Assembly: GCA_965112155.1 (NCBI GenBank)
Contig: OZ218099.1
Direction: 5' to 3' (one strand)
From: Podarcis liolepis
Lineage: Eukaryota
DNA: 64,000 bases
Below the pieces are notes generated by a model. The model searched no databases. It saw only the letters and a list, made by a program, of their open reading frames with translations, and was not told where the DNA came from. Made by a program: the position numbers and the translations under genes. Shown in pieces: positions 1 to 64,000 of the stretch. The stretch's first letter is position 1; every line of letters begins with the position of its first letter.

Positions 1-121
1 AATATAAGCTGATTCGGAGTATGTTATTAAATTGCTGCTTTAAAAAAATCTGTTTTGAAAAGGTTTCTGGGTAGTTCTTAGTAGCATTCTCTTTAAACTG
101 GTATTTGTGTTTTACTTGCAG

Positions 122-203
122 GATCGCACGAGAACTTTTGACATGCATTCACTGGAGAACTCGCTAATTGACATAATGAGAGCTGAAAGTGATTCACTGA
201 AAG
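122..203 (+). CDS. CPEB4: CPEB4 coding exon 2 (82 nt), DRTRTFDMHSLENSLIDIMRAESDSLK-G
   Basis: Acceptor tttacttgcag|GAT, donor AAAG|gtaaac. Translation matches recalled human CPEB4 DRPRTFDMHSLESSLIDIMRAENDTIKG. Ends in phase 1, compatible with downstream exons. Confidence 0.95.
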
Positions 204-1531
204 GTAAACTTGGATTACTCTTTTCCTGCAATAAATAATTAGGCTGACATACTTGCACAAAGTATGAAGTTCAAGTATTTATAGAATAGCTAAAGCAGTT
301 ACTTCCCCCTCCTATTTGTTAGTTTCTCCAGACTCTGGACCTCCTTTTTCTTTTGCTTCAAGTGGAAGCCGTCAGTAAAACATTTGTGTGTGCTTAATGG
401 CCTTGGCATAATACCACTTAAAAACACAGGCCATGTTTTCCAGCATTGCTTTCTGAAGTGGCTTCAGATTAGTAACACTTTTAAAATGTGATTTAAAATT
501 GAAGCCTTATCTGAAGATATGTAAAATGCACCTACCCTGTTTGCCTATTTTCCTCAGTATGATATTTTACAGTCTTGGGCAATCCTGTTATACCATAGAT
601 ATAATGTACAAGAGTCCTTTGAATATTAGGGGTTTTGTTGGAGTACAAGGTAACCAACTGACCTAGCCCTAGAGCTGTGTATGTACTGTCTGTCTGGTAA
701 ACTGGTAGAAAATGTGAGCTAAGCATATAAGTTACAGAAGTGATTAATTTTGGTTTGGATGAAGATGCCACTCAGTGTTGTTTCATTGTGGTTCCTCTAT
801 ATTGTAATACACCTACAGAACAAGATGGTGCAGAATTTGCCCCTGAACTGAAGTTTAAGGTCCATTTAACTTGGGACAGGCCAAATGCACTGGTTCCACT
901 CCATAATTAACTTCTTTTCAATGACTCTTGGAATTATGGGAAAGGTCGTTCCCATGTTCCATCTCTGCTCCTAGGCCTGGTGATATGGGTAGCCTCTTTG
1001 ACTGTGGTAACTATATTTCCCATTATATGGATTGGCTCAAGCGTTCCTAGGAACAACCAGTCCCAAGAGCAGGCTGAGGCCTCAACAATGGTAATTAGTA
1101 ATTAGGGATATAGAAGTGGCCTGACTCCCCAGTGTTCAGACTTGGAGCTGATTTGAAATCTTTTAAACTCTGGCATATGTGATGACAAAATTATCTGTTG
1201 TCATTGAGCATTTTGTGTTCCTGCAGACTCCAGTTAATCTGTGCATTATGCAGAATGGATGATACTCCTAGTCCAAATTCACTGCTGAAATCTTGTAAAT
1301 TCTGACAATGACACTTTGACATTGAAAACTTTGTCAGAAACATCTTAGTGGGTACACATACTACCTACTCGGGATGTAGAGAATAAATTAATAAATGTCT
1401 GCTGTCTGACAAAATGAACAATGCTTCTATCAGCTGAAAATGGTACAGCTTGAGGAATTGATGAAGTCACATAAATAACCATTCTTCTGTTCTGAAAATG
1501 GTTTGAATCAAAACATACCTGAAATATATTA

Positions 1532-1845
1532 CAGTGGTACCTCGCAAGACGAATGCCTCGCAAGACGAAAAACGCGCAAGACAAAAGAGTTTTCCGTTTT
1601 TTGAGTCGTTCCGCAAGACGAATTTCCCTATGGGCTTGCTTCGCAAGACGAAACGTCTTGCGAGTTCTTGCGAGTTTGTTTCCTTTTTCTTAAAGCCGCT
1701 AAGCCGTTAATAGCCGCTAAGCCGTTAATAGCCGCTAAGCTGCTAATAGCCGCTAAGCCGCTAATAGCCGTGCTTTGCAAGACGAAAAACCGCAAGACAA
1801 AGAGACTCGCGGAACGGATTAATTTCGTCTTGCGAGGTACCACTG
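1532..1845. mobile_element. Tc1/mariner-superfamily MITE
   Basis: TA|CAGTGGTACCTCGCAAGACGAA ... TTCGTCTTGCGAGGTACCACTG|TA (22-bp TIR, TA TSD); internal GCAAGAC(G/A)AA repeats and an 18-bp tandem (aagccgttaatagccgct). Confidence 0.9.
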
Positions 1846-2719
1846 TAATGTACAGCCTCCTAGAAGCAGCATGCTAAGCAATACATTTGTCTTGTTTAGG
1901 GTCAGTGCTTAAGCAATAATCTTAACTTACATGTCTTGGGGTTTTATGTGTCAGACTCCCTTATTTATTTACTTTGTCCAAGGCTTTTGCTCTAGTTCAT
2001 CACTGGCCTTGGCATGGCTAGAGCAGATTTACGGCCTTCCTGGAAAGTAAATTTCTTCTATTGTCTAGGTTCCTGGTAGTAATGGAATTAACTTACCCTT
2101 TAATAGTTCTTCTTGTCACAAAGAATCCCAAAATGCTTGACACAGTGGCTACCCAGAGTTGCTTCTACCCACTTCTGGGGTGAAAGCAGTAGCCACCACT
2201 GTCACCAAACCTAAATAGCTATTCAGGGTGGAGAATAAATTATCCAGGTGAAACATATGGGGGACCTGAGCAGCAGGTATGATCTTTCCTCAAAGAGAAG
2301 AGAGCCAAATCCAGTTTCGGTTAGCTTCCTGCGCCATGGCCTTAAACTATGTGAAATGGAATCTTAATATATAACCATGTTGCCTCATGTGCAAGTACAA
2401 AAATGTCCTATCTTTGTAATTAACTACCTTGCAGGCTTATACTGATATCAAGTATATAACTTACATTATGCTGGGTGGAACCAGCTTATAGAAAACGCAA
2501 TTTAGCAAGTGGTGTGGTGTAACTAGGCAACTCCCATGCCTTGAACAGTAGCAACGAACATGCATTATGGTTTGATTTCAGTTACATAATACTGTTGTTG
2601 GGTTTCAGGGCCTTTCCAAGGACTGTATCTTCTGTACCTTGCTTCTTGGGAGGAGTACCTCTGAATGTGGTTCAGATAACTTTCACTTCCTCATTTGAGT
2701 ATCCACAACTGGCTAATGG

Positions 2720-3565
2720 CCTGGTTTGCAAATAACACTAAGCCAAACCATGGTTAAACATGAATGTGTGAGCCTGTGACTACTTATATCAAAAATTGCA
2801 GCTGCTTCATACCTCCTCTGGTCCTCCTGCTTCCAGGGGCAGCCCAAAGCATTTTGGTGATTGAGACTAAATGCCCTGCTGCCGCCCCCACATTTGGGGT
2901 GTGTATGCATGAGGCTCTGTAGGGGCTTTTTCTCTTTCCACTCCACTGGTGGTGGTGGTGGTGGGATGTAGGAAGGGATTTCCCCCTTGCTGAGACTCCC
3001 TGCCCTGCAGAGAACTTTCCTGCGGGCCTCCTTCTGCCCCCAGGGGCAGAGAGAGACCAGCAGCAAAGCAGAGTGGTGGAACTCCCCACTCTCTCCAAAA
3101 CTAGGCGAGAGTGGGGTGTTCCAGTGGTAGCAGAAGCAGTGGGGCAGGCTGGGTGCTGCCTCTTGCATTTCTGCCACCTGAGGCAGCTGCTTCACCCTCC
3201 CTCATTTGGGTGCCTGCTTTGCCTGCTGCCACACTGCCTGGAGCTTAACCATGGTTTGGCTTAGAATTACATCTGAACCTGTGCTTGTGATTTGTCTTGC
3301 TCCAGACAAACCATAAGCTGTAGCTAATGGTATGTTTGGGTGCGGGGGGTGGGGTGGGACTTACAGCTCATGGTTTGTCTGGGGAACGCAAACCACCATG
3401 AGCCTTGATTTGGATGTGATGCCATGCCAGACCATGGCTTTGCTCCAGGAAGCATGGCAGAAGGATGACCAGAGGAGTGAAGATGCTGCCATCTTTGCTG
3501 TGAATACATATATGCTTACACATTCCTCTTTAGCCATGGGTTGGCTTAGCATTACATGCAAACTG
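2720..3565. mobile_element. Degenerate old element(s) with long inverted arms (aaccatggtt family)
   Basis: 2720-2850 is an imperfect reverse complement of ~3437-3565; a third partial arm lies near 3245-3277. Confidence 0.55.
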
Positions 3566-5127
3566 TGTCAATGTCTTACTTAACTGAATCTGTGGTCACC
3601 TTGTCATAGCAATCAGAACTGCTTGGTCTGTGAAATATTCTGTGTACTTTTAGGTGCTTCATCCTGATAAGAACTGCAGAAAAGGGACATGGTTTCCTTT
3701 CATAAATAAGTAATCTAGGTTAATTGGCCTCCAAATAGACATAATCTAAAATAGAATTGCTTTCAAGGTTCTTAACATTCCATGCATGCATTTTAGCTAT
3801 TTAATGTAAAATATTTATTATAGTTCAGTTGTGCTATTTTGTCATTGCACGCTTTTAAGAGGCTATTTACTGTAACTCTTCATAGGTTTTTTTTTTTAAT
3901 AAGCATCCCAAAAAGATGTAAGATGTGACTCTGTAAAGCTATTCATCAACTCATTACTGGGTAAGCGGGGATATAAATATTTCTGTATACTACAAGTTAT
4001 TTTTCAAGGTGGCATTTCCTTTCAAATGTGAGATAATTGGCAGAAGCCTTTGTTGCTTGTGAAGTTTTAAAAATAGGCTCACACTATAACTCTAGAAAAC
4101 ATTTTGAATCCCATGAAATTGGATTGGCACACTGGATAATGGTAGCACAGATAGCTCAATTAATATCTGACTGAGTGCTTGGCTGCATGTTACATTCATC
4201 ACATAAGAAGTAATCATGCATAATGTCAGACTTTGACCACTGAAAAATTTGAAGTACCCCTTGAAACAAGCAAAGACAGCTAGAGTTGATTGTAGGCAGG
4301 CTGGAGACATGATAATCGTTCTTTTCCTCAGTGGCTATTGCCTTAAGGTCAGGGATAGAGAATCCCAGGCCCTAATAGTGGACTGTGGGACTCTCCCAAG
4401 CCACAGCCCCTCTTTGGGTGATTCTGGTTAGCAGGAATATGTCATTGAACTGTGATCATGCCTCTTCCTGGTTGACTGGAATGTAGAAGCCTCTGACTTT
4501 TGTGTGGCTGGAAAGCAGCCCACCGTACTCAGGTCACATCCATTGTTCTTCCCAACATTGCCTCTGGATCCAAGCACCACTGACTTGTTGGCACTGAAAG
4601 CCTGTAAACGTTGAGAGGGAAATGGTTACTAACGAACTAGCAACTAAAGAAGAACTTTTTAAAAAAATCTTTAATGTATTTTTGTCACATATACTACCCA
4701 ATTAATCATGTCCCTTAGGCAGTTCACAGATTTCAGATAAATAAAATATGAATACAGTCAACCAAATCAATTAATATAAAAGTTGCACCAGGAGAAAAAT
4801 TAGCATAAAACCATATAATAACATGGAATAAATGGTTGGTGGATGAATTAAGATGGCCAGTAATTCCTGGGAATGGGCCACAGACTTGTGAGCTGCCTTC
4901 TCTCTCGTGAGAATTCTCCCTTTTCCTGCCCCCATCATTATGGTTAATAACTACATCGGCACTGACCTTAACACTGTTTCATGTTAACCAAGGTTCCCAT
5001 TGTGCCTAGGGTTTGCAGAATTGCTTCAAAATCTTGATTGTGGTAGAAACACTGGTTAGGTTGATGCAATTTAATACCTAGCCATGATAATAGGTTATGA
5101 GAAAGGGTTGGAGAAAATACTGTATGA

Positions 5128-5234
5128 CAGGGATGGAGAACTGCTAACCCTCCAGATGTCAGCCCCACCCATGGTTGGGATGATCGGAGTTGTAATCCAA
5201 CAACCACTTGGAGGCTGCCAATTTCTCATCCCTG
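5128..5234. mobile_element. hAT-type MITE
   Basis: CAGGGATGGAGAA...TTCTCATCCCTG termini with perfect 8-bp TSD ctgtatga (5120-5127 and 5235-5242). Confidence 0.8.
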
Positions 5235-5650
5235 CTGTATGAAATGTAGATCTTGGAAAAGAGTGTGTGATTCTGTGACCTGTTCAAATCTCTTGGCTAA
5301 GATTAGAAATCAGGATTGTTACCCAAAGTTCTCGTGAGCTCTCATACATACACTCCTGTTCTCTCAAATGTGTTTGCCTAGCAAGAAGAGACAGTAGCCT
5401 ATGTTCAGTTTTTAAAATGCATACCCAATTGAATAATTAAAAGCTGAAGGAAACAAAACATGTATGTAGGAAACCGTGGTGTTGGTTCACCTTGGGGTAA
5501 GTCACTATTAAGAGATAGCTGCAAAAGGGTATGTTTTTCTGGTTATCGTTGGTGAATTTTGAAGAGCAATGAAACTGCTCCCCTCTTAATTTTTTTGAGA
5601 CATTGTTAGCACAATAACCCCAGAAGACTGCAGACTTTTTTTGTCTGTAT

Positions 5651-5832
5651 GGGGAAGTACCATAGCTCTGAGGTCGAGAATGTTTTGTGTGTAGAAGGTC
5701 CAGATTCAATTCATAGCAGGTAGGGAGTACTCCCTGTCTCTTAAACCCTGGAGAGCTGCTGCCAGTTGGTCTAGACAGCACTGAGTTAGATGAATCAATG
5801 GTCTGATTTGGTATAGGGCAGCTTCCTGTATG
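5651..5832 (+). mobile_element. Degenerate tRNA-derived SINE with CR1-like tail (Squam3-like)
   Basis: Head with A-box/B-box-like remnants (catagctc..., gattcaattc); body ccctggagagctgctgccagt; tail ggcagcttcct. Confidence 0.5.
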
Positions 5833-6379
5833 TAGAGGGGATTTTTGTTTGGGGGGTAAATGTGTATCAATAGCCTCCTAAAGAAGCATATTTGCTTGGT
5901 TTTTCTTCCTGGAATTTTTTTTTTTTTTTAAGTTCTGCACTTTTGTATTTTAGCAGAGACAGTGAGTTATACTACCCAAACAATTGTCCTCTAAACTATT
6001 GTCAAATGTTAGGGAACTTTGTTTTTGTTGACCACGTTCCTGAATCCTCTGTTATTCGCCTGCCTTGAGCAGCTGTCATTTTCAGTATGATATTTATATC
6101 CACAAGAGTGTCTGCAGAAGTCTTTCTCTAGAGTCTTAATTGCATTTCCTTTATGAGAGATTTGACTTTCATGGACTGAACTTGACACAGAGAGACATGC
6201 TTCTCCTACTCCTCACTACAGCTATTTGAGATGGCAATTTGATCATTGTCATGCTAATAATGAATCAGACTATATGCTTTCTTCCCTATAATAAAATATA
6301 GTGCATAGTCTCAAATGCTCATCAGTTGCCTGGAAGTAGGGCAGGAAGAAGCTGATTAACTGAAGGAGAATAGTGGTAT

Positions 6380-7260
6380 CATAAAAACATAAGAAGAGCC
6401 CTGCTGGATCAGATCAAGCCTTCATTTAGTTTAGCATCCTGTTTTCCAGAGTGCTGAACCAGATGCCTCCAGCAAGTCATCAAACAAGGCGTGGATGCAA
6501 TAGGCCTCCCATGTGTCCATCCCTCTTAATGGGTATTCAGTGGAATATTGTTTACGAAAATGGATCTTCCACTTAGCTACCCTGGCTGATAGCTACTGAT
6601 AGATCTATATTGAATGATTTTTACAAAATCCTCATTTAAAGTAATCTAAAGCTAGTGTTGGTAACCACATCTTGTGGTACTGAATCCATCAGTTATGCAT
6701 TGTGTAAAGATGTGCTTTATCTTGTCTGTCCTGAATCTATTGCCAATCAGTTTCATTGGGTGACTCCCAATTTCTAGCATTATGAGAGTGGGAGGACACA
6801 TTTTCTCTATACACCTTCTTCATGCCGTAGACTCATTGAATTGTAGAGTAGGGAAGGAACCACAAGTGTCATCTAGTGCAACACCCTGCAATGCAGGAAT
6901 CTTTTGCCAAACATGGGGCTTGATTCCATGACCCAGAGATTAAAGGTCTAATGTTTATAAGCCTGTTTCAAAAAAACAAAACAAAAACCCTTTAGAAGTT
7001 ATTAAACTGAAAAGTCCCAAGTGTGTTTGTCATTCCTTGTAGGGAAAGTGCCCTAACCCACTTGATCACTTTGGTTGCCCATTTTGCATTGAATCCATTT
7101 CTGTACTATGGGGTACTATGGATTTCAAATCCAGCCAAACCAGAGATTTTATAGAATGACATTATGATACTGATAGTCTTCTTGTCAATGCTTTGCCTGG
7201 AATTTTCCTCTTTTTTAACACTACACACTGAGTTAATGTTTTTGTCGAGCTATCCATAAT
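6380..7260 (-). mobile_element. CR1 LINE 3' fragment with a small nested insertion (~6830-6950)
   Basis: cataagaagagccctgctggatcaga... is the typical reverse complement of a reptile CR1 3' end, followed by degenerate antisense ORF2 sequence. Confidence 0.5.
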
Positions 7261-9948
7261 AATCTGTTTTTTATCTATCATAACCCTATTTTTTTGATTA
7301 AACTCTTTTAAATATTGTACTGTATTTTATATTGTTGTACCCTGCCCTGAGACCTTAGGGTGACGTATGAGTAATAAATCAAACTATTAACATTAATAAT
7401 GAATAATAATAACCCCACAATCTTTCCAAGTTACTAACCATCAGTTGATTAATATACCTGTGAATTTGGGATTAAGTATTCAGCTCTGCTAAGCTTTCAC
7501 ACTGTTGTGTGAGGCTAGTTAAAAGCAACCAAAGCAAAGTCATTAAGTGCTCTTAAAATGGCAAAATACTTTGGTTAATGATGTTGAGGAAGAATAAAAA
7601 ATTACCCCCCTTTTAGATGAAGTCATTCTCTCTCTCTCTATATATAAATAATTATTGGTTTTCCTGTTCCATTCTTAAAATCTATGAAGATAAAGAGGTG
7701 ATAGTATTAATGAGAGTAGATTAGGTTATTGTAGGAGGTACATTAAATGTATCAAGTCCAGCTGGTTGCATCATATTAAACTGCTAAGACAACTACTGTA
7801 CAGTGTTTTTATGTACTTTGATCATTGAGGATAAGATTTCTATAACACCTTACTTTTCTCTTCCAGTATTAAAATAAAATGGTGCCACTTACAACTAGAA
7901 TGTTGAAGTAATGGCAAACTATGGGAAGGCCCCAGTATAATATGTTAAATAATAGTGGAAGCTTTCTTGAAGCAGCAAGCAAAATCTATAAATAGGAGGA
8001 TGCAGAAACATTCTGCTTGTGTTTTCTTAGCCCACCTCTTATACGCATGAAAAAGAAATTTTGGTGACAAGAAGACTGTGTCACAAAGAAGTTCAGAGCT
8101 TCAACGTGCCATTTGTCTTCTTAGTCTGTCTTTTTCAAGTTGCAAAATGCTGACTCAAAAGCTAGTTGGGTGACATTAAGTGCTGTGTGCAGCAAGCTAC
8201 AGCACATTACTTTCTGCATTAATTAGAGAGGCTGTTGCATGTATTGCAACACAGCTGCCTTGTAATAATTTTGTAATATGAAGAAATTCTAGATTTTTAT
8301 GCAAACCCCGTGGTTTTCTAATGTATGGAACATTGCTTTATCTGAATGTTGATAGAGTGTAGTCTGTGGCAAAACCAAACTGAACAGTTTTGATGCAGCC
8401 TAGTCTCCATTTTTATATTATCTAAATTGGGAGCACCGTATAAGTACTCCTCCCATGACTCACTCCTAGATGTGGTTGGTTTATATAGACTCAGCTTAAA
8501 GACTTGGTTATATGTAACTGCACCTCTGTTTTTATACTCAATCTGCTCCATGTATGGTTTCATTATTGCTTGTATGGTTATGCGTTAGTTTGCCCATATG
8601 TTTTTGATAAATCAATACAAATTTTCAAAAGGAAAAAAACCCTATTTAGATAGAGTAAGAGGAGTGAAGTAAAGGAATGATTTAAACTCTCCCTTCATTT
8701 ATTTCTGTGATGGGCCCATTATTTTTTCTGTAGATTTGCTGATTTTTCTGAAGTGCCTATTATGCTTGGAACACTTTCTGTGTGAAGGTTTTGTGGTTTG
8801 AGGACTTCTCTTGAGGTTGCAGTCACATGTATCCATTTGCAGTAAAACGGCAACCACTGACTTGTTGAACATCTTTTGACGGAGCTTTCAGAAAGCCACA
8901 GCCACTAGTGTGTAAGATCAAAGGCAAATGAGTGACTTATTCAGTATTTTGGACAACTAATAAACAGCTCACTGAAACTATGCTTAAAATAAAGCCTTAT
9001 TCAAGGAAGTTATTCTAAAGTAAGCTGCCTCCTTCAAATAAGACATAATGCTAACTAATCACTATTTGAGCTTGTTTTTAGAGAGATGAGTAGAGCCAAG
9101 TGACCCCTTGGCTTGAAGAGGCTGTAAACCTCCCAGTGGCTTGCTTAAGGTGGTAATGCCTAATAAGAAGCCAAGTTTTTAAAGTTCAAAACATAACCCA
9201 ACTGGTTACCAGCTTTGTACATTCTCAGGAGATAGGGGAGTGTCAAAATCTTTATATTGGTGCTTTCTCCCCCTTCATTGATACTTGAAGGATCTGTATG
9301 GAACTCGAGCCCTCTTAAGGCATATTTTATACTAGTTAAGTAAACATGCGGGGGGGGGGGCATGGAAGCAGGCATAGTAATTCCACCACCACCAAACCTG
9401 CCATTCTTCTGATTTCCCTACACAAATTGGAAAATCAGGGTTTTAAAATGTGTGGGAGCCTCAGTGAGGGCAGGAGATTTCCAGCTTCAGAAGACTGCCT
9501 CCAACCCAGAAGAACTGGTGGGGATGGGGACATGTGCTTGTCCCCATGGCCCCCTCTTGTATGTTTACTTAACATGTATAGAGAACACCTGAAGAAGGTG
9601 TCCTCTGTCATTGTTGTTCATTTTCATCCGTTTCAGTAGTAGGTGGTTCTCTTGGAAAGCAAAGAGAAAGTGGGGCACTTGCGTAAAAATGCATGTAGGA
9701 GGTGCTTGTGTGGTATGGGATAAGATGAGTGCTGGACTTTCAGCAGAACAAGCTTCTGCAAAGTATGAGTAGAGAAACAAGAAAATGACTCTGGCAATAA
9801 CAGAACTGTAAATATGTTAAATGTAGAAGGTGGGGTGGGGTGGACTGGGAAGGGAGGGGAGCCTAGAACATGTGTTTGATGGGGTTAACTTTCAAAAGAT
9901 TTAAGAGAATGAAAAAAATCATCTGATTGGGAAGTTGATACTTTTGAT

Positions 9949-10077
9949 CAGGCATAGGCAAACTCTAGATGTTAAGGGACTACAACTCCCATCATCCCTG
10001 ACCACTGGTCCTGTTAGCTAGGGGTGATGGGAGTTGTAGTCCCAAAACATCTGGAGTGCCGAGTTTGCCTATGCCTG
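9949..10077. mobile_element. hAT-type MITE (hairpin-like)
   Basis: 16-bp TIR CAGGCATAGGCAAACT / AGTTTGCCTATGCCTG; perfect 8-bp TSD cttttgat; internal inverted gggactacaactcccatca / tgatgggagttgtagtccc. Confidence 0.9.
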
Positions 10078-11452
10078 CTTTTGATTCTAGCTGTTGGAAA
10101 GTAGAGGTGTAACATTTCTGGAATTTTTGAAGCCATTTAGCCTGCCTTCTAGGGGGAAAGAGAAATATATGCAATATGTTCTTTTCATACCTAAACTTAG
10201 ATTGCCACCTTGAGATCGTGACATGTATTGTGCGTAATTTAGCAAATAATACTACATTGTTTGCTATGAATGTCTTTAAAGTTTTATTCAAACAACAATT
10301 GTATACTGCAGTCAGTGCTTAAGAGGGACCTGCAAGTTGCTGGACCTAAAAGTGAAAAAAATGTATTTTGGATTTTGCTAGCTGGCAAAATAATAATAAA
10401 ATAAAAATTGACAATGGGACTGCTTGGCACTGTAGTAAACAAAAGGGAGGCTTTATTATCTGGACTTAGTGAGGGTGGCTTGTATCCAGAGAACTCTGCG
10501 ATTAGCTTTGCATACCAAGGAAGCTTTGGAATTGTTTTTCTCAAATAGCAGTTCCCCTTTCTCATTTATGGCAAACCTCTTTTGAACCAGAAGAATTTTA
10601 TAAGCCGTCTGTGCTATGGAGTGCAGTTTCCAACTTTAAAGGAAAAGGGCCTAAGATCCCCCACCCTTGAGGTTGCAGAAGGCTGGTCTGAGGCAAAGTG
10701 CTCATTCAGCCCTTTCAATGAATCCTATGTCTTCAAGGTGAGGCATCACTTTTAACTCTTAAGGTAGCATTTATGAAATGGCAGTTGGCTTTTATAATGC
10801 ATTTGCTACCTGACAGTAGCATACCCCTCAGTATTTTGGACAACTTCTTAACGAATGTTGCTATTGAATTGTCATTTGGCTCCAATCTACTTTGCGGGAG
10901 TTCAGTTAAATGTGCCTTACCTAGAGACCTCTGCATGAGAGGACATTGGAGGTGCTCTCCTTCACTTCAGTGAAACCAACAAATGTGAGCCTCATTTTTG
11001 AAAAATGACACATCAAAAGAATGAATAGACCCAAAATAGCAGCAAAAATCCGCCAAGGTCATTGAGCAATAACCACAGTACAATAGCTTGTGAAGAAAGA
11101 AACTGCTTCTATGATGAAACCTACTTTTCCCTTCTGGTGTCTGAAGAATTTCAAAGTCTGTGCCAGAGGATGCCACTGTCACAAAGAAGAGAATTGACTG
11201 TGTAACAAACTTCATTTTGAAGTCATTAGAAATGACATAGTTAATAGATCCTTTTCTCTTAGTGTCTCTTTTTCAAAATTAATTTCTTTTATGTTTTCAT
11301 GCTGGTCTGATTTACCTTTTTGGATAGTATGAAAACTAACTGAAATAAATGCACTGATTGTGTTTCTGGTTCTGGTTTCCTTATTTGGCTTGATGTCCAT
11401 GTGGTGGTTGCAAACTCTAGACTGCTCCTTTCTTATAAAACAACTTACAAAG

Positions 11453-11645
11453 AAACATAGGAGGCCAACTTGTACTGAGTCAGACACTGATCCACCTAGC
11501 TCAGTATTGCCTAGACTAACTGGCAGAAGCTTTCCATGGTTTCAGGCATAGAGCATTCACAGCTGTACCTGGAGATGCTGAGGATAAAGCCTGAGACCTT
11601 TTGCATGCAAGGCAGATACTTTATCAGTTAGCCATTTCACTTCCC
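11453..11645 (-). mobile_element. Degenerate Squam3-like SINE, antisense copy
   Basis: Reverse-complement similarity to 5651-5832 (catagga...actgagtcagac...cctagctcagtattg...ctggcag). Confidence 0.5.
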
Positions 11646-14158
11646 AAAGGTCTGCTGAAAAGTTGCAAAAAAGGGGCAAGGGAGTTCTAAGTTGAAACTG
11701 AGTGAATTAGACAAAGTCATCTCAATGAGAAATACAATTTACAGAGAGCTCACAAAGCTCCCTTTATCTCAAGCTAAGTCTTTCTTCCCCAGTGCTGGGT
11801 ATAGGCAGAAACAGGACTCTTGAGGGCCTTCCTTCACATGAAGTTATTAGAGCAATGATTGTGCAGTTCTTATCTATTTGTTGCTCAGTAGCTGCAATAC
11901 TTTCTTCGTGGAAAGACTTCTGTTTCAGAAGTTGTTTCCTTTTCTCGGAACGTACTCTCAATGTGATATATCATCCTTCATCAATCACACCACAGAACTG
12001 CAATTGCAGTGGCCAAACGTTGCTACAGTATTGCAATGGCTGTTGCTAGTGTCATCATGAGTGACAAAGCAATAAAGGCCTACTTACATGCCAATGCCAT
12101 TTTGTGTGCATTTATTTATTTAGTTTCTTATGGCTGCCGGCTGCACTGCTGTGCAACATCAGTGCTTGATTGCTTCTACAGCAGTATTTGAAGCTATTTG
12201 GCGGTTCCGTCTTTCCACAGAGTCATTTGAGGAACTGTTAAAGTTTCTATCCCACCTAACCTGGTATTTAGTTAGCATTCAGCTGGACAGGGCAAATTTC
12301 AGCTGCTGTATTTAATTCTGTGATCACACACTTCTATCTTTGGGGTCTGCCCTCCTGAGAGCGTTTGTAGATCTGTTCTAATTAAGCTGATAACTTGTAG
12401 ATAAAGACACAATCTCTCTCATTTTCTTACAATGGAATTATCAGTGTCACTTCATTTTACAGCAAACCAAGTTCAAACTTGGAAACTCAAGGATTTTTAT
12501 TTCTGAATTGTAAGCTTACCTCCCCACCCTCCTTTAAGCCAAGTGTTGGATGACTATTGACATTCAGAGCTTTAAATAAATTTCAGTTCCTGCTACAAAG
12601 TTGTCTGGGGTTTTTAATTAAATAGGTATTAAGTAAAATAAAAAATATTAAATAAGCATTAGTTTATTGCACAATCATAGTATAAGCTGATTACTTGTAA
12701 AGCTGTATATTGAACATTCCATCTGAAGTTTAGTTTTGCATATAGTGAGGCTCGTTATTTAAATAAGCAAAGGATGAAGTGATTCTGGAGAGACTTGTTT
12801 GGAATATGTTCTGGGATGTTAAGACATACAGGTACATTCAGAACAGACCCATGATGAGTGCTCTACCTGGAGCTGTGACAGTGTTGCGTGAGCACAGGGC
12901 CAGTAGTGGCAACTGCAGCAGAGTGAGCAAAAGTTCTGAAGCAGAGAACTTGTGAGATAAGAGCCTCCCATCCCCTTAGCATACTGTGGTTGCCCTTTGG
13001 ATTTGCTGCCACTCACCTTGTGACTCTACCTTGCTTCTCACCTGCCACATTATGCCCAGGAATTAGTGTAGGTTTGGTTGTGTACAGTGGTGACAGCGGG
13101 AACTGAAGTAGGAACAGGGAGAACTGACCTGAGGAGGGGATGAGAGCACCAACCTCTTTCATGGCCAGTGCCTTGGCCTGCTTTGTGAGGAAAGGACAAA
13201 GTGTTCAACATGTTTTTAAAGAGTTCACGTTACTATACACCCTTGCATCATTATTTCTCTTTTAGCACTATACAATACACCACATAATGCAGTATTTCAG
13301 ACAGTAGGAGTTTCCAGGAACACTGCCTAAGGTGTTGGAACTGTTGCTGAAGTACTGGATTATCCTGCAAACACCCACCAAAGAAACAATATATGCAACA
13401 AAGCCCACTGACAGCTCTGTCCATCTGTTTATTATGGCAACACTATTGCTGGACAGTCATGTTGACTATTTACCATATCTAGTGCCATAGTATATCCTCT
13501 TCCATCACTGCCCTGCAGTGGTCTTTTGGGTTGTGGTAGGGTGGGGATGAGCAAAGAAAACTGCAAATGAAACATTAATTAATATATATTTCAGTTCTTC
13601 TAGATGCCCTATTTCTGGCCAGTGTTTCAATATTCACAGCTCCTAAGTCAGAAATAACATTTTAAAGAGTTTGAGGGTGTTTCTTCTGCTAGGCAGTGGA
13701 CAAATGACCCCCCCTTTTGTTAAGCAGCCCTTAAACATGTTGCTCACTGCATCACTGTAATGTGCAGTTAAGCTTTGTTTCACCTTAAGCTCAGTTTAGT
13801 TTCCAAACCGTGTTTATATATACCTCAGCTCTTCAAAAATTAGCTCATCTTTATTGGAATAGGACAGCCTTCCCCCATGTGGTACCCTCCAAATATTTTT
13901 GAGTACAAACCACATTATCACAGGTCACTGGTTGGAGCTGATGGGAATTGGAATCCAAACTGGAGTTGTTTCCTTCGAAAGGAGGTACTCTCTTAACTTG
14001 AGAGCCATAAGAAAAGGGCTGACCAATTTGCAGCTAAAGTCTAATGAATTTCACAAGTACTGATTACATTGAGTGATTGTATCATGATGGGAAACCATAT
14101 TAAAAAAAAGAACATGCACCTGTCTAATTCAAAGACAAAGAACTAAAATTTCTAGATA

Positions 14159-14218
14159 CCGTATTTTTTGCACCATAACACTCACTTTTTTCCTCCTAAA
14201 AAGTAAGGGGAAATGTGG
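14159..14218. mobile_element. Short remnant of a Tc1/mariner-type element
   Basis: TA|CCGTATTTTTTGCACCATAACAC terminus, related to the terminus at 26729. Confidence 0.45.
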
Positions 14219-17200
14219 TACCTTAAATGACAGTGCTGTAGAATAGTTGGTTATGGCAGCAACTCTAGACCTGTTAGTGAGTGGCTCCCAGGACCTGGTA
14301 CAAGAGGTAAAATTAAATTTAAAATACCCTACATGTTTTTATTTATAATTTTAATGATAATTACATTTATAATCTGCCCTATCCTGTTGGTTTAGTGTTC
14401 CATATATACACATTTAATCTGGTTATTAAATGTCAGCCCAAAGAGGAAAATTCTACAATTGTTTTGCAAGTATTTTATTTGCCATTCAACAACATTTCTT
14501 GGCTCATTTAATTTTTTTTAAAGAAAAGTGACTTTTCTTATTTTTATTTCCTGAGAATCAGCCACCTTAGAAATAAACCATTCCATAATGTCTGTCTGAT
14601 ATTGTGAAAGCCTATGTAAGTTTGTATTGTGCATATGCATGTAAGATTTAATATTTTTGGTAATCTGAACAGTGTGTTTACAGCCACCCTGAATAAAGAT
14701 ACTGATTTTATAAGTAAAGTTCCCTAATCAGACTGCTACCCAGAGAAATTACAAACAGGTTGTTACTGAAAGGTTGTAACTGTGGCTGGATTTATTGTTT
14801 TTTCTTTTATAAATAATTTGGGTTCTGTTTTGTAGTATACCTCAAACTTCAGGTATTTTACAATCTAGCCCTTCCAACCACTTTGTCATTGCTATTTCTT
14901 ACATTAACTTCATGTGAGCTAATCTCATTCACATTAGCTGCACATGAGCCACTTTCTCACATTAGTGTCCCATGCATGAATTGATCTTTCTCTTCTGATG
15001 CTGTAAATGTAAGAAGGGTTTTGGACAATTTGTCATGAATGAATTTGAGGGATCGGAACTTTATTTGGTGTTCTTAAATGCTGGACCAGGTTAAGCAAAA
15101 TTTGTGTTGGATATTTTATGTTGTAGCATGTAGGTTTCTTTCACTCAGATCAGAGCAATACAGTGATGCTGGCAAATTCCTTACTGCTTGAGTTATTCTT
15201 TGTTCTCTCTAATTGTAGCTGCCCCAGGAACAATTTTGCCTACAATTGACTACAAAATACAGAAGCTAATTCAATACCATCAAGATTCTTAGTATTTATG
15301 GTTGATAGTGGGCTTAATTTGTAACTGGGTGATTTTCAAGTACTGTACTCAAAATTTAGAGTATAGAAGCACATTGAAAATCTTAGGTCAATATGCAACA
15401 TCAGCCACCAGGAACACACACTAATTTGAACCACCTGTTGGATCCCAGTAGTTTCCTGAGCTTTAGTAAAGTGCTAGTGACCTTTAGAGGCTTGGCTTTT
15501 GATACCTCTCTGCACCTGGCCTGGGGCGGGGCCTGACAGGCCTCATAAGGACTGCTCCTATAACTGCTGCCCAGCAAGCACTGGGGTATTTCAGCTGAAG
15601 TTTGGAAGAAAAAGTTTGCTGGTAGGTTCAGAGAAACTGTTTCTTAGCACACATTTCAGCTTAGAGCATTTATTGTTTCAATGTGTGATGAAGGCTCCTA
15701 GCTTAGATGGTTCTCTTGGTCTCTCTCTCTCTTTTAAAGGTCTAGACAAGTTAATAGAGATTAGATACATCAATGACTATTAGCAGTAGTAACTAATGAA
15801 AAATGGGTATTCTATCTGCTTAACAAATACAGGGTAGTTGTCGTCTTCATGATCTGCTTGTGAACTTTCCTATGGCATCTGACCAGTTACAAAGTGCTGG
15901 ATTAGATGGATCATAGTTGCTGTGATCCACTTAGGCCATTCTTTTCTTGCATTCTAGGAGATCAGGTTAAGCATTTTAGCTTATGTTCCCTAGTTTACAA
16001 AATTTATGAAAGTAATCACAGAATAAACTGTACAGGAATTTTTGGTTTAACGACAAATGTGTTGCCACTTTGTAAATAGTGTTGAAAAATGGAAACTTAA
16101 TGGGAATCAGTAAACTGTCAGCAGGTAAATATGAGATCCTATAGATTTTTGCTTGATTGAATGGTTCCTGGTGGTTTTATAGTTTCATTTGTCAGTTTAA
16201 TCATCATTCCCTTGACCTCAAAAACTTCAAATCACAAGCAGCTCCACACTTTACAGAGTAATCATATTTCCTTGGGATATACAAGGGTTTCCCATAGGCA
16301 TCTGGTTGGCCACCTTGAGAACAGAATGCCAGAGTACATAAGCTTTTGATTTGACCTGGCAAGGCTCTTCTTTTGTTCTTTTGTGACCAGCACACATCCT
16401 TAACAGTTTGTGAACAAATGAAGCTGCCTTACGGAAGCAGACCATTGGTCAACCTCATTTGTATTTGTCACTCCAGCAGCATTGGCTTACTGATGTCTGA
16501 GGCAGACAGTTTCCCCACCTCTTGATATCTGGAATTCTTTTGAATTGTATATGGTAGGGATCAAACTTGGGGACTTATGCAAACACTACCTCCAAATATA
16601 TTGGGGAGATGTGGCCCAGTTGGGGCTCCCTGGCATGTTTAGGCAGGTGTTATATGCCACACGTCTTTCCTTTTACACTTTGTTTGCAGCAGGAAATATT
16701 GGTGTAACAGCATTGATGGGTGTAGTATTACATAATGTTTCAGGTAACGTTTTGGGGAAGTGAACTCCAACTGCCTATGACAGTCATCCTTGCCTTTTAT
16801 CAAAGTTCTCCTTTCCACAGAACCTGCTTCTCCTGCAAAGCAGGACCATCCTACCCTCATGTTTTTCTGTACTGTGCTGCTACTGCCACAACTTTATCTC
16901 CCCCCACCCCCCATGTGTTGGTCAAACTATTATCATCTTTCATCTCTCGCCTGTCTGTTGTATCCAGAGCCAGCCCTACAAACAGGGATCGTGTCAGTTC
17001 TTCCTTCCATACAGGCCTTTAATTGTTGGTCCTAGATAAATGAAGAGTAGAAGCTGGAATGGGAGTTATCACTACTTTTGGAATGGTTAGCAGAAACATC
17101 AGTTTCTCAAATTCTATTCTAGAACTCTGTACCCATTACAGTTAATACCTGGATGCAGCGATGATGACTTTCTTTTGGAAAGGCAGCTACCTTCAGATAC

Positions 17201-20200
17201 TAACAAATATATGTCTATAAATATTCTTATAATGGTTCTGCTTCCACAGTGGGCAGATAATAAAGTGTTCTTCATTACAGAGATTCAGAGAGGTAAATGA
17301 ATTTTTAGCAATGAGTATAACAGGATTGCAGTTTTCTGGCACAGTGAATGGGGTTGGGGATGAAGTTACAGACTATTTCCCCAGCTGTGAGCCATCCGTG
17401 TAGTTTCAAATTAGGATTGAGGGAAATCTAGCAATGGAAGTTAGGTTTGTCAACAAAGGAAGCTGTGTAAATTGGCACTAAAATCACTTGATTTTCATCC
17501 AGACAAAATTTTTCTATAAAGGTTTTAGAAGCAATCTTTCTCTGCTTTTCAGCTCCTTTGATGAAAGACATATTTTATGTAAAGTGAACTGGGGCACTTA
17601 TAAAGTAGTAGACTTCTCTCAAGTGTGTAACAAAAATACTGGAAAATGCTTCAGAAAATAGGGTGGCTATAGAATCATAGAACTGTAGAGTTAGAAGGGA
17701 CCACAAGGATCATCCAGCCCAACAGTGCAGGAATCTTTTGCTAGGCTAGATCTGGAAGTGGCCCACCCACTGCTAATTACTTTTGACAGGTAGGTGGGAC
17801 CACCTGTGACACTTAGATGACACTGGGTGATATCAGATGTGTGATATCACTTTCAAAGGAAGAATTTGGCAAATACTTTGAAGTGCCCTCTTAATTCTTC
17901 CTTTGGAGCCATGGCTTGAATTTCAAGGCACAGCTTAGTTAAAATACAAGTCCCACTTTCAGCAGCGATCTGCTCTGCTCAGGGACTCTGATATGGAGCT
18001 CCTGAGAGGAGCTGATTAAAGCAGGGCTTGCTTTCAGTGCTGAGTTTAAATTCAGTACTCAATGCAAGCCCCACTTTCAGCAGGGATGGCTCCACTCAGG
18101 GGCTTCCAAATGGAACTAATCCCATTAGGGCTTTCCTTTGGCATCAAATTTAAAGGCACTGAATGCAAACCCCTTTTACAGAAGAACAATTGGGAGCACA
18201 TTATGCGCCACAGCCCATTCAAATGGGTCTTGTGGGCTGAATTAGGACCACAGCAGGCCTAATTTGCCCTGCAGCCTGAGCTTTCCCACCCCTGTCTTAA
18301 TCTGTCAAACATAAGCACCCTGTGAAGATTACCACTGGGGCAATGCACTTGAGCTCTGCCTCTAGCTGAAACTTCAGTCTGTACTTGAGTCAGAAACATC
18401 TAAAACTTTTTGAAATATATGATACAGGGATAACATCATCTTCATCTCAGGAATGTTTTGAGAATCACTATAGCGTTGTCTAGATAATATAAATGTGGAT
18501 GACACAAATGTCACCGTGTTTCAATACATGAATAGGTCTACATATATTTAAATGTGTTTTTAAAGTTGTAGTGTTTGGCTGTGGTTTCTGTGAGAAATCT
18601 GTGTTAGAGACAGCTTGGAAATCTGCAGCAGGAAAACCTACTGCAAGTCTGTATTATTTTCTTGGTACCATTTATGTCAAAACCAGACTCTTTGTGACAC
18701 ATAAGTGACAGAACAGGGAGTCTGCCAATTCAGCATCACTCTCATGGGCCTCACTAGGAATTGCAGCTATGTTGACCAGCTCGTCAGTGTACCAAACAAG
18801 GAAAGTTGTGTTGTATATTTGGTTTTGTTAGCCAGTTATAGACCACAAGCAGAATTTTATAGCTTTTTAGGCAGGGAATGCTCTGAAAACACTTGAGGCT
18901 CTGTCAGGCAAACACAAGGCAGAGTAGTGTAGCTAGATTTTTTACTTCAGTAATTACAGAAACACCCTAGGCCTTTCTGGTTTTATAAACAATGAAATAC
19001 TTGATGTTTAGCAGGAATTATTGTCAAGACCTTCCTTTCCAGTATGTTGATACTGAGTGTTGAATTTTCCTGTCCACTGTACAGTTATCACCCCTTTCTA
19101 GCTCCAGCCCCTCTGAACATGCTGCCAGTTTTGCCTCATCAGACCCTGTGTGACTGAGGGGTATTTTAATTTGTTTGAAAGGAGTGAAGAGAGGATATAG
19201 GCGAGAAGAGCCACTGGCAAAAGCTCCTGTTCTGTGGAGAGAGTTGGTCAAGTAAACGTGTTGGGAGTGGAGATATCGGGAACAAAAGTAACAAATCTTT
19301 TAGGAAAACAAAATGTTTTGCAGGGTTCATATTTTCTATTTTTTGTTGATGAAATGCCTGAACCCTCAGAATCAATACAAGTGGTTCTTAAATAGTGGGT
19401 TGTAAGCTTTGCTGTATGTTCCTAATACTGAGTGCTGAATACGATATAATGTGACATATGATGCTCTCTGCCTAATGGACTATCCCTTGTTCTGGAAATT
19501 AGGGGGATGTAATCTTGTTTCTGGGTTTAATAGGTAAAAAAGAACGTTGCTGCTCTGTGCATGAGGTGTTTGTTGATGTGTGAAGCTTTTTAACTCGAAA
19601 AGCTATAGCATAGCTGTATTTTTCTTCTTCACTGGCAGCATTGAGAAGCTAGAGTATTGGAGCAATTTATTCTCGATGGCCAAAGCTGACAAATAACAGA
19701 GGGAGTGCAATAGATGTGGGTAGAAAGCAACCAGTTTTGATGCCTCATACCTAATCTACAGAGTCCTGCACTGGTTTATCCCAATTGATCATGTGCTTAG
19801 AAGTGACATGCTAGATGTGGGGCTAAACTGGGAGTTGTAGGCCCTTAGACATTGACCTTCCTGTGTTGGATGTCATGGTGTTTGTATGGTCCTGTCAGTT
19901 TTTCCTGTGTAAATTTTTCACTGGGGAGGGTGGTACCTTGTAACCAAATGTCATGATATTGAGGAAACACACAGAATGCTAGAACTGAAGTTGAAAGATG
20001 CAGTGTCCTAGCAACATGAGAGAAACAGTCACTACTAATAAAGTTGCAGATCTGCAGGGTGCCCTAGTGAGCACAAAGCAGCTAAAGAGTGAGTTTTCAA
20101 AATGAGATCTCTTTGCTAGCTTCTGTCATGTTGTTGTGTACCCAGTGACAAAAGATGTGGGTATGGGTGGAAGGTTTCTTAAGTGGTCTGCAGCGCATTA

Positions 20201-20302
20201 AAGCCTAAGAACCACTGAACAATCATAAGGGAAGTGAAACAATATATATATATATATTTAACAATGTTTGAAAGGCTGTTTTTCTTCTCATTTGACATGC
20301 AG

Positions 20303-20326
20303 CAAGGACATATGGGAGAAGGCGAG
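20303..20326 (+). CDS. CPEB4: CPEB4 24-nt alternative (neuronal) microexon, (A)RTYGRRR(G)
   Basis: tttttcttctcatttgacatgcag|CAAGGACATATGGGAGAAGGCGAG|gtaaca. Phase 1-1, 24 nt, encodes ARTYGRRRG as in mammalian CPEB4 exon 4. Confidence 0.95.
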
Positions 20327-20894
20327 GTAACAACATTCCTCTTTAATTTTCTGATGTTTAAAATGTCTCATGGCACAGCTAATGCACAATCTGCTTCTGT
20401 AAGGAGGACTGGAAGCAGTTTTTTTTTAAAAAAGCCAGGCTTCCTCAATTTGCATGCTGTGGTAACCTTTAGTAACTTAATGTAGTGGCTCCCAAAATTA
20501 AGACTACCTAGGCAGAATTAGGATAGTTATACTGAGGCATGGGGATGAGGAGGCGTCAGTGTTACTACAGTGTAGACTATATACTATATATGTAGGTCTG
20601 ACCTTATGTGTGGGTGTGGGTGGTTGTTGCTTAGAAAAGCACCTAAGTGACTTGGGCTCCAGGTCTATTTTTCAAAGGTGACTTTGGCCATGATGCACTG
20701 TAATAGGAAAAAGACAATGGTTATCATATGTACTCTGACATGGGTGATTTAATACTGCTTCTTAAATAGTGTGCCCTTGTGGAATCAGATTGCTTTTCTG
20801 GTTCTCTCCTGTGAACAAGCTAAAAATGTGTCTGAGAGGTGTCTGGAGCCTTGGAACTGTAATTGTGTGTTTTGAAGAGCTATTCAGCTGCTTA

Positions 20895-21016
20895 ATAATA
20901 ATAATAATAATAATAATAATATATGCCATCCATCTGACTGGATTGCCCCAGCCACTCTGGGCAGCTCCCAACAAAAAATAGTAACAGCACAATACATCAC
21001 ACACTAAAAACTTCCC
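20895..21016 (-). mobile_element. L2-type LINE 3' end with (AAT)n tail
   Basis: (aat)n followed by ...ccatctgactggattgccccagccactctgggcagctcccaaca, a common lacertid LINE 3' end in antisense. Confidence 0.45.
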
Positions 21017-23947
21017 TAGCTTGGGTTGGGGGCACTAGCAATCATAATTTGAAGTTGGGGGGAGTTTCATGTCAGTTGTGAAAATGGATCCTGGCAATTA
21101 AGTCACTTAGGTGCTTTGTGGAATGAGGGAACTGCATTGCTCGAACTTCATCCTCTGAACTTGCATGTTGAGTAAATAACCATGAATACATGCCACTTTG
21201 CTTAGCTTCTTCAACACTTTCTTGCTTGGGGTGAGGGAAGCATTTCTGCAATAAAAATAGAGTAGTAAGGAGAGTTATTGCTAAAGAAAAGGAAGAGTGG
21301 CTATATGTAGTCCAGGAAAAGGGTCTGCAAATTTAGTTTTCAAAGAGAATTCATCCCTTTCAGTGGGTTTCAGATCATTACATTAGAAAGCAAATGTTCT
21401 AGAATGCTGGTAATGATAATGGGATTAATATTGTTGTGCTCATCTTCTAAACAGGAGTTGTTTTTTTTGAAAGGTTGTGGTAAACTGGTTCACTGTTTAT
21501 TAGTGACTCAGATTTTATTGACATTTTTGTCTTCTGGGGCACCCCTTGATCAGAGAGGTGAGGCGTTTGAGAGGAGGAGACAGATCTTCTTACACTGATC
21601 TGCCCTTTAGCCAAGAACCTTAGAGTTGCCACTTCCCATGTCAAAAGGAACCTTGACATTCCTGTTGCTGCCCTTGTTGAATGATCACATAGAGGAAAGC
21701 ATGACAGTGCCATTGACAATATGTGTAGCTTGCCATATTCAGTATATAAGGAACAATGTTTTCAACCATCTTGATGTACTCTAAATAAAACTGCACTGTG
21801 ATGTTTCATCAAAAAGGGATTGTAACACATTTTTTCCTTCTGTGTGAATGTTAATTTAAAAGAAACTGGAACACTAGCCAGAAACACAAGTTTCCAGCCT
21901 ATCTTGAAATGATACAGAAAGTCAGGTGCTAAAGTGATCAGTTTTGTCTATATGAATGTTAAGCGGTATGAAACAAAGTACCACTTTCACAGTAACATAT
22001 ACAGTAAGTACCATAGCAAGGAGACCCCTACATAATTAATAGCAGAATGATTCTTGAAACATGGCTTTCCTAGATAATCCATTAATCTTGTATAACATCA
22101 AGGTACTGGTTACTATTAGGAAACAAAACCACCTAGAGTCTACATCTGTCTGTGGTGATACATCTGTACCTGGACTATATCACTTCAGTCTGAAAGAGTG
22201 AAGAGTCACAGAACCAAATGCTTCCTCTACAAAAACATTGAACATTGAAAGCTGGCATATTAGGGGTAAGGCTAGGCTATAACCTTTCCCCCTGACATGC
22301 TAATCTTATATGTGTGGGGACTTTTCTTTTATGGAAAAACACACAATTGCATAAGTTCTTACTTCTCGTATGTAGTGGTACAGCCAAGACTGATGAATGA
22401 GCCTCAGCTTGTTTCATGTTGGCTAGGAAATAAGCTGAGAAGTAACCAGTTTATTTCTAAGCCAACTACCCTTTGTTTACTGGATTTTACTCATCTACTA
22501 GTGGTGTTCTGGCTCAGGCAGTAGTGGTAGCAAGCTGCAGGGAAAAGCAAAGGAGGGCCGTCTCACTCTTCCTTTCCCTCCTTCTCATAACAAAATCGGG
22601 GAAATGTAGTTTTCCCAACAACAATGTTGGTAGGCACTGGAAAAAATGATTTTCCAGGGGTTAATTGTGGCGCAGGTACCTACGAAGGTAGAAGAAGGAA
22701 ATCTTTCCTTGCTGATACCACCATTGGGGATGAAGGGAAGGACTTCAATAACGTTTGAGGTCAATATTCATTTTGGTGGTATATTTCTATACTTTTGTGA
22801 TAACCAGTGGTTTTTGCAAATAAATTTGGCTGGCTGCTCACAGGAGGAAGTTTGGGAATAGGCTAGTGGATAAGAAGGGAATGAGTGGGTAGAAGTTTGG
22901 GAGTCTGATTGGATGGAAGAGGAATTATTCTATAGATCAGAATAAAACCTGAGCTGAAGAAGAATTCAGGGGTGACAGTAATATTTGCTTCAAGGTTGAG
23001 GGGAAGTATTAAGTTTTTATTCTGCCTTCCTTCCTGAAGTTCAGTGAGGCATGCATTGTTATTCTTCCCCATTTTATCCTCAAAGCAGCCTTGTGAGGTA
23101 GGTTAGGCTAAGAGAGAGAGACTTCTCCAAGGTCTTCCCAGCACTAGTCTAATAACCTAACAACTATGTGATGCTGTATGCCAAGCATTATGAGACCTGT
23201 GAAACTCATACTTCCAGGAAGAGTTACAGCATTAGTTGGTTTACTGTGTCAGTAAAAACTAAGGCTAAAGAATTTCAGATTTGGGGAGGGGAGTATTTGT
23301 TTGGTAGGATATATTACTACTACTGTCACATTGTGACTGTTCATGATTTCAAGTCTCTGAGATTAAAGTGTAAATTAGATGTGGGATATTTCACTTCATC
23401 TGAACTATGCAGTTATATGGGGTTAGCTGAAATATTGCAACTTGCAATTCCACAGCATTCTTCATACGATATTGGGGAAAGGCACCAAAATTATTCTTAA
23501 TATATTTGATAAAGCATTTATTTGCAGCATATGTTTGAAAAATATTCAATTTGGTGTGTGTTGAGAAGAGAATTGGGGGATATATTGACGGTAGAGGTTA
23601 GCCATTTAATGATTTTGATTGTTCTTGTATTATATTATGGTACATTACCTTGAGCTGCCTGCATAACAGTTGACAGAAAATATATATTGAATTAATAAAT
23701 AATATTAAAATGAAGTTTTCCTATTTTGTTTCATAGATAGTATTAACAGGGCATCTTCGTATACCCAAGAGGTCAGGCTGTAGGAGTAAGAAAGACATGT
23801 AGTTAATGTTACTGTTAATTATGTACACAGAAGGGAAAATCCGCTGACATGTCTGATGTAGCAGTTAATATTAATGAAATAATTGTATCCAAATAGAATT
23901 TTCTTCTGTTAGTATGTTTTGCATTTCCCCCCTCTTTTCCATTGTAG

Positions 23948-24121
23948 GTCAGTCTTCACTGTTCCCAATGGAAGATGGGTTTTTGGATGATGGACGTGGG
24001 GATCAGACGCTCCATAGTGGCTTGGGATCACCACACTGCTTTTCCCACCAGAATGGCGAGCGAGTGGAACGGTACTCCCGCAAGGTGTTTGTAGGTGGTT
24101 TGCCACCTGATATTGATGAAG
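23948..24121 (+). CDS. CPEB4: CPEB4 exon 5 (174 nt), GQSSLFPMEDG...RKVFVGGLPPDIDE, start of RRM1
   Basis: ccattgtag|GTCAG ... GATGAAG|gtatac; RNP2 motif KVFVGGL; CPEB4-specific LDDGRGDQ.LHSGLGSPHCFSHQNGERVERYS. Confidence 0.97.
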
Positions 24122-26010
24122 GTATACTTGGACATCAGTATAGCCAAGAATACCCACATTAACCATAAGGGGCAAGGCTTAATTGTGACACGTGGGAGGG
24201 GTGGACCCTCATGTCTTGGCTATGTGCAATTTTTGGGGGGCTGTGAAAATAATTACCTAAGCTATGAGCTGCCAAATATGCAAGCTGCTGGGTTATGAAC
24301 TGTGAGGATAAGGAGTTATGAGCTGGACAGCTCATGCGATAGGTTTTCTTTCCATCTAGTTCCGTTAGTTGCATATTATGTTGAATGACATCATAAAACT
24401 CTTTATGAAGGTCTTTTATTTTGGAGATGGCTGTGCTTAAGACTTTATGTTAAAGCCATCAATACAGGCACAAATTTAGATCAGTGTCTGACTTAGAAGT
24501 GGAGTGCAGTGCTTCGATTGTTTTAGGGAGCAATACACAAGGCACTGCCTTTTTGCAACCACCGTATATTTCACAGGGGGAATGAATTATTCCTACACCT
24601 CAAATCTGTTTTAAGCATAATGAACACTACTGGGGGTGTGCCTAACAGGGTGAGAGTTATTGCAGTATAGACTTTCATTTGAAAACGGGGTTTAAGTAGA
24701 TGGACAACCATGGATGAATTTCTTTAGCTGAATGGGTCTCTGCCATGGGTATCTATTTTGTATTGTTCATGGTTGGTTTTGGTTTTTAAAATATATATGT
24801 TGTTTTTAAATGCTTTTTGCTATTTTTATTGTGCATTGCCTTGAAACATTTGTGTAGAAGGCAGTTAGTTGATAATAAATAAATAATAGATCCCTCTAGG
24901 TAATTCGTTATAAGAACAAAATAATGCCTCATTTTTAACAATAATTTACATGACTTTCTTTGGGATAGCTAACCCTAAAATACTATTTTCAAATTCTGTT
25001 AATTTGGAAAAACAGTTCTTAGTAAGCTGCAAGCAATGTCCCAATATCTCTTTAGCACCTCTGTTGCTTGCATGCTCATGAAAGTATCTGGGAGGCTTGT
25101 GACTGGGTCAGAGATCACTTGCTTTTGGGAAAAGAAATCCTGACACATGTTGAAATCCAGAGGATAGTTTGAGAGGGATTTAGGGAAAATAGTAAATGAA
25201 TGGAAGTGGGTAGATCACATATATTTTATTTATTCAGATACTGTGTTATAGAGAAACACTAAATTTTCTTCCTTTAAATAGCTTTAATTATGAGTTTGTT
25301 TTAAAATTAGACTGACTTTAAGAATTCTCTATCTGCTGTTGTTAGCATGAGCTGTACAGGAGTTAGATTTGTGTAATATTAGCCAGTATGTAAGTCACCT
25401 GATCTGAATTTTGAAATGGAAGGAGGCTTTGAAATGGCTGCAGCAATTGCTTTCTGTTAATGTGTTCTGTGCATACTGTCTGCATCTTCGTCTCTATGGC
25501 TATTACATAACTGCTTTCTAGAAGCCCTGCCGAAGTTAGTCGGAGGTCAAGCTCAGATAATGTGTACAGATGTGGCATAAGCATGTGATGTGAGCAGGCA
25601 TGACTAGGTCGTGTGATATTCTTTTCTCTTTCTCCCAGCGTTTTGCAAGGCAGCTTGCAGAGCAGACTGCTCAGCACACTGATTCAGACTCTGCACGCTA
25701 GCTGTGGGAGAATGCCTGAAGCTAGGATCTGGTAGCTGTTTAGGTTCAGTGATTTCGCTCCTTTGAGTGGCTTGCTGCAAATCTTTATTTGTAATCTAAA
25801 ACACACAGCTATCTGAACTGTTTTCTTCATTATTAGACATATGTTTTGACTTGTCAAGCCTTCCCTTTAAACAATAAAAATATCATCAGCTCTCTGTCTG
25901 TTAGCATTACAGAAAATACTTGTAGGCTAGACCAAAGTGTTATTACCAACTTACCTGAAATCACTGTATGATGTGGTCTTTTAATACTTGCTTTTCCCTC
26001 TGACCTGCAG

Positions 26011-26100
26011 ATGAGATCACCGCTAGCTTTCGCCGCTTTGGCCCTTTGATTGTGGATTGGCCTCACAAGGCTGAAAGCAAGTCCTATTTTCCTCCTAAAG
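26011..26100 (+). CDS. CPEB4: CPEB4 exon 6 (90 nt), DEITASFRRFGPLIVDWPHKAESKSYFPPK-G
   Basis: tgacctgcag|ATGAG ... CCTAAAG|gtaaca; hand translation matches CPEB RRM1. Confidence 0.96.
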
Positions 26101-26728
26101 GTAACACTTAGTATTTTATATGTTACATTTTGTGTCCCGTCCTTCCTCAGAAGAGCGCAGGTTAACTGTGATCTGGTGACATCTTGTTTCACCTATTGAA
26201 CTTCACAACTGAGCTGGGATTTGAACCTGGCTCTCTTGTTTCAAGCCCAACACAATCCACTAAGATACACAATATTTTCCTAGTATGTGGGCACAGAAAG
26301 GTTGCAGAGTATGGATTTATTTATTTTTAGTATTATTCTCTGTACCTTTTGTTTGTTTGAAATTGTTCTTCATTGCTGCTATTGCTCTAAGACCCTGTTG
26401 TACTTTGAATACTTTAGTTGGGCTGTAGATAAGAGTGCTCTATTTAGTCATAGTTTAAGATTATTTATTTCTGCTCCTATTCAGTAAATTACTTGGTTTA
26501 TTTAATCCAGAAACGGGGAATCTGTGGCCCTCCAAATGTTACTGGACTCCAACTGTCATTAGCCCCCCATTAGCATAGCCAGTGGTCAGGGATAATAGGA
26601 GCTGTAGCCCAACATCTGGGGGGGGGGGGTGTTCAGCTACATTTTACTCAGAGTAGATTCACTGAAATTAATCAGCTTGACTAAGTTATGCCCATTTATT
26701 TTACCAGGCCCAGTTTGAATTAAACTTA

Positions 26729-27613
26729 CCGTATTTTTCGCCCCATAGGACGCTCCGTCCCATAGGATGCACCTAGTTTTTTTGGGGGGGAAATAAAGGA
26801 AAAAAAATTCCCTTTATTTCCCCCCCAAAAGCAGGTCGGGGAAACAGAACCAGGTCGAGGAACAGCGGGATGGCGGCGCTGCGCCTCCCTGCTGTCCCCC
26901 GAGCTTGTGGGGCTGGCTGATGTCTGCCCCGCGCGAGGGGCGCTCTGCATCAGGGCGCCCCCCCCTGCAGGGCCAGCAGGCTGCTATCCGCAGCATGGGG
27001 AGCCTTGCTGGGAACTCCTGCAAGGCTCCCCACACTGCGGATGTCTGCCTGGCGCGGGGGGCGCTCTGCTTCAGGCCGCCCCTCGCGCCGGGCAGCAGGC
27101 TGCTATCTGCAGCGTGGGGAGCCTTGCCGGGAACTCCGGCAAGGCTCCCCATGCTGCGGATGTCTGCCTGGCGCGGGGGGCGCTCTGCTTCAGGGCGCCC
27201 CGCCCACCGGGCAGCAGGCTGCTATCCGCAGTGTGGGGAGCCTTGCCGGGAACTCCGGCAAGGCTCCCTACGCTGCGGATGTCTGCCTGGCGAGGGGGGC
27301 GCTCTGCTTCAGGCCGCCCCTCACGCCGGGCAGCAGGCTGCTATCCGCAGCATGGGGAGCCTTGCTGGCAACTCCTGCAAGGCTCCCCACGCTGTGGATG
27401 TCTGCCTGGCACGGGGGGCGCTCTGCTTCAGGCCGCCCCTTGCGCCGAGCAGCAGGCTGCTATCTGCAGCATGGGGAGCCTTGCCAGGAACTCCGGCAAG
27501 GCTCCCCACGCTGTGGATGTCTGCCTGGCGAGGGGGGCACTCTGCTTCAGGGCGCCCCGCCTGCCGGGCGGCAGGCTGCTATCCGCAGCATGGGGAGCCT
27601 TGCTGGGAACTCC
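26729..27613. mobile_element. Truncated Tc1/mariner-type non-autonomous element carrying an internal tandem array
   Basis: TA|CCGTATTTTTCGCCCCATAGGACG left terminus; no matching right terminus seen. Confidence 0.6.
26919..27613. repeat. GC-rich tandem repeat, ~119-bp unit x ~5.8, each unit with two palindromic arms
   Basis: gatgtctgcc recurs at 26919, 27040, 27159, 27278, 27397, 27516. Confidence 0.95.
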
Positions 27614-27964
27614 CCTCACCCCCTGTTCCTTGTTCTACTTAAATCTTTCACTTTGAATGACAAAAGCTTATGTGTTACAACATACACTGTATAGGGAGTT
27701 TGCCATTGAAGTTGTGGCCAAGAAATGTAGGAAGCTTTGGCTCTTGTAGCCTGCTCCCACTCTTATTAATAAAAGCAATTTGTTTAGAACAGAGCTTTTC
27801 CAACTGCTTCTCCAAAAAAACTTCATATTCCCTAAATATGGGCTAAGGATTTGTTCATCTCTATGGTCTTTTTCTTGGTTATGTGGAGCCTAAGTAGATA
27901 ACTTCAACGCTCTGAATCTCACAGAATTTTTGCAATGTTTGCCTCTGTTTCTTTATCTACATAG

Positions 27965-28083
27965 GATATGCATTTTTGCTGTTCCAAGATGAAAGCTCTG
28001 TGCAGGCTTTGATTGATGCATGTATTGAAGAGGATGGAAAACTCTATCTGTGTGTTTCCAGTCCCACAATTAAAGACAAACCG
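27965..28083 (+). CDS. CPEB4: CPEB4 exon 7 (119 nt), GYAFLLFQDESSVQALIDACIEEDGKLYLCVSSPTIKDKP
   Basis: ctacatag|GATATG ... AAACCG|gtaagt; contains RNP1 GYAFLLF. Confidence 0.96.
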
Positions 28084-29100
28084 GTAAGTGGAATTGTCAG
28101 GTATGTATAATTTAGAAGAAGATGGACACAGAAATTGGGTGCATAACTGCTACATTTTCACAAGGCATAGGTTGGCAATACATGCTTTCTTTCTACGTGA
28201 GCACATACTACCATTATTTTTCAATAAATGTGTACTTTTCTTTGGGTTAGTGTCGAGATAATTATTCCAGAATATAGAATAGCAGGCATTAGGCCAAACT
28301 TGGCTAGTTTTTACTAACCTGATTTGGGGCCAAATCCCACATGTTTCATATCTGATCTCCAGCATAGCCCCATCCTCAAAGAAACCCTCCTATTCTTAAT
28401 CTGTTTTCTCACAAGCGGAGATCTAACTCCCACTTCAGTATGAATCCAAACATGTCTGCAAATAGACTTCAATGGGCCTTGCTATAACTATCAACCAGCT
28501 GGCTGGAGGTTACAGCAAGATGCTTTACAGTTGCCATAATTATGTCAGGTGATTGATGGGTGGTCAGCCCCACCCACCTATAATCGTTGGTCTGCATGGC
28601 AGGAGTATGGGCCACTGGCTGGATGTAGCTCTTTATCCGTTCTAGGGGAAACGCTGAGGACTAACCCATTTGTCACATGTAATGCACTTGTGTACATCCC
28701 CCTCCCCTCAGTCCTTCACTTCTGAATAATTTAATGTGTGGACAGAGGTTTGTTGTGATGACTGAGCCATATCTGAGTAAAGGACATGGTGGTTCATCTT
28801 TCTTAGACAGACGTGTGGACTGTGCAAGCTGCTTCCTTGAGGAGTGCCCTCTCTCCACCCTGGTAGCCTATTGTGCTCCTGCTTCACAAATTCCATATGT
28901 GAAACCTGGCTTTGTTATTGCTTGGCTAGATAAGAATGATTGCTAGGAAAGTAGCCTCTAAAATCCCATGGACGTGACATGCAGGAAACACTGTTGTTGT
29001 AACATCTTAATGATGTGCGTGCTGCAGGGCAGGGTGGTGGTGGGATAATTCGACTGTCAACTTGAATTGTGAGTGGTAAAGTCTCATCTTCTGCTTGTAG

Positions 29101-29215
29101 GTTCAAATCCGGCCTTGGAATCTTAGCGATAGTGACTTTGTGATGGATGGCTCACAGCCTCTAGATCCGCGGAAAACCATTTTTGTAGGAGGAGTTCCAC
29201 GACCCTTACGGGCAG
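29101..29215 (+). CDS. CPEB4: CPEB4 exon 8 (115 nt), VQIRPWNLSDSDFVMDGSQPLDPRKTIFVGGVPRPLRA
   Basis: ctgcttgtag|GTTCAA ... GGGCAG|gtatgg; RRM1-RRM2 linker and RRM2 RNP2. Confidence 0.97.
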
Positions 29216-29463
29216 GTATGGTATGCAAAAACAAGTGCAGTGGCTCGTTGATTCTATCCAAGCTGCCTTACTGCTGTGAGAGAACATTGTGTCCTTATTT
29301 CTATTGTAGAAGTATGCCAGTGCTTGCTAAATTTAACTTTTGCTGACACTCCAATTATTTCCAGATACAAGAGTACAAATAAACATGCTTTTGCCCAGGG
29401 TCTAGAAAGAGAAGTATGTATATAAAATATCTGGGTAAATCGTTTGTTACTACTTTATTTTAG

Positions 29464-29645
29464 TGGAGCTTGCAATGATAATGGACCGGCTGTATGGAGG
29501 AGTTTGCTATGCTGGAATTGACACAGATCCTGAGCTGAAGTACCCAAAAGGAGCTGGGCGTGTTGCATTTTCTAATCAACAGAGTTACATAGCTGCTATC
29601 AGTGCCCGCTTTGTTCAGCTGCAACATGGAGAGATAGATAAACGG
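29464..29645 (+). CDS. CPEB4: CPEB4 exon 9 (182 nt), RRM2: VELAMIMDRLYGG...QHGEIDKR
   Basis: ttttatttag|TGGAG ... AAACGG|gtaagg; ORF-track peptide matches CPEB4. Confidence 0.97.
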
Positions 29646-32600
29646 GTAAGGGCTAGAGCACATTCTGTGTATTACTCAGCATTCTTTCATGGGTTTATTT
29701 CCATATAAGTGCCCGTGTGTGGCAGGAGAAAATGTTGTATTAAATGGAAAATATTATATTCCCTGTATTCCTAGCATACATGCATAAAAAAGCCATACCA
29801 CACACAAAAAAGCTATACCACAAAGCCCCTCCATCATCCCAGAGATCCGGAGGTGGGGGGATCTAGTTTAACATTGGCTTTTTAATGCCTTCTGGCACCT
29901 TCTAAAACTGTTGTTCCCTTCAGAGAAATTTCCTGTAGCACAGCATAAGCCTGTGTTCCCAATGTTATCCTGTTACCTCTGCATGACTTGCTTTGCTGTT
30001 GGCCTCTTTTTCACCCCTGCCTATGTGCTGGAAGTAGAATGGTCAATTGGTTTATGAAAGTAGAATGCAAACTGCTGCACTATTTGCATTCATTTCTACA
30101 GAATTTGTTTGAGTCTCTCCAAGTCCTGTTTTAATTCCGTGCAGGTTACACAGCAACAATATGCAATCATCATTTTATGTTGATGTTAGTGCTAGCTTCT
30201 TAATAACATATGTTCACAGCACATGCTAACAAAAGCAAAAATAGCTTTGCCACAAATGTCCATATTTCCCTGTATGTAGCTCGTTGTCATCCTTCCTTAC
30301 TTTGCCAAACCTTTATTAGGCATTACAAATATAGGCCATCATAAAACATCCACATATAAAATTTTAAAATATATACAAATAAACAGCCATGTAAAAATAT
30401 GTAATAATGAGAATTTTCGTTGGAGTTTCTTCCTGCTAAATAGTGCTATTCACCACTCTGAGAGATACTATTGATAAAAACTCAGCCACCCTTGCAGTTA
30501 CTTCCAAGTTAATGTCGGACAGATATTTTCTGATATTTTCATTGTGCTGTGTCATTCACATGGTGGGAAGAAGAGTTAGGATTAAGGAACAGGCAGTATT
30601 TTGTTGTGGTGTAAGATCTTGTGAGCCAGCTCTGTCACTGTTGTATTGTTTTACTGTTTCTTAGCCATTTGACATGTTTTCTTCCGGGGTTTTGTGACTC
30701 AGCAATTTGAATACCATGATTTACTTGATTGGAGTTTTAGGGAGGAAAAGCAACTGAGCAAATTGTGCATATTGATTTGTGGTGGCTGGTCCTTCTCCGA
30801 GTTTAGAAGAGCTGTCATGTTTCAATTTCTCATACACAGGAATGGCATGCAGGTTAGATTTACTGTTGCTAGCAAAACGTACCTGAAATCTGAGCAGGAA
30901 ATGAAAACATTCCTGTCCATGTCCTCCAGCAGATTTAGGCATATGCAGATCCTTTCTAGACTGAGTCCCCTTTGCATAAAAGCCGTCCCCCTTGCTGGAT
31001 TTCCATGTCCAGAACCTGCAGAATCTGTGTGTGTGCTTCCCCCTTGGGGAATGGAGCCACAGATGCAAATCAAACATGCCACTTTTGCACAATCAGATCC
31101 CAGTTTAATAAACTAGGATATGCCCTTTGCTGTCATTTTGTACTACTCTTCACATGAGTGGCAAAAACAGACCATGGTTTCCTGTTACATGTGAAGCAGG
31201 GACTATGACTAATGACTTCCAAACAAGCCAGATTTGCAAGACAGCTTCCGATGCAGCCACTGTCAGTTTTAACAGCACCAGTCAGCTAAGAGGGTTTTTT
31301 TCCCTGAGGGAGGAAATCTAAATTTAGCCCCCTCGCATTCAGTACGGGCTACCACAGTTGGTGATAACAGTGGCACCCATTTGTTTGGCAAATCCAGACA
31401 ACCAGTGTGTACTGTAGTCAGTGAAGATATCTGGATCATGTTGTGCCTCTCTTTTTGTGTGAAAATCTAGACTTTGACATTAATGCTCTCTCAACCTCAC
31501 ACACACATACACATGTTTTTATAAAACTCAATTTAAAGCAAATATCACTACAGCCTCTGAAATATATTTCTGTCCAAAACATATTCAATGAAATAAGGAG
31601 TTGTTTATTCACACTTCTTAACATTGGTTAGGAAACAGTGATGTTCAACATTCAATTATTTTTAAAATCCTTTAAATGGTGCAAATAGACAAGATGACAC
31701 AAGATCCATGATTGGACTGAACCCCTTTTTAATAGTAAATTTAGTTGGTGGAAGAAACTGAATCAGGCAGCGGTGGGAGGATTTTTTTTTTAAAAGCATC
31801 TCTTCCCCTCCATATTTGCATGAGTGGACTGGTGGATATTCGTTAACTGGAGGAATTATCCTGTTAACCGAATGTCTGCCAGTCCACTCTTCAAACAGAA
31901 ATTCATGGTAAGACCAATTTCCAGCCTTTTCCCGCTTCAGATTGTCCCCCTAATACTATCATCAACCTGACATATGGTTACTGTATGTTTTGCTCTGCAT
32001 GGCAAATAATCAAAATTGCTCCCCCACCCCACCCCATAGCTATTAAGAAAATGGCGTGGGGGTGGGGGTGGGGAGAATTAAAGCCTTCTCTCCCTGTGCT
32101 GTATTCCAGATCCAAATCAGGCCTTTTAAAATAAAACCAACAATCCTGAAGAGATCCAATCACAGATATCCGTTCTTGTGTTGTTTCCATGGTCTCTTCC
32201 AAGTGGTGAGGCTTAAGCAAATATTAGATGGTTTTATTTCAGCAAAACTCCTCAATCTCTTGTTCTTATGGGGCACCTCAGTAACTTTAATTAAAAAATA
32301 CTTTCACATGTTCAAAATTGACTTGACATGCTGCCAGTTAGGAACAAATACTTTTTTAACCAGCAACACAGAACTCCCCCAATATGATACTTTGACCAAA
32401 CATTTCAGCACAATCAAAACACCCTTTTCTTTCTCCCTTGCCAAATTATTGCCTTACACATCACTTACTTAATGGTGTGTCTTGCATAAAACGAAACAAA
32501 TTCTTAACATGTGCAAGCATCCTAAGAATTATTGGGACAAAAACATCTGTAGGTTTGCATGGTCTCTTAGCATGCTGCCAAAGATATGGTGGTGACCACT

Positions 32601-33260
32601 AGCCTGGATTGCTTTAAAAGAGGGTTTGGCAAATTGATAGATAACTTTAAGCATCAATTACTAAAATATTTTTTATTATTAATAATAGCAGCAGTAGCAG
32701 TTGTATTTTCATCCTGCTCTTCCTCCAAGGATCTCAGGGCAGCATATATGCTTCCTCTCTCGCACCCTCAATTTTATCCTCACAGCATCCCTGTGAGCTA
32801 GGTTAGACTCAAAGAAGGTGACTTGTGCACAATTATTCAGTAAGCTTTATGCCTCAGTGGGAATTTGAAAACATCTGTCTGAGGATCTACTCAAGAACTC
32901 TGACCAATGTGTCACACTCCACATTCAGAGACCTACAGGTATAGGACAATATACACATTTTAATAACAGTAATAAAATAACCTTAATAAACAACTTATGA
33001 AAACCAAATTACTGGTGGACATATAACAAGGGAAAGCTATAGCTTTCCTGCCCTGTTTGTAGGTTTCTTGGAGGTATCTGGTTATCCATTGCTGGCAACA
33101 GGATGCCCGGCTAGTTGGATCCTTGCTCTGCTCCAATTGAGGTTTTCTTAAGGCACAGTGGAATATTCATTGAGGCATCTGTATTAACAGTTAGATTGCA
33201 GTAATCGACACAGAAGACACTCTAGCAGTGTAAACTTTCTCTCTCCTTCTTTTAACACAG

Positions 33261-33488
33261 GTGGAAGTTAAGCCATATGTCTTGGATGATCAGCTGTGTG
33301 ATGAATGTCAGGGGGCCCGTTGTGGTGGAAAATTCGCTCCATTTTTCTGTGCTAACGTTACCTGTCTGCAGTATTACTGTGAATATTGCTGGGCTGCTAT
33401 CCATTCACGCGCTGGCAGGGAATTCCACAAGCCCCTGGTGAAAGAGGGAGGAGATCGCCCGAGACATATTTCATTCCGCTGGAATTAA
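33261..33488 (+). CDS. CPEB4: CPEB4 terminal coding exon, ZZ-type zinc-binding domain, ends ...RHISFRWN*
   Basis: tttaacacag|GTGGAA; CDECQGARC...C..C...YCEYCW..IH...H pattern; the GDRPRHISFRWN C-terminus distinguishes CPEB4 from CPEB2/3; TAA at 33486-33488. Confidence 0.97.
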   Translation: MEVKPYVLDDQLCDECQGARCGGKFAPFFCANVTCLQYYCEYCWAAIHSRAGREFHKPLVKEGGDRPRHISFRWN

Positions 33489-35602
33489 GTGATTCCTGCA
33501 GCGTGTTCATATGCAGGCCTCAAAATAAGTGCACTCTTCTGTTATCCTGATTCCCATGCCCTCCCTTCCTCTTCTCTCTTATTCAAGATAGCATGTCCTA
33601 CTGTTGTAGTCTGTAACTTAACAATAGTGTAACAAAAGAATGACCTATAATCATATAGGTATTTTGTAGAATCTTGTCATTAAACTGTATTGGGAACTGC
33701 TATTCATATGGATAACACAGTGCATGGAAACCAGGTTCTCTTACCTTTAGTTACCCAGGGGGACACTGCTTTCCTGCTATCTTTTCTTGAAGGAAGAGAG
33801 AACAATATTAAGAGAAGAGAAATGAAACAATAGAGTATTTTGTTTTTTAATTAAATTATTGCTAATAACAAAATCAATAGAATACTTTTATGAAAAGTAA
33901 TCATGAGATAGGAACACTATGAATCTATTCTGACACTTTGTCCAACCCACCCTTCCTTCTGCCCTTCCCTGCCCAAACCTCTGGGAAGCCTGTTTTCTTG
34001 CCGCCTATGATTTTATAGCAATGGAAACAGTTAGCCGTTAACCTAGTAACAGGAAAGAGCATGTTTAAAGCAACAAAAATGCATGAGCAAGGTTTAAAGC
34101 AGCATTAAGTTAAATGTTTTATTTAAGGGTTCCGAAGCTATTTTTTTAGCACAGTACGTGTTTCTCACCGTGCCTCCGACTTCCCACCACATTCAAACTT
34201 TTACTAATTGAGTAGGCAGAGCTTAGATCTGTGTTCTTCATCCAAGCAATCACATTTTAAAAGTTCCTGAATGTAAATCCTGGGTCAATTTACTACTGGG
34301 GGTGGGTGGGGAGTGCACTTATTCTTTGTTGTTGTTGTTGTTGTTGTTATATTATTATTATTATTATTTTTAAAGAAGAAACTTCATTATCAGAATACAG
34401 CCCTAGAAATCCTACCAAAGCTAAAGTAATGACAACTAGTGAACTGGCATGTCCTCTCCTGAAGAACAAATGTATAGATTTTATTTTTGATGGTTATATA
34501 GAACTCTATATCCTAATTTACTAATGTTAATCAGGGGCCAGCCTTTGCTCTCCATTTTGACGTGAAATACAAGAACCTAAAGATATACCTCAAGATTATG
34601 ATTTTGATTCCCACCTCCCCCGCCTGCCTCTAAGACACTAGTAATTCATTCTAACCACACAAATCAAAATTTGGCTACTTACTGGGCTTACTCTGGGACG
34701 TAAATGTGTTTTAATCTCCAAATGAAATTGGATCATCAAAAGCATGAGAGGGACAAAGTGAAGTCTGTTTCCAGGGATGTTATGCACTGTTGGTTGAATG
34801 AATATGCATTGCATATTGGCAAAGAAGAATATGCTTGTCTTTCAGCAGAGAGCAAGTAAGAAAATCTCAATAAATAATTCTTTTTGGAACTTAGCACAGA
34901 AAATAAAGAATTCCAGGGCTCTAATGTACCAACTTGCTGAGAAATGCATCGGTTGTTTGAACCATATAAGTGAGAACACAGTAGATGTTAAAGCTAAAGC
35001 ACAGGGTGGTGTTGGTTAGTTTGATATAGTCACTCGAGCTCTGTAAAGCTGAGAAAATTGATAGGAGTGAATGAGTTCAGTTCTTAAGAAATGATTTTGT
35101 AGCAGTGTGCAAAACAACCCAGTCCATTGGCAATCTGAACTGGCATGGTACCACCATAGACTCTTAAACCAAAGACTTGCCTTAGCACACCTACAGACAA
35201 AAAAAAGCAAATCTCTTCTGTAAGCCCTCTCCCTCCCCTTTCCTTCCCCCTCCCCAATTATCTTTGAGAAGCAGTTTTGATTTTCAACACATGAAACATA
35301 CCTTGTTATTTTCCAAAGGTCAAAATGGAGACATTTGCTGTCTACTCGTCAAGTAGAGAAAGGGAGCTGCTTTTAATGAAATCCCTGCAAATATTGACAA
35401 CAGTAAATGCAAATGGAGAGTGCTCTTTTGTAGACTGTCAGGGACCTTTTTCTCTGAAGTACATAATTATAGTTGGAATATTCGTTTTAATTTTTTTAAA
35501 TGCTTGTAGGTGGCTTGGGGTGTCTTATTGTGCCGATCCTACCCAGTGAACAGGTGAGATGGGTTACCATTACAAGAAATAACACTGTTTGAGAAGTAGC
35601 TT

Positions 35603-35950
35603 NNNNNNNNNNNNNNNNNNNNNNNNNNNNNNNNNNNNNNNNNNNNNNNNNNNNNNNNNNNNNNNNNNNNNNNNNNNNNNNNNNNNNNNNNNNNNNNNNN
35701 NNNNNNNNNNNNNNNNNNNNNNNNNNNNNNNNNNNNNNNNNNNNNNNNNNNNNNNNNNNNNNNNNNNNNNNNNNNNNNNNNNNNNNNNNNNNNNNNNNNN
35801 NNNNNNNNNNNNNNNNNNNNNNNNNNNNNNNNNNNNNNNNNNNNNNNNNNNNNNNNNNNNNNNNNNNNNNNNNNNNNNNNNNNNNNNNNNNNNNNNNNNN
35901 NNNNNNNNNNNNNNNNNNNNNNNNNNNNNNNNNNNNNNNNNNNNNNNNNN
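35603..35950. other. Assembly gap (N run)
   Basis: Run of N. Confidence 1.
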
Positions 35951-36737
35951 GTGCACTGGCAATGCTATTTTAGAATTTGCAGAGAAAAGAAAGCATGTTG
36001 CTTAAACATCTTTAGCCCAGCACCAGGTATTTGGTGTACATATAATTTAAAAAAAAAATACTTATATGTAAAGTTGAGACTTAAAAAGAAATTTTTAAAA
36101 AGCATGAAAGTGACAAATGAGAGAGTTTGTCTTTAGACCCTTGAAATTTAATGCATAAGCATAGAGTAGAAGTTTAAAAGTAACATCCCAAATTGTCTAC
36201 CGCTTCTTAATAGGTTTTTAAAAGTAATACACAAATGCAGATGTTTTTTGGTGAATGTTTAGCCATTTTTAATCTTAACAAATTGATGTTAGGTGTTTGC
36301 AGAGATGTGTCTGCTCTTTTAAATCATATGTAAGGAAATAAACCCAAGCCTGCCCAGTGGTGGGCATGTAATGTTAGTATGCATGACTAATATTAAAAGA
36401 AAAATGTTATTCTACTAATATTCACTTGTGGTGATTGTGTGAAAAGCGTGTTTACAGATTATTTGGTTACACTTCAATTTACAGGGCATAAATGATTATC
36501 TATATTACTCTGTACTCTAGATAGTGCTAATATAATATGTCCTTCTGATTACATGGGAGGGTGGAGTTGCCATGTCACTCCAAGCATAACTAACATGTAA
36601 TTAGTTTTAAAATCTTAGGGTATCACTTTATTTAAAGGGGTGTAAACAAGCATGTCATTTTCTCTCACAAGCATGGCACTGGCCATGTACTTACAATGTA
36701 GTTACAGAGTAATTACATGGTTATTTTTGCAATGTAA

Positions 36738-36743
36738 AATAAA
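36738..36743 (+). terminator. Candidate polyadenylation signal AATAAA of CPEB4
   Basis: tgtaaAATAAAgtgtttctgattatttttat, with a TGTA just upstream and GU/U-rich sequence downstream. One of several candidates. Confidence 0.4.
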
Positions 36744-36934
36744 GTGTTTCTGATTATTTTATATGTAAAGGAACCCCCACTGCCCCGTGCTTTTTTGGTA
36801 TATAGTATCTACTTCTCCATACACAGACCTCTGCAGAAAGCAAATCTAAAACTTGCAGTGAATGACTTTAGTGTTTTATAAGGATGCTGTTGGAAAGACT
36901 TGATAATTCACCCCTTTTTTGTTTCTTGAAGAGT

Positions 36935-37804
36935 NNNNNNNNNNNNNNNNNNNNNNNNNNNNNNNNNNNNNNNNNNNNNNNNNNNNNNNNNNNNNNNNNN
37001 NNNNNNNNNNNNNNNNNNNNNNNNNNNNNNNNNNNNNNNNNNNNNNNNNNNNNNNNNNNNNNNNNNNNNNNNNNNNNNNNNNNNNNNNNNNNNNNNNNNN
37101 NNNNNNNNNNNNNNNNNNNNNNNNNNNNNNNNNNNNNNNNNNNNNNNNNNNNNNNNNNNNNNNNNNNNNNNNNNNNNNNNNNNNNNNNNNNNNNNNNNNN
37201 NNNNNNNNNNNNNNNNNNNNNNNNNNNNNNNNNNNNNNNNNNNNNNNNNNNNNNNNNNNNNNNNNNNNNNNNNNNNNNNNNNNNNNNNNNNNNNNNNNNN
37301 NNNNNNNNNNNNNNNNNNNNNNNNNNNNNNNNNNNNNNNNNNNNNNNNNNNNNNNNNNNNNNNNNNNNNNNNNNNNNNNNNNNNNNNNNNNNNNNNNNNN
37401 NNNNNNNNNNNNNNNNNNNNNNNNNNNNNNNNNNNNNNNNNNNNNNNNNNNNNNNNNNNNNNNNNNNNNNNNNNNNNNNNNNNNNNNNNNNNNNNNNNNN
37501 NNNNNNNNNNNNNNNNNNNNNNNNNNNNNNNNNNNNNNNNNNNNNNNNNNNNNNNNNNNNNNNNNNNNNNNNNNNNNNNNNNNNNNNNNNNNNNNNNNNN
37601 NNNNNNNNNNNNNNTTTGTATGTTCTACTCTAAGTTATAACACAAGTTTCTTTTTTAAGAGAGTTCATTTGTNNNNNNNNNNNNNNNNNNNNNNNNNNNN
37701 NNNNNNNNNNNNNNNNNNNNNNNNNNNNNNNNNNNNNNNNNNNNNNNNNNNNNNNNNNNNNNNNNNNNNNNNNNNNNNNNNNNNNNNNNNNNNNNNNNNN
37801 NNNN
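36935..37804. other. Assembly gaps (36935-37614 and 37673-37804)
   Basis: Runs of N around a 58-bp island. Confidence 1.
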
Positions 37805-40800
37805 AGCTGTTATTTTTAGCTCTTCAGCATCATGACATAACCACTATTCCTTTTTGACTTCATTATTTTATGAAGGAACAGTGTTGCAGAGTGGAAATCA
37901 TTTTGCTACACGTGTCTCTAATTCAAATCACTGGCCAGCCATGAAGTGCAGTTGTTGACCTGAAGGACAGTCATATCCCAATATTGCTCAGATTTATGTG
38001 ATTGCTGTTAGTGATAACAGTTGTAAACCGCTATGTTCTAGAAACAACTAACATCTGACCTGCAGTAGTGTTTTATTCTCTGCTTCAAAAGAAGTACTAA
38101 AAATTAGACAATGATTCTTTTATTCTTTCTACTTTGGACCTTGTGAATTGAAGAGCCAGTGTAAGGGACAGAGTTTTGGACTTTGACCAAGGTGGCTAAG
38201 ATCTAAATAGCTGCTCAAGGAAGGAAAGGAGGGAGAAACAAAAAGAGAGGAGACTTGAAAGGTGCGCTGGTTTTTCTTCAACCCAATGAGTTTCACATCT
38301 TATGACTCCTGCAATGTTCTCCATATAATCATAAGCCAGGAAATAGTTTTAGTAAAGAACTATCTACAACAGATCTTCTCTCCTTTTGCTACTTTCTCTC
38401 TCTGGCATCTAGCCCTGCTTCTTGCTTGGGTCAAACCTGCTAAATAAGAAATAAGCTGAAATGCTCACATTTATCCTTACAGCTCCTAAAGGAGCCCTAG
38501 TTAACCAGAACAGTCTTCTGTACTACCTTAGATTAACGTGCTTAACATGTGATTATTATTATTATTATCATCTGTGAATTTTCTGAGTCATTCTTGAATT
38601 CCATAATACAATTGGCCATTTCCCTTGGATACTTGAGATGCAGCTTCTATGGCCTTGATATTGATATATTTAATAAGCAAATCCGCCATCTTCCGCCAGG
38701 TCAGAACCCTTCTAGTATTTTGTCATGTTGTCCTGAGATGATTTTGAGAGTTTGGCCTCCCAGTGGTGTCAGCTTCGATGTCTCAGTCCTAGGCATATTC
38801 AAGCCCAACAATAGGGGATAGTCCTAAAGAACTTTGTTTTCAGACATCGCTAATCACAGAGAGTGTGCTGTTAGGATAAGCCTTCAGCTGCTGCTCAAAT
38901 GTCACCCTGGGGGTAGAGCCAAATACTGACTATTTATATTTTGTAAATTTGGTACTTGGGGAAGATCTGCTGTCTCTGGCAGGAGTCTCATGTGACTTTG
39001 GCATGAATCTTCAGCAAACTCAGCATCTTCGCATCTATTTTTAAACTTCCAGCCTTCGGTATGTCAGCTAGGCCAAAAACAAACAGCCAAGTGTTCAGTC
39101 ACCTGCTTCCACTTACTGGTCTTCTGCTACTTAATCATCAGGACAAGGGAAGCCCAGTGTGTGATGCCGAAATAATGGAATGTTGGATGAGCGGTGAGAC
39201 AATTGGGGTGGCAACGTGTCGGAGGAGAAGAATGCAAAGCATCAGAAACTGGAGTGACTTGGCAGGCGGGGCAGAAGAAAGCTCGGCCAGCTTTGCCAAG
39301 TCTGGGTGAGGCCGGCCTGGGTTCTTGTGGTTTTCTCCTTCATCCCCCAAGCACACTTGGAAGCTGCTCTAGGGAGAAAGTGGAAAGCTTTTATGGAATG
39401 TTCACAGCTGAGGCTTTGAGCTACGTGGTATTCTATATTACAATGCCAAGCCATCTGTGTTTTTATAGCCAATGCCCCTTTACAATCTAAATCCCATACA
39501 TGATAAACAAAGGAACCCAAAATTTCAAAATTCAGATCACTAAAGCTAATGTTGCAAATGTCACTTGTTTGCCGAAGCGTTGAAAACAAAATCAATCACT
39601 GTTTTGAATTAGAAAGATGGCTCCCAGTTTTCTTGCTGCTTCTTAATAGAGCTACCCTTACAGGTAATCGGCATGTTTACAGCAACATATTTAGTTCTAA
39701 AATAATCTGATTTACCTTCTAGGAAACTAAAAAGGGAAACAAAAACCCTATCCCTATGTTTTGTTATGTGAGTTACAGAAATAGCAATACAAAATACAGT
39801 GATATCGTCAACCTGGTGTGCATACACAAATATTATTCTTCGCCTGTTTTTTTTGTGTTATTGTTTTTGGTTTTTTTTAATGCCAGTCAGATATTACTTG
39901 GCCATTGTTTGAAATGTGAAGTGAGTACATCCCCTCCTCCCACAATTTCTTTTCATTTATGAAACATCCCAAAGCAAAATGTAAAAACCATTTCAAATCT
40001 AGTATGGATACAGACTAAGATAATAATCTCCCCTTAAAAGTCTTGTTTAAAAAGGAAAGCCTTGAATGTATTCCAAAAAGACAAGCGAGATGGTGCTTGT
40101 CTAATACAGAAAGTTGCAAAGGGTAGGTGTCATTACAATAAGTGCCTGACTTTAACATCATGTAAAAGATGGTATCTGCAAGAGGCATATAAAACTGCAG
40201 ACTTTGAATTCTTCATGTATTCACAATCTATTTGGGCATCTTCTTCGTAGATCTTGTGAGCAGACACATCCTGAGATTATTTTACAAGAGAATTTAAATA
40301 GCATCAAACAGTTCCCAAATTATGCCCAGCCTTCTTAATGCTGCAGATCTAAAAATTGTATTTTTAAAATAGGCATTGACATGATACTACTGGAAGTCGC
40401 CCCCCCCTCCACCTAGTTTAGGATGAATTATTTATGTGTCCTTTTACAGAAGGAAGAGCTGCTTCTAGGTAATGCACCAAGTAGACTATATGAGACCACA
40501 ATATGCACAAAACCAATGGGAATTATATCAAATTTATCTGCCCAGCAAATTTTGCTGCCCAGATGAGATACCATTTTATCAACAAAAACTTGGTTGTAGC
40601 AAACAATGACCCTTGCTGAAATAAAGTGACTTTATAGCCCCCAATGAATGGCAGATGAAACTTTTAGTTGTGTGAAAATGGGTATGCTGTAATTCCTCCC
40701 CCCCCCCAAAAATAAAAGCCCTAACATTTTAATTTAATAATGTTTGATTATAAGACCAAGAAACATTTATGCTGCCTCTGCCTTTTGGCAAACTGTGCAT

Positions 40801-42014
40801 CACTTTGGCCTTACTATAATTGATTAAAGTTTCCAAATTTGGAAAGTAGCCTTGCCATACTTGAGATAATGAGCTATATCAGCTGCTAAAAGAAGCACTG
40901 GGATTTTTTGATCACCAATGGGGGGGGGGGAGAGAAGAAAGCTCCTGAACTGTATCGTTTGTGCAAAGTTTAAACAACAGGTGTTAAAATACAACCTTGC
41001 TTTACTCTCTCGATAGAAACGTTGGCAGGTAGCCCACAAAACCAGTTCAAGTTTTCCCATCATTATTAGAATAGAGTTGCTGTATAAGAAGCAATCAATC
41101 TAGCAAAGTCTTTCATTTTTGCAACCTCCATTTCCCGAAGTTTTGGAAGATATTACTGAGACACAGCATTTTGGATTCTGAAGTTGAAATAATGTAAACT
41201 GGATGACACAAGACCAGCCTTTCGTTTTCTGCAATAAAAAGTGTTTCCCCAAATAGCTGAATTAAGTATAATAAGCATGTTAGTGTGGGTGGGTGTCAAA
41301 TCTACACTTTACCTATTTCGCCATACATTTAAAAGAATCATAGGTGTACACATTTGAAACATAATGGTGAAATGGCCTTTATCCTGTCACAGCAGGAAGC
41401 AGTCATTTGCTATTTTAAATGCATCTATTTTCTGCACACCTACTTCTAGTGTATAGTGAATATATCTCTTCTGAGCTGTCTGCAACCCTGCCCCTTCACA
41501 ATGAGGATGAAGCCCAGTCCTGGAAAGGGCCACACCCTTTTAGTAGGTTATAGAGGGTTTTGCAACTTTATTGGCAACAGAAATTGCCAATTTACTGAAA
41601 CACATGGAATTGCTGCTTTGCAACATACTAGCCATCTCCCAACGGGTTCTCACCTCACAACCTGTTATAAATATGCACCATGTCCACATCCCAGATTTAA
41701 TTCAGAAGATACGGTTGCCATCTCTCATCTTGGCCACAGTCCCCCTGATGTAGCAGGCAACGCTGTGAGCCTGGCCCATTCCTCCTGGTTGTGGGAAGCA
41801 GGGTTCTGGAGGTACTGCACGGCTAGTGAGGGAGGGGGCCGGATGACAGGATGAGGGAGGGAAGGAACAGGGTGGGCCACTGTTTTTGTCTGCATCAGGG
41901 GAGTTTAGAGCTACATGCCCGGTTGAGAGATGGGAACTGTCTCCCAAGTTAAATGTGAGGTATGAATCTTCTTGCTTTCTGAAGTCATCTGATGAGTCCT
42001 CTTTTTTTGTACTA

Positions 42015-42239
42015 CAGTGGTACCTCAGGTTACATACACTTCAGGTTACATACGCTTCAGGTTACAGACTCTGCTAACCCAGAAATAGTGCTTCAGATTA
42101 AGAACTTTGCTTCAGGATGAGAACAGAAATTGTGCTCCGGCGGCGTGGTGGCAGTGGGAGGCCCCATTAGCTAAAGTGGTGCTTCAGGTTAAGAACGGAC
42201 CTCCGGAACGAATTAAGTACTTAACCTGAGGTACCACTG
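42015..42239. mobile_element. Tc1/mariner-superfamily MITE, copy 1
   Basis: TA|CAGTGGTACCTCAGGTTA ... TAACCTGAGGTACCACTG|TA; internal cttcaggtta repeats. Confidence 0.9.
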
Positions 42240-42684
42240 TATTTCTATGTGTACTATTAAGTAGCCTGGTGGCTCCTTGGTGATGCCTGGAAACAAGGAT
42301 GCTACAAGTGGTCAAGTGTGGCATGACTCCAGAGTACGATCCGAAGGCACATGATGCAGCCACTTTGCTGAAGCTAAGCAAATCTGGATATGGTCAACAC
42401 TTCGAGGGAAGACTGTTCGGAAACTGGGGGAATACAATTAACGATAATAAGAATGGTGGTTCCTACTTTTATTTTTGTACTAATACTACATTTGCTTTTA
42501 TTTGGTCTCCAAAGCTGATTGGAGCCCCTGTTGGTGTGTTTGGACTGCTCTAACATCCCTGCCCCTTTCCCTCTTGGTAAGCAACAGAAACTCACCCGCC
42601 AGGAACCTAGCACAGCAGCTCTGCCCCAGCCAGCCAATTACTTCTGTATCCCCTCCTAAGGTAACTTTGGGGGGAAGGAAAGTA

Positions 42685-42910
42685 CAGTGGTACCTCAGGT
42701 TACATTTGCTTCAGGTTACACACTCCGCTAACCCAGAAATAGTGCTTCAGGTTAAGAACTTTGCTTCAGGATAAGAACAGAAATCGGGCTCTGGCAGCAC
42801 GGCAGCAGCAGGAGGCCCCCTTAGCTAAAGTGGTGCTTCAGGTTAAGAACAGTTTCAGGTTAAGAACGGACCTCCGGAACGAATTAAGTACTTAACCTGA
42901 GGTACCACTG
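42685..42910. mobile_element. Tc1/mariner-superfamily MITE, copy 2
   Basis: Same TIRs, TA TSD and orientation as 42015-42239. Confidence 0.9.
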
Positions 42911-43581
42911 TATGTCAGAAAGAGAGTGCATCAGATGGCTCTTGTTACCCTGTGAAGTATCAGGACTGGGTTGAATATGTGCAAATGCTTTCAGCAGGAG
43001 CTGTTTTTCCTGCAGGTTAAAGCTTGTCCTTTTCGTCAGCTTTGGAATGGAAGCTGAAAACTGAATTTGTTTAGACTGCCTTCCTAAAGCTAGAGTTTAG
43101 ATAGCGAGGAGGCATGTGCAGCATAATGGGTTAGAACACTGCACATTTCTCTGCATAGCACATCTCATGCGGAAAATTTTCCATCCTTTACAAACTGTTA
43201 AAATGCAGGAAAACCATCCTCCTCTTGTGATTTTTAGGTGACAAAATGTCCATTTTATTTCTGATTGTGCGTGCCTGCTCTCTTTTTGGGAATGGAAGCA
43301 GAATAGATCTCCCCATTGCTTCAAAACGGATTGGTTGATAGAAAATTGGCTGCCCAGCAAATGCCTATGAGGCGATTCCTCAGCTGTTCTTTATTCAGTG
43401 TCATGAAAGCCAGCTCAGACAACAGTCCAAAAGGCCCATTGCCTGCCTACAGGAAATTGGGAGACAAATAATGGCCTTAGAAGGGAGAGCAGAGCAGAAA
43501 ACATTGACATCTCTTCTTCTCAGTAAAATAAGCCAATTCAGTCCGTCAGTATGAAAAACGTCTGCAATGAAGCTCTGTATG

Positions 43582-43743
43582 NNNNNNNNNNNNNNNNNNN
43601 NNNNNNNNNNNNNNNNNNNNNNNNNNNNNNNNNNNNNNNNNNNNNNNNNNNNNNNNNNNNNNNNNNNNNNNNNNNNNNNNNNNNNNNNNNNNNNNNNNNN
43701 NNNNNNNNNNNNNNNNNNNNNNNNNNNNNNNNNNNNNNNNNNN
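43582..43743. other. Assembly gap (N run)
   Basis: Run of N. Confidence 1.
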
Positions 43744-45924
43744 TTAGTTGTAAATACCTTTCATCTTATACCACTGCAATGTGATAGAATTATCATCTGT
43801 GGGTAACCAAGGTAGTATTAACATTTATTTCATGTTAAGCTGGTTGTGGAAGTGGCCGTTTTTTGCCTATCACATAAGTGTGTTGTGTTCTCTGGCTTTT
43901 AGTACTCAAAGGAAACCACTCACCATCTCTCTGCGCATGAAATTAACAGTGTTGCACTCCCTCTGCTGGGCCTTCTGAATAATTCTGTTACTGCTTTTTC
44001 CAGAGGTACGTGCAGCTGCCTTACACCAGGTGACTCTTGTACATCTAGCAGATGATTGTCTACTCTGAGTTGTGGTGCTTTTCTCATCACTTTTGCTCAA
44101 TCCATTTTAACTGGAGCTCCCAGGTGATGAATGGACTGTGCCCTGCAGGGCTCTCTGCTGTTCATAGGCAATGTCTGCATAGCAAGCTTTTAGAAAGATT
44201 TAGTGGCCATAGAAGGAGGGTGAGGAGCTTCTTAATAACCAATGCATTTTAGTTCTGGACATTCCCATGCTCTTTTGAAATCTATCACCTCTTGAGGGAA
44301 AGGTCTGCAGTTTCAAAAAGCAAAAAGTAGGCAAAGGGCAGGACTCCCCCATCATCCATGTCATCTACATAACAGTACTTGTGGGTCCTGGTGGGTCATC
44401 TGCTCACAGGACTGTTGTACAATGAAGTTTCACAAGCAATTTGTGTCCTGATGATCAGGTCCATATTATATATGAGAGCTATAAGCAAGCAAGCAAGCAG
44501 CAGACATGGGGGCATAACCAGGGAAGAGAAACAATTCTGTGGAGGGCAAGTTTACACATCAAATTCTTCTGCATGACTACATGTGTCAGTGCAAGACCAC
44601 AAAAGGTCAGTGTGAACTTGGCTGTACATGCTGATAATTGTGGTTGCATTTCCTTCAAAATCTGTGATCACAGAAACAGTTGCCCAGAACCTTGCATGCA
44701 CATTCTGATAAGTTCACACTCATCCTTTTTTAATCAAGTACTTGTGAACTGGCCCTTAGTCCCAAGCCCTAATTACAAATGCTTCTGGAACAGCATGTGC
44801 TGGATAAATGCCAGTTGCAGATGTAAGCATTATGTCCCTTCTGGACTCATTGTGAATCTTGCTTTGCAAGGATATATATTCTCTTTGAGAGTGACACACA
44901 TAACCTTTGCAGGAAATAAAATATACCTTGCTGACATGCCTGGGGCATATCCAGATGGCCCTTAAATGGGAAGTTGGAGAATCACCTTCTCCAAAAGTCC
45001 TCTGGAGTCTGGATCCAAGGAGCCTTTTGGGATGACCGCTCACGTGTTCATGTGTGCACGAGTGCAATCTTGATTTCCTGCTCTGGTTCCAGCATCTCAC
45101 ACCACATTAAAGGCTACTCCCATATATACTCTACATTTTGGGAAGCTTGTTGAACAAGGTGGGGGCCACAGTGAGAGCAACAGGGGCTCTGAAAGTTTCC
45201 TGGAGAAGTAGGCACTCCTGTTGTGGCACTTTATTCTTGATTGGCACCTCTCAAAGATATGCGAGAGTTTTGTCACTGCAAAGGGTAGCCTCAGTTGCCA
45301 TCAAGGTGTCTCCAGATACTAGCTCTGAAGGTGGATAATCTGTTCTGTCTTTGTATTATAGCTGACTGAAGTAATTCTGCTATGACTCAACAGCAGATTT
45401 TCCTTCCTACGCGTCACAAATATCATAAACTTGAGAGCTTCGCTTGTAACTGGGTTTGAGCCATGCTTAAAAACAACAACCCAATAACCTTCACTAAGGG
45501 AATATAAAAGTTCCATAGTGGTTATGCAGGCTGAAATCACAACTTGGCTCCTGTATGCTTATTAAATACTGGATGTTGCAGAATTCTATCAAAGCAGACA
45601 AGGCAAGTGTGCTTGTTCCAAGGCTGTTGGATTCTTAGGAGAATCTCACAGGACAATAGCATCACTTGAGGGCTTACAAATTAATCAGTAAATTTGCAAG
45701 TGATAGTATTTCAATACTGTTTGGTACCTATATAATAGTACTTGCATCTTTTGGTAGCAAGCTGGTGTTTGCTGTGAGTTGCTTTGGGCACAGCACATAA
45801 ACTAAAACACACATTTCATTGTCCCCTCCCATTGCTATGAATGCATCACTCATCTCCTTGAAAACCTACACTGGCTTCTTGCCACACTCTGCATCAACCT
45901 TAAGCTTTAGTCTTTATTCTAAAG

Positions 45925-46061
45925 CAGGGATGGGGAAATTGTGGCCCTCCAGATGTTTTTGGACTACAGCTCCCATCATCCTGATCATTGGCTGTGCTGG
46001 CTGAGGGAGGGGGTGGGGCTGATGGGAATATCTGAAGTGTCATGCAGGTTCCCCATTCTTG
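45925..46061. mobile_element. hAT-type MITE
   Basis: CAGGGATGGGGAA...TTCCCCATTCTTG termini; flanks ttctaaag / ttttaaag (7/8 TSD). Confidence 0.75.
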
Positions 46062-46069
46062 TTTTAAAG

Positions 46070-46315
46070 CAGGCATGTCCAACAGGTAGATCACTGGTAG
46101 ATCATTGGCTCCTCCCAAAGAAACTGAACAACTGTGGCTCCCCTAAAAAAAGCTCAACATTTTACCTGAAAAAACTCAACGGCTTTGACCCCCCCAAAAT
46201 GGCCCTTCCTCATTCCTAAAAAAAGCTCAACCTGAACCCTCAAAAAGGGGGTAGATCATTGCTAGTTTTTAACTCTGTGAGTATATCGCAGTCTCTTGGG
46301 AGTTGGCCACCCCTG
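46070..46315. mobile_element. Second hAT-type MITE abutting the previous one
   Basis: CAGGCATGTCCAAC...GTTGGCCACCCCTG termini; perfect 8-bp TSD ttttaaag (46062-46069 and 46316-46323). Confidence 0.8.
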
Positions 46316-47381
46316 TTTTAAAGCATTTCTTCGTTCTGCAAGCAGATGCTAACATTTGCAGTGCTTTTCACCTTCTACACAAACTCATCTGATATCACCC
46401 CCTTTTCTCATTCTATTGGTTCCAGTTGTAGGGAGCAGCTTGACATAAACCTTCTTTCTGCCATTAATTGTCAAGGCACAATCTCTCTGTAAATCATTTC
46501 CAAGCTCTTTAAGAAAGGCTTTACAAAGTCTACTGCTGACTTTACCCCACACCCAGGCCAATGCTCATTTTCCAGCTGATTTGTTTCTTGTCCCACACAT
46601 TTTGCCTACCTAACGTACACTCTGAACCCTCCAGGATGCTGTTGTCAGCACAGTTCTTAGTGCATACTGTATGCTTGGCATTAAGCACTGTAGTGGCCAA
46701 GCAGTATCAGTCTTGTAAAATGTAAAATGTTAGGTAACTCTATTTTCCTCTGAGGGGGCTAAAAGGGTGTGGCTAATGTGAAATTTGATTCAGTGGCCAG
46801 TTACTGGAGGCAAGAGCACCTGGAATGCAGAAGTCAACCAGGACTATAGTTTCTAGGATTGTGGTACCTTTCCCATTCATTCAGTATAATAGTCAATAAA
46901 AGAACATCCTGTAATCAGACTCACTGGCGTCTTCTCACCAGAGTGCTAAGTTTGTATTGCATAAGAGAAAATATGGGCAACCGGTTTCTTCTCTCACTTG
47001 AACTGAATTTTCATTTTGTTAACGTGCAGGCCAGTTTGCACGTCCTACCTGTTTTGTATCACATACATTTTCCTTGGAATGGCTGTTCTGAACATACTTA
47101 AAAATACTGAGAAGTAATTTTATTCTCATTCATTCATTGGTCATTATTTTCTTTTTATGGGCTCTCATTTTTGTTGAATAAGTATCTTGAGATTGTGATA
47201 GGCCTTTCTTGCTCTGTGGGGAAGCAAATTATCTATCACTCATGGCAAACCATTTTGCTTTGTGTCTGCAAGTTGTGCTTATGCCAGCATGACATTTTAC
47301 CTGCAACATAAAAATACACTACTGTTCTGGAATACCTAAGGGATGGGCTTCTTACAATAATCCCCACTGTCTCACCAGACA

Positions 47382-47384
<3 letters not shown>

Positions 47385-47436
<52 letters not shown>
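47385..47436. repeat. (CT)n microsatellite
   Basis: Seen directly. Confidence 0.95.
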
Positions 47437-47440
<4 letters not shown>

Positions 47441-48479
47441 TATCTTTGTGTATATGTGTTTTGATAGCTAAGCCTGCCATCTTATGGTTTGTCTCTGAAC
47501 AACAGTTTGCATCCTTTAATGGAGTTGCATTTTGTTATAGTGAAAACTCCACTGTATTTAAAGGAGGTCTTTAACCTGAAGAAAACCTCACACAAATATA
47601 TGCAGATGCTGTAATTTTAAAAACAGTTAAATAAATAAGACATACCCCTAGTTCCAGCAAATGTTGTGATAGAGCCCATTATCACCTTGTGAAATGCTCC
47701 ATGTGAAAAGCAATAAATATGGCTTTACAAATAGTCAAAATTGCTTAGCTGAATTCACTGCTGTAAAACACTACCTTTTACCCAACTGGCACATTTCCCC
47801 ACCTTGCTCCTTCTTTACTGTCTTTCTTGGAGTACCTTTCTGTAGCCAGTGCAAGACTGACACAAAATCCAGATGAAATACTGCATAGTATTTCATTTTA
47901 TTTCTTGCATAGTGAGTATTAAGGAGATGTCTGATGACTTGGGTGTTACACGCACACAATTTGTAGAGGGCAGCAAACTGCAATGTGCTCAAGCAAGAAT
48001 GTTTTCCGTGTGATTATTAACCGGCCTCCTCCCGCTAGTCTTTTGTGGCAATTTAATAGTCATGTTGTGATTCCTCTGTGGTTCAGTGCAATGATCATTC
48101 CATTCCTGGTAATCCTCAATCATCATGTGCTTGAAGGGCAAACTAGACAGTTATAGAGAGCTGCATATAGCCCTCTGCAGTTCTGGGCCCTTCACAAATC
48201 ATACGGTCTCAGTACCTTGGCTGATTCTAAAGCTCACAGGCAGCAGCTTCATTAGAGTAGGAAAACTAACATGGCAGTGCAACCTTGTTAGTTGGTAGAG
48301 TGGGTGTGAATGAGAAGACTGCAGTTATGCTTCTGCAAGGAAGATGTGGGTTTTTAAAAAAATAGTGGGATGTTCTATATAGAAAGTTTGTTTGAAGCAG
48401 TGTATGTGAAGCCCCTGTCTGACATGTGGGTTTGGTGAATTATGTAATCTCTGGAGAATGAGATCCTATTTGTGTCAGG

Positions 48480-48720
48480 CCCCTCCTGCTTCTGCAGCAG
48501 CCATTACAGGTCCATTACTGAGGTCCAGCTCCGAGGGCCTTCTGGTGGTTCCCTCACTGTGAAATGTGAGGTTACAGGGAACCAGGCAGAAGACCTTCTC
48601 GGTGGTGGAGCCTGCCCTGTTGAACGCCCTCCCATCAGATGTCAAGGGAATAAACTTTTGTCATTTTCATTTCCAGATGTCAAAGAAATCTGAATTTTAG
48701 AAGATACCTGAAGGCAGCCC
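48480..48720 (+). mobile_element. L2-type LINE 3' fragment
   Basis: gaggtccagctccgagggccttctgg...gaacgccctcccatcagatgtcaagg...ttttagaagatacctgaaggcagccc, typical of lacertid L2 ORF2 ends. Confidence 0.45.
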
Positions 48721-49429
48721 AGATTCCCAGTGCCAACCTGTCTCCTCTTTCCTGTAATAAATCTTAGCCCCCTGAGCACCTACAGAGGTGCTAAGGTGAT
48801 TCTTATGCTGTTGTTTTCAAATTGTGCTTACCATACTGGACTGGTAAGAAAAGCAAAACAGAAACACATTTACTGCAGTCTGGATGCTTCTACTCTAATG
48901 GACTTGGTGCAGAGCCTCTATGTTGCTCGCTCAGATAGCTTCTTCTTGACACCCTGGCTGTCAGATGATGATGAGCTAAATATAAATACGCGCTTTCTTC
49001 ACTGCAAGAAGCTGGAATATTTTGACGTTCAAGCCCCTCCATGGAAACAAGTTGCTTACTCACTGCTGCTGCTGCAGTATGAGTCACCCAGGAATATTCT
49101 TAGCACAGCCAGATGACAATGGGCTCCCAACAGCCAACCATCCCTGCCAGCTAGCCTGCCCAGTGGCAAGGCATGATGGGAGTTGTAGTCCAAAAATGTT
49201 TGGAGGCCAGCTTGGGAAAAGCTGTCTTTAATATGAATACGTGTGTTCTCATTTTGTGTTCCTCGACCCCAACGCTTAAGGCTGTGCAATTTTCAGGAAA
49301 CACCCCCCCCCCCCATTCCAGACACATTCCCCCACCCTCAAAGAATTCTGGGCAATGTAGTTTTCCCTTCACAGAGTTACTCTCCCCAACAACCCTGCAC
49401 AAACCACAGGGCCCAGGATTCTCTGAGGG

Positions 49430-50030
49430 GGACAGTGCGGGCGCCCCGCTTCTCCTCATTGGCTCACCCCACAACTCCTCCCCCTTTGTATTCCTGACAG
49501 GAGAAAGCCCCTTATCCGAGGCTCCGCTTCCCTCGGGATGAAGGCCAGCTCTGGCCTGGGAAGGGGCAGGTCGCGGCGGGTGGTTTATGTGAACAGTTTC
49601 GGCAGCCACCGCTGCGGCAACGTGATTCGTTATGGCGGCGGCGGCCACCTGAGGGACCCGGAGGCTTCCTGCCTCTCGGGCGCGTCTCCCGCTGCCGCAC
49701 TCTCGGGCAGAAGAGGCTCTCGGGGTGCAGCCGGTCCTCCCTCCGGGGAACGAGGGAGCCCTTGCTTGGGGCTGAAAGCCCCTGGCGAGGCGAGAACGAA
49801 GGGGGTCGGGAGAGGCTGGGAGGAAGGAGGCGAGGCGAAGAGGCCCAGAGCCGAGAGGCTGCTTGGGGTCAAGCCACCGGCGTCGCCACGCAAAGGGCGG
49901 AGCAGCAAGGCGGCGGCGGCGGCTGTCAACTCCACAGGCTCCGACGGCCAGGAAGAAGCGGGTACGAGCAGAGCGCAGGGCAGGAGGCCGCGTGTCCTCG
50001 CCGGTATCGTCTCGTGGTGTTAATGGCGAG
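49430..50030 (+). promoter_or_regulatory. CpG island / promoter and first exon of C5orf47 orthologue
   Basis: Abrupt rise in GC and CpG density; inverted CCAAT (ATTGG 49458-49462) and GC-rich boxes just upstream of ATG 49538. Confidence 0.8.
49538..49961 (+). CDS. C5orf47: C5orf47 orthologue, coding exon 1
   Basis: RRVVYVNSFGSHRCGNVIRYGG resembles recalled human C5orf47 ARFVYVTRFGSHQCSGVLQLGG; ATG with G at -3; phase-1 donor GCGG|gtacga; syntenic directly downstream of CPEB4. Confidence 0.85.
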
Positions 50031-50040
50031 GGTTGGCAAT

Positions 50041-50700
50041 CAATGCCGGATTTACGTATAAGCTAAACAAGCTATAGTTTACAGCCCCACTCTCTTGCCC
50101 CTCCCCCCCAATTTCACTATTAATATACCTCTTAATTATATTTCAGTTCAACAATTACTTTGATAAAATACATATTTTGTTATGGGCAAATGGCTTTAGA
50201 TACCTAGTAAAGGTAAAGGGACCCCTGACCATTAGGTCCAGTCGTGACCGACTCTGGGGTTGGGGCGCTCATCTCGCTTTATTGGCCGAGGGAGCCAGCG
50301 TGCAGCTTCCGAGTCATGTGGCCAGCATGACTAAGCCGCTTCTGGCGAACCAGAGCAGTGCACAGAAATGCTGTTTACCTTCCTGCCGGAGTGGTACCTA
50401 TTTATCTACTTGCCCTTTGACGTGCTTTTGAACCGCTAGGTGGGCAGGAGCAGGGACCGAGCAACGGGAGCTCACCCCGTTGTGGGGATTCGAACCGCCG
50501 ACCTTCTGATTTAAACCTTCTGGTTTAACCCACAGCGTCACCCGCGTCCCTAGATACCTATTAGGTGCATAAATTACCATATAGCATATATTCAACACAA
50601 AAACAGCGACAATTTGTAGTTGACAAAGGACAGCTGGACATATAAAGGACCCCATTACCTCCAATAGCTTAGGGCCTCATCAAACTTAAATCTGGCCCTG
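50041..50700. mobile_element. hAT-type MITE interrupted by a Sauria SINE
   Basis: Termini CAATGCCGGATTTA / TAAATCTGGCCCTG; 8-bp flanks ttggcaat / tttgcaat (7/8). Confidence 0.75.
50207..50550 (-). mobile_element. Sauria SINE
   Basis: 5' end GGGACGCGGGTG on the - strand, B-box GGTTCGAATCCC, (ACCTTT)n tail; perfect 10-bp TSD tagataccta (50197-50206 and 50551-50560). Confidence 0.92.
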
Positions 50701-51109
50701 TTTGCAATACTTGCATATCCCCTACCATGGTGGTTCTGCCTTGGGGTGGTGAGGGTCTCACAATAATCCGGATGAAGGAACTGGTGGGCGGAATCATTTC
50801 TTGTCCATTTTGAATGTGGGATTTCCCCTTGCATAGGATTGTGCTCCCTTGAGGAGTGGGAAATAGTTCTGCTGACTAAGAAGCTTGGCCTGCCTTTTCA
50901 TTTAACGGCTTGCAATACCAAGCCTTGCCCCGTTAAAATAAATAGACAGCAACCTCCTGGCCCTCAGGATTTTTTCTTTTTTTAAAAAGTTTCTTCATGT
51001 GTCAATGCAAGACTGGTTGCCAGTTTGTTGCCAGGCCCGATTCAAGACGCATTTAAACACATCAGTGTCTAAATGGCTTAGGCCCCAAATATCCAAAAGA
51101 ACGCCCCAT

Positions 51110-51520
51110 TCCTGCCAACCTGGATTGTTAAGATCTGCAGAGGGGGCTCCTTTGGTAGTTTTACTAGCCTGTGGGTAACGAGCTTTCTCTGTGACAGTCC
51201 CTAACTTGTGGAACTCACTGCAGAGGTTTTTCTCCAACATCTGCATTTTACAGCTATGAAGTGTTCTCTGTACGTTGAAGATCTATCCCCTACTCTGGCC
51301 TTTGACAGGTTTTTTTTGTGGGGGGTGGATCTGGCTCTGGCTGATTTTATAGATTTCCATTTGAAATGGCTTTACATAAATGTCATTTTAATGGTTTTAT
51401 CTGCTTTTATATCTATATTAAATTATTATAGCCTGCCTTTGGACCTTAAGATGTAAGAAGGGAAAGTTTTTATAAATAAATAAATAAATAAATAAACAGA
51501 CAAACAAACAAACAAACACA
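51110..51520 (+). mobile_element. Degenerate L2-type LINE 3' end with (TAAA)n/(AAAC)n tail
   Basis: agatctgcagagggg...gagctttctctgtg...ttgtggaactcactgc... ending in a simple-repeat tail. Confidence 0.45.
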
Positions 51521-51968
51521 ACGGCCAGAAGCTAGTACAATTTTTCTTGTTTACACAATTTTTTTCAACAGGACTTTTGTCTCCATTTGGTGCATTTAAT
51601 ATGTTCCTCTTGTCACCGTAACACTAGCAGGAGAACCTGCAGCTGCTGGAACCTGGAACAGTCTCCCATCTCTTTGCCCATGCATTGTTCTGAGGGTTTT
51701 CCCCAACCCTCCAGAACAGATTTGGGGAAGACGTGATGTACTAGGCTAGTAGTCTTAGTCAATCATTTCACTATTAAGGAGTATATCGTGATTTAAATTA
51801 ATTATTTTTCAGAACGTAATACAATGTCTATAAATGCTGGAAAATCATTTACTTATAAAAAGTTAATTGTTTGATATATATGTCCCCTCAGAAATAGTTT
51901 TCCATTAAGTTCATTGGGGCTTGCTCCCAGGTAAGTGGATATAGGATTGCAGCAACTTTATTTGTATA

Positions 51969-52287
51969 CAGGGGCATCTTGCCCATAGAGGCAAGTGGTG
52001 TGGGGCGCCAGGGAAGAGGTGGAGGCTGGACGCAGCGCCTCCCGGCATCAGCTCGCCTCCCTTGCCTGCCTCATTGAAGCATTGCCGCGCCCGGAGTGTC
52101 CGTCTCTTCCCCGCTGGAGGAGCCACCCTCCAGCCGCTGCCTGCCTCCTCCAGCCCCGCAAAGCTGCCAGCAGCGCAGTAATAAGTAATAAGGTTGACAA
52201 CTTTGGGAAGCGGGGGGGGGGGGGGGGCGGCGGCGGCGCTGGAGGGATCTTTGCACCACGGCGCTGGATATACTTAAGATGGCCCTG
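51969..52287. mobile_element. GC-rich hAT-type MITE
   Basis: TIR CAGGGGCATCTT / AAGATGGCCCTG (11/12); 8-bp flanks tttgtata / tttgcata. Confidence 0.75.
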
Positions 52288-52817
52288 TTTGCATAGTCCT
52301 GCAGGTAGAAGGGCAAACCCATCCAAAGATTCCCTCTATTCCCTGAAGAACAAGAACCTTAACGGTAGTTCTAATGATATTTTTCGGCACATCTAAAGAC
52401 ATTAGAAACTCTCCCCCCATTTGTACTGCAGTAAAAAGCCTTTCTCACAGCAGCAGCAGCAGGAAACATATTGAATTCTTCCCCCTGCCCCCAATTCTGA
52501 TTGCCATCTTGCCTTCGTTTCCAGCTACTATCTGAAGAACAAGATGAGCTTCGTAATGCAGCATTATGCTGTACCCTCTGCAAGGCTGACATTCATGCTT
52601 TGAAGTGATATGAAATATTGATCTTTCAAAGTGGTTTGTGAGAGATTGGCTCCTATACTTGCACCATGATTGCAAGGGAAGGTGGGGGAAAATAAGATTT
52701 TAATTAGAGCTACATGATCTGATTTAAATCTGTGATGTCTCACAGCCACATGTTAGCAGTTTGATATTAGTAGCTGAAACAAACACAGTGGCAAATAAAA
52801 TCCAACTCTTTTAATAG

Positions 52818-52906
52818 GTGGCTGCAAGGAAACTCAAGGAGATGCATTTGAATTTCCTCCTTCCTGGGAAGTTGATAACAGTGAGATCAGGCATCAAAAG
52901 AAAGAG
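52818..52906 (+). CDS. C5orf47: C5orf47 orthologue, exon 2 (89 nt), GGCKETQGDAFEFPPSWEVDNSEIRHQKKE
   Basis: ctcttttaatag|GTGGC ... AAAGAG|gtagaa; phase 1 to 0, joins exons 1 and 3 in frame; AFEFP...QKKE aligns loosely with human KYDFP...KKKKK. Confidence 0.75.
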
Positions 52907-55900
52907 GTAGAACATCAGCACAATGGCACTAGAAATAAAAAATGAAGATGCTTTGCAGTCCGTTCCAGAACTGGTTAGCCATTACAGCATTCTTTGAAGC
53001 TGTCCCCTACCCAATTGGGCCCTGCTAAGGTGTAATATGAGAGTGGTTCTCTATGGAGGATGAGGCTTTATTGTGCTATACACTGAGTGTTGCTTCAGAA
53101 GAGGATAATATGTTAAGAAAGCAGATTATGTTCTCAGTTGTGGGTGAATTTAAAATACTGAAGAGAGTGATAAGATGAAGAAGAGAGTGATAAGATGTCA
53201 GGGTTTAAGATTGCCTAGAAATTATTTTGGTGAATTGGAAGTGCCTTTCTCTAATCCCAGATGTGATTAATTAGCAGTGAAGGGAAAGTACTCTGCCCAT
53301 GCTCAACAGCACTCACGTCCCATTTCTCATGTTGCAGAATTACGTCCAGGCACTAAAAACAGTTGGGTGGGTGAGGCTAAGATCAGGCTCAAATTAAGCG
53401 CATGTTTTTCTTGTCCTATTGTAGCATATTTCTTTGATTGTGGGGTGAAATGAAGGGGTGGGGTTGGGGAGAAACACTCATGATTTTATATTCCTGTTTT
53501 ACTTGTTTTTCCCTGTCCACCACTACCATGTGGCCCCTTGAAGGTTGGTCTTGTGGGAATGTGACTCTTGGGTTGAAAAATGTTCCCTACTTCTGGATTA
53601 AAGGGGGGTGGAATGTGAAAGTTGGATTAAATGACAATTAAATGCAAAATGTACAGTCTGACATTTTGGTTGAGTCTAACTGTATACCAAATAAGCACAA
53701 TGACTATTCACAGCAGCTGTAACGGCTGATTACACAATCAGTTTTATATCCATTCACCCTGACCCACAGATTCTCACATGTAGCAGTAGGATGCCTGTCA
53801 TTATGCATGATAATCTCCATATGATCATCTGATATGGTGATAGTTGGTGCAGTTTTGCTGAGAAGGGCAAGTATATTTAGAAAAGAAGGATCAGCTTTAA
53901 AAGTTTGGAAAATACAATGGTCATCCAATTTTTTAATTATAAATTTATATCCCACCTTTCCTCCCAAAGGGTGGGAAGCAATATATAAGGCTAAATTGAT
54001 TGGAAAAGAGACTAGAGTCTATATTAGTAGAAAGCCACGTTTCATTCTGTATCATAAATGTGATTTTGTGCTCTCTGAAAAGTTCACCTAGTGCCTGAGG
54101 ATAAAACCAGACATGTTTGTTAAATTGACAACTGATTAATAGTTTTATTATGTGTAAAGTAATCAACTCAGATTTAATTTATTCAAATGTCATTGATTCA
54201 TGATTTAAAATAATGAGGAAAACTACTTCCTTCAAAGGAATATTTTAACATCTTGTTACATGGTTTATCTATTCAATATTTTGCAAGAAGGACAAGGAAT
54301 TTGCCTTATAATTCAGCATTAGAAGTAAGGCTAACTCATAGTCTCTCTTATTATCATTAGGCTTCTGCCACTTTCATTGATGTGATTCAAATTGTGTAAT
54401 TGAATGTATCACAGAGTAGTAATTTTAACTGCGTTAGCATCATGTTTTTGAATGTACATGAATTACATTTTCAGCTTGATGTCAGTGCCAGTTTCTACTT
54501 TAGTTGTATTGGTTATAAGAAGTGTTGTGTTTTACCATTATGGGCTGATATATGAGCTTTATTCTTAACATGTACACACAATGCACATGTTAAACTGTGA
54601 AGAAGGCAAACACATTTCATTTGGAACATATACCCATGTGCCTAGAAGCAGCAGGGGCTCTTTGTGAAATATACACATATGTGTGAAATAATGTGTGTGA
54701 CTGTGAGACTATATATATATATCTGTCTATGCCTGTGGCTGCTTGTTAAACAATCTGCTGCTTCATGTGAGAAGGTGCTGCACAGTCCACACCACCTTCT
54801 GTGATCTGTATGCACAAACTTTTTTCATGCAAAATCTTCCATCTCATTAAATTCCAAACCCCCCCACTGTTAAAAAAATACAAGTTCTGGCATGATTAGT
54901 CTACATACAATATTTTTGTTGACTGCTTCCCATTGGTATGGCACATACCATTGATTATGGATCCTTTCTCTCTTATTCCTTTGCTGCTCTGCAACTTGAC
55001 ACAGATAATTTTGTGTGACATTTTAATAGAAGCCAAACTATGCTATGTCATTCGGTCTGTGTATTTGCTGCCTCCAGAGAGTTCAAGGTGGTGTAAATGG
55101 GATTCTCTCTTTGTCCTTGCTACAACCGGGTAGGCTTGGTTAGTGAGAGAGTGACTAGCCCAAGTTTCTTTCCTCAATAGGGAGCTGAACTTGACTCTCA
55201 TCCCCCTAGTCAAAACTTACAGCCCAATATTACACTCTCTTTTTACAGTCCTGGAGCCCTGCTATTCAAGAATTCTGTTTCATGGTTCCCTTTCCTCCTT
55301 TTTTTTTTTTGGCAAACAGCATCACATGTACATGCCCAACATTTACTAAGGGGAAAAACCTTTCTGTTGAAATTCTGAAAGAGGAAGCAAATATAAATAG
55401 GAAATATGCAAAGATTGGTACTGAAACAAAAAGGAAGTGGGAGTGAAATGCAAGCAAGAATACTGACCTGGAAGGTTAGCAGACAACACAGATACAGTCA
55501 ATATTGAAATGTCAATACTGTCTGTGTTATTGCTAATCCATGATGTAAAAGCTGGTTCTAAATAGCTCTGGAAAATACTGTTAGGAAAGAGGTTTGCTTC
55601 ATGGAGGGACAAAGATGAGTCTTTTATCACTCATATACAGTACTAGACTTATAACAACGCCACACTAGAAGATACAATTCTTAGTGATCAGCATCTAGCT
55701 TTGACTATAGCTACTGGGGGGGGGGACCGGATTTGGAGGTGCTAGCTCATAAGTAACACCAAAAAGTGAAATAATGCATTTTTAGGGTTAGACCTTTTAA
55801 AATAAAAGGCAATAATGTTTAAGGCCAGTCATTTAACAATGTAAATAAACAGACACTTGTGTTATCTCTTCTCACATTTTAAAAACACTTATCAATAGGT

Positions 55901-55947
55901 AAGGCAATGTGGTTCTGTTGACATACCTCACATATCTCTATTTCTAG

Positions 55948-56050
55948 TCCACAGTCTGGCTTGGAGTGTGTAAAGTAATTTCTAAAATGATAGAAGAAAA
56001 TGGACACTTTAGAAGCAGATTGCTGTCCTGTAGCAAACTTCCAAGTGAAG
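55948..56050 (+). CDS. C5orf47: C5orf47 orthologue, exon 3 (103 nt), STVWLGVCKVISKMIEENGHFRSRLLSCSKLPSE-G
   Basis: tctctatttctag|TCCACA ... AGTGAAG|gtaggt; strong match to recalled human VLVWNRVYKVISRMLEENEKYRHRLKCQRLSSE. Confidence 0.88.
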
Positions 56051-59000
56051 GTAGGTAAGAAGTAAGCTTCTTGTGGTACTCTTGACTCCATTACTATGCC
56101 CAGAGTGGAAAGTTCTGGTGATATCCAGACATACATTTCACCAGTATCATCTGGTAAGATGGACTTTACATTCTGCCATGCTAAATAACATCCACTCCTT
56201 TGTTTCCTTGGGATCTGAAAACTGTGGCCCTAATCTAATTAAGGTTAATTGGGCTTAATGCCTCTGAAATAAAAAGGAGAAGGTGGTCATGAACGATTGA
56301 GTTTCCACTGATTTGAATGAGACTTGAAGCAGAGATAAATTTAGTTGGATAGGGTTCTAATTTGAATTGTTTCAGGAGGGGCTCCCTGTGAAAACTGCTG
56401 TGATGCTGCAGTGAGTTAATACAGGACACAATGGCTTTTTTCTAAGAAGGAGAGCTCACAATGAAGTACTTTGGGAGCAGATTGCACACCTGCTTCCTCT
56501 AATCTTGCAGGCAGAACTCAAACCCACAGTTTGGACAGAGAAAGCCCTAACTGCCTCAGGCTTGCATAGGCACTAGTGCCCCAATACCATCCATAAATTA
56601 TATTTGAATATAAGAGATAGATACCACTTATTCTCAGTACCTATCCCACGTTTATAAAACACTTCTGGATATTTATCAGACTAATTGTCCAGAAGTAGTA
56701 TTTTACATGTGTTCTGACATGTGGTGACTGAGGTTTACCTTCTGTATTCATTGCTTTAAATAACAATGTCACTCCTTTTCTATGGAGCCTCTGGGATGGT
56801 GTTGAGGGCAGAATTTACAGTTAAGCTTCCCTAGCAAAAGAGATACTTGCTACTTTTCCAGGATTAAACTAGCTATCACAGCTGACATCATCTACCTCTC
56901 CTTTCCATACTTTCATTTTACAATGCTATGAATGAGAGATGAACAAACTTCAAGAAGGAATGAGAAAATTTTATTTAGGAGACCACTGTAAGCAGATGAA
57001 AACATTAGCAGGATTTTAACAACACTTGTAATGTAACAAATACTATGGACAATATGGAGAGATACAAAATATGGATGATGAAATATTATGCAGTTGAAAA
57101 AGTTGACAGTAGGACCCGTGGAGGGGAGGGTGGGAAGTCTGGAGATTCAGAGAAATCTCTATATATGGTTATGTATTTGGCATTGTTATAACCTTTCACT
57201 TGTAAAATCAAATAAAACATTTTTTTAAAAGAGAGATGCACAAAGATGCTGCCATACTCGTTTGATACAAAATCTATCATGAAAATGAGTTTCTTCTGTA
57301 AAATTAGAAGATGACTGCCTATAATATATGAGTATTACATAAATAAGTGAGCTTCCAATGAATGCTGGCTATGACTTACACTAATATAATATTAGAATAT
57401 TTGCGGCCTAATTGAGGCCTGGATGCAAATGAATGATGAATGGATGGATGGAAATGAAGCATGAATTAAAACTGACATTCTATTGATGCAGTTTCCATTA
57501 GAGCTTTGTAGCTGCTGCACAATTCAAAGTAACACAATATTATGCTTACAATCATAATTGGAATTTCTGGCTTCACAGTTTAATTAGTTTTAGGAAACAG
57601 ATTTACCAATCCATTAAGTGTTATGTGTTAAATTTAAAGTGACATATTCTCAGTTTGTCTGCTGAGCTTACATTAATGTCAATAGAGGTCTGCAAACTAT
57701 GTGAGTATAGAATATGCATTGGTATTTGGAAATAACCATTGGTAGTTTCTGTTAGCAGTCTTTTGTATTTCCTTTTGTTGTTCACATTCCATATAACTCC
57801 AAATAGCCAAACTTAAATTAGCTAGAATTTCTAATTATCTATTAGGAAAGTCCAATATTGTAGACTGGTTTCAGCTATAGTAGCATGGTTTCAATTACAG
57901 TAGCATAAACATTGACAGTACCATGACAGTGATTTTGACACTTACTTCCAAGTAAAAATACATAAGATTTTACTGTAAGTCACTCTGTGTTCAGTGGGGC
58001 TTTCTCCAGATAAGTGTGTATAGGATTGCTGCTTCACTATAGGATTAGGGTATTAAACCAGTATCTAATTTCCTCTGATGAGCTCAGGTAAGTAGTCAAA
58101 ATTCAACAAGTCATTTAGAATATTAGTAATAGGTACTTGTGCCCCACTCCTAGACTGAAAGCAAATCCCATGGTTTTGAGTGGCACTTCCAATTCCTATG
58201 TGTGTTTACCACTCACTGAACTCCACAGAGTTCACTTCTAAGTAATCGACCAATTTTACTCAGAGTAGGCCTGTTGAAATGAATGGATCCAACTTAATCA
58301 TGTTCATTAATTACAGTGGGTCTATTCAAAGTAAAACTTAGTTGAATACCACCCAGTGGAATTTACTCCAGGTAAGTGTGTATCAAATTAAACTATGTCC
58401 AGTGGGGCTTTTTGGTGGATTTCACTCTCTAAATGTCGTATTATTTATATGTCCCCTCTCTGTTCCTGTATTCCCAAACCACTGCAATACCTGTATGCAA
58501 GCAGAGGAACTAATTTGTGGTCTTTATGACTGAGGTTCCGTTGGCCCGGTTTACAGCTGCTGCAGCTGTGATTCATAATACTTGAGGTTCCCCTACAGCC
58601 TTTTTCTGCCTTGCTTTCTCACTAAATTACAAAAAAAGAGTTATAGGGTTTTCCAGAGCATTTGTGTTTTATTTAAAAACAAAAGAAAGCCCAAAGCTAA
58701 CATTCTGTCTTGACAGATATGAATCACTTAAAAATTCATCCCTCTTCCACTGGCTTTGACAATAGTAAGCGTGGCCTAGTTGAGAGCTTTGATTGTACAC
58801 CAGGAGGAAGGAAGGGACATTGGTATCCCCCCCCCTTACTTGTGTTTTCTGATGCCCATTGTTGTTATCATCCATTAGAAATTACATAGTGGCAATAATC
58901 TTTGGCTATAATTTGCTTCTTTTTGAAAGGCACCATTATGTTACCCTCAGTGCTAATTGTAGTTCATTTTTGCAGAGCTTTAATAGTGGCTCACTTATTA

Positions 59001-59292
59001 AACTCTATTTAGCTGAAAGCACTTGATTCGAATGCCTTCTTTCTAATTAGCAGATTTTGCACAATATTGCACTAAGGAGATAAGTCTCCTATTGATGTGA
59101 ATTCTTTATCAGATAAGTAGTAAAAATACATTGGAGTAATCACAGTAGAACTGCAAATGCAGAACAACATGTCTGAATCAAGAAGGCTCTGTTTTGCACC
59201 AAGCAGTTATTGTTTTGCACTTTTGTTTATATAGTAAAAGCAAGATTATTAATGCCACATTTTGCTATTTCTGTAAATTGTTTTCTTTAAAG

Positions 59293-59333
59293 GTGATTAT
59301 TGCAATTTTAATACCATAGATTGCTTCAGATGA
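59293..59333 (+). CDS. C5orf47: Candidate terminal coding exon of C5orf47 orthologue, GDYCNFNTIDCFR*
   Basis: ttgttttctttaaag|GT GAT TAT ... AGA TGA; phase 1 and short, like the human C-terminus; AATAAA at 61088. An alternative acceptor exists at 58717. Confidence 0.35.
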
Positions 59334-61003
59334 AATGTAATGAGAGTTCCAATACAAATGAAAGCGATATATTTGTTCTCATGAAATTCGTCCACAGGCA
59401 GAGATGTAAATGGGAATGTACAAAATGAGACTTCCTGCATTGACACTGTAAGTAAAACTCTGCTTCAATTACATAATGGTGATAGAAAATTATTTAATAA
59501 GGGCTACACTTTCACAGAGAGGTAAGCAAAAGTTGTAGAATCAGGGATGACAATGGACCGTATACTTCATATATTTAGCATTGCAAATGTTGATGCTCTT
59601 TTTGGAATGCTTCAGTTAACTGTGGTAAAATTCTGTGAGAGTTAATTTATCATTCCAAGTGACATGCATATCAACTTATCTCAGGTATATATATGAGAGG
59701 CATTTTGATGGTGAATTGCCTAGAGGTGGCCCATGAGAATCTTTGCTTATTGGTAGGAAGGGTATATTTATGTTTTGTAAACTATCTTAGTTATGGATAT
59801 ATCTTACTGTGCAATGGCAAAAGCCATACAGAATTTACATTGTTTACTATATTTCTTTGGTCTACTGCCAAGACAAATTTTTTTTCTCCTAGATACTTTG
59901 CAGGTTTTGGAGCTAAATATTTTCAAATGTTTGTAAACTGTGGTATCAACATGATTTAAAAACAATTGAATTAAGTCTAAGGGCAGTATTCAGCTATGTT
60001 TTACTCAGAGTAGACCCATGTAAACTAATGAGCATGAATAAGTTAGATCCTAGTTGAATACCACCCCAAGAAATATTGGGTGGAATTCAACATATTGCTA
60101 AGGTGATTGTTCTTTCAGAACAAGGATTTGTACTTGCCTGGAGGAATGCTCTTCTGGGGAATCTTGTAACCCTCAACAGCAGGTGTGGGGAGGAGACGGG
60201 GGAAACCTTGTTTTGGCTTCTGCTAATGGAATGAGGTATTTGAATCTAGTCCAAATTTTTGGGTTGATATGGGATCCAAACCAAGAGAATAGTCCCTGCT
60301 CATAGAATTCTGTGGAAGGAAAATGTTTCTGGTAGGATCCAACTCTTAACATGTAGGAAATATTGGATATGATATTTCCCACACCTCATCTATGGATGCA
60401 CTATGGTTTGACTATGCTGCAGTTCTTCCTTAATTTGCTCTATATTGTAATTTCATCAGGAACCATCCTAAGAGCTGATGGTTGACAGAACAAAGGAGCC
60501 TTCTGTCTATTTGCCCATCTCATCTGGTCAGGCAAACTTAACTAGAAACAGCAGTACAGAAACTCCTGAAGTTGTCTAGGCATTGAGCAATTAAGCAGCT
60601 GCTTTGCAAAGCAGACTTCTTCCAAAGATAACTACCATATTCCATAAGCCTGTTTTTTGTAAACAAGAGATTCATAACCAAAGGTTTTTTAAATCTCCCT
60701 TTTCCATTAGGATGAAGCCATTTTTGGATGGGTGTAGGAAACAAAGCAACAAGGAAATGAAGATTTAGTTCAGGTTTTGCATTTTAGCTGTTTTCCAGTA
60801 ATCCTTTAACTATACAGGAGAAACAGATTCTTAGCGTCAGAGGTACTGGAATACAAATACTATACATGTTATGTGGAACAGTTTGTGTTTTTCATGTAAT
60901 AGGTTAATTGTAATGTAAGTTTGATTTTGTTTAAATGTGATTAAGCAAATCAGCTTTGCACTTGGGTTTAGGTCTCATAAAGGAATACAATGCAGTATGA
61001 TTA

Positions 61004-61037
61004 CAATACAATACAATACAATACAATACAATACAAT
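61004..61037. repeat. (CAATA)n pentanucleotide microsatellite
   Basis: Seen directly. Confidence 0.9.
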
Positions 61038-61962
61038 ATTTTTAATGTTGATTTTATGTGTATGTACTGTACTAATCAGCTTCTCATAATAAAGTATGGA
61101 TCAATGAAGTAAATGTACAGGTCTGGGAGTTTGTATCTCAAAACTGAGTTTAATTCCTGTTTCCATTACACTGTAATGGTGCACCTGACTCTTACCTGAA
61201 TCTCATAATGTATTTCAAAAATATACAGGGTAGTCATCCTCAAGGACAGTGGACTGTGGGTAATACTACAGGGTCATAATAACAACACATTATGAATTGA
61301 TGGTGTAGAAGTTGGGATGCAGTGTCAGTGTCTCATTAGCGCAAGCAGGAGTCCAAGAACTATTCAGCTTAATGAAGTCTACTGGGAGTTAGAGGAAGGT
61401 TTCACTTCCTTCCAGCTTTCATTCTCCTGGTACATACCAACTCATTTCCTTCTATGTGGAATTGCCTGGAAGTCCCAAGACTCATAGCAGAGGATCATAG
61501 TTCAAGAGTCTTACAGTTTCTGAGGCCATAATAATAGTAATAGTAATAATAAATAAATAAATAAATAAATTTTGGTCTGATCCAGTAGGGCTCTTCTTTT
61601 ATTTATATTGCCAACTCATTAATTATCTCCAAGACCTCTCATTCTCCCCTGTCAGACTTTGATACATTTCTCAGCTCCTTATAGTCTGTCCTCTGCAAGG
61701 GTATGGGGAGAGACAGGGTGCCATCTTTAAAATTTTAAGTGACAATTTAAAAAGAAATGGAAGGAGGGATTCATTGTAGCTCTCTGGAGATCATTCCATA
61801 GGCAAAAGCATCTCAGCTTGCAGGATGAAATGATTTGCTGTCTTCTCCCCCCATGTGCTTTATTGGGTGGGTGGGTGTGTTTCTCCCTAAGTGACTTGAG
61901 GCCTGATTACGTCATTGACCATCTTCCACCAAATGTTCCCACCAAGTCTTAATATTCGCATA

Positions 61963-62316
61963 AAGGTAAAGGTAAAGGGACCCCTGACCATTAGGTCCAG
62001 TCGTGACCGACTCTGGGGTTGCGGCGCTCATCTTGCTTTATTGGCCGAGGGAGCCGGCGTACAGCTTCCGGGTCATGTGGCCAGCATGACTAAGCCGCTT
62101 CTGGCGAACCAGAGCAGCGCACAGAAACACAGTTTACCTTCCCGCCGGAGCGATACCTATTTATCTACTTGCACTGGTGTGCTTTCAAACTGCTAGGTTG
62201 GCAGGAGCTGGGACTGAGCAACAGGAGCTCACACCGTCACGGGGATTCGAACCGCCAACCTTCTGATCGGCAAGTCCTAGGCTCTGTGGTTTAACCCACA
62301 GCGCCACCTGCGTCCC
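61963..62316 (-). mobile_element. Sauria SINE (full length)
   Basis: Highly similar to 50207-50550; (ACCTTT)n tail; TSD atattcgcata / atatttgcata (10/11). Confidence 0.92.
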
Positions 62317-64000
62317 ATATTTGCATAGGGTTCTTCAAATTTCCCCACCTATTTTGAGTGGTTACTAGGAAATTGGGCCTTTTTGTTGGTGATATCCTGT
62401 CTACAGAATGCCCTTCCCAGAGGAGCTCACCTGGTGCCTATGCTATTCTCTTGGGTGCTAGGTTAAGTCCCACAGGCCTTTTAATACGCTTTTAACTATA
62501 CCCCACCCCCCAAAAATACTTTGGATCTTGAATTAGAATTGTCCTTGTATGTGGGCTTATGCTGGTGCAAAACTTCCAGCTTCTGTTTTCATATTGTTTT
62601 AAATGTTTTGTACGGTTGGTTTTTCATGATGGGGATATATTGTTTTTAACATGCTCTGAACTGCCTAGGGATAGGTAGAATGAACAAACAAACAAATAAT
62701 CAATGTTCCAGCAGGGATAATTACCAACAATTCCTTCGAAAAGATAAATATATTGTAGAAACTGGGTTAGTAAGTCAGTTACGTGAAATTTTGATTTAAA
62801 ATGTTGACTGGTGTATAAACAGTACTAAAGTACAAACAAATAGAATCCAAGGGTCATTCTTCAGTGTACTCAAATGAGCAAAACAACCTTTGAGATTAAT
62901 ACAGAAAGCAACGACATAGGAAGTATAGATGTATTTATTTAAAATGGTAACAGTGAATGGTGTTTTAAAATCTTAGGTTTATTTTGCCTTTTGAAAAATT
63001 TCTGGCTCAGTTCCTTGTGCTCTCTCTCTTTGTACAAAGAGACTTTGTACATTCCCTCATGTGGAACCTTCCAGAGACCACATGCCTGAGGTGAATGGGG
63101 CCAGAGCCAGAAGTCAGTAAAGCAATAGGTATGACTCTTACTTTTATGCAATGGGCTGCATTCCACCCCTGAAAAACTCAGAGGTTTCTGCTTCCCCCCA
63201 TCTCTCCATTCTCCAGCCAAGAAAGAAGCATTGTCTCGTTGCAAAGGCACATTCCAGACTGACAAAAGCCCTTGAGGAGGACATGGAGTGTGGCCAGTGA
63301 GGGGTGTGGCCTGGGGAGGCTAGGGGGACAGTGGCAGTCCCAAGGGTCAGATAGGGAAACCTTGAGACCTGTATTCAACCCCCAGGCACTTGGGTGTAGA
63401 CAATATTGATTAAGATGGACCGATGGTTTGACTAGGACTAGTTGATACAGTGAATATAGGTCTGTGGGTAGACACTGTGTGCATGCCAAAGCCTGTGGTG
63501 AGTATAACCACCTAGCTTATGGCTTTGGTGACTACATGCACCTCCAGCCTGTTATGGAGAGTTGCCTTTTAGTATCACATGCCTTTTTTGAAGCAGTAGT
63601 GCTGGCATGGGAACTCATTATAGCCACAGCAAGACTGAGCCATCTTGTTCTACCAGCTTGTAGGCCAAAGTGTCCCTATCCTAAAATAGTGGTGTAGCAT
63701 CCTAGTCCTAGAATAGTGGTGTAGCAGAAAAAAATACTGTAGTCGTGAATGCAGTAATTAGTAGTTCTAGAGAGGACAGAGAGCCACAGAATTCTGTCAA
63801 GATGTAGCACAGCTGACCTGCTACTGATTTTGCTGGCGTATGTACATGTGTAGCCATTTTAGATATACAATGTGTAATTTAAATAATGGTTTATTTTCTG
63901 TGATGTGCGCTATAAGGAAGAGAGTTATTTGGAGTCCAAGACAAGAGAGAATATGCTTGCTTATTCATGTTTCAAACATGGCTGGGAAAGTTAAGGAAAT

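Follow-up and report, generated by a model that had tools for sequence, protein, structure and literature searches.

An intact, likely neuronal CPEB4 microexon in the lizard Podarcis liolepis, with the neighbouring exon 3 probably lost

The CPEB4 microexon has been linked to autism in people. Positions 20303–20326 of a 64,000-nt stretch of Podarcis liolepis DNA (assembly GCA_965112155.1, contig OZ218099.1; hereafter the window) raise the question of whether this lizard keeps the same switch, in which exon context, and to what effect on the protein. With a probability of roughly 85%, we read these 24 nt as an intact squamate CPEB4 microexon 4, likely included for the most part in neurons, where it would give the protein four extra arginines, in a gene that has probably lost exon 3.

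The window carries CPEB4 on the plus strand from exon 2 onwards (human numbering), whereas exon 1, which encodes the histidine cluster, lies upstream of it. Exon 2 (122–203, 82 nt, AG/GT-bounded), the upstream partner of the microexon, was located by tblastn with named CPEB4 proteins, and so were all downstream exons through the ZZ domain. These are exon 5 (23948–24121, 174 nt), which begins with G-Q-S-S and continues into RRM1, exon 6 (26011–26100, RRM1), exon 7 (27965–28083), exon 8 (29101–29215), exon 9 (29464–29645) and the coding part of the last exon (33261–33488), with the ZZ domain (PF16366) and a stop near 33488. The exon 5 query returned 769 protein matches, and among the 120 listed the named ones are CPEB4 or hypothetical. 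Many of the matches listed share 100% identity with exon 5, named CPEB4 proteins of birds, turtles and snakes among them; exon 5 also matches the CPEB4 RRM structure PDB 2MKI. Exons of a DUF4680-family gene, presumably C5orf47-like, lie 3' of CPEB4 at about 52.8 and 56.0 kb (52799–52906 and 55948–56052), in an order shared with a bird model in which both genes are fused.

Several other elements were observed around these exons. The intron between exons 6 and 7 holds a GC-rich 119-nt tandem repeat (26919–27613, 5.8 copies, 89% matches). Runs of N occur at 35603–35950, 36935–37614, 37673–37804 and 43582–43743, three of them in the likely CPEB4 3' UTR region. Within the 3' UTR, 11 of 15 residues translated from 35514–35558 match a bird model that uses the stretch as a false exon, which suggests conservation of the UTR. 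A CpG island (49001–51000) lies 3' of CPEB4, with the DUF4680-family gene, and a Pfam search of four GC-rich ORFs at 49–52 kb returned nothing. Finally, two copies of an interspersed repeat of about 350 nt, 88% identical, are found at 50207–50550 and 61966–62316.

The microexon (me4, plus strand) lies between an AG at 20301–20302 and a GT at 20327–20328 and encodes ARTYGRRR. Inserted between exons 2 and 5, it has phase 1 at both ends and keeps the frame, and translation from exon 2 to exon 5 is stop-free in both the included and the skipped splice form. It is flanked by introns of 20,099 nt on the 5' side and 3,621 nt on the 3' side. Being frame-preserving, with canonical splice sites, it belongs to the SRRM3/4-type size class (3–27 nt). 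The original prediction of a bounded 24-nt exon encoding ARTYGRRR is thus borne out by the splice sites, the frame and the peptide score, and the assignment to CPEB4, the exon boundaries and the orthology with the mammalian microexon 4 stand as well. It had placed the arginine-rich segment beside the disordered N-terminus; the segment is indeed arginine-rich, but its position is within the disordered N-terminal domain, close to the end of that domain.

As to the effect on the protein, PMC11711090 reports for human CPEB4 that the insert adds four arginines, which interact with the histidine cluster and prevent aggregation of condensates. The histidine core was found at residues 232–243 in the snake, turtle, bird, frog and mammal isoforms that we retrieved. 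In the lizard, these arginines would pair with the histidine cluster that exon 1 encodes, and CPEB4 condensates would thereby stay reversible. Inclusion would further supply the missing part of a basic kinase motif ahead of the serine pair at the start of exon 5, and the neural microexon could then act mainly as a phosphorylation switch, through a PKA/CaMKII-type site, RRRG-Q-S-S, at the junction with exon 5, with condensate buffering secondary. This order of importance is possible, though in our judgement somewhat unlikely. It draws on PMC4767366, where an eight-residue region of CPEB3 makes two downstream serines targets of PKA and CaMKII, a result that the authors extend to CPEB2–4. The G-x-S-S junction is retained in all vertebrate rows of our comparison, and an invertebrate-type contig (L006) has ARPYGRRR, followed by G-K-S, at the corresponding position. 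However, the direct demonstration in the accessible text of PMC4767366 concerns CPEB3, with CPEB4 covered by extension, and according to PMC11711090 depolarisation changed the modifications of neither CPEB4 variant. The phosphorylation and condensate roles are compatible, and a preference for condensate buffering does not preclude a kinase site at the junction.

The exon context differs from the one known in mammals, where an exon 3 of 51 nt precedes the microexon according to PMC12628316 (57 nt in bioRxiv 2022.09.22.508890). The mammalian four-isoform layout was not encountered in the window. The 20,099-nt intron between exon 2 and the microexon (204–20302, plus strand) is free of N gaps and contains no recognisable 51-nt exon 3, and none of the 35 AG|51|GT candidates in 204–23947 is exon 3-like. 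Six exon 3 peptides compared with this intron gave best scores of 23–28, against self scores of 80–90 and a null of about 21–32. A 14-sequence exon 3 profile peaked there at 22, while true copies score 57–71. Since no exon 3 was found between exon 2 and the microexon, the junctions 203->20303 and 20326->23948 given in the original prediction are the right ones; the absence of exon 3 from P. liolepis CPEB4 is a point that it did not raise.

Immediately after the exon 2 donor, one frame of 204–240 (plus strand) resembles the peptide produced by intron read-through in birds and, weakly, exon 3. Judged from its translation, this motif shared with birds may be a conserved splice element, a relic or chance. 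That an exon 3 relic survives joined to the exon 2 donor is a weak lead that we hold very doubtful, the resemblance having been spotted post hoc. The stretch at 207 ranks fourth of 20,100 diagonals against exon 3, with a score of 20.6 (six other donors score 6–10). Three unrelated positions outscore it, the matching bird stretch reaches only 8.8, and the intron starts of fish CPEB2-type genes yield similar-looking peptides.

We then compared exon 3 and microexon peptides across 311 proteins, of which 231 were classed by source name and 80, almost all unnamed, were left out. Cluster members were sampled, at most 15 for each cluster, from clusters of up to 513. The counts cover the listed proteins with an exon 2 anchor, and each row is an isoform model rather than a species or a genome. 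Among them, the exon 3 peptide is present in 0/15 squamate, 0/15 turtle, 0/1 crocodilian, 0/104 bird and 0/16 frog proteins, and in 32/42 mammal, 5/5 salamander, 3/3 caecilian and 8/18 fish, coelacanth and ray proteins. The microexon peptide occurs in the same anchored proteins listed in 3 squamate, 9 turtle, no crocodilian, 40 bird and 9 frog models, as well as in 19 mammal, 2 salamander, no caecilian and 6 fish, coelacanth or ray models.

Many bird models have something else in the exon 3 slot. Among the matches listed, 65 of 104 (e.g., P0013, P0074 and P0265) carry a GKF-type stretch there, which comes from reading through the exon 2 donor: genomic ORFs show intron sequence on both sides of it. 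These bird inserts are a systematic annotation artefact. Three RefSeq bird models, P0056, P0059 and P0065, have a partly exon-3-like insert with a profile score of 24 (two were scored), compared with 57–71 for true copies; by its sequence, it could be a decayed exon 3 copy or a forced alignment. In a fish-type ORF, P0289, exon 2 runs directly into exon 3 and intron-like sequence flanks the pair, which points to an incompletely spliced RNA or to loss of intron 2.

The same inserts in P0056, P0059 and P0065 are a reason to consider that sauropsids still have exon 3 in a diverged or length-changed form, or that it is missing from the assembly and the gene models, which we regard as unlikely. The counts describe protein models rather than genomes, with no more than 15 members listed from clusters of up to 513, and one protein search was run with an exon-3-less query. 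Against this, the intron has no N gap, its best match to exon 3 scores 25 (self score 82, null 24–32) and its best by profile 22. The peptide is present in 0/135 anchored sauropsid proteins among the matches listed, the slot filler in 65/104 bird models is intron read-through, and an exon-5-only query, free of the exon-3-less bias, gave the same split. An ancestral layout with two cassettes, followed by one loss of exon 3 in sauropsids and another in frogs, is the simplest reading of these sequences and probably correct. We also lean, less firmly, towards the fuller proposal that the two losses were independent and left the microexon unchanged, that neuronal CPEB4 in these lineages has two isoforms, and that the microexon rather than exon 3 is the indispensable switch. 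No published report of the exon 3 loss was found in the accessible literature; a comparative paper on CPEB splicing (PMC2935813) may cover it.

The missing exon also bears on how the published biophysics is numbered. PMC11711090 places the microexon at residues 403–410, counts 18 arginines in the domain, and names isoform Q17RY0-2, residues 1–448, for the in vitro work and Q17RY0-1 for the work in cells. Among the retrieved mammalian proteins, the 712-aa exon-3-less form fits 403–410 and 18 arginines, whereas the 729-aa form has the microexon at 420–427 and 19 arginines. Because of this fit, the in vitro condensate work likely describes the exon-3-less layout, the one to which squamates, with their microexon at residues 402–409, are limited. 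Full-length CPEB4 is reported to predominate in human brain (bioRxiv 2022.09.22.508890); reptiles, to judge from their sequences, would make only exon-3-less forms.

With respect to regulation, several features of the microexon acceptor are relevant. A predicted branch-point motif was found by motif scan at 20258–20262 (plus strand), with the putative branch A about 42 nt 5' of the exon, and the polypyrimidine tract (20279–20293, plus strand) is set back from the AG. The pyrimidine fraction is 0.64 at -5..-15, the lowest of the gene's eight acceptors, and 0.73 at -16..-30; UGC stands at -5 and the branch motif at -45. These features resemble the neural microexon pattern described in PMC12871342, a resemblance that is weak evidence. 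The acceptor octamer that includes UGC (20295–20302, plus strand) occurs once in the 23.7-kb region and is identical to the 8 bases before the microexon in a fish-type cpeb4 contig (L001). SRRM3/4 would recognise the set-back tract together with UGC, and neurons would then join exon 2, the microexon and exon 5, while other cells would join exon 2 to exon 5. UGC directly before AG is a common acceptor ending and, as a sequence feature, weak support for SRRM4, because UGC-AG also ends the ordinary exon 2 and exon 6 acceptors. UGCAUG, which we take to be an RBFOX-type motif, is found 125 nt 3' of the microexon (20451–20456, plus strand), a weak indication given 12 copies in the 23.7-kb region. 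The 224 nt around the microexon show no unusual structure (folding z 0.40). A (TA)n microsatellite (20242–20257) adjoins the predicted branch point upstream, and variation in its length could affect inclusion.

In mouse, inclusion is confined to neurons and depends on SRRM4 (PMC11711090), and the microexon is absent from two non-neuronal human lines (PMC12628316). In chick brain, inclusion rises from HH15 to HH27, together with SRRM4 (PMC12871342), and zebrafish srrm3 mutants show a delta-PSI of -27 (PMC13281805), so that conservation and regulation of this exon outside mammals are already published. In the accessible text of PMC12628316, a pull-down with the human upstream region recovered hnRNPC and PTBP1 and not SRRM4, which argues against a simple SRRM4 model. 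By analogy with chick, mouse, human and zebrafish, mainly neuronal inclusion is likely in P. liolepis. It could be argued that the microexon is spliced here constitutively or in other tissues, since exon 3 loss alters the upstream splicing context and the microexon now follows a 20-kb intron. We consider this highly unlikely: skip forms are commoner in squamate models (11/15 among the matches listed), which speaks against constitutive use, and chick, also without exon 3 by the bird pattern, still shows brain-stage regulation (PMC12871342).

The boundary pattern alone is weak evidence, as the upstream intron offers 53 stop-free AG|24|GT candidates, and the ORF scan found no ORF of at least 110 aa overlapping the microexon. 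ARTYGRRR reaches a BLOSUM score of 42, the maximum, compared with 18–28 for the best match in 12 shuffled introns, and about 9e-9 occurrences with both splice sites are expected by chance. A chance match or dead exon drawn from those 53 candidates is therefore next to negligible as an explanation, given this expectation, 8/8 residues shared with the vertebrate peptide, intact splice sites and a conserved acceptor.

Splice forms are known here from database isoforms, which are gene models. Both forms are present among those of squamates. Two of 205 proteins, both snake isoform-1 models, contain the included form (93 aa) without a mismatch, and eight of the 205, all squamates, including Elgaria and Rhineura, likewise contain the skipped form (85 aa). 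Among the matches listed, the microexon is found in 3 of the 15 anchored squamate proteins, all snakes, while the three anchored lizard and amphisbaenian proteins are all skip forms. The microexon is thus already in public squamate annotation.

Among named database proteins, the microexon peptide spans fish to mammals. Mouse isoform primers (bioRxiv 2023.03.19.532587) agree with the window at 11/12 bases of the exon start and 7/8 of its end. In contig L001, an AG|51|GT exon (2010–2060) is followed by an AG|24|GT exon (2980–3003, ARSYGRRR) and by exon 5 from about 3420. A degenerate microexon pattern had no matches in metagenome contigs; a protein-based scan of contigs gave 80 loci, two of them vertebrate-type, with the microexon in L001 only. 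None of nine non-vertebrate-type genomic loci has a microexon-like mini-exon 5' of the exon-5 equivalent. In the invertebrate-type contig L006, which is spliced and CPEB2-4-like, ARPYGRRR stands at the microexon position within 1–210, before G-K-S, and the near-identical genomic contig L005 has an intron directly after ARPYGRRR. These sequences raise the possibility that the arginine segment is older than the vertebrates.

Two losses of exon 3 with the microexon retained would, if real, mean that selection acts on the arginine insert rather than on the exon next to it. The lineages concerned, reptiles, birds and frogs, would in that case offer a simpler two-isoform system for the autism-linked switch, and in vitro condensate results, numbered without exon 3, should carry over to them. 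As a natural experiment, reptile and bird neurons would be unable to make the CPEB4 form that predominates in human brain. The comparison also exposes an annotation error, in that many bird CPEB4 models put intron sequence in the slot of the missing exon.

As snake annotation and published chick and zebrafish regulation already cover the microexon, P. liolepis adds one more species to a known system. The closest counterparts are snake CPEB4 isoforms X1 (711 aa) and X2 (703 aa), exact over 93 and 85 residues, with no sequence difference there. Chicken (PMC12871342) and zebrafish (DreEX0023919, PMC13281805) have the same cassette, with brain-stage or srrm3-dependent regulation reported; the accessible text of these two papers covers no squamate and does not mention exon 3. 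Human and mouse microexon 4 (PMC11711090, PMC12628316) is like that of the window in its 24 nt, phase 1-1, ARTYGRRR peptide, adjacency to exon 5 and exon ends. However, human and mouse CPEB4 are described with an alternative 51-nt exon 3 before the microexon and four isoforms, whereas the window has no exon 3 and two forms are predicted. More distantly, the "B region" of CPEB2 and CPEB3 (PMC4767366) is an eight-residue, paralogous 24-nt cassette before the exon-5 equivalent, and one CPEB2-type protein (P0311) has both segments, a 17-residue one and ARSYGRRR. Unlike the context of that region, the flanking exons in the window are CPEB4-specific.
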